A DNA stretch of 64,000 bases from Pocillopora damicornis (taxonomy: Eukaryota), in the NCBI RefSeq assembly GCF_003704095.1, contig NW_020845867.1, positions 682,001-746,000 on the forward strand, in the 5' to 3' direction. The notes beneath the pieces are model-generated. The model saw only the letters and a program-made list of their open reading frames with translations, did not search any database and was not told where the DNA came from. Below, piece after piece: positions 1 through 64,000 of the stretch; position 1 is the stretch's first letter; each line of letters opens with the position of its first letter. Made by a program: the position numbers and the translations under genes.

Positions 1-111
1 CCTAATGAAACTCACTGACATTACATTGTTATTTGGCACAGTAATTAAGGAATTTCAATACGTACGAAAACGAAATCGTGTCACTTAGGTAAAAGGAATA
101 ACCTTGATCAT

Positions 112-313
112 TTAACTTCCATGAGTGATCAAGACAGAATTTCTCCTTACAATATCAATACATAATCAAGCAGACAAGTGATGAGAAAAAAGAAGGAAAT
201 TCAATTAGAGGACTACAAGTGGATTCAATACCAAATTCTCCAAACTGACATCATGAGTATTTTATGGCAGACAGTAGGAAGAATTACTAATGAGATCTTG
301 AGGATAAAGGGGT
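112..313. mobile_element. ~200-bp piggyBac-type MITE (degenerate ends)
   Basis: Same internal sequence (gagtgatcaagacagaatttctccttacaatatcaataca...aataccaaattctc) as the copies at 28101, 37389 and 47321. Confidence 0.7.
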
Positions 314-360
314 GAAAGTAAACGTTTAAAGGAAATTAGTGATAAAAATACTGTTGATAC

Positions 361-567
361 CTTTAAGTCTCCAAACAACTCTCTGTTTCAACTTTCCAAA
401 TGCTGTTGCTAACATGTCCACAACTGTTCTTGGAAGAATCGAAGCCAAGTTTGATCCAAAGGAAACAATGATAAAACCATCCCCTCCTGGATTATCGACG
501 AATTCTTCTAGATCAGGAGGGAGTGGTTTACCTTCTCTGACACTCAGTGGTCCAACCATAATATTCC
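361..567 (-). CDS. UDP-glycosyltransferase exon, second copy (probable tandem paralog, partial)
   Basis: AG/GT-bounded exon encoding GNIMVGPLSVREGKPLPPDLEEFVDNPGGDGFIIVSFGSNLASILPRTVVDMLATAFGKLKQRVVWRLKG. Near-identical to the exon at 1418-1624 and separated from it by an N gap. Confidence 0.85.
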
Positions 568-708
568 CTTTTCAAAATAATACGAACAGAGATGAAACAT
601 TCACGAATNNNNNNNNNNNNNNNNNNNNNNNNNNNNNNNNNNNNNNNNNNNNNNNNNNNNNNNNNNNNNNNNNNNNNNNNNNNNNNNNNNNNNNNNNNNN
701 NNNNNNNN

Positions 709-3073
709 CTTTAGGATCCACAGCTAAACCAATACCCAGATTTTCTGCTTTTTTGGCATTGAAATGTTGGTCTGCAAATTGAGGGAAAGCCACTAAAGGA
801 ACTCCGTGGTATGCTGACTCATAGAGGCTGTCGTGTCCAACATGGGAGACAAAAGCTTTGATATTCTTGTGGGCCAATAGATCATTCTGAGGTAACCACT
901 CCACTATTTTTATATTAGATCCCAAGAAGGATGGAATATAACCTGTGAAAGCAGACAACTAGTTATAGGAAACACAAGGAATCAAATTTTGCCTACAATC
1001 CACAAAGCCGCAAACAGATTAGCGTTCGGATCTTTTTTCTGTAGGAGAAAGCAGCGTGTATGCACGCCTCACACATTCATCAACAAACATTTATTTCAAG
1101 TGCAAGGCTTAATTAGGCTTCTCATGGCAGCAACGGACGATTTTCAAAGTTGCTTTTTTTCTCGAGAGAAAGCTTAAGTCGTTCCAGTCTTTTCATCCTT
1201 TTCAACCATCCATAATGTAGTGATAGTTTTCTGTTTCCTTCAAACTGAGAAACGATTGGAAAATCTGATAGTCACGACGTAATGTAAATCTTTAATTGTT
1301 ATTTGGTAGAGTGAGGAATTTCCATCAGTGCGAAAACAAAACTGTGTCATTTAGGTAAAAGAATTATTTTAAAGTAAACGTCTAAAGGAAAGTAAATATA
1401 AAAAATATCATTGATACCTTTTAGTCTCCAAACAACTCTCTGTTTCAGCTTTCCAAATGCTGTCGCTAACGTGTCCACTACTGTTCTTGGAAGAATCGAA
1501 GCCAAGTTTGATCCAAAAGAAACAATGATAAAACCATGCCCTCCCGAATCATTTACGAATTCTTCTAGATCAGGAGGGAGTGGTTTACCTTCTTTGACAT
1601 TCAGTGGTCCAACCATGACATTCCCTTTTGAAAGTAACGCGGACAAATATGCAATATTTAGGAATGTATTTTGTTTAACAACAGAAACAAAGTGAGGAAG
1701 TGCAAATCTTAAAGGCTTTCCTTTCTTTCCTCTCCTTTTCCTCTTAATTTTCAACTTCTTTCCCCAGGTTTCTTCACTCACCTCGGTTCCACTTTCGCAG
1801 CTTGTTTTATAATGTCACGCAACACTCCCCATGACAACCNNNNNNNNNNNNNNNNNNNNNNNNNNNNNNNNNNNNNNNNNNNNNNNNNNNNNNNNNNNNN
1901 NNNNNNNNNNNNNNNNNNNNNNNNNNNNNNNNNNNNNNNNNNNNNNNNNNNNNNNNNNNNNNNNNNNNNNNNNCAACAAAAAAACTTTATAATCCAGGTG
2001 GTAGGAAAGGATAAAGCAGAAGAATCTACGCAGCATGCATCAGTCATTGTTCAATCAAAAATAAATGTTACTGTAAGTTCTAAGTGCGAAAACTTTTTCG
2101 TGTTGGATTCTTTGCGAGTTTGAAATTCATTATATAAGTCTTTTCAACCCGTGACTTGCGAAAGTTTATACTTACTGTTTCATTAGCGCCCTTTTATCAT
2201 TTTACTTCCACCTCATTGCCGCCTTATTGCTACTTCGCATAATTTATCGATGTACATATAGCAGTAATATGCCTGTTTTCTCGTTTTTTCGCGCTTAGCG
2301 CAGTTCAGTAAAGTACCGCTATTTTTTGCTCGTCCTCTTCTTTTTCTTTTTTTTTTTTTGACCTTAGCAGTTTCACAATTGCAGTATCAATCTTAGTCTT
2401 TTCTGTGGTACACAATTTCGTTCTAGCTTAGACTGAGTACCATCCGGCATAATGAGGTCAGGGAAAAATTACCTGGCAAAAGAGGTTGAGCGTACTCTAT
2501 CGCAAAATCTGCCCTGATTAAAACAAGTTCCACGCCGTCAACAGTCTCCTGGTAGCTTCTTTCAGTTGTGATGTTGTATTTGAGTTTCAAGGCATCCATT
2601 GGTCTTGCAAATAGCAGATCTTTGAACAAGCCTAGTCCAATGTACGCGACTACGTTGGTAACTCGTTGCAAAAATGTCATTTTGTCCGTGAATCCTGGAA
2701 GCACCATCATGGGGATGTAAGAAAGAGGAGTGGGTATCATATGGTCAAAAGGGTTATTAGGAGTCACCAACATTTGTACCCTCTGAACACCAAGGCGGTC
2801 ACCGATAAGGGCACCACATACTCCAAGTACATCGTACACAAGAAGATCATAGCCTCTAAGTTCCTCCATAATCTTTGTATCGTTCAAAACACTTTCACAC
2901 ACGGTGGATAGCACCTCCATCATTTTGGATAGAAGCCGAAACTTGTCACCTTCTAATTCGAGCTTCAGCAATTCATTTTCCATGAAGCCAGGCTCGTACG
3001 GTATTTTGAAAATCTTGTGTTGTACTCGGTCACTGAGCTGAACTTTCTCAGTCGACGGAATGACCATAGTTAC
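709..3073 (-). CDS. UDP-glucuronosyl/glycosyltransferase (GT1/UGT family), partial
   Basis: Exons 3073-2473, 1624-1418 and 942-709 (runs into gap), with consistent phases. Contains the UGT signature WLPQNDLLAHKNIKAFVSHVGHDSLYESAYHGVPLVAFPQFADQ, plus PLSYIP and MTFLQRVTN. First and last exons not found, possibly in gaps. Confidence 0.92.
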
Positions 3074-4885
3074 CTAGCATGAACACAAAAATTCAACTCT
3101 CTGGGAGAAAAAAAAGGTACTCTGACCACAAAGAAAAAAATACGTCAGTCTGGAACTCCTATAGCAGAGCATGGCGAGAGACTTCAGCGAAGCAAAAATA
3201 GGTTCGACAAATAATTTATCCAGAGTCTATCGAAACAACAAGAGATAAAAACTAAGAACAAACGAAATTTTGAAAATACTACGGATGAGCTGCTCCCCGA
3301 GTATCTATTATTTTGAATTATTTTGATAAGGGTTTGACACCCAGTTTTCCCAATTCTGACTTTAAACTTTGTCCGATTTAAGACCACGATTGTCAAAATC
3401 TAAACCAGTTTCCTTCTTAAAGACGTGAGCGATACCTTTGTCTCCTGTTGAAGTAAGGAATTACCACCCACAAGGATTGGATTGATAGACAGCTGCAGTA
3501 GGCGTGTAATTACGTTATTTGCGCGACCAAAGTAACACGCATCCAAATACCAAAATTCAAATTGTAAATTTTCGTAAAATCCGCCTTTTGTAACGCATGC
3601 AGTAGAAATCTCTGGCTCTTGATTTTCAATGCTTCGCAAGATATTGCGCAAATAAGGGCTTGCTCGACTCTTGAATAAACACTCAACCAATCTCTATTTG
3701 CATAATATCGATGTCACGGGAGGATTCTATTAATTTATTTTTTTTTAATATTGAATCTAAGAAGGTATTGATCCATATCACCCCTGTTCAGTTGCATCAA
3801 CCAAACTGATGGAAGGATTTTTGTATGTTATGAGGTAGCTGTTAAGTTTCGTAACGACTGACGTGGTTGATGCTAGCAGCTTTAATGTGTATCGAGATAA
3901 ATCAAGCGAAGTTATCGGTAAAGGTAATCTTCTATGTTGAGCCAGCTGTAGGTGTCTCAGGTTTTTAGCATTTGTTCATCACTAGCTTAACAAATTTCAG
4001 ACGAGACGGTATATGAAGCCACTTGAAAGAAGGTTCAGGTTTTTTAACCCACCAGCGCAGACTCAGCCTATTTGACAATGACCAAAATCGTCTCTTACCT
4101 CATGTCCTCGAGAAGCCAATTCTTCCAGAATACCCCTTAAGTTCATATACTGTGATTTTCCTATCGTGCAAAAGGCAGCAATCCGTGCTGAAAAAGCCGA
4201 ATTGACTGTCAATGACAGCAAAAGCATTGTCAACAACGCCATCTTTGAGCTGGTCCATATGCTGGATTTGCTGTGTTAGTCGGAGTACATAGTCACGCAA
4301 TCATTACCTCCTTGTGAATAATGATGCAAAAATAGCATCATCCGATATTAATCCCTGAAATATTTTCGGCTATGACGTCACTGTTCCACAGTCCACGGAC
4401 TGCGAGAGTCGAACTGTCCCCGTCCCCAGTAAANNNNNNNNNNNNNNNNNNNNNNNNNNNNNNNNNNNNNNNNNNNNNNNNNNNNNNNNNNNNNNNNNNN
4501 NNNNNNNNNNNNNNNNNNNNNNNNNNNNNNNNNNNNNNNNNNNNNNNNNNNNNNNNNNNNNNNNNNNNNNNNNNNNNNNNNNNNTTTGGGATTTGGAGGA
4601 TTAAAGGTTATAATCTGCAGTATTCGTGAAATATTTCCGTTTCTCAGTGTTATTTTTTTTTTTCAACAATTCTACAATCTTTCTAAAATAATATTGGGTT
4701 CTAACGAGCCTCATCTTCATGTTTGAGCGGGAATTCCCGGAAAAGAACCTATTTTTTTTTTCCCTGAAAAACGAAAGGACTTATCCGGTATAAATCTACG
4801 TAGTGCACAGACCTCTGTGATTCTCTTTCGGTAATTAATCCAGGAATTGATAAAAACGCAGTTTTTGCAATTGTTCTCTTCTAAT

Positions 4886-7716
4886 ATGAGTTATTCGAGA
4901 ACATACAGGAATTCAAACGGTGTCGGTGCCTACAGGACAAACTTAAACGAAGGACAAAATGAACGCCAAGGTGCTACCGGAAGTCAGGCGGAACAACCAC
5001 AACAAGAAGAAACGGCCGCGCCGAGCCTAGAAAGGCGAGTTCTTACCAAAAAAGAAAAAAAGGATTGAAACCCCCTTGCATTACAGTGTATCGATCTTAG
5101 CATCACTCGTGGAATTAGTAGAATATTTTACCGAAGTTCTCGTTTAGTTATCAACGCCGCGAATCCACCGAATAGAATTTACCTTATATTTCCACAAATA
5201 TTATTTGACATGTTTGAATTGGTCAAACCATTATTCTGGGGTGTATAAATCACTTATGTGCGGTTGAATCTTGTAGTTGAATTTAATCATTGAAATCAGT
5301 TGCCGTTTAGTAATTACTTTCATCAATTGCTTGAGACTGCAAGTTTACATGCTGACAAATTTCTATAATCACCCTAGAGTTAACAGGAGAGATGGATTCA
5401 CCATGTTTAGACCAGACGAAAAGAAGAGGGCTCATTTGACTGAAAGTATGCTTTTTTAATCAATTACCCCTAAAATATCTGTTGTCAAATACTGCTGTGT
5501 TAAATTAAGAACTGTTTGTATCATGTAGTTCTCATTCATTTCGATCAGGGACTTAATTTGTCAACTGCTTATTCTTTAAATTTTGGTGGAGAAAAATGAA
5601 GTTCTCGGATACACATCCTCAGACTAACCTATGAAGCTCAACAGCGGCGAGACATAGGCGAAGGACTTAGTGAAGAAGTGGATTGGTTTTTTTCGTTTGT
5701 TGGGGGCAAACAGGTTTCCCCGTGCACGTGATTTTAAGCATTGTCCTTTAGTTTGAGATGCTCAAAACAACAGTTTTTTCGAAGAACATTCACTATTATT
5801 AGCCTGCTGTCCTTTAAAAACACCTCACTCCCTAGCCTGTTATATTTGTAAGAACTGCAGTTGTCAGTATAGGTTTAAGTTTGATTCAGTCAAGAGCAGT
5901 CCACTACAACTCAGCGTAGACCAGTCCAGCAAATGTGGAAAATGTAAACATCAGTCCATTATAAACTGGGTTTACAACTTTTAATGCAGTGGCTAGGAGG
6001 GAAGAAGAAGATGCAAGGGCTCACAGAGAGGCCAGACGTGTACGACATGTTCATGAAAGACCTGCCAGAGTGGGTGGTACAACTGGGTACTCCACAGTCG
6101 TGAAGCAGAAACAGAAGGCTGTTACATCAGCAAGCAAAGGGCTAGAAATGCAGGTGATCACCTCTTATATATGAGTTGTGGTTACTAGAATGATGTGCAT
6201 AATTGGTGCAGCTTATCACATCCCAGTTTTTTAAAACAGTTTGACCACAGGTATTTCATCTCCTCTCGATTGAGAAGCTGATCCATGAGAGGTTACCTTC
6301 AGTCTTTAAATGATTTTTCTGAGTACCCATGAGTAACATTTGGGTGGAGTGAGGACTGAGAGAGCAAGTCCCCCCCCCCCTCCCCAGATAACCCAAAAAT
6401 GCAGTAACCCTCAGAAAGGCTCAATCTCTGACCTGTGGAGGCCCAGCCTCAGGAGGTCTTGCCAACCACCTCTCCTACATAGAGGTGTAGTGAGGGATAT
6501 TTGATTTCCATTGCTTCCCATGGAGATGCTAACTCAGGGCTCAGGGGATTAGGACATTTGTGATGTCTTGCTTGTTCAAGCTTGCAGTGGGCATTTTGGA
6601 GGGGAAAAAATGGTTGGCACTGACTTCAGAAGAACAGGGAAACATGAACAGGAGTATTTTAAATATTTTTGCTATCGGTGGCTTGGTCTGTTTGCCAGTG
6701 ACAGTTTTATCATAGTTGTGTTTGTTATGTTTAGAAAAAACGAGAGCAATGGCAGAGAGAGAAGAGGGAAAGAGAGGAGAAAGAACTTCAAGAAAAGAAG
6801 GCAAAAGCAAGGGCTCAGGTAGAAATATTTCCCTTAACCTTTTAACTCCCAAGATCTGATTGTTAATTCTCCCCTCTAGCTACTACACATTTCCTTGTAA
6901 ATTAGTTATGAGAGCTTGGAGCTAGATCAAGATAGTAGCTTCTACCTGATAAGTTTGAATATTCTCATTACCTGTTTGCTGAATAATGTATGGATATTAT
7001 AGGGAGAAGTTTCATGTTAATCACTTCTGGGTGTTAAAGGGTTAACCCTTTACATCCTTACATCAGTATGCATATTCTTCATTCTGTTCTCTGTACATTT
7101 CCTAAGGTGCTGACGAGGAGAAGTTGTTTTACAATCAAAAGCTTCTTAATTTGGTGCTCATCTCCATTTTTCTTGTCACCTAAGTATGATTTATTAGAGT
7201 AATGAGAAATTAGATTCTAGTCACTCTTAGGGGTTTAACAGTAAACAAAGTATGTAACTGTAGGTTACAGTGATCAGGCATCAACACACAGTGAATACCC
7301 TACTTGCAATGCATCCTTAATTTCAAGTGATTTCATTTACAAAATAACTTTGTTTGTTCTTTCTTGTTCTTTACTTCATTTATGTTTATCTTGCATTTGA
7401 CGGCTAAGACTACAATATTCACTAAATTGCATTTAACAGAGTTGTAAATATCATTGTTGTTCAATACTGAATCCATTTTTAATCTCCTTTACTAAAGTCA
7501 GAGAGGAATGAAGCTCTGAGGGCTGTTAGAGCTCAGGAAGCCATGGAGCGACACAGGAATGACCACAGATGGTAAGTAATTATTTAGTTTACGATGATAA
7601 AAATGTAAGAAACACATTATATATTCATTCTGTTTGATTTATACTTAAGCCTTTTTTTTTATTTTATCGTTCACAGGAAGAATCAAGAATTTCTGGATAG
7701 ACTTGAGAGGAAGTGA
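4886..7716 (+). CDS. EPSTI1: EPSTI1-like (epithelial-stromal interaction protein 1), 189 aa
   Basis: Six exons with matching phases: 4886-5034, 5387-5445, 5990-6153, 6735-6818, 7498-7571, 7677-7716. GFTMFRPDEKKR...HVHERPARVGG...KQKQ...REEKELQEKKAKAR...KNQEFLDRLE parallels human EPSTI1 as I recall it (YTLIAPN..RR...VHLVPRRLGG...RQKQQ...EEAELQKMKAIQR...KTAEFLSKL). Confidence 0.8.
6834..7239. mobile_element. Two adjacent piggyBac-type MITEs sharing one TTAA
   Basis: ttaacctttt...aaagggTTAAcccttt...ggggtttaa, with the shared TTAA at 7042-7045. Interiors match the 47628 copy and the 30416/33775 copies respectively. Confidence 0.75.
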
Positions 7717-8710
7717 TAGATACAATTATTATCAATGAAAAGGTACAAAAATCAATTGATCAAATATAAATGAAGTGCTAAATTGATATGGTTTGTGTCA
7801 GGCTGCTTAACTGTGAAAGGATTATGGTGAAAGTTTGACACGAGTCCCATTTAAGTATCCAAACTCATGACCAGTTTCATGGTTAGATGCCCCATCTAGC
7901 TCTGATGACAAGTGTCTTGTATTCTGTTGTTAAGCATTTGATCCCTGAGAGTGATTAGTATCTAATTTCTCCTTTCTTTATCAGCCCCAATTCACATTAA
8001 TAGGTCACGAAAATAATCACTAACTTAAGGAGTTCTTGATTTTTTAAAACAAATTCCCCTTGTCGGTACCTCAAGAAATGTATTGGGAACTGGGGGGAGA
8101 ATATGCAAACTGACATTTTTTGTGTTCAAGGTTTATGTCATGATCCACATCAACAATGACTGCATCCTGATAATACTGGACATTATTAGAGTTATATCAA
8201 TCCACTTTGTAACACTGATAATGTTCTTTTATGGATCTTGCAGGGTGTGTATTGGCTCTCCTGTGGACCTTGTTTAGCTTCTTCTCAGCATGTTTTTTTT
8301 GGGAAATTTGGTTTGAAACATTGAACACCAGACAGGACCATGTTTGAAATTTGTTATTATTATTTCTAAACATATTTACTTGAGTTATTCATATCCCTCC
8401 CACCCTAAATGCATTGTGGCATAGCACTTCTTACTGCCAGACAAATCGGATTACCAGTAGTTCAAATGGTGAATCCTGATTAAACAAGTTATATGTATGC
8501 ACAGAAAGGTAAATAATTTTGTTAAAGAAAAAGAACAGTGTACTACATTAGACTAGCTACTTAATTTACACAATTGCTTTCTGATGGTCTATCAAAGGAT
8601 CAATTCAAAAAGAAATTACAATTTTTTCCCATTGTTGTGTGAATTAAATACTATACAGCATATATATTTACTCCTGGTCATCAAACATTGACTTCCAAAA
8701 GAATGATTTT

Positions 8711-8777
8711 TCCCAGAGGGGGTCAGTTTGGAGCCAGTGGCACAACCACTTTTTGCTCCAAACGTCATAATCAGGGA
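8711..8777 (-). promoter_or_regulatory. SECIS element (form/type II) of SELENOT
   Basis: Minus strand: uccc-ugauu-AUGA-c-GUUUGGAGC-AAAA-AGUGG-uugug-CCACU-g-GCUCCAAAC-UGA-cccccucu-ggga. It has the AUGA/UGA core, a perfect 9-bp helix, unpaired As and an apical ministem, and lies downstream of a TGA-containing SELENOT CDS. Confidence 0.93.
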
Positions 8778-9452
8778 GTCCTCATCTTGAAAGCCAAAGA
8801 TCTGGAAAGAAAAGTGGAAAAGAAAAAATTACAAAGAGTGTCAAATTTGAGAGAACCTTCCCCCTATGTTCCTTCCTGTCCCAAACAGCATGGCAGCCAC
8901 AGATATCAGTTTTCAGAGTAATTCCCTGTTCTTTTGCATGATGAAAGTAAAATTTCTGTAGCTTAGTGCTACATGCAGTAGAGGCTCCTGGCCTCCAATT
9001 ACAGACATCCTTTCTTTTCATCAATACATTTTCAACACAAGACAAGAATTAGTTTACCCTTGGCAAAACAATAAGGACAGGAGAAAAAGATAACTCTGTG
9101 TGCTACAATCTTGGTGAAAATGACTTGTTTTTTTCCAGTAACTTCATCTCAATGACCAGGAGCAGGATGGTGAGACAGTTTAGTTTTCACCTCCCTTTTC
9201 ATGAAGTTTTAATTAATTGTATGCTAGAGTATAATTATAATTCACCAGTAAAATCTCTTTTAAAATATGAAGTCAAAGACATAAATAGCAACTACACTAC
9301 ATGTAGAGAGAAGGAAAAAGAAAAGTTTGTTAGAACAGGTTCATTAGCTGTAATTAGAATCCTAAAGATATTGCAAGTATGGCAATGCAAGTAAAGCATA
9401 TTAAAAAAAAGGGGAAAAACTTTGTACTTCTGGTAATTACAAAAAGACTTAC

Positions 9453-9573
9453 TTAATGTATAGGACTAAACTTGAGCTGATTTTCAATGATCTGATGAAG
9501 CTCACTGGGGTTTGGAAGGCGACCAGACTCAAGTTTGGACCAAATTGGCATATCTGAAAACAAATGAATAAAT

Positions 9574-9604
<31 letters not shown>

Positions 9605-12019
9605 TATTAGTGGGAGAGTATAACAGGGTAATTTAGACTTATCAATTGAGTCGATGACTTAAATTAGCCACTGTAAAGAGTTTCAAAACTGACATTTAGT
9701 GTTAGCCCTTTGTCAGAGTAAATGTTGAAGGGCTGATGCTCAAAATGTCAGCTTTTGAGCTATTTACCATGGCCAATTTACATTATCAACTCAGTTGATA
9801 ACACTAAATATCTGAAATCAGAATGGGAATGAACTTTACATCTAGAGGTAAATTACATAACAACTGCAATTTTCTGAGGCAAAATTGTCAAAATGAACAT
9901 ACCATTAAGTGACACTTCAAAAGCTCCAGTGGATATTAACTGCCCTTCAATCATGTTTGTGACAAAAAATATCAGAATACAGGCATACATCTGTGTAATA
10001 AAACAAAAAGAACCCTCATGACTTTTAGCTTTCTACAGTCCTTGTTGAAGACTTTGTGCTAAAAAAATTTGTTATTTTAGGTAAGTGTATGTTTTCTGAG
10101 CAGAGGATTGCAGATTAAGCTTTAAATTAGCCTAATTGATCATCCCTGCTGTAAGTCCACACAAGGGGCATGATGGTGGTATTGAAAGAAAAAAAAACTC
10201 TTGATAACTGGAATGTAACCAGTGGTATCTGTGATCAAATTTTACAGTTGCTTTCTACAAAAGGCTCCAAGAAGCCTGAAAATCATGATCAGTGGTGAAA
10301 GATCAATCAAATAGTCAAGAGTATTTTCTGAAGAATTTTTTTATAGGCACAACAAACACTAGCCCACAGATGGTTTAAATTGAGATCAAGACATTTTAAA
10401 TGTAGAACTCTGACGTAAATAGCAAATGAATGAAAAACAAGTTGCAGAAACCAATGAAAATGCTGGTTGCTGGTGATTCCCCAGAATACTGGGCTAAGCA
10501 TGTTGTGCAGTGTTCCAAGAAGACCAGTGGTTTGCTCAGTAAAGAACACTAGTTGCTGACAGAGATTGGTTTGTAAACCTCCAAAAGGGTTTCTAACAGA
10601 TTAAATACAAAACATCTTAAATACCTTGTTCTGTGTGGCCCAAATATAAGCTTGAGGTGGGTCAACATTAAGACTTTCCCATATCTGTAACCGCTCACCA
10701 AGAAGAACAATTGCCATGACAGCTAATTTGGCAAGACTGAGAACACTAGCCAACATCTGACGGGGACGGGGTGGGGGATAATTGTCGCCTTCTATGCGAA
10801 CTTTGGGAAAGTTTTGGTGAATGAATTGTGCATACTCTTCAAACACCTTTCTGTATCCTCAGGAATAACTAGAAAGCATGAGACAAGAGCAAACTAAGAA
10901 TACAATGCCACAAAGTTTTATCCAGGCAACAGGAGTCAAATTTATTCTGCTTTTGTTCACACAAATAGCATTTAGCTTAGATGAAGCATGTTCCCACCTA
11001 TAATGAACATATTGTTGAGTGCAGCAGCTGGAGATTGGAGTTCCTACTTTAACCATTTTAGTATTCTCCATTATTTTAAGCACATCAGGTAAAAGAAATT
11101 TTCAAGCCAGTAGAGTAATCTTTATACCTGTTACATTTTCAGGAATTCCAGCTGATTTTAGGCAGTGATATAGGGTGCTAAAGGCGGTAAATTTTACTGG
11201 TTACCGCCTGAAATAGAAGTAATTGTGTTTGAATAATAAATCCAACATTGAAATCAAATTGACATAACTAAGGTAAGCTAAAACATAATTTGAACCTGAA
11301 CTTGAAATTATTTTCTGCTATCAATATTTTCGCCTAATATCAAATAAAGTATTTTTTAACACATGGCATGAACAATCGATACACGCGAACACGCGTCCTG
11401 CTTTGTCAGATCTTGTCAAGCGTTCAAGGCTACATGCATGTCCTAAAAAGTTCATCAACCAAGTATTATGTCCATATTATCGTTAATGGCAAAGAAAGTT
11501 CCTTCGAACTTTAACATTAAACAATAACTTCCTTCTACTAAGACTACCCTTTTAAAAAATTCGATCCTAAGGAAATTAATATTAGACCTTGCTAATACTT
11601 CACTAAAACTCAGTGAGACTTCTTATACTTAATAAGCGTCGTACACTTCAATACTGTTTTTGCTAAGCTTTTGCTGATAGACATTTGGTAGATCTTAACA
11701 AAAGAGAAACATAGGAAAACATTTAAACTAATCGTTATTTACACACAAAGATGAAGATTGTGATATTTCTGTGAACTGTAGAATCAATCTTAGTTACGTA
11801 AATCAATTTTCTCGGAATTCGAGGAACTCGATTGTTATAGTGAACCACTTACCAATACAAAAATTTGATCGTTGGTCCTGTAAATACAGCCGCTTTTTGT
11901 AATCTGTCCATTTTTTCTGGATTTGAAGCTTGAACATTGGTGGGAAATATGATTTCTTTCACGGTCATGAGAGAGAAAACCGACAATACGGCCGCAACGA
12001 GGTATACGCTCGACGCCAT
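9453..12019 (-). CDS. SELENOT: Selenoprotein T (thioredoxin-like, CxxU), 199 aa
   Basis: Exons 12019-11853, 10868-10625, 9990-9903, 9553-9453. IKFLYC-Y-S-TGA(10861-10859)-GYRKVFEEY, RIEGDNYPPP, IEGQLISTGAFEV and IWSKLESGRLP are SelT hallmarks. Confidence 0.96.
9574..9810. mobile_element. Penelope-derived short repeat with two inverted degenerate hammerhead-like motifs
   Basis: Shares gaaactgtggtgct...gtgggagagtataa and aaattagccactgtaaagagttt...ttagccctt-gtcagag with 59360-59515. Lies in SELENOT intron 3. Confidence 0.6.
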
Positions 12020-12866
12020 CTTGAAGACGGCTTCCTTCGTGACTTGCGCATTGTAAAACTCTGACGTAAGCGAGATGAAACTTGCACGCTATCATCACGA
12101 AGGGAGGACTGAGTACAGCCTTTACTGTGCCGTCCTTGCCGACTGTTTCGGGGGCTTTGTTGTACTAGCCGTGGAACGTAAAATTTGAGTGTGATCGTGT
12201 CTTTTTATTTTGAATAGGGAATTTTTTTTTGTGCCCTTCATATGTGGTATTTTTAAACAGGTTCTAAAAATAACATTTTAAAAATTATGTTTGAAAATAT
12301 TACGCGTAGTTCCCGAAGCCTTTGTTACACGACTTACGAGTTCGGAAAATTTCTGTTTTCCAGGATTTTTATAACTTTGGGACTTCATATGGTCATGTGA
12401 TTTACACATGTATTCTTACCTTTGCATATTCCCAAAGAAACTAACTTCGCGAATGATTACGTTACATAATCCTACTTCCGGTATGTGCACTTTTAGGTCC
12501 AAAATGTATGTTTTATGATCGTCTTTCAAAGCTTTAGTTTCGGAATCATAAATACGTTTTAAAAGAGATATTTAAAAGCTAAGAATTTTAAATATGCATA
12601 CTGATATTTTGAAAAAATAACCACAGCCGTTTCTAAGGCATCATAAATCAGAGCCCACGATGTTTTGTGAGACGAAACAATTCTGTTGACTGCTGCTACA
12701 GCATGCGCAGAGAAGCGTTCGCGAAAAAATCACTGGGTTTCTCGTTTTGCCCCCGAATTTCAAAACTGTTCAATGTTTCCTATACGTTTAATTCCGATTT
12801 TACCGGAAACTGGCCACCGTTATCTTTGAAATTTCCTGGATGTGACAGAATTTTTGCGTTTAAACG

Positions 12867-15800
12867 ATGAGTTATCCAAATGAAGATCGACATGAACGTG
12901 ATGTTGTTGGCGGCCAGTCTCGGAATCCTTCCCAAGACGGAGAAAAACACGACAAATCTAAAGTTTTGAACGCCAATCCAGGAGGTATTCTGCTTTTTCC
13001 TCCTTCCTGTGTTGTGTGGTTTTTTTTAAATGTCTTATAGCTGGAGAATTGCTGTCAAATTTAATCGTTTCAGCGAATATGTAGTTATCATGAAATCGAA
13101 CAGACTCCATTTAATACCTTTTTAACCATGTGTGAAATTTGTAATAAGATTTGATATGGTCGAATTCTCTGATTGTTCAAGATCCTCTTCGGCATTTAAA
13201 CATCCCGTTCGATTTTGAGCATGCCTGTGTGTTTATGTGGTATTCATGGTTTTATCTAAGAACAATTTCCTGTAACCCTTGATGCATTAGTCATGCAATA
13301 GTTAACGGTACACTTGTTAGTAAGCATCGCTCAATAATTTCCACAATCAAACCGACACATACATGTGGCTCCTTAGGTAAAATATGTCTGCATTTATCAC
13401 TTGAATGCCGATTAGAATATATCTCCTCCATATTCTAGAAATTGTAATGAACAGTGTTAAGCAATTGTCAGTCCACTTGATCAAATTCGTGTTCCTGTAA
13501 CGTGACGAACTGTTTTATTTCCTTGCCTTTTAATCTTAATATTTCAATCTAAATGTTTATTAACTGGTCACTGCATAAATATTTAGAATTAAATAATTAT
13601 TTTGGAAGCATTAAAATGTTGCCAAGGTGGCTGTTTTTTTAAATTTATGAATGTTGTTCAAATCAATCACATATTCTAGGTGATTTTGAACCTCTCCTCC
13701 CAAAACATGAGAATTGATTCTACTAACTGATGATAATACAAATATTTGCTGTCTATTCCCTGAGAATGTGGTTTACATCAAAAGTGCATGCTTCCTTAAT
13801 ATTAATTTTATGAATCACTATTCCCTGTCTTTAGATATATCATTTACCATTTTATCACCCCTTGGGAGTCAAAGGTTTAATACTTTTACCCACCATCATG
13901 ACCAATGAGTTATTTCTCATTACAGTAACAATTCATTTTCAAGCAGAAGAGTGATAAGAAAATAAGAAAATTATCTCCACTGTGAGAGGAAGGGGTCTTT
14001 CTTAAGAGCCTTTCTTTATGGTTTGAACTTATGCTATTTTTTTAAACTGAATTCTGCCAACTCAGCTAAAAGGACACTGCATTTTCACATATTATTTTAT
14101 GCAATACATGCTCTTAAAGATAATTGCTGGTTATGCATGACGCACCACCATTTTTAAGGTGTCAGGGACACCCATCCCTCTGTAAGGTTAATATTTCCTT
14201 TAAATGATATCCTTTTCAGAACTTTTTTTGCATTATGCATTAATCTAACGCTGGACATTCTTTTTTTGAATTAAGTCCCAATGGCAGGCCCAGAGAGTGG
14301 AACTTATCATAGAGCGCATGTTGATCAAGCAAGTATCAAGGTTTGCTGGAAGGAGTTAATGAATCCTTTGTTAAAGTAACAGTTTCAATTGTTATCAGCC
14401 TCTCCTATTTATTATAGTAGGCCTTCAGACAGGGCCATTCTACCTCTAAAATTTTGTGACAAACAGATTTGTGGAAAACTTTTTTGTAGCTTACAGCTCT
14501 TTTGCTGCACGTCTGTGTTATTGGCAGAGTTTCCAGAACTGAGTGACATTCAAACCCTCACAGAGGACTTTGAATTTTTCTCTGTCCCTTGGATTTGATA
14601 AATGATAGATATCTATTTTTATTAACCAACTGCACAAAGTAGAGTGCAAATATCCAGTAATATTGAACAGTTATTTGGACAGCCAGTTATTTTGTACTGT
14701 AAAAAAACCTGTTAAATCAATTGGCTATGCGTACTACACTTCTCCATCCACCTTGCTTTTCCCACCTTATGAAAAATGAGCTGAAAGACTAAAAAAAGAA
14801 AGAAAAAAAAAAGCAGTTGGATATTAAATAATTTATTAGATGTTTTGGTGTGTAGTATCACTGAGTATTTTTACCTGTTGTTTGTATTTTGACAAGCCCA
14901 TAGGGCTTGTCAAATTACAGCACAACTTGGAAAAATACTAAGCAATACTAAACAACAAAACATCCAATAAGATATAATTACTTATGTGCAGACTGTCTTT
15001 CTTTATTTTTAAAATTTTTTTTCTAATAGATGGGAAAACCTCTTCAGAATCGCCCAATAGCTCCAGCTTCAGGCTCTATTGGAATGATCCCTAGTCACCT
15101 TGCACCTGGTCTTGTTGCTGGCACCATGCAAGGATTTAATGCTGGCCATCCTTTGATTGCTTCAATGATGAGGATGCCTCAGCCAGCCTTCTCACATGTC
15201 CCCGTAGGAGCTGCTGCAGGGGCACTTGCTGGGGTGACACCCAGGAATACTTCTTTACGTACCCCAACAATGCCAGCTGCTGTGAAACCTATGGGACACA
15301 CCAGTCAAACTCATAACAGTGGTCAGTCACAGTCACAGGCTCCCATAACAACAGGCACCTCTTGTCCTTCATCCCCTGGCCCATCTTCTTCTTCTCATCT
15401 TGCAACTGTCGCAGTCTCTTCATCTTTGCATCAGCCCATAGCAGACCACAAGTCAAGTGACATGCGAGAGGCAAGACCAGGTTTGATGACTGATTTGGCA
15501 AGAAGAGGTGCATCACCCACAGTTCAGGCAGTGGCACCAGCCCATCCACCAGCTTCTACTAGTAACAAAGTCATCTCTATTGTACCATCAGCACCTCTCT
15601 CACAGAGTCATCAAGTACCAAAACAGTCTGTTCCCACAGTGTCATCACACCATCCCATTTCTGCACATGGTAGTGGACCAGTTACAGGTACAGGGACATC
15701 TGTCAGTAGCACCATTTCTCACATGCCATCAGCTGCTGTTGGCATGTCTGGTCATTCTCAAACGTCAAAAATAGTCTCATCAAACACAGTCAGTGTGACA

Positions 15801-17788
15801 CCAGCTGTGCTGACAACAACAGCAAGAATCTATACTCCACCTCACATTGCATTCACGGCTCCAAGGCAGCCACCTATCTCAAGCTTGGAATCCACCACGG
15901 TATGTACAGCATTTCACTCAAGGCAGTAGGTTGTTGAAAGAATGGCAACATTAATACATACATGCCTTGTTTCTTGGGGAGCCAGTTAGTATATGAATAC
16001 CTTGTAAATGTTGTGTAATTTCAGGCCCTCACCAGATTAAGCTAGCTAAAGGAAATATGCCTAAATGTAATTTAGATGAGGTTAATTGAGAGGGTGATAT
16101 GTGATCTGCATGTACTTGAACATTGGGAAAGTACTAAGGGGAAGGCCTTAGGCTTTCCTTGTGTACATTGCATTCTACATTTACTGTTCTGCTTGTCTTG
16201 TCAAGTCTTTCAGGCTGATAATTCCAGATCATTTGCAGCTTTCTCCAAGCAAATCTTTTATTATTCTTTACCCAACCTGCTTATATGGGTTGGCTCGTTA
16301 TGTATATGTATGTTTCCACCAAAATCCCTTGACTTGTTTCGGTGACAGCTTTAAAATGGTTTTTCTGCCATTACAGTTTCCATGAGATTCCACTGCACTG
16401 TTCCTGAATTACTGAAGGTTCCCTGCCAATTTTCAGGGCAGCAGGAAGGCCATCTAGGTTCAGAAACCCAGTACAGTCCTCTCACCAGTTTAAAGCTCAA
16501 AACTTCTTCAGACATTTCTTGTGCATACCAACCTGCATTCATGGTGTGCTACTGGTAAATAATTTTTTCAAAATCATTTACCCTTAGAATCCAGCAGCAG
16601 ATCATGCAAGGTTGAGCAAACCAAGTGGGACGGCATCTCCAGCAACAGTGTCATCTCATCATACCAGCACTATTTCCACTGTTCCTCACATGGCTGGGCC
16701 TTCTCTCAACTCAGGTACCACATTTCTTGAGCTTGTTTTGGCTATTTTTTTTCATATGGTTTTCATGCTGCTGAAATCTTGGTTTAAATCATTTTGACTG
16801 TGTATTCGTGAGTGCAAGACTTTCCTCATTCATGAAACTCACAAACAGTTATATGATAGTTGTTTTTTGGTTGTTTTCAGTTGTTGGAAATGAAAGCCGA
16901 ATGGACAGGTACTGTAAGGAACTTGGTCTTTTTGTAAATTTAGCAGGGATGGTTAAATTTCAGCTGTATTTGCCTTGCTGATTCTTTGAAAAACTAATCC
17001 TGGGCAAGACTGTTTCACAAGTCTGAAGGGTTTTAATTAGTAGCAGGTTGCCTGTAGCCTACCACCATCAGTAAGACCTCTGAATAGCCATACAGCAGGC
17101 TTGTATGGTTGAGTTTCACTTCAGCCCCCTTTCCAGGCACAGCTTTCTGTTACAACTTTGCAGCTGTTATGGATAAAGTTATTAAAACTCCTGAAGACTA
17201 ATAAATTTTAGATTAGACATTGGACATGTTTCTCTTTTTGCATGATATGTGGTGTGACAGTCACACTGGAGATTTAAGATTCTTTTTGTTGACCCAGTAA
17301 TGCAGTGTTTTTATCTTCTTAGGGGAATTGCTAGGTATTGTAAATATTTAGTTATTTTTAACTATATATAAATGTTCATCAGCTGTATTTACTAACAAAA
17401 ATTTTAAGTCTGTGTAAAGCGCATTTGATAATGCACTTATTTAATTTGCACCATATAAATGTTAATCATTATTTTTTTAGATATTGCCATAAGGCTGTCA
17501 CCTCTAATCATCATTTTCAACCACCAGAACACTCTGGTTTGTTAACTAAATCCATAGCACTAGTTATTTACACAAGATGTAACACAAACCACGGTTTTAC
17601 CCAAGCAGTGGGTCTTATGTATTCTATACAAGAGGGTTATTTTCATCAAATAAATGTCCTTCCACTGCTAGCTTTGGGCCCTCTCAACACTGTTTACAAA
17701 AATAAATGTTTGGATAAAAGATTCAGCTAAATGTAGGATAGTTTTGACATGGTTTTGTTAAAGAGCATTTACTATTTATTATTACAGC

Positions 17789-17831
<43 letters not shown>

Positions 17832-20800
17832 GTTATTATTACAATTTATATATTTATTTTTTTTTTTACTCCAGAGCACATCAGGCCTTGCCCCAGTTCC
17901 CTTACCACCCTATGGCTAGTATGGCAGGTCTATTTTATCAAGATGCTATATCTGGTGAGTATGCACTTTGCTCCTTTAATCATCTGATCAAATTCGAATG
18001 TCTCCTTACCAGTTATAGCTTGTTTGTTTAAATTTCATTCTCTTGTCTGTTTGGTTGTGGTATTTTAGTTTATGGTATGGAGTTTGGAACAAAAGAGAAT
18101 AAAAACCATGGGTGAAATTAAACCACAACATAAACATTTGTGAACTAATTAACAAAAGTATTCTAACAACAAAATTTACCATATAGCAGTGCACCCAGGG
18201 CTTCATCCACAGTATCACCAACCAGCCTTTGGCCCAATGCCGTCTCTTGCCAGATCACAGGGTGTGGTCACTTCTGCTGCGGCTGCTGCTGCAGCTGCTG
18301 GAGTGAACCCTATGCAGATTATGGATCATTCAAGGTTGATTTTCCAACCATCTGCAGCACTTGGTGTTGGAGGTGAGTAGTCTATGTTTTTGAAGACCTT
18401 AGGTGGGTAGCCTGTGGGCGCACTTTCTTTTCCACACCGTATCACTCCTAAAGATGGCAGCGGTAAAAAAGCACAAATACAGAAATAGAGAGCTTGCGGA
18501 AGGTAATTGTGAGATTTTGGGACAGTTTGAAATGTTGGCAGTTTTAGAAAGGTTTACACGCTAGACTAGAGGGTGAAGTCTGCCATCCAACGGCCGTCTC
18601 TCTGACAAGTCCTATTAAGGACGGTGCCTGCGCACCACGCCATGGCCACGCGTGCTCGTGCGTGGGTGGAAAACCCGGTTCCTGCAATGATCACGCGAAA
18701 GATCAACCGTGATAGTAGCGGAAGTGTGAAATAGCGAGGAAGGTTTGGCTTTACGCGACCCGACCCAATCCTTCCTCGTTTACTCTGTACTACTACTATC
18801 GCACTGTCATCAGGCCTGGTTTCGTGGTATTTTGACCTTGCAGTTCAGCCTGTGTAAGGAAACTTTTTACGGACTTCTGCACCAACCCATAAATTGGAAA
18901 TTGGTTTTTGATCACATTTTGTACCTTTTGGGATATCTACAGTAATTTTCACATTCCCACACAGATCAATGATCTCGTCGGCCATCGTGGAAAGTTAAAA
19001 GGTTTGCAAACATACTTTTTTCAAATAATTTGCGAGGCTGCATCTCACACAACAACAAAAAAATATCGAGGCCGCGCGAAACATCATCCTCCTTGAGGGA
19101 CCAAGGTTGGTCAATCCCAGCATTCATTTGGATGCAGTATCAGCAAAGTTGCGTTTTGAAAATTTCTCTTATTAAAAATCCTTATTTATAATCATTCAGC
19201 TTCAAGTATAGCGAACTTAACTGGGACAGACACGCCGGCTAGTGCTGGTATTATGGACATCAGTGGTGCAATTGCTGGTACATACAGTGTTCCAATCTTC
19301 AATGTCCCACCGTCAGCCGGAATCCAGGCCACACAGCTGACAGCTCCAAATCCCAATGCGACATCTCCGCGGCCAAGCATTCTACGAAAGAGAACTTCAG
19401 AAGGGTAGGTGAAAAAAGAGGAGCCATCACTTTGATGTTTTTTTTTTTTGCCATAGATCGTTTGGTGTCATCTACCATGTGATATCAGTTGTGAAATGGA
19501 GTGTTGTTAGGGGAGGAGACAGATCTTTCGATAAACTGAGGGTCGCTTTTGCTGCGGTGTTATTGGCTGCGCGATCAGATTTGTCGCATTTGTCAATTGT
19601 GATTGGTTACTTTGACTTCCGCTCAAGTTTTCGGTTGCCGAGATTAAATATAAAGGGCATTCCGACTGGTTTTTGTTGAACAAATAGCAGGGAAATCATA
19701 ACGATTGATTAGAAAGGAACAACAAGAAAACTGCTTGAAGCGAGAAAAATCGCGAGCGACCCGAGTGGTTTCGGGTTTTGTTTGGTTCTAAGGGTGGCGA
19801 AACTTTTCTAGAGCAAGGGTAGAGCAAATAAAAGCGGAAATAATACCATCTCAGGTTAATTTCGATAATCGATTGAGAATTGCTCTCTAAAATTTTTTTT
19901 TCAGGGTGCGTAAACCTCCAAGCCAACTGCCGTTTGCCGCTGAGATGCTGGTATCAAATCAGACGGAGGCCGCAGCCAGCCCAAGATCGGACAGTACACT
20001 GTCTGCACCACACTCCACACAGAACTCGCCTAAACCCGCAAGGTATGCATTGACAACACTGCAATATTTTATGAGGCCTGCTGGAAAGAAAATTACGCTT
20101 TTTAATATTTTAATCCTGGAAGTAATCACAAAGTAATTTTTTGCAGTTACACTGAGTTGCCGTTACCTGTCTCGTAGGTTTTTAGCGCTGCTGCTTAACA
20201 AACAGACCTCATTTTTTCTTTTCAAGGAAGGTTGATTGTTGCATTCACATTATCGTGCTTTTCCGGTTGATCTCCGCAGACGTTTTATTTATTTATTTAT
20301 TAAGTTTTTTTTTTTGCTAACAAAGAGAGTTTAATGTATAGTTCATTATAATATGAAATTTGTTGCCTCAGTGATTCTGGAAGTCAATCGAACGAAACTG
20401 CAGCCGTAACAACAGCTAGTGTTACAACAACAGAACAGCCAGCTGTCAATCAAACCGCTCCCGTGTCACCGAGTAAAGTCAAGAGAGAACCGTTCAGCGA
20501 GGCGGCACCTACCCCAAGTGTGGCTACCACTGCTGTGTTGAACGGAAACACTCCTGTCGCCCCTGCCACGCCCTTACTCGCAAATGCTACAACTACGAGC
20601 AGCGAGGCGGCTTCACCGAGGAAAAAACCACGAAAGCAAAATGTGTAAGTATGCGTATAACCAAAGGTCAGGGCTCACTGGTTCAAAGGGCAGACAATGC
20701 TATCAAACGGCTAAACCGCCAGATAAGTGTTAAAAAAGCCTACTTTTTTGTTGTAATTGTTTTATTATCATTTTTGTTTTCTTTTTTGCAACCCAAGAGT

Positions 20801-23267
20801 GTTTAAACTATGAAAACCTCATATTTGCAGTGTCGCTACGGAAGACAAGTTCGGTAGTAACGTTAACATGGAACCTGATTCGCCAACAGATGAAGACAAG
20901 AAACCAAAACAGGATGAAGGTAAGAACTATCTCCACATTAGTTTGCTGTGTCGGCGTATTTCAGTGAGGAAAGGCAGGGACATATTCAAATCTTCAAAAC
21001 AGAGCTAAGTTTTGTGGAACACAATTAAACCCCTACTACCAAAGGGGGGGGGGGGAAGTGTTCGATACACAAAAGAAGGAAGGAAGGGTATGGATTAGGG
21101 AATTACTCCCCCCTTGTGTCAATATATTTAGTTTTGCATATTTCTTTGCTTCTCTCATTCTCAACAGCAGATGAAGATTTGAAGTTCATACTACTAAAGA
21201 GGCCAAAAATCTCCATCGTTGCGAATTACAAGATCAACACAAAAGCAGCTCATAACCATTTCCAGCGGTATTCTGATGTCAAGGCAAAAGGTCAGTGTAA
21301 ATTACCTCACGACTTCTGCGAGTCTTCTTCGCAGCCGTTCTTTGTGGTGTTACGCAACCTGTAAGAATAAACCAGAGCGGGTTTTCTATTGATTGTTGTT
21401 AAACCAAAACCGAAGTAATCACAATGGCCAATTAGAACCAGACACAAGAATCACGAGGAGCGAATCATAGTTTAGATTTCAAACAAGCCAACTGCTCAGA
21501 AGGCGGGAAAACGCGAGCGACCAGGTGGTGGTTGGATTTTTCTCGTTATCTGATTGGTTGAGAATGTGGCACGAGTTTTCTGGACCAATCGCAAAATGTG
21601 CTGAAGCAAAACCATTGTAATCTCAGATTACTTTCGACACTCCATCGAAAATTGTTTGACAAAGGAATAGGGATAGCGGAAGAAACTTAGGCTAAAGGTA
21701 ACATTAGTCTGGGTCTGTTTATCATCGTCTGTCTTTTGTTTCTCAGAAGAAAGAAAACCCTCCATACAAGAAATTGCCAGTCAGAAGGGGATTATACAGA
21801 GAGCAAACGGCTGGCGGGTCCAGCACATCGCTGGACAAATGGACGAGCTGGTGAGGAAGAAACTGGAGCGAATCTCACACATTAATTTATCCACAGGGTT
21901 TCTTGTTCCCTGAGTCTTTGGGGCGAGGAGTTGTCCTCAGTGACCTGTCAAACTTTTCATTCGGCCCTGAAATAAGTTGCGTCTTTTTTTCAGATCGCTG
22001 CTGAACAGGAAGTGTTGAAAAAGATGGGAGAGATCAGAGAAAAGATTCCTAAGGTGAAACCGGGTCAGAAAACCAAATTCCAGGACGATTTAGTGATGTT
22101 AAATGAGTTACTTCAGGTGAGACAACATTCCGCTGACATTAAAGCTCCTACAAAACAGACATTGACATATGTCTCGTATTTTAAATTTAGCTGAACTCGA
22201 TCAAAGCGATAAAAACGCAAAGAAACAAACTCCCACCAAACTATATCGCATCAGGTTTTTGTCTAGTAGGTTACAGAAAAGCCTTCCTGCTTCCCCAATA
22301 TTTCAGCTTTGCAAACAAGCTACCTAACGCACAGATAAACTGCATCTTAAATGGTCTTTTCTCTTCCTTTTTTTTCTTTTTCTTTTTTCTGTCAGGGTAA
22401 CATTCAAAGATCGCAGCTGGTTGTTGAACAGCTTGGAGATTCGCGAAAATCTATGATCAAGGTGGGAGTTATTAAGTCTCGGTACCTAGAGATCTTTTAG
22501 TGAGCAAGAGATCACTACATTATATGAGGAATCATCGCAGTCAATTATATTTTCGTCCAAGTTTATTCATCGCTTGCAAATCTCCCGGAAGATTAATTTT
22601 TGGATTAAAACGGGCCTTCCTTGGGCTCGTTTGAGGGGAGAAACACCCTGTAGACAATTCTTTGAATGATGATAATCGTTTTGAAAATTGTTAAAAGCAG
22701 TGTATGATGATAATATTTTTCATAATGATATTACAATCGCGAGTATTTGCTTGATTCACTATACCGATAATTGTCTCATAGTCATTATACACTGGGAATT
22801 GTGTTACATTACAGATGATAAGTTACTAATTTCAGGCAAAGCAAGCAAAATAATAGATCACTATTGTCACTCACTCGAAAAGAAAAAAAAAAAGGTTTTT
22901 TTTATCTCCGGTTTTAAAGAAGAAGCCGCTGGGATGAGCCGTACAGTGCTAAGGAATCAACTTAATCAGGATCTGAAAAGTTATTAACTTTTAACTTCTC
23001 CCTACAATATCAATACATCATACGGCAGGCGGGTGTTGAGAATACACAAGCTTATCAGCGAGGGGGTGTTATCTTGATAGAACACTAGGTTCTCGTAACG
23101 TATTTACAAGGAAATTTTCAGAAGGTAGATGGGAGAATTGTGGATTACATCTTAGGGACTAATGAGTTCGTCCTCGTTTTCCTCAGGTTTTGGATCACAG
23201 GCCGCGTGTAATGGATATAATTCAAAAACAGATGAGTAAGCGAAATCCCAAGAAGAAGAGCCAATAA
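12867..23267 (+). CDS. SAP130: Sin3A-associated protein 130 (SAP130)
   Basis: About 16 exons: 12867-12984, 14276-14340, 15030-15899, 16588-16714, 16881-16908, 17875-17955, 18190-18373, ~19200-19404, ~19905-20042, 20372-20644, 20831-20919, ~21171-21290, 21748-21850, 21994-22116, 22396-22461, 23187-23267. Ser/Pro/Thr-rich N-half, SPRPSILRKR, ASPRKKPRKQ, and the C-terminal domain HNHFQRYSDVKAKEERKPSIQEIASQKGIIQRANGW...GNIQRSQLV. Confidence 0.9.
14833..14970. repeat. Imperfect ~140-bp palindrome (hairpin MITE-like)
   Basis: Centre tttgacaagccc-ata-gggcttgtcaaa; arms ttattagatgttttg...agtattttt and aaaaatact...caaaacatccaataa. Confidence 0.75.
17792..17840 (+). repeat. (TTA)n microsatellite
   Basis: About 16 TTA units with one interruption. 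Confidence 0.95.
18615..19096. mobile_element. CpG-rich non-autonomous DNA element, possibly Kolobok-like
   Basis: ttaa-GGACGGTG at the left and CATCCTCC-ttga at the right: imperfect TIRs with TTAA-like flanks. Lies in SAP130 intron 7. Confidence 0.4.
21375..21655. repeat. Dispersed gattgg/ccaatc-rich repeat
   Basis: tctgattggttgagaatgtggcacgagttttctggaccaatcgcaaa...gaagcaaaaccattg closely matches 28625-28700. Confidence 0.6.
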
Positions 23268-24104
23268 CTTGATAGAAGGCCAGGACATCTTAAGACTGAG
23301 GATATTTTAATACATTGTACAATTCTCAAGCGATGGTTTCATGCCGGGCCAACTGTCATGAAATCTCTTCGGATATACATATGAAAAAGAGACTTATTCT
23401 CATTATTTAACTCGTGGATCTTCTTATTTTACTTCTCTTTCAACATCCATCCAAGCTTTCTTACTTGGCAGTTCAGTATGCGCTTTGAAGCTTCAATGGG
23501 AAGGCTTTATTACAAGCCGTGAAACGAGCCCGCGCCCCTCCCAAACCATCTCGAAAAGATCGAAGACCGCACTCGAGTAAACGGCGGAAATTCAATCAAG
23601 TGGAGGCGCCGTGAAAAGATGCGGCCAGGCCGTGAGAGGTGTAGGACAGCAAATAATGGTAAAGCCCGAACCTAACGTCCGCTGATTACTTTCGCGCCTC
23701 GACGTCTCTATTCCAACGAACGCCCCGAAAGCTGCCAGCTACACAGGTTAGCTCTTTGAATGTCTGTTTTTTTCGAGGTGGCTAATGCCAAGATGGTTAC
23801 GGATACTTCTTTGGTTGGTCACGCAACGTTTCTTTGAAAACTTGCTTGGATTATTGTCGTCACGTTAGCACGTGAACCAGGAAATCTGGGTCGGGAACAG
23901 GCGGTTGAGGCTCCTTGGTAATCTTCCAGAGACAGGAATCAAAAAGAGACAATGTAAAATGTAATTTTGAACAGCTGAGTTTGTCGCATTAATTGAAACT
24001 AATTCTTAAGAATCGTAAGAAAAGAAAAAAAAAAAGAAAAGGAAAGCCGTACGAAGCAAGTCACATCACGATTCAGAACTTCGTTTGCTTTATTTTTCTT
24101 TTTC

Positions 24105-24250
24105 TAGATCAATATCAGCATCTGAGCAACTCGCACCTTACCAATCCCTTCCCTATCCCAACAGCAGTCAACTAATAACAAGTTAGGGTTAGTGTGGGGT
24201 TGGGGGGGGAGGGGGTGGGGGGATAGGTACGTAGTTGCTCACTTTGATCA
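24105..24250. mobile_element. Small MITE with terminal inverted repeats
   Basis: gatcaa...tgagcaact at the left and agttgctca...ttgatc at the right, with C-rich and G-rich complementary arms. Confidence 0.55.
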
Positions 24251-25081
24251 ATTTTTCCAGGGAAGTTTTCCTGTAAGTTTTCCATCCAGTTCTCCCGAGT
24301 TGCCCAAAGATTCCAAAACTAGTGTTGTACCAAATCAAGAGGAGTCCATGATAGAAGTAGCTTAAGTTGTAAAAGGTTTCTCTTATTCTTTTTTTTTTTT
24401 TTTTAATGAAAAGTAACTTCTTATCTTGCGCGTCTATATTAACATAGTGACTTGTATATATTACGTGTTGTCTGCTTGAGTTAAGTAAGAGACTGAGATT
24501 GGAGAAAAGTGGAAAAGTGTAAACTTACGTTTTTTATCTGATTAAAACAAAATATCACAAGTGCAAATTCTTAATTGAATGAATGAAGCTTATAAACACT
24601 TATTTTTCTTGAGTTATTTGAAATCTCATGCCACTCAAATTTTCCTGTCCGATCTTGTGCAATGACATCAGGTATTGGCTAATACATGGGAGCAGAGGGT
24701 AGGTAAGGTTCAACTATTCATAAAATTGTAAGACCATTGTGTAACAGGAAGAAAAAGATAATCTAAGCTCAGGCTAGATCTGGTAAATCTACGTAGGTTC
24801 TCGTGCTTTGTGAGAATAAAATATGTCCTCAAATCCTTCAAATCCAAGGGGCGGTGTGACTTCTCACCAGCACAATTCAGTCAATCCAGTGGACTAAAGT
24901 TCACCGCGGGAATATTATGATCTTGATATAGTAAAAGATAATCCTTCGTTCCCAGAGGGTAGGTCTGGCTGCGAGATTAAGAATCTGATTTGCCGATAAA
25001 ACTAACAACAAAATAAAACAAATTGGTCACGGCTCCAAGGACGATATTTGTGCTGAATCCTTTCATGTTTGGAACTCTTTA

Positions 25082-28000
25082 TCAAGCTTTCTTATTGGGT
25101 GTGGGTTGCTGTTTTGGGCAGGGCTCCTCACATGTGTTGTCACGGTTACCAGGAAAGCAAGGCTTGCACACTGCTGCATGTGATTGCAGCTCTGACTCCT
25201 GTAGAATGACAAGGAAAAATGAACAGGCCTTGATTAGATCTGCGATAACTGCGTGCGGCAAATTTTTTTCATATTTTACTCAGCTTGATGTTTGGAATAT
25301 ATCTTCATCAACGTTTCTCTCTTACCTCGTCTTGTGTTAGTCTGAAATATCCACCGCCTCGCTGGTTAACACTCTCTTCCAGCGGAGATTGGCAATTCGT
25401 TCCTGATGATGTGTCAAACTTCAGTAACCTGAACAAACGGGATCTACAAAAGCAAAAACATATTCACGTATCATTGGAGCCATGTTAATCACAAACAAAG
25501 GGTTTTTGCTACTTGTATGACCGCAAAGATAGCAACGACAAGATCGCATATTACTAACCAACTGGGTGATTTTATTTGTGCATGTGCGTACAAATGCGAT
25601 TTACTGGGGTGGAGGAGTTGATCAAGAAGGAATTCTGAACCCTCCCCTTGCTCAATATAATATTTCTGACCCACCCCTGTTTAACCCCACTCCAAAAGTA
25701 CTGACGAGACTCTTACTTGAGACACGAGACAAATCTGTTGAGTATCAGAGACAAAACAGCGACAAGGACTTCATAAAGTAGTACATTTTCAAGCGATGAA
25801 TTCACGTAATAGAGAAAGAAGAAGAACGTCGGCGCTGTAAACCACACCTGCAATAAAGAACAATCAGCACATAAATATCAACAAAAGCAGATTCAGATTA
25901 GTCGGGAATTGTGTCAAATAGCTTGGTACTCTTCCTTTGTTCTTTACGCCGAACGAATAAAGCCAATTCCATTTGTGAAGTCCGATTATACCAGTTAAAT
26001 CCGATGTAGAATCCATATCACACTCGACTTTGCGTAAAACCCGTATTGGAGTTACATCCGGGCCCAAGTCAAACCCGAGTCAAACCCGAGTTCACGTCGA
26101 ATCCAAACCAAGGTTAACTCCAAGAGAGAGAAGGAGCATCGGAAGGTTCGATTCCTCAAGAAGACTCCTATTTCTTTTCTTTTTCTTACGCTCGTGACAA
26201 GACGAAAAACATCTTTACATACTCCAAGGGAGACTTTTACCAGAACTCGAGTAAAATCTGAGTTAACTTGCATCGGAGTCAAAAGCAAATTCCGGATCAA
26301 CTCCGAGGGCGAGTCACATCCGATCTTGACCCAGGTCAAATTCGAAGTCGACTCTAGGCTTAGGTCAAAGTTAGGCTATAAGACTTGCTATGGAACATCG
26401 TGACAAAAACCAACGTGATAAGATATCGGCTTTCTCCATTGCTATTAGACCACCTAATAAATATAGAATATAGAAAAAATTTCATCCCTCCAATCAGGTA
26501 AACGACAGTAATTCTTACCAGCCATTCTGTGTAGCTATAGAATGTATCAGCATAGTAGTAGTAGTTTTCTCGTTGAAGTCTTAACATTACTATTGTAACA
26601 ATGAATGAAGCGAAAATAAAGCCATAGACTCCGACCATAAAGCGATCAGCCAAAGTTAACTCCTGCCAATGAAACAAAACAAAAATTACATATGGGTAAT
26701 TCATAGAAGAACGCACCAGAACAAGGGACGAAATTATTTCTGTAGTAGAATTCTTAGTATTTCCAAATGCCAAGTTACCGGTGTATCAGGTGTTTGTTCA
26801 CTGACAGTGGCATGAAACATAACAGCAGACACCAAAAGTGAACTGTGAATAAAGAAGGAAAAGAAAGAAATAAAGAAACACAAATTTTAGATAAAAAGTT
26901 GTTCTCAAGACAGCCGCTAAACTAAGAAAATTTAGCGCAAACACTTTTAAATAGTGATATTTTTACTTGTTTGGTCTAGCGCACACCGCAGAATCTTCTC
27001 TCGAAAAGGAACTGTGGTTGTTCGAGAAAAAAAACAAATATAGATAGCAAACTTCTCTTCCAGATCGAATTAAATTTTTTTTTTCAGAAGATAAACGTTT
27101 ATTACTTGCTGAATTTCGTCAGCAGAATAGACCGTGGTCTTTTTTTCTTTTCATCAAAAATCCCCTACGTAAGGCAGTAGTTCTTCTTTAAGGCTTGCTC
27201 ACTAAAAAACTAGATCGACATGTAATTAGTCTCAGAAACACATGCATTTAATACACTTACCCATCGATCCACAATCGCATTGAGGCGTCATTTGGTGGAA
27301 TAGAAAATGAAAAACAGACCTGAGGAGGAGAGGAAAAAAGTACATTTTATATGTCACGTTCACTCAGGGGTAGTTTTAACTAACGCCTTAACAATTCTAA
27401 AACAGTAGCTCTCGCCTCGCAATCGGAAATAACTTTGCCAAGTCAAGAGAGAGACCAGTGGTGACAGTATTTTAACTATAAGTGCATTCTACTTGGTCGC
27501 TGAGAATTGACGGGAGCTAATTGACAGCATCATATCTCAGACTCTGTCCACCTGCAATGCACGTTCGACTCTGGTAAGGCAAAAGTATGATAAAAATGTT
27601 GTACGTGAGGTTGTCGCACCAAAAGAACGTACTAAAATGCATTTAACTCTACATGACGGGTTACGCATATAGCTCAGCTCACAGGATGCAAATTGAAATG
27701 GGTTGGAAAAGGCAGCGAGAACTTGTAAACACTTCAGCTTTTCCTTCGCTTTCTCTCCACGTATTGCACCAGTGTAATAATATATCGTGCGACGAGATGG
27801 ATGTGACAATTACATAATTCCACTACACTTTTATTTACATTTTCAAGTAACTTTTCTCGGTATTCAGATACTTACTACAAGCACTATAAAAAGAGGAGGT
27901 AAAAATATCTTGAAAAACGCTGCACGCTTGTGTCTCCTCATGTGAAATAAAAATTCATAGCGAGACACTCCTTGGTCCAAAAACGGGTTGTACCTGAAAA

Positions 28001-31000
28001 ATAAAATGTTTTAAAACAAATCCCATCTCAATCACCAGTATCAATAATATATCTAAGAGAGTTACTTTTAGTTGGGTATTGAGAGTAGGGCAATTTTCAA
28101 TTAACCCTAACTCCCATAAGTGACCAAGACAGAATTTCTCCTTACAATATCTATACAATATCAACCAGATAAGTGATGAGAATAAAGGAAAAGATCAATT
28201 TGGGGATAATTAGTTGATCCAATACCAAATTCTTAGAACTAACGTTATAAGAATTGTATGGTTGAGAGTAGGGAGAATTACAAATTTGATCTTGGAGTTA
28301 AAGGGTTAAGTGTTGAAAGTAATGCAGGAATGCATTGGTTTTCCTCTACTTTGCTCAGTGATTGGTCCAGAAAACTTGCACCACACACTCTAAAAACTAA
28401 CACCAATCACAACCTGGTTGCCAGCTTTTTCTTGCACTTTATGTGGTTGTCTTGTTTTTACTTTGAGTTCTTATTGGCTCTTCAAAAAGTTCACTAATCT
28501 AGGGTATTGTTTTGGGTTTATTATGCATTGTGATTGGATCAGAAATCTGGTGTCACCCTTGCAACAAATAAGATATAAAACCAGTCATAGATTAGAACTA
28601 AGTCCCAGTTTTATTACAATTTAGCATCTGGTTGGTTGAGAAGTTGGCGCATGTTTTTGGGACCAATCAAATAGATTGGAGAAGCAAAACCACTGCAAAA
28701 TCCCAAATTATTTATGATGACACTGATACACTGGTAACATACCTTTCATAAACCATCTGTGACCAAGAGTTGGTATCAAATAACCAGCCAGTATAGTTTA
28801 GTGTTGGTGAAACTCCACCCCGGAATTTGAAATCACTGTCATCTGATCCCTACAAATGCATTTTAAAAAGGAAGCAAGCTTAAGTTGATTTTTGATAACC
28901 AATGAAATTTAAAGAGAAATCAACCAAGAGCATAATGACAGAGCGTTTTCACCCCATGTGACAAGTATGGCGCTATGAATGCTTTTATTGAAACACATTG
29001 CCGACCAAAAATACCCTGAAAAACCCTGGCTTCAGAGGGTTGGAACCCTCCCATTATTTAGTTGGGTGAGTCACCACCAAATGAACTAGGAAGTCACTTT
29101 GGGAATTGAAAGGGTTCTTCATCTTCATAGAGGAATCTGATCGTAATCAAATAAAGTGCTGTAAGTGATAATTTGGCCTGCTGTCTACAGGTCAAAGTAT
29201 TGCATTCACTTGAACAAGTTGGATGAAATGGAGATTGGAAAACTAATCAAAAATAGGTAGCTACATGCCTATCATATTGAAAATTAGTAAACCCTTTACA
29301 CCCTAACATCAATATGCATATTCTCCATACTGTTCCCCATACATTTCCAAAGAGGCTGACAGGGAGAATTTGTTTCACAATCAAGAGCTGCTTTAGTTGG
29401 TGATCATCTCATCTACTTTCATGAATTTCATGCTTGATTCAGGGGTAATATAGGGGCTAAAAGATTAATAGTGCACTTAAGATTTTTGAAATTCTGTACC
29501 TGCATAACTTTCCATCTAAGCTCCTTTGCAGTCATTTCCATATCTTGTATTACAATTTTCAGTGTTTGATTGTCATAGCTGTACAAGAAAAAACAAAGCA
29601 AATTCAAGATCTTTCATTACAAAGTATTGGAACAATTGTTGTAAGCACAAATTGTCAATTAGTAAATTCACCACACTTACGGATAGTCCTGAAGATCTGC
29701 TGCAAAGTTAAAAGCTGATTTCACCCTGAAATACTTTCCTTCATGGCTGGAGACCTGCAAAGATTTCATGTGTATGTTGGAACGTTTTTTGTTTTTGTTT
29801 TTTTTAACACCTTGTTTTACACATCCTCCCATTTTCCCATTCACCTCATTTTACCCATCTCCTTTGTATTTCACTTAGATTTATGACCCACCTACTTCAC
29901 ACTTAGCTGGGCCATAAATCTAAGAAGAAGAAAACAAAGTTAAACTTTGTAACTTGCAGCTTGGACCTCAGACTCAAATGTTAAGAGGTATCAATTTTTT
30001 CCTGAGGAAAAGTGAGCAAAACTAGTTTGAAATTTTGCAGTTACCTGTGGTGTCATAAATGTCATAATTGATCTAAATAAGTTTAGAGGTAACATCATGG
30101 AATATCTCTCTCTCTAAGGGATTAGTTATAAACAGATACTGATGGTTCTACTGACCTCTGCTTGGCCAGCAGCATTTACAAGCTCAAAGCAAGCTCCTCT
30201 AAGACCATCTTTACATTTCTGTTTTGTATACATTGTCTGTCCTTCAGGTACTGTATTATATACAAAAGAAAATGTTCCTGACTTATTTCATACATATTTC
30301 TTATTTATAGCAATATTCTAATGTTCAGAAAGTCCAGTGTTACCTAATGAATGGCCAGCCTTCTATTCCCCTTCTATTTAGTAACTTAGTTAAAAATCTC
30401 ATTTTTGCTCATACTTAAACCCTTTATATACCCAAACATCGGTATGCATTTTCTCCACACTGTCCTCTATACTTTTCCTGTGGTGCTAACAAGGAGAATT
30501 TGTTCAACAGTCAAGAGCTTATTTAGCCGGAGATCATTTCCCTTATTCTCACCAACTTCATGCGTGATTCAGGGGTAATTTTTTTAGGAGAAATTAGATG
30601 CTAGTCACCCTTTAGGATCAAAGGGTTGAAGTGTCAACTAGGGGCAGAGGCAGGAGCCAGAGCAAACAGGTACTGGCCTGAGGATCAGAAAATTATATAC
30701 TATCATTGCCATCATAATAATCATTCTTACTGTTTTTGTTAACATTCTCTCTTCCTTGATTAAAAAATCTTTATCATTATAAGTACTAATTTATATATTG
30801 TTGTTTCTGTTTTGATTATCATCTGCATATCACTATAATCATATTTTGTGATTTTAAACTCCTGATATAGCATGAGAAGGTACAATAATTAAACAGCTAT
30901 TTGTTTCTTGATAGCATCATCTGTCAGTGACATAACAGGCATACAGATTTCACCTAGAGTTTGAGCTAACTCTTGTGTGTGGGAATCTTTTAATGCACCT

Positions 31001-32419
31001 GAGAGGATGTCATTGAAACAAAAAAATCTGAATGTAGTCCACACCTTTGAAGTACAGATAGAAATCAGCATGAAAGGTTCCAGCCTTTAAATCCACAGAA
31101 TGGAGATTTATAAGATAAAGAGCAATCTCAACATACACAGTCTTCTGCTCACTAACAACCTCTGGGCATTTCTCATAATAATACCTGACGAGATAATGTA
31201 AAGATATGTAAACAGATTTTATAGTAGATACACTTAACATCTTACACAACAAAAAACCTTAAAACATTTGATTTAATTCAAAACTTAAGCAAAGATCATG
31301 TGACAAGAAAGGGTACGTTTTGTGAAATTTAGATGCGGTTTCCCTTTGGGATCTTCGTAGGACAAAATCTAAATTTTGTCCGAGGGTGCATTTCAAAAAA
31401 TTTCATTCTGAGGTATGCCAAGTGTTTCATAACGCCATGCAAATATTTCAAACCAATTTCAAAGAAATTCAGTAAAACCTTTTCAGTAAAACCTGCAGCT
31501 CAGCTTTCATTTTTGTCCATTCCAAACGGCAAAGCTTCTTCAATAACCTTTAATTCCATGTAAAGAAGATATCATATTCCAAGTAACATTTTATTGCGTG
31601 CAAGTGCTTCATACAACAAAAAAAATTGAAAAAGGGTAATAGAAGAAATCAGCAATATTTTATGGAGAAAATGACGCGAAAAAATTGATGAATAGCACTA
31701 AAAAGATCAGGCTCAAATGAACTAAAAGTAACCACGTGAGTTGAAGAGGATTTTAACTTAAAACCGGTCATTCAGTTCACTGAACTTTATAACTGCCTGA
31801 AAAGTAAACAGTGTTAAAATCGAGAACCTTACAGGAAAAATTTTTACATCGTGTACACCAATTTATTTATCGAAGTCGTGTGAGGTGAAATAACGCCATT
31901 ATTGTACTAACAGACGGCCATACAGGATGATAGCATCATTACTTTCATTTCCTGATAACAATGTTCTAAAGAACTCCAAACATGGCTAATTGCAAAAATT
32001 TGAGTATGAGGCTGACATAAATTGTCATGTCCGCTGTGGAACACAAGACTAGCGTGGTTGTCGAAGCGAGAAAGTGTTTACTGTGATGTGATCGTGAATT
32101 AATAGCTTTCCATCGTGAATTAATAAGCTTACCATTCTGCTCTGCAATCGTAACCTTTCTTTGAACCCGCAAGATTGCCAGGAATACACGAAGCACAGTT
32201 TGTACAGTTCTCTAAAGAATGGATCGCCCCAGGTTTGTGGCAATGATCACCGCATTTGTCGCAAAATCCGCAGTTTCCATCGTTCAGACACCAGGTGCAG
32301 TTTCGTCCCCGCGATAAGCAATCGTCATCGTCAACATAGGCAACGGACGAACAGAGTTTTAACGATATCACAAGTCCAACTATAACACAGAAACTGTTTA
32401 CAATCCAACTTGAACACAT
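25082..32419 (-). CDS. Cys-less (Pro-loop, GLIC/ELIC-like) pentameric ligand-gated ion channel subunit with N-terminal Cys-rich domain, 505 aa
   Basis: Thirteen GT-AG exons, all phases consistent, 1518 nt: 32419-32133, 31184-31045, 30250-30156, 29754-29681, 29578-29500, 28849-28743, 27993-27876, 27319-27261, 26842-26779, 26662-26519, 25847-25717, 25428-25326, 25198-25082. Motifs: VEIALYLINLHSVDLKAGTFHADFYLYF, FELVN, ADLQDYPYDNQTLKIVI, MRR-HKRAAFFKIFLPPLFIVLVVCFSF (M1), RLWIDGSLLVSAVMFHATVSEQTPDTPELTLADRF (M2-M3). Confidence 0.88.
28101..28309. mobile_element. piggyBac-type MITE
   Basis: TTAA-CCCT...AGGG-TTAA termini with extended TIR (taactccc/ggagttaa). Confidence 0.8.
30416..30629. mobile_element. 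piggyBac-type MITE
   Basis: aacccttta...aaagggtt termini; interior shared with 7042, 29289, 33775, 46811 (reverse) and 50371. Confidence 0.75.
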
Positions 32420-33210
32420 CCTGCGTCAAATTCAACGGACACAAACGTTTCCCATAAATTTCCACTAAGACATAAAATTCCAGCTGAAAACTTAGAATTT
32501 TGTTGGGGTTTTAAAATTCGCAACTACGCATGTCTGGTAGTTTTAATGACGTTATCTAAAACATGTGATTGGTTGCACCATTCCCGCCAAATAAAGTGGT
32601 TTTTCCCTGAGAAGAGAAACAATTCTTCTTGTAACTTTCGAGAAATCGTCCATTTTTATTTTGTTTCATAAGATCACTCAACTTAACGAATTAAATAATT
32701 GCTCAAATGAAATCAAAATTAAACTTTGGTCAGGTTCTGCATAATTTATGAAGAGAAATGAAAAACAAATGATAATAGTTTGCCACCAGCGACCAGATGC
32801 TTTTGCGAGCATTCATCGGGAACTGTTCGATGTAATCAGTCCAAAGTGTTTACCATGGACGCGAAATATTATGTAGAGTTCAGGAATTGCAATGAATTCT
32901 ATCCGAACAATGATTTATGCGGATAGATAACTATATAACTATATACAACTAGGGTAAATAACTCAACCTAAAATTCTCAACCCTGAGAATTTAACACATA
33001 TTGGATTACTTTTGAGTAGACTTTTATTCTTGGAAAAAGGAAAAACAACATGAAAATAAAAAAACATCTATCGGCAGCCAGAATCTCCCACCCCTCCCCC
33101 ATTCTTAAAAGCGAGGAGGCGTTCTCAATCAGATTGGCCAGCGGACGAATAGGGACACAACAATAACCATAAATGAATAGCCGAATACGAATTGTTCTCC
33201 TTGAAACAAA

Positions 33211-34953
33211 ATGGCGGAGCTTAGTGCATATCGGGATCAACATTTTAGGGTAGGTATTCATTCCAGAGGTTTCTTTTCTCACCATGATTCAGATGTTACG
33301 CTTTCCAATAAATTAAAATTTCTTCTCTGTCTCGTTGTTGTCATAGGGCACTCGCGGAGAGCTGGAAAATCTGCTAGAAACCAGTTCGACATTGTATGTC
33401 GGGAATCTGTCTTTTTACACTACGGAAGAACAGATTTATGAGTTATTCGCTCGCGCAGGAGACTTAAAAAGGATTATAATGGGATTGGACAAAGTGAAAA
33501 AGACCCCTTGCGGATTTTGCTTCATAGAGTATCCTTTTACATTAATAAAGCTTTGAATGACAATCTTTTCTTTCATGCGCTTGAAAACGTGATAGCGAAA
33601 TGTGGTTGCAAATTGATTTACCATTAAATAAAAAGTTATGAAAGAAATTGATGTCGTCGCCATAAACTTGTCGCCATTCTCTAGTTAACAGTTTTGTTTC
33701 AAACCTTCGGCGTTTTTTTATTTGTAATTGCCATAAACCAGAGTGATTTCGGTCACAAACTGGTATTCTGGAAATTAACCCTTTACAACCCAGCATCTGT
33801 ATACATATTCTCTATACTGTTCTCCATATATTTACAGTGGTACTGATCAGGAGAATTTGTTCGTTAATCAAGAGGTTCTTTAGTTGGTGGTCATTGCTTT
33901 TCTTCTTATCACTTTAATGTTTGGCTTAAAGCCGTAATTCTGTAAAGAGAAATTAGATATTAGTCACTCTTAGGAGTTAAAGGGTTTACGTGGCTGTACA
34001 GAAGAGGTCATCAAGATGTAAGATTTAGTTGTGCAACAATTGTCTTGTTTTGGTCATGATGATTTCACTTCCTTAGCTTTCCACAAGATATTACACACGG
34101 GAGGATGCACAAAATGCCATGTGGTACATCAATGGAACAAGACTAGATGATCGTATTATACGAACAGACTGGGATGCAGGTTTCATAGAAGGACGTCAAT
34201 ATGGTCGTGGGAAAAGTGGGGGTCAGGTAGGACACTTAATGGTTCATACACGTAGCACCATATGATATACCTTGGAAATTTTGCAGGTTTGATGTTTCCA
34301 GATTTTGCAGAATACCCTTCATCAACAATAAAAATAGTTGCCAGCACAACAAAATATGGGATAACTTAAGGCCTCAAAAATGACTTCCTTGAGGTTACTG
34401 TCAACAAAATAAGGTACCTTCTGGAAAAAATCATCCAATATGTGCTACTTTTAAAGAAACCATAGAAAACTGCACATCACTGTAAAGCTTATAAAGTATA
34501 AATTATGAAAATAAAATGTTTCACAGTTTTTGTTTTGGTAGGTGAGTGTAAGCCTTTAAATACAGCACTAACAACGTTTGCTTGACTGAATTACGGGTCT
34601 CCTTGTTACTGTGAACCTCAAAACAAACTAGAAGGAATTACTCAGCAGATAATAGGGTAAAAAAGAGTGGGAAGCTTTTTTGATATTTGATAGTCAGGGA
34701 GAATTTGCCTGCACATCACTCAACCGAGTTTTGGTCACCATCAGCCAATCATAGTCTACAAATATGTCAATGAAGAGGGATGTGCAACATTATTGTGGTT
34801 AAGCAGCCAAAAAAACATTTCTCTCTCCTTCATTTTCAGGTGCGAGATGAGTATAGAACTGATTTTGACCCTGGCAGAGGGGGTTTTGGTAAACAAGGGC
34901 AGCAGAGCTCAGGAGTTATAAGCGGTCCTCCGGTTGCTTACTCAAAGCGGTGA
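33211..34953 (+). CDS. NCBP2: Nuclear cap-binding protein subunit 2 (CBP20)
   Basis: Exons 33211-33249, 33347-33528, 34088-34226, 34840-34953. [71 protein letters not shown]. Confidence 0.98.
33529..34087 (+). other. U12-type (minor spliceosome) GT-AG intron
   Basis: 5' site GTATCCTTT, branch-site-like TTCCTTAGC about 10 nt before the AG, and no long pyrimidine tract. Splicing here restores FCFIE|YY. Confidence 0.9.
33775..33988. mobile_element. piggyBac-type MITE inside the NCBP2 U12 intron
   Basis: TTAACCCTTTAC...GTTAAAGGGTTTA termini. Confidence 0.8.
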
Positions 34954-35559
34954 CACATGCTTTGTATGCAGAGTTCTTTGACATTGAAACGAAAATGTGT
35001 TCTTTCTTTAGCTTCTCAGCTCGTGAAAAATACTAGTGATTCTAAAGGACAACAATAATAGGCTACAAGTGCAAATGTACATGTAGTACTATTTGATGTG
35101 GCTCTCCCAAGGATTCTATGCGCAAGTGTCATATAACTAAAGAAATATCAAAAAGCAAAAGGAATTAGTTTGGTTCAGGCCTTACGAAAAACACCATGTT
35201 TCCTCAGATCTCTCCTTAAGTAGAAGGCCAACAATTTTTGAGTTAAGTACAGTTACTGTGTGATTTTCTTAAGCACCCAAGCTGTTGCAGTAATAGCGAA
35301 GAGCACTGCTCAGTATCATTTTAAGTTTAAATGAAGTGCTGTTAAGGAACATCAATTTCTCCACATGTGCTATATGGATACAAGACTGATTTGGAAGAGG
35401 ATCAAGCAATCTATCACATGAACTCCTTCCTTTAATGAGGAAATTAGCAGTGTACAGGTGTGGTCACCATACAAAGTGTTGGAATTTTTTTCCTACTAAG
35501 CAGTAACCAGTGCATAAAAATATTTTTAACTGAAGTTGCTTTTTAAGTTGTAATAATTT

Positions 35560-35835
35560 TTTTACCTAGCATGTTAAGTTAATGCCATACCAATTGATTA
35601 AGTTAATTATCAATGATGTTTCTTCAATCTTACAAAAAACAGTCCATAAAAGTATGTACATGTACCAGTGTGTTTTCAATTATAATTTATTTTTACATCA
35701 CAATTTCATTTATTGACTACATCCTCTGAAACACTTGTATCTCCTTCCTTAAAAAAAAAAATGTTCTTTCACAATGTATTGCAAACACTGTAGGATTACG
35801 TTTCTTTCATGTCAAACATCTGGTGCCAACAGCTG
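35560..35835 (-). pseudogene. Degenerate tandem duplicate of the NUFIP1 terminal exon and 3'UTR
   Basis: Parallels 35843-36121. CGA has become TGA in LLAPDV*HERNVILQCLQYIVKEH, and there is an expanded poly-T run. Confidence 0.85.
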
Positions 35836-35995
35836 TTGTTGTTTTTACCTAGGATGTTAAGTTTATGCCATATCACCTGATTAAGTTAATTATCAATGAT
35901 GTTTCTTCAATCTTACAAAAAAACACAGTCCATAAAAGTATGTACATGTACCAGTATGTTTTCAATTATAATTTATTTTTACACTCATCACAATT

Positions 35996-38900
35996 TCATT
36001 TATTGACAACATCCTCTGAAACACTTGTATCTCCTACTCCAAAAAAATGTTTTTTTACAATGTATCGCAAACATTGTAGAATTACATTTCTTTCATGTCG
36101 AATATCTGGTGCCAACAGCTGTGGGGAAAAAAAATAAATTTGTTTTAATAACTTCTGATTTGATAATAAAACACTTGGCAACAATATGAATCTATAAACA
36201 GCACTTACTCTTTTCAGATCTTGTTTTAATCTCACCTTTTCAAGTAAAGTTGACTTCCTTACTCCTACACAGTTGGAGTTTCCCTGGATGGACAATTTAA
36301 ACACAGAAATGAACTCTAAGACAATGTGGGCAGGTTATTTAAACAAAGTTTAGCTGTTATTTGACAAGATTGTATCTTCTATTAAGCTAAATCTTTTATC
36401 TGAACATATATTTTTGCAAACAGTGTTAAGAGGGCCGAAAGCTAACAGTGGCAGGACATTTATTTAATTAAATCAACCTTTTTTTAGAGAAAGCCTGAGG
36501 CCCATGGATTGTGTAAATACCATGGTTTAAGTCATACTCCCTGCATATAATAATTTGTGCAAAAGTATGCTCGGACAGTTGTCAATGGTTACATAAAAGC
36601 ATATTATTTTCTAAAATGGAGGCTAATATGTTAATTAACCTTGAAATATTTATGCAATGTCCCCATTCCCTGTCCACCTCGTCTATCAAAGCCACAGCAA
36701 GATTACAGAATAAGAATAGGAGATATAATGTCTGTAATTAAAATACTTACCTTTGAGAACATTTTTCTTGATTTTCTGTGACGTCTTTTGGTTGCTTTAC
36801 GTTGTTCTTTTTTCACATTTGTATCAGCAGATGTACATTTATCAGCAGTTCCCTCTTCTGTTTTTGTTGCTTGTGGAAGGCTGGCAGTGTTTATGTTGTT
36901 TATTTCCTCTGGAAAAAATTATCTTGAATGTCAATGATTGAGTACATATACAAAATTACTAATTTTTTAACAGACTTAAATAAAAAAAGTTTTTTAGTTA
37001 GCTGATTGCAAAGCTGACCAATTTCAGAGTTTGATAAAAGATGTTAATGGTCTTTTGAATGTCTCGATAGGAGGAGCTTCCCACCTGCAAGCCCAGCATC
37101 AAATGATAAATGAACTGTACTGTTCATCATAGCTGTTGTGCATGGCCAGGAACTGAAACTCATTCTTTTGACCAAGTTTTGGTTGTCCAATCAATTTATA
37201 GTCAGTCATATATATATATATATAACACAAACTAATTACCAACAGAATTCCATTTTTTAAGAGATCACTGAACAGCTGATCAAAATAGTCTCTTCAGGAC
37301 CAAAAGGATAATTACCAGTAAACAATGAATCACAAATTGAATGTAGAAATTCTGATTTGACAGCCCAAATTTGCATTGTTGCTCTTGGCCTTTTAACTCC
37401 CATGAGTGACCCATGGGAATTGAATGACCCAGGAATTTCTCATTCAGACATTCACACAATATTAAGCAGACAAGTGATCAGAATAGAAAAAAACTAACAT
37501 TAGGGAATTATTAGTGGCTCTTGTACCAAATTTTCCAAACCAACATTAATAAGAATTGTATGGCAGACAAGAATGACTCTTGGGAGCAAAAGGGTTAAAA
37601 TTGGTACACTGAACTCTAAATTGGTACCTGATGGTTTGTCATCTTCTGAGTCACTGGCATATGCTGTGCAGAGTGAACTTAGCGCTGAAATCCCAGATGT
37701 TCCACTACAAAGTGCAGGGTCAGAGTTATCTGATGTTTCCTTCAACAACCTTTCTTGAGATAAACTCTCCCGCATTTGATTTCCTGCATGAAAAAAGTAC
37801 ATTTCATTGACTTTGAATGTAAAAATGGGTTAAGCAATACAATACTAACTTAACACTCTTTTTTCTTTTGCATTCTTATCAACCGAGTGAAGTCAGAGTC
37901 TGTAAGAATTTGGGGGAAATAGGGAAGGAAGGGGTGTTGGTTCTGCGGTAAATAAGTAGGCAGTCCCAGGTGGGCAAAGAAGGTCTTATTTAGTCTATAA
38001 CTAATCGTATCACCCCATTCACTATATCTTGCTCCCTTTTAGCAAGAATTGGTTGAGATATGTATCTGTCACTACAACTTACCTGGCTCATTTTCAAAGC
38101 AGTCATCAAGAACCAATGAAAGTGGATCTTCAACATTGTGTAATCTATTAGAAGGTTGTGCTACCTTCTCCTGGTTCACATCTCTGAATTGTTGTTTTGC
38201 TTGGTCACCAGCTGTGTGATCTAATCCATTCAGTTCCTTTGGAAATCTCTTTGGATGACGTCTGTTGTTAAAATGGTTCTGACCACCTCGCTGAAATGAT
38301 CTTCCTCTACCCTGGCCTCTGCGGTATCTTTAAATTTTGAAGATTGTAGAGTCACGCTCAGAATTTTCATACCAATACATAATAGCGGAGCTTGCGAAGC
38401 CCCATAATTATACAAAATAGTAGTAACCCATCAAGCTGAAAAAATTTGGATGTATGACCATACGACCATACAAAGTGCTACTTTTAACATGCGTGGTCAA
38501 TTGCACCATGGGCACACCAACTTCACGGCTTTATTCAGTAGTCCAGTGGTCAGTGCACTGGGCTCCGAGTCGGACCACCCGGGTTCTAGTCCTGGCCAAG
38601 GCAAGGTATTGTGCCCTTGAGATGTGCGGGAAAAAAAAAATGTGAGCTCTGCTTTTAGGCTTGGCTAAATCTATATATTGCAAGTGCAGTGGGGCTCTGG
38701 GTCACATACATTCAAACTTACATTTACCTAAAATTCTTGGTTTTCAAAACTTGCCCTGATGCTTTCCTCTTCGCATCTTCTTCCATTTTCTTCTGCACAT
38801 TAGCCAGAGTGGGATACTTCCTATATCAGATGAACAAAAAAAATAAAATCAACAAATTACTTTTGGTGAAATAATGCCAAAAAAAAAATTAATATCCTCA

Positions 38901-41671
38901 GAAGTGATCATTCATTACAAATATTGACCACAAAAATTCTCAATCAACACTTAAGGTGACTAAAACAGACTTTGCAGTATGTCTTTAATTCAGAATAGCC
39001 ACAACATTCTAATTGATATATCCTCAAGCCAATCTCAAAGCATTTCCTAAAAATCCATTACTAACATTTTGTCTTGAAGATCCCCAAGGACTAATTTAGA
39101 CTTAAAATCATGAACCCAAAAAAAAAGGTCCTGTCCAATTTCTTTGCTTGAGCCTTACTAAAGGCTCTGACTAAGTTGGAATCCTAGATTACTTTAAAAG
39201 AATTTTTTTCAAACTGGTTAAATGAAAAATGCTATCACAAACACCTTTTTCTTTCTTCTCTCCACTTTGCTATTTCCTCTGGGGAATCCAACTTAATCCT
39301 CATTCTGCCAGTTTCGTGAGTCTAAAAAACAAATTATTGTCAATTGATAATCATTTGTTAGTTTGTTTTTTTATTTTTTTGATTTGTCCATCCTTTTTCT
39401 CCCCAAGATTTTACAATAAAATCTTCTTAATTCCAGCAAAATATTTCTTTCAATGTAAGCCTAGTGAATCTGGTATTTATCCCAACAATATGCCCTCTTA
39501 ACTCTTATCACCTGTCTGCTTGACAATATTATCATAAAAAAGGGAGAAATTAGTTACTGAACACTCCTTGGAGTGGAATGGTTACCTTTCTCTACTAAAT
39601 GCATCAGACAACCAAATGTTCCCCAGTTAAAACTGGTGAATATCCAAGGATAATGAAGACAATAGCCTCCATTAGGGGTGTTAATGTGTTTGTAGATTTA
39701 CCCTTGGATATAACCTGTTCTTCTAAGCTCAAAGTTTCCCTTGAGCTTTGCTCTCAAATGACTGTTTGCATCTTGAGCACCTCACTCATGGAGCTCCTGC
39801 AGCACATCAACGTCACTCAAAGAGCACCCTGCAGCATGCTAACTTCAATTTTGTTTTCACTGATTTGTTTTGACTCACTCAACAGACCTTGCCAAAAAAA
39901 GGGGCTGCTCATACTTTAATATATTGTATTAATGATACTTTTTAAGTTTGATTACAATCAACAATAAAGAAGTTAAAAATAATAATAATAAAATATGGGT
40001 AACAAATGACCTGTATCCAATGAAGTTTTACAACTTTCCTTCCAGCCTTGAATTTGCACCCTTCATAACTACACTGTTTAAAAAAGAAAGCATGAAAAAT
40101 ATTAATAAATAAATCAAAATCAATAATATTTTAATTCATTGTTATCATGAGCAGAAAGATCAATGGTTGGAAAAAATTATGTAAGGATAATTTTATTTAT
40201 CAGAGACTAAGCCTATGATTTAAAAAAAGAATGATTTTTAACACATTTAAAGTTAGTTAAACTTCTTTGTAGATCTTTACTCTTAATTTTATGACTCCAT
40301 TCCCCAATATCCCTCAAGCTAGCCACATAAATTCGAGAAAAACATTCCATTGACATTTGCAAATGGTTGCTAGACGGTAAAGTGTTCTCAAATTAAGATA
40401 ATAAACCATAAGCTCTATTGCGCATATCTTCTCTGCACTCTGATACTAAACTAGGCCAACCTGTTTTAATATTGCATACAAACAAATTAATTACAATAAT
40501 AAACCTCAGCAACCTTCATATATCATACCTGAATGTGGGATCCCAAATGTGCAGTCAGAGTCTCTTTACTTGAAAAATCTTTCTGACAAGCATCACAACT
40601 GAATTCTTTCCTCAAAGAGACATTTTCCCTATCTTCTGTTGTTTTGCTTGCTGATCCCTTCATGAAACAAAGAGTAGGGGCATCATTAACTATAACCACA
40701 TTGTACAAAAATATAGGCAGACTTATTTCTTAAAACACAGGTGTAAATGACAGTAATCTTTAGCAAAATCAGAGATTAAATTTTTCATTATTTTTCCTAA
40801 AAAACAAGCACAAACTAAGTGATGTATATGACCTGAGGGATACACTTATTGCACTGATCCATCACTAGGAAAAATTTCATTAAATTTTTTCTCAGTCATG
40901 ATTTGCACCAACAGAGTTGTGTTGTGAAAAATGAGGGGAGGGAATGGAAAAAGTCTCAAACTGTCATCTGATAGACTGCAGGGTTTCCCTTCCAAATTGT
41001 CTTTTATTCACTTGAAAAACACAGGAAAAGTTGATGTTGGACAAAAAGTCACTGGAGGCTTTCACTGAGTATTCAATTTTCCCATAAATGATGTTCGCGT
41101 TAATTCCTGCATGTAAGGAATAAGACACAAGGAACGTAGAAAAAGAGGTCCTTTAAAGGTTTCTTCACCTGTGCAAATAACTATAGATATTATTGGTCAT
41201 AATTATCAGAATGTTGTAATATTCTTGATAGCTAACTTGTAAAGTATATATCACACATGTGTATATATATATATATAGCAGCCATTATCCTTCATACCAT
41301 AAATCAAAAGTCGTTCTCATTCTCACAAAATCAACAAGTCAGAGCTAAGAATCTTGTAACGATTGTCTAACGACGCAAATTACCTGGACATTGGTAGCCT
41401 GTGGTTGTTGGAACGATGGGTTCCTTTCCTGGGAAACCACGTGGCTAAAGGGAGGTCGTAATAAAGGTATGTTCGGCCGTATTCCAGGCGTGATGTGACA
41501 TCCAGGGTAGCCAGGAGAAGAGTGAACAGACAGTAAGGGTGAAAAACTCATCGAAGAACTATATGGTCTTCCAAAAATCGACGGTGCAGTTTGCATCGGC
41601 CACCCTGGATTTCCACCAGTGTTAAAAGCTGGCCGAAAGTTTCCAAAATTTGGAAGAGGTAGCTGTGACAT
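35996..41671 (-). CDS. NUFIP1: NUFIP1 (FMR1-interacting box C/D snoRNP assembly factor), ~421 aa
   Basis: Exons 41671-41384, 40657-40529, 40073-40011, 39321-39245, 38820-38728, 38261-38083, 37783-37628, 36908-36751, 36118-35996. Pro-rich N-terminus, two C2H2 fingers, IKLDSPEEIAKWREERKRKYPTLAN, ALSSLCTAYASDSE, LLAPDIRHERNVILQCLRYIV. Confidence 0.94.
37389..37598. mobile_element. piggyBac-type MITE
   Basis: ccttttaactccc...gggagcaaaagggttaa. Confidence 0.7.
38535..38625 (+). mobile_element. tRNA-derived SINE head
   Basis: A-box-like TAGTCCAGTGG and B-box-like GGTTCTAGTCC; no complete cloverleaf. Confidence 0.5.
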
Positions 41672-41927
41672 CCTCAATTTAAATATTCTCTATGAAGGAA
41701 AACACAACGACGTGGAAAGAATACCGAGTTTATCTCACACACACTTGTTAACGTTCATCAACGATTTCTTCACGTGGATGTATGTTTCTTCAGAAGTTGG
41801 GGTTTCCGGCGCCTCCGTGGAGTCTTCAATAATCTCTCGGATATTTCCGACGGAAAACATATTTCAAGTAAGGTACGTGAATTATCCTCCCAGCCATATC
41901 AATAATATATGCACTGTGGGCTCAACT

Positions 41928-43577
41928 ATGGCGGACATTTCGACTTTCATAAAAAGACAACTTTTTCGAAGGAATGAAACTTTTCTGCTACTTCTTCTAT
42001 TTGTTGCGTTAATATTCATATTCATACTCAACCAGAAAGTCGGCTGTGATGTGAAGAATGACTCGCTTCCCCAGAAGGCCATCAAAACAAATGAACAGTC
42101 AATACCAGTGGAATTAGAAACGTTTCTATTTATTATGATTTTAACAGCTCCTAATGGCAAAGAAAGACGAGATGCTATGCGGAAAACATGGCTTTCTAAT
42201 CTAGAAACTCTTCATTCATCGGTAGTTCCAAGATTTGTGATTGGAATAAAGGAATTATCTCTAGAGGACATGAAAAATGTGGAAGAAGAAAACAGTCGAC
42301 ATCACGATATTATATTTCTTCCAGAACTTAAAGATGCGTACAAGGACCTACCCAGCAAAGTTTTGCAAGCACTCAAATGGATCGATCAGCATGCGAATTT
42401 TTCATATCTTCTCAAGGTTGATGATGATAGTTTTGTACGGTTGAATGTTATCCTCAATGAGCTCCAAAGCACATATTCAATGAAAAGATTGTACTGGGGT
42501 TTCTTTCGTGGAGATGCACATGTGAAATTTACAGGTCCGTGGGCTGAAAAAAATTGGAATCTCTGCGACAGATACTTGCCTTATGCGCAAGGGGGTGGTT
42601 ATGTACTCTCTAGAGATCTGGTCAATTTTATTGCTCGAAACTCAGATTTCTTGCAAAAATTTAACAGTGAAGATGTATCTGTAGGTAAGTGAAGCATGTT
42701 TAGAGATGGTAAGTAAAGTAGGTTTTTTTTCATTTTGGCATCATAAAACAGGCTAGTATGGCCTAAGATCCTTCCTAAGCACTTTTTCCTATGAACATTA
42801 AAAGGGATGTTCATCTGGGAAGTTGGTTCAGTCAGGTTTACAAGATTCTGTATTTCGTTGTTGAGATCCAAGTAAACAGGGTATTATAAGTCTAAAAACT
42901 TTGGAATACTTCAGGTAAGACCATGAAATATCCCACCTGGCTCACCTCTCTAACGGAGCTGAAATTTCCCTTGTAAGCAGTACATCTCAGTTGCTAAACA
43001 AGCATTTCCTGTATGAACAAAACACAGAATTTTGCTTGTGTGTTGGACCCAACTGCTGTAACCGGAAATCACAGAATGAAAGAAAAGCAAAACTATTGCA
43101 ATCAGAGATTACTTACAAAGCTCAATTGGTAATTGTTCTAATATACAGGCTAAGGAAAAATCTGCAGTTGGATGTTTTGGGTATCATCTGATGTAATGAT
43201 GATCATAGTTATTCCAAAGGAAATTACAAATGGTTGAATGACAGTGGTGATTATGTTATTACTGACAAGGTGTGATACTATATTATTCAAGGTTATTCTC
43301 AAAGTAATCCACCTTGATTTTAGGAACATGGCTGGCTCCTCTCCAAGTTAATAGAGTCCATGACTACAGATTTGACACTGAATATCGTTCAAGAGGTTGC
43401 AATAACCTTCACATTGTTAGTCATAAACAGTCTGTTTCTGATATGTACCAAAAACATCGCCAATTGCAAAAGGATGGAAAGCTTTGTCATCAAGAAACTC
43501 ATCTCATGAACTCATTCATTTATAATTGGAGTGTGCCACCAACAAAATGTTGTAAACGAATGGGAGGTATACCCTGA
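41928..43577 (+). CDS. B3GALT6: Beta-1,3-galactosyltransferase 6 (GT31)
   Basis: Exons 41928-42684 and 43324-43577. Type II TM anchor, RRDAMRKTW, LLKVDDDSFV, LYWGFF, LCDRYLPYAQGGGYVLS, SEDVSVGTWLAPL, RFDTEYRSRGCNN, YNWSVPPTKCC. Confidence 0.96.
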
Positions 43578-44600
43578 GACTGATTTTTGACAGGGTAAGG
43601 GACAAAAAATAATTATGATTATTATACAAGTCATGGCTGTCTCTATCTCATTCTTAGCTGGCTACAAGCTTGCAGCTGACAATCATTATCTTCTATCTTT
43701 ACAGGCAATAGTTTTATTCTATTTTTGTTAAAGTAGGGTTAAAATGGCTTCAAAAAACATATAGTTTTCAACCAATAATGTTGCAAAAATTCTTGGATTC
43801 AGTTTTGGCAAGAATTATCATGGCCACAGGTTGTTTTGTTCTTGTCCTTGTTCACTCTGACAGGTATTTATTTATTAACTAATGATGTTAGTATTATTCT
43901 GTATTTACTAGTAAGGTTCATAAATTAACAAAAATGGTAAAATTTGCCATAAAATGTTGGAAACAAGAGATTTCAATGCTAAAAGAGCAATATTTATCAT
44001 AAATGTAATTATAATGATGAAAGGAAATATTTTTCTCATCGGTAGGTGGATGATGCCTTGGAAAAGTGAGGCTACATTAAGACATTTGTGCAATAAAATA
44101 AGGAAACTCTTTTCTCATTGACTGGTGTTACTTGCTTTTTGCTTTATAAATGTGTCTGTTCAGATAAATTTCGTGTTTATTTAAGAGATTTTTCATTTTC
44201 ATTTTTTAAAAAAATCTTGACTTTTTCGATAGAGACCTTTATTATTGGAAATTCTTTTTTCAACAGATAACCAAAATTTGAGTCTCATCTTTATGCACAT
44301 GGGTTTTTGTTATGCTAAGCCAACGAGTCAAAATCTCTGAGTTCGAGAGATTATTGGTCTCATCCTCCTTGACAGAAACTCAAAATTTAAAATGAGGAAG
44401 AAGTAAATGCGAAAAAAAAGATGTATTCTCGGCAAATTTTATATTTTGGTTCTGATTTTATGTTAGTCAAGCTCTAAAAGCCTTGTTATCAAATCATGAG
44501 AACGAGGCTTGCGCGTGTTTTCCTGGAGACTGGACCTGACTCAGTCATTTTCAACCTGAAGCAGATTAATCGTGTGAAAGGGACCTAGAAGGTGAAAACC

Positions 44601-47600
44601 ATGCCGAATAAAAAGAAAAACAATCAAGCAAGGAACCCTTTTTACTTCTTTATGGTTTCTTTGCGGCCCCAACTAGAAAGGCAGGGGGTAGTTTTAGAAA
44701 ATGGCATGAGATCATTGGCAGAAATTGCTGGCCCTCGATGGAAGGTAAGTTGGCTGATGGTGTCATTTAAGAGATTCCAGGTCCGAATAATACCAGGGGG
44801 TTTAAAGGTTCATTGTTTTTCATCTCAAAATCAATACACATATGACTGAAACTTTGTACCTAGAAAGAGCTTTCTACGAAAGTGAAAGGATTTTTGAGAA
44901 TTTCCTGTAGCATCGCGTGCCGAGGAATGCTTAAACGATCTGACAGTAACTCGAACACTGGTAAAAATATGGGTTTATTCTGTCATGTGTTTTTGAGTTG
45001 TACACTGTCTAATTGTGAAATGAATTTTTCCTCTTGCATACGAGATGCAGCAGTGATGGGGAAGGCTTTGACAGAGAGGTTTTTTAGCCAAAGCTATGCT
45101 TTTTCTAAGAATTGTTTTTGAAAATGGAGCGAAAACAGGGGCATCTATTACCTAAGAAGAACAACAAACTGTGGCTACTAACTGTACGGCTGTATTTTTC
45201 AAAATAAGCAGCTGTGGAAACAAAACTACGCTTGTCAAATCAAAACATGAATACAATATTTTTGTATTGTGTTTTGCATTGTCTAAGTAAACACTAAAAG
45301 GCTGATGTGCAAACGATTATAACCGTTGTCATTTAACTTTGAACTTCAAGGAGTGACATGCGCATAAGTTTTCCCAGCATTGCTTAATACAGCCTTGCAC
45401 AGACAAGTAATGAGAATGGAGAATATTGTCTGCCAGGAGGCATGATCTTGATAAACAATGTTCTCAGATACTTTCTGAAGAAATGTTGCTTGGAGAAACA
45501 AACAGTTTTACAGGAGTAAAGAAAAAGAGAAATAGGGAAGATATGTCCAGTGACAAATATATATACAGTATTGACCAAGGGTGGGGTAAAGATGGCAGGA
45601 TATTGGCAGAGTCTTTTTTTTTTTTTGCACTATTATGGACCTTGACTTTATCTCAGTCCATGAAAAAAACAAAAAGGGAATGAGGGCAATATCCAGCTAT
45701 CTTGACAGAAACAAGCTTGATCAACAAAGGATTAATTATAAAACAGTGATGTTCTCTATTTCAACTCTATGAATAGACAAATATAATCATTTATCTGTAA
45801 CAACAGCAAAACGATCTTTTTAAAATTAGATCAGAATTGGAGGTGTTTGAATTTATAAACAATAGCCTCAATTTGGCCCATTAACATGCTTGCACATTTG
45901 GCAGCAAATATGATCTGTTTTCTGAGAACAAGCTCAAGGAGAACTGTGAGCCTACAAGAACAGATAAATTCCAAGGACAAATTTACAAGCATATTTTCGT
46001 GCCTTTTTGTAACACTTGGGAAAAAATGGTTTCAAATTGTTCACTGTTTACTGTATGTGGGATGTTTTCTTTCCATTATTTTCTTGTATGACTTAATGAG
46101 AAATAAATGTCCCCTCAGTAACAATAGCTAATAAAATGCTCTTTCATCTTGAATTAAATTTTGAAGGAAAGCCTTTATTATAGTGGATGTAAGGTTTGAC
46201 AATGGTGGAGTATATCACTAGTAGTATATCCTCGAATATTCTCCAGTTTTCAGTTGGGGCATATCCAATCATGATTATGATGCTAGATATTCCCCAATTT
46301 TACCTGGTGCATATTCTGTAATATGATACGTATAAGACCAAGGATGCATGAACAAGGAGATTAGATGGATTACAATGTTATTTTAAACTTGTCTTGTCTT
46401 GTTGAATTTTTTTACTCCACCTGATATTTTAAGCCTAGATGGTTTTAATTGCTTTTGCCTTTGGACTGAAAACTGTTTAGAAATTAAGGTTACTGTAGAA
46501 TATTTTCTCTTGTGTGACGACAGGAACTACCTGAGCATGAGAAAGAGGTATATCAAGAAATGGCTCGGCAAGACAAAGCAAATAAGAAATATCGCCCTGC
46601 CCGAAATGATAAAATGGACTGCACTGGAGAGTATATATCTGTAAGTTAGTCACAGAAACTCTGAAATAATGCTACTTTAGGGCAAGAAGCTTCAGACCTT
46701 CTTTAGAGTCACCAAAAATCATAATTAGATTAAACTGTTAACAGGGCCTCAAGCTCAGATTTTTTTCAAAGTTGCCTTTTGGCGAATTAAAATGTAAGTT
46801 GAACCTGTATGAACCCTTTAGCCCCTAAGAGTGACCAGCATCTAATTTCTCTGTACTGTATCACCCCTGAATGAAACATGAAAGTTATGAGAATAGAGAA
46901 GATGATCACCAACTAAAGCAGCTCTTGATTGTAAAACAAATTCTCCTTGTCAGCCTCTTTGCAAATGTATGGAGAACAGTATGGAGAATATGCATACTGA
47001 TGTTAGGGTGTAAAGGGTTAAGTAGTCACCCACAAGGAGTGGCAGGGTGACCACTTCATACAGGTTCCACAGAATAGGGGTTTCATACGAAAAAAAGATT
47101 AAAAATACCCTTTTATACTATAATTGACCACTTAATGTATTCAAACTCTCTTAAAAATACTACCAACATTGGTTTTGGGAGAGGAATATGGATTAAATTT
47201 TACCTAAAAGATTATTCATAGTTTTACTTGGGTGGTTCCCCTTAAGTGACTGTTCAATGCATGTGGAAGACAATGCAAACAAGCTGGTGGGACTCAGTAA
47301 AGGATGACCACAACTTCTTTACCCTTTCACTCCCACAAGTGATCAAGACAGAATTTCTCCATATAATATCAATACAATATCAAGCAGGCAGGTGATGAGA
47401 ATAGAGAACAATATCAATTATGGGATTATTAGTTGATCCAATACCAAATTCTCTGAACTAACATCATAAGAATTGCATGGCAGACAGTAAGGAGAAATGA
47501 GAAATGAGATCTTGGGAGTGAAAAGGTTGATAGAGGTGACCACCTCATTGAGATGAAAATTACAGTGATTAGGGAGAAGAATTTGGGACTTTGAAAACCG

Positions 47601-64000: not shown

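What the first reader, a model, noticed from the sequence alone, without database searches (positions are those of the whole stretch)
25082..32419. Prokaryote-like Cys-less pentameric ligand-gated ion channel in an animal, split over 13 exons
Seen: a complete 505-aa spliced frame. The signature loop is FNFAADLQDYPYDNQTLKIVI, with the conserved YPxDxQ proline but neither Cys-loop cysteine. The extracellular domain is compact and the M3-M4 linker (LQRENYYY) is very short. M2 to M3 (SLLVSAVMFHATVSEQTPDTPELT) aligns with GLIC as I recall it (STLIAHIAFNILVETNLPKTPYMT). Established: these are traits of bacterial GLIC/ELIC-type channels, not nAChR/GABA-A/GlyR. I recall Cys-less members being noted bioinformatically in protists and some invertebrates, so the clade may not be wholly new, but I know of no ligand or function. 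Twelve canonical introns argue against contamination and for an old resident gene. Inference: an uncharacterised chemosensory, pH or ion-homeostasis channel.
Basis: partly seen in the sequence, partly recalled or inferred. Interest (0 to 1): 0.88.

Follow-up and report, generated by a model that had tools for sequence, protein, structure and literature searches.

The report
Cys-less pentameric channel gene in coral
This is a real, expressed 13-exon coral gene for a very divergent pentameric ligand-gated ion channel subunit that lacks the family's hallmark cysteine pair; it is conserved across cnidarians, a 2016 gene inventory already listed the type, and its function has never been tested.

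Summary
RNA contigs from three independent studies show or imply nine of the junctions. Contiguous mRNAs from two other corals confirm all 12.

Mismatches against those mRNAs fall mostly at third codon positions (29/22/180), so the gene is under purifying selection. It is single-copy in this genome and has orthologues across cnidarians (anthozoan, hydrozoan and probably scyphozoan).

Pfam's channel models score below threshold. NCBIfam (E 5e-10), PDB sequence searches (sTeLIC 6.5e-9, GLIC about 1e-6) and an AlphaFold model (Z 22, 2.3 A over 274 residues to GLIC) place residues 106-407 in the pLGIC fold.

Both Cys-loop cysteines are absent (F191, L205). The Pro-loop motif and the pre-M1 arginine are present, and M3-M4 is a three-residue turn.

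Three parts lie outside the channel fold: a 12-cysteine N-terminal module, a fifth helix after M4, and a conserved tail.

Jaiteh et al. 2016 reported one Cys-less cnidarian pLGIC, and NCBI names the Porites orthologue "proton-gated ion channel-like". Ligand, ion selectivity and cell type remain unknown. Earlier notes from this scan cover only this same window, not other DNA.

The parts
32133..32419 (-). Exon 1, aa 1-96. ATG at 32419-32417. Holds the signal peptide (hydrophobic peak at residues 11-29) and a cysteine-rich module with 11 Cys between residues 34 and 92.
   Evidence: tblastn of P0033. Abuts exon 2 in mRNA L003. Hydrophobicity and Cys positions. No PSI-domain match or any other significant Pfam match.
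31045..31184 (-). Exon 2, aa 96-143. Linker with C102, then the first two strands of the extracellular beta-sandwich.
   Evidence: RNA contig pieces 31045-31185 and the joint 31045>30250. Model strands 112-127 and 132-142.
30156..30250 (-). Exon 3, aa 143-174. Carries the conserved cysteine pair C155/C163, a likely disulfide loop at a different site from the canonical Cys-loop.
   Evidence: joint. C155 and C163 are nearly invariant in A1; C155 is also nearly invariant in A3.
29681..29754 (-). Exon 4, aa 175-199. First half of the Pro-loop. F191 stands where the first Cys-loop cysteine would be. Codon P199 is split by the intron.
   Evidence: The 71-nt gap between laid pieces in records 7 and 17 fits this exon. 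Exact abutment in L003.
29500..29578 (-). Exon 5, aa 199-225. Second half of the Pro-loop (Y200, D201). L205 stands where the second cysteine would be.
   Evidence: RNA pieces 29499-29578 and the joint to 28848. D201 and L205 are nearly invariant.
28743..28849 (-). Exon 6, aa 226-261. Includes G246 (the only column invariant in all 27 sequences) and W247, then a long strand.
   Evidence: joints on both sides. Invariant column.
27876..27993 (-). Exon 7, aa 261-300. Invariant hairpin tip at residues 260-267 (the loop C position), the last strand, the pre-M1 arginine R281, and M1.
   Evidence: joints. Invariant columns. Model helix 283-304.
27261..27319 (-). Exon 8, aa 301-320. End of M1, the M1-M2 loop (D311), and the start of M2 (R315 at 0', W317 at 2').
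   Evidence: joints. Alignment to sTeLIC and GLIC.
26779..26842 (-). Exon 9, aa 320-341. M2 pore helix: S321 at 6', V324 at 9', M328 at 13', F329/H330 at 14'/15', E335 at 20', P338 at 23'.
   Evidence: joints. Ungapped alignment to GLIC. Prime numbers come from GLIC mutant names.
26519..26662 (-). Exon 10, aa 342-389. M2-M3 loop, M3 (helix 345-372), a three-residue turn, and the start of M4.
   Evidence: joints. Model. This exon was the query.
25717..25847 (-). Exon 11, aa 390-433. Rest of M4 (helix 376-404), a short loop with sequon N405, and a fifth hydrophobic helix (408-444; peak at 411-429).
   Evidence: RNA pieces 25717-25845. Hydrophobicity. The structural alignment to solved channels ends at residue 406-407.
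25326..25443 (-). Exon 12, aa 433-472. End of helix 5 and a low-confidence tail. The acceptor is at 25443, not 25428.
   Evidence: Exact abutment at cDNA positions 1299-1416 of L003. P0033.
25082..25198 (-). Exon 13, aa 473-510 plus the TGA stop (25084-25082). C-terminal motif with four cysteines, conserved in the anthozoan and the probably scyphozoan sequences and absent from the hydrozoan ones.

Best explanation
Shown: this is a functional, single-copy coral gene. It encodes a subunit of the pentameric ligand-gated ion channel (Pro-loop receptor) superfamily that lacks the Cys-loop disulfide. It belongs to a small, very divergent subfamily found across Cnidaria, in unidentified intron-poor eukaryotes, in one protist and in bacterial-looking metagenome sequences.

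Layout, from sequence and model: signal peptide; an extracellular 12-cysteine module; a compact beta-sandwich domain (about residues 106-282); M1 to M4 with an almost absent M3-M4 loop; a fifth transmembrane helix; and a tail of about 65 residues.

Inferred: with no paralogue in the genome, five copies should form a homopentamer in a cell membrane. An extracellular cue would be sensed at the subunit interfaces around the invariant hairpin 260-272, or by titratable groups such as the family-invariant H330. That signal would pass through the Pro-loop D201 to pre-M1 R281 contact and open the M2-lined pore.

Because helix 5 crosses the membrane once more, the tail should be cytoplasmic and available for anchoring or regulation.

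Acidic residues at -4' (D311), 20' (E335) and 24' (D339), with no proline-alanine anion signature before R315, make a cation-permeable pore my best guess (about 55%). Gating by pH or a small ion or metabolite, rather than by a classical transmitter, is also only a guess (about 50%).
For: Gene model and expression.

Purifying selection: mismatches at codon positions 1/2/3 are 29/22/180 against L003 and 34/27/185 against L004.

Copy number and orthologues: single copy in G000. Orthologues in Porites, Acropora, Nematostella, Exaiptasia, Xenia, Paramuricea and Hydractinia, plus an unnamed, probably scyphozoan, sequence, at 55-87% identity.

Superfamily membership: NCBIfam LGIC_1 E 5.2e-10 and TIGR00860 E 2e-9. 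PDB sequence search gives sTeLIC 6.5e-9 and GLIC about 1e-6.

Fold: AlphaFold2 with a 27-sequence alignment has pLDDT mostly 76-91 in the core, with a beta-sandwich followed by five helices. All of the at least 500 Foldseek matches counted are significant, and every one of those listed is a pLGIC; GLIC has a target TM-score of 0.74. VIA-align gives Z 22.1, rmsd 2.3 A and 274 aligned residues, model 106-407 against GLIC 10-315.

Conserved residues: the Pro-loop residues Y198, P199, D201 and the pre-M1 R281 are conserved.

Helix 5: a hydrophobic peak at 411-429 is also seen in P0043-48 and P0060.
Against: Pfam Neur_chan_LBD and Neur_chan_memb stay below their gathering scores.

No experimental data exist on assembly, conduction or ligand.

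The homodimer prediction gave no verdict.

W317 at the 2' pore position is invariant in cnidarians and in P0043-48. It could narrow or block the inner mouth of the pore.

The N-terminal module and the tail are modelled with low confidence.

The structure is a prediction from a shallow alignment. The first attempt, with 14 sequences, failed at pLDDT 39.
Confidence: 0.8

Rival explanations
1. The protein has the pLGIC fold but is not a conducting channel. It would be a pentameric receptor or scaffold with a permanently occluded pore, signalling through the extracellular cysteine-rich module, helix 5 and the cytoplasmic tail.
For: W317 at the 2' pore position is invariant in cnidarians and P0043-48, whereas the shorter relatives have glycine or alanine there. 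The extra domains on both sides of the membrane are conserved.
Against: The gating hardware is conserved: the Pro-loop D201, the pre-M1 R281, the 0' arginine, polar 6' and hydrophobic 9' and 13' positions, and the M2-M3 loop proline. That pattern is what a working channel would keep. I know of no non-conducting pLGIC (from memory).
Confidence: 0.13
2. It is a secondarily Cys-less offshoot of an ordinary metazoan Cys-loop subfamily, like the nematode cases described in PMC4795631.
For: By fold it is as close to GluCl and GABA-A (Z 22.4 and 22.1) as to GLIC. Secondary losses of the cysteines are documented.
Against: Identity to every eukaryotic solved receptor listed is 12-17%. Pfam models built largely on those receptors do not reach threshold here, while none of the 150 listed strong hits in this genome falls at this gene. 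Bacterial sTeLIC and GLIC outrank all eukaryotic solved chains by sequence. The nearest kin are protist and bacterial-looking sequences without the cysteines. The M3-M4 loop is absent.
Confidence: 0.04
3. It is a contaminant, or a recent transfer from a symbiont or bacterium, and not a true coral gene.
For: The nearest non-cnidarian relatives come from unidentified microbial eukaryotes and a high-GC metagenome contig.
Against: The gene has 12 spliceosomal GT-AG introns carrying the host genome's interspersed repeats. Its GC content is like the rest of the window. Orthologues are present across cnidarian classes. No match was found in 185,579 prokaryotic species genomes when scanned with the family's two most conserved motifs.
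Confidence: 0.01
4. It is a decaying or untranslated pseudogene that merely keeps an open frame.
For: None beyond the lack of protein-level data.
Against: Seventy-five to 78% of the nucleotide differences to two other corals lie at third codon positions. The frame is intact in all species sampled, and polyA RNA contigs carry the spliced form.
Confidence: 0.01

Closest known systems
sTeLIC, a bacterial pLGIC from a Tevnia endosymbiont (PDB 6fl9)
   Same: It is the best solved relative by sequence: E 6.5e-9 with the single protein and 6.7e-8 with the profile, aligned without large gaps from the Pro-loop to M3. It also has no Cys-loop cysteines, a short M3-M4 link and an aspartate at -4'.
   Different: sTeLIC is a roughly 320-aa bacterial protein with no N-terminal module, no fifth helix and no tail. 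Identity is low. It has aspartate at 2' where the coral protein has tryptophan. From memory it is gated by alkaline pH; nothing here shows the same for the coral protein.
GLIC, the Gloeobacter proton-gated channel
   Same: The fold match covers the whole GLIC subunit: Z 22.1, rmsd 2.3 A, 274 residues, 20% identity. Sequence E is about 1e-6. It shares the compact extracellular domain, the missing cysteines, the short M3-M4 link and the conserved 14' phenylalanine and 23' proline.
   Different: The coral protein has histidine at 15', not at GLIC's 11' position. It has tryptophan at 2'. It adds about 105 residues in front and about 100 behind. It is a spliced animal gene. The NCBI name 'proton-gated ion channel-like' for the Porites orthologue is similarity-based, not evidence of proton gating.
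Cys-less eukaryotic pLGIC clade of Jaiteh, Taly and Henin 2016 (PMC4795631)
   Same: That paper reports Cys-less Pro-loop receptors in invertebrates, including one cnidarian (Nematostella), grouped with protist channels and without known function. The Nematostella orthologue P0035 is a UniProt 'predicted protein' and is probably that entry.
   Different: I could not verify that P0035 is their sequence. My searches of the paper's main text for an N-terminal domain, a fifth helix or a C-terminal part found nothing. My searches found cnidarian orthologues but no bilaterian member of this subfamily, though those searches are limited by the word index.
DeCLIC and other prokaryotic pLGICs with extra N-terminal domains
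   Same: They follow the same principle: an additional extracellular domain placed in front of the channel's ligand-binding domain (PMC9897478, seen). The relative P0060 carries a Bmp-type binding-protein domain in that position.
   Different: The coral module is a small disulfide-rich unit of about 70 residues with no Pfam match. It is not a periplasmic-binding-protein or DeCLIC-type lobe.
Canonical metazoan Cys-loop receptors (GluCl, GABA-A, GlyR, nAChR)
   Same: They share the same subunit fold (Z 21.7-22.4), the Pro-loop proline and aspartate, the pre-M1 arginine and the 0' arginine.
   Different: The coral protein has no Cys-loop disulfide and no long M3-M4 cytoplasmic loop. It scores below Pfam threshold and is only 12-17% identical. 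The same coral genome holds many canonical loci, and none of the listed matches overlaps this gene.

Membership tests
pLGIC / Pro-loop receptor superfamily | Pro-loop motif: aromatic-Pro-x-Asp in the loop between strands 6 and 7 | tested here: met
   Y198-P199-Y200-D201 in the window. P199 and D201 are conserved in at least 90% of 27 family sequences.
pLGIC / Pro-loop receptor superfamily | Conserved pre-M1 arginine that pairs with the Pro-loop aspartate | tested here: met
   R281 is invariant in A1 and A2 and nearly invariant in A3.
pLGIC / Pro-loop receptor superfamily | Beta-sandwich extracellular domain followed by four transmembrane helices | tested here: met
   AlphaFold2 model. Z 22.1, rmsd 2.3 A, 274 residues to GLIC, with model 106-407 covering GLIC 10-315. 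This is a prediction, not a solved structure.
pLGIC / Pro-loop receptor superfamily | Statistically significant sequence similarity to family members | tested here: met
   NCBIfam LGIC_1 E 5.2e-10 and TIGR00860 E 2e-9. PDB search: sTeLIC 6.5e-9, GLIC about 1e-6.
pLGIC / Pro-loop receptor superfamily | Score above the curated Pfam gathering cut-offs (PF02931 at 26 bits, PF02932 at 28.1 bits) | tested here: not met
   Scores were 11-16 bits for P0024 and P0033. Among 14 family members the best E-values were only 5e-4 (PF02932) and 6e-3 (PF02931). Single exons gave no hit. This shows divergence from the models, not exclusion from the superfamily.
pLGIC / Pro-loop receptor superfamily | Pentameric assembly | tested here: inconclusive
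   The homodimer prediction returned 'no answer'. No pentamer could be folded within the tool's size limit.
pLGIC / Pro-loop receptor superfamily | Ligand- or pH-gated ion conduction | not testable with these tools
   Needs electrophysiology.
Canonical metazoan Cys-loop receptors | Two cysteines flanking the loop, at Pro-8 and Pro+6 | tested here: not met
   F191 and L205 occupy those positions.
Canonical metazoan Cys-loop receptors | Substantial cytoplasmic M3-M4 loop | tested here: not met
   Model helices 345-372 and 376-404 are joined by three residues.
Prokaryotic-type pLGICs (GLIC/ELIC/sTeLIC; NCBIfam LGIC_1) | Cys-less loop, short M3-M4 link, compact extracellular domain | tested here: met
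Prokaryotic-type pLGICs (GLIC/ELIC/sTeLIC; NCBIfam LGIC_1) | Score above the LGIC_1 curated cut-off (500 bits); four-helix subunit of about 300-350 aa | tested here: not met
   Score is 39 bits. The protein is 510 aa with an extra N-terminal module, helix 5 and a tail. It is a spliced eukaryotic gene.
Cys-less eukaryotic clade of Jaiteh et al. 2016 | Phylogenetic placement with protist and invertebrate Cys-less channels | not tested
Supporting leads only: the protist relatives P0043-48 and P0060, and Atlas look-alikes from molluscs, rotifers and diatoms at 0.85-0.87.
PSI (plexin-semaphorin-integrin) domain, for the N-terminal module | Match to Pfam PF01437 | tested here: not met
   No PSI hit at E up to 10 for exon 1, nor at E up to 1 in any of 14 family members. 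The resemblance is only in cysteine spacing, as I recall that domain.

The most novel reading that the evidence does not exclude
The cnidarian gene and its P0043-48 relatives would define a previously undescribed architectural class of the pLGIC superfamily. The class has a disulfide-rich extracellular cap, a Cys-less GLIC-sized channel core with a tryptophan ring at 2', and a fifth transmembrane helix that puts a conserved tail in the cytoplasm. It would have been kept as a single, slowly evolving gene since before the cnidarian classes split, and would be gated by a non-transmitter cue such as pH, an ion or a surface ligand.
Probability: 0.35. Interest if true: 0.7.

Novelty: new variant of a known kind. 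Interest (0 to 1): 0.52.

Why it matters
pLGICs are the best-studied fast transmitter receptors, yet what their Cys-less eukaryotic branch does is still unknown. This branch matters for the question of how bacterial channels became animal receptors.

This gene gives a clean entry point:
- It is a single copy, so there is no heteromer puzzle.
- It is strongly conserved across Cnidaria.
- It is expressed.
- It has orthologues in Nematostella and Hydractinia, which from memory are laboratory models with knock-out and single-cell resources.

The fifth helix and the extracellular cysteine-rich cap, if real, would extend the known architectures of the superfamily. In corals, a pH- or ion-gated channel would also bear on calcification and symbiosis physiology. 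That link is speculation.

Tried and rejected
- Extra exons. I first built a 16-exon model from open frames and splice consensus. The RNA contigs showed that three of my candidate exons (31548-31485, 30998-30954, 30113-30045) are not used.
- Pfam on single exons by reference gave nothing.
- First AlphaFold run. With a 14-sequence cnidarian alignment it failed, at mean pLDDT 39. Only after adding distant relatives did the core fold.
- Homodimer prediction for residues 106-445 returned no answer, score 0.02. This is not evidence either way.
- Motif scan of 185,579 prokaryotic species genomes found no relative.
- A third profile search with the widened alignment found no new members. All these searches depend on shared five-residue words, so bilaterian or more distant kin may have been missed.
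- Literature. Searches for a fifth helix or PSI domain in pLGICs, and for the NCBI name 'proton-gated ion channel-like', found nothing relevant. A 2026 survey of cnidarian pLGICs gave no hit for GLIC, 'bacterial', 'cysteine' or 'orphan' in its main text.
- I could not confirm that the Nematostella entry of Jaiteh et al. is P0035.
- The organism behind P0043-48 stayed unidentified. A neighbouring phosphatase looks like CTDNEP1, which does not settle it.
The window was searched exon by exon by reference. The database protein P0033 stood in for the whole protein.


Full report
**What is in the sequence**

The gene lies on the minus strand. Stop-to-stop frames and a splice-site enumeration gave me a provisional 16-exon model. 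Public RNA data corrected it.

The stretch is held by RNA runs labelled coral or marine metagenome, from 12 studies in all. I laid 25700-31600 on contigs of four runs from four studies. Three of the runs (X1, X9, X14) carry one spliced transcript. Its pieces and joints give exons 31184-31045, 30250-30156, 29578-29500, 28849-28743, 27993-27876, 27319-27261, 26842-26779, 26662-26519 and 25847-25717. A 71-nt gap in the records fits exon 29754-29681. Three of my candidate exons are not used.

A scan of metagenome contigs returned two contiguous coral mRNAs, L003 (510-aa ORF) and L004 (515 aa). Each window exon aligns to them. In L003 the 13 exons abut exactly, at cDNA positions 1-287, 288-427, 428-522 and so on up to 1417-1533.

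All 12 introns are GT..AG, and the exons sum to 1533 nt, or 510 codons plus TGA.

The window was searched exon by exon by reference. For whole-protein work I used P0033, a 510-aa transcript-derived database protein. It matches the window exon by exon and differs, as far as I could see, at residues 29 and 477.

**A working, resident, conserved gene**

Nucleotide differences to L003 and L004 fall at codon positions 1/2/3 as 29/22/180 and 34/27/185. That is the signature of purifying selection.

The window's genome has 234.35 Mb in 4393 contigs and holds only this one copy. The same genome gives 154 exon-level matches to Pfam Neur_chan_LBD, and none of the 150 listed is at this gene. The coral therefore has a large ordinary Cys-loop repertoire plus this one outlier.

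Orthologues exist in Porites lutea (87%), Acropora (85-86%), Nematostella (76%), Exaiptasia (77%), Xenia (67%), Paramuricea and Hydractinia (60%). There are also unnamed sequences that look hydrozoan and scyphozoan. Long invariant runs cover the end of the extracellular domain, M1 and M2.

**What it is**

- Pfam's two channel models score only 11-16 bits, below threshold.
- NCBIfam gives LGIC_1 at E 5.2e-10 and TIGR00860 at E 2e-9.
- Against PDB sequences, P0033 finds sTeLIC at 6.5e-9 and GLIC near 1e-6. The first eukaryotic chain comes at 1.2e-5. It is a Sarcoptes pH-gated chloride channel.
- AlphaFold2 on 14 cnidarian sequences failed. With 27 sequences, including distant kin, it gave mean pLDDT 67 with the core mostly at 76-91. 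The model has a beta-sandwich followed by helices 283-304, 309-335, 345-372, 376-404 and 408-444.
- Foldseek's listed matches are all pLGICs.
- VIA-align gives Z 22.1, rmsd 2.3 A over 274 residues to GLIC (model 106-407 against GLIC 10-315). Values for GluCl and GABA-A are the same.

The defining Pro-loop (Y198, P199, D201) and the pre-M1 R281 are present. The two Cys-loop positions hold F191 and L205. M3 and M4 are joined by three residues.

The identification as a Cys-less pLGIC of GLIC-like architecture therefore stands. By fold alone it is equidistant from bacterial and animal receptors.

**Parts outside the channel fold**

- Residues 1-105 hold a signal peptide and 12 cysteines (positions 34 to 102). 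They have no Pfam match and low model confidence. 'PSI-like' is a pattern resemblance only.
- A separate conserved pair, C155/C163, sits in the extracellular domain.
- After M4 comes a short loop with sequon N405, then a fifth hydrophobic helix (peak at 411-429). A tail follows whose last roughly 30 residues are conserved in the anthozoan and the probably scyphozoan sequences. If helix 5 spans the membrane, the tail is cytoplasmic.

**Pore**

The alignment to GLIC is ungapped from the Pro-loop to M3. GLIC's prime numbering is visible in PDB titles. Together they place R315 at 0', W317 at 2', S321 at 6', V324 at 9', M328 at 13', F329 and H330 at 14' and 15', E335 at 20' and P338 at 23'.

The 2' tryptophan is unusual. 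The histidine at 15' is conserved in at least 90% of the 27 sequences of the wider family. The guess of a cation-permeable pore rests only on the acidic residues D311, E335 and D339 and on the lack of an anion signature. It is inference.

**Wider family**

Profile searches added three kinds of relative:
- Six proteins of 459-485 aa at 33-36% identity (P0043-48). They have the same cysteine-rich front, the 2' tryptophan and a fifth helix. The one I looked up (P0043) is an intronless gene on a 1.5-Mb ENA contig, next to eukaryote-type genes.
- An 860-aa protist protein with a Bmp-type binding-protein domain in front (P0060).
- Sequences without extra parts: two complete 350-aa proteins (P0056/57) and a partial ORF that runs off a high-GC, bacterial-looking contig (L012).

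A motif scan of prokaryotic species genomes found none.

**Known or new**

Jaiteh, Taly and Henin (2016, PMC4795631) list Cys-less Pro-loop receptors in invertebrates, including one cnidarian, and place a lone Nematostella sequence in the Cys-less eukaryote clade. They state that nothing is known of the biology of these channels. My term searches of that paper's main text found no mention of the extra domains. A 2026 cnidarian pLGIC survey gave no hit for GLIC, 'bacterial', 'cysteine' or 'orphan'. NCBI labels the Porites orthologue 'proton-gated ion channel-like'.

The finding is therefore a correct rediscovery of a listed but unstudied type. Its architecture (front module, fifth helix, tail) was not mentioned in any paper my searches of the library returned.

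**Verdict**

Function is unknown. Interest is moderate.

Noticed in passing
window 28064-28457, 29246-29442, 30428-30624, 26094-26290: Intronic interspersed repeats with RNA-contig depths hundreds to thousands of times that of the gene's exons, and many loose ends. The elements at about 29290-29440 and 30430-30610 look by eye like two copies of one element of roughly 170 nt (SINE- or MITE-like).
   Followed up: partly
L006 1-1607: A metatranscriptome contig, probably from a scyphozoan, lacks the 107-nt exon 6. The frame breaks into two ORFs of 226 and 251 aa. This is either an exon-skipped non-productive isoform or an assembly artefact.
   Followed up: no
P0039 (Acropora cervicornis model), opposite residues 187-199 of P0033: The deposited gene model lacks 13 residues of the Pro-loop that every other orthologue has, including the A. 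digitifera model. This is probably an annotation slip at the exon 4 to 5 junction.
   Followed up: no
window below 25082 (3' side of the gene): Transcript contigs run about 690 and 870 nt past the stop codon. One 5310-nt contig in X1 runs about 4.6 kb past it. This is either a long 3' UTR or a merge with the neighbouring gene's transcript.
   Followed up: no
L001 3001-4413 (ENA ERZ25072730, 1.5-Mb contig): An intronless gene for a relative that has the same cysteine-rich front and fifth helix. It lies in a gene-dense contig beside an RdRP-helicase, a CTDNEP1-like phosphatase and an amidase. The organism was not identified.
   Followed up: partly
G000 contigs C2895, C4013, C203, C666 and others: Clusters of canonical Cys-loop receptor exons lie in tandem, for example seven strong Neur_chan_LBD matches within about 100 kb of C2895. 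This points to local expansions of ordinary pLGIC genes in this coral.
   Followed up: no
P0033 residues 155 and 163 (window exon 3, 30250-30156): A nearly invariant cysteine pair eight residues apart in the extracellular domain. It is also present in P0043-48, and as a pair six residues apart in P0056. It is probably a disulfide loop at a site other than the canonical Cys-loop.
   Followed up: partly
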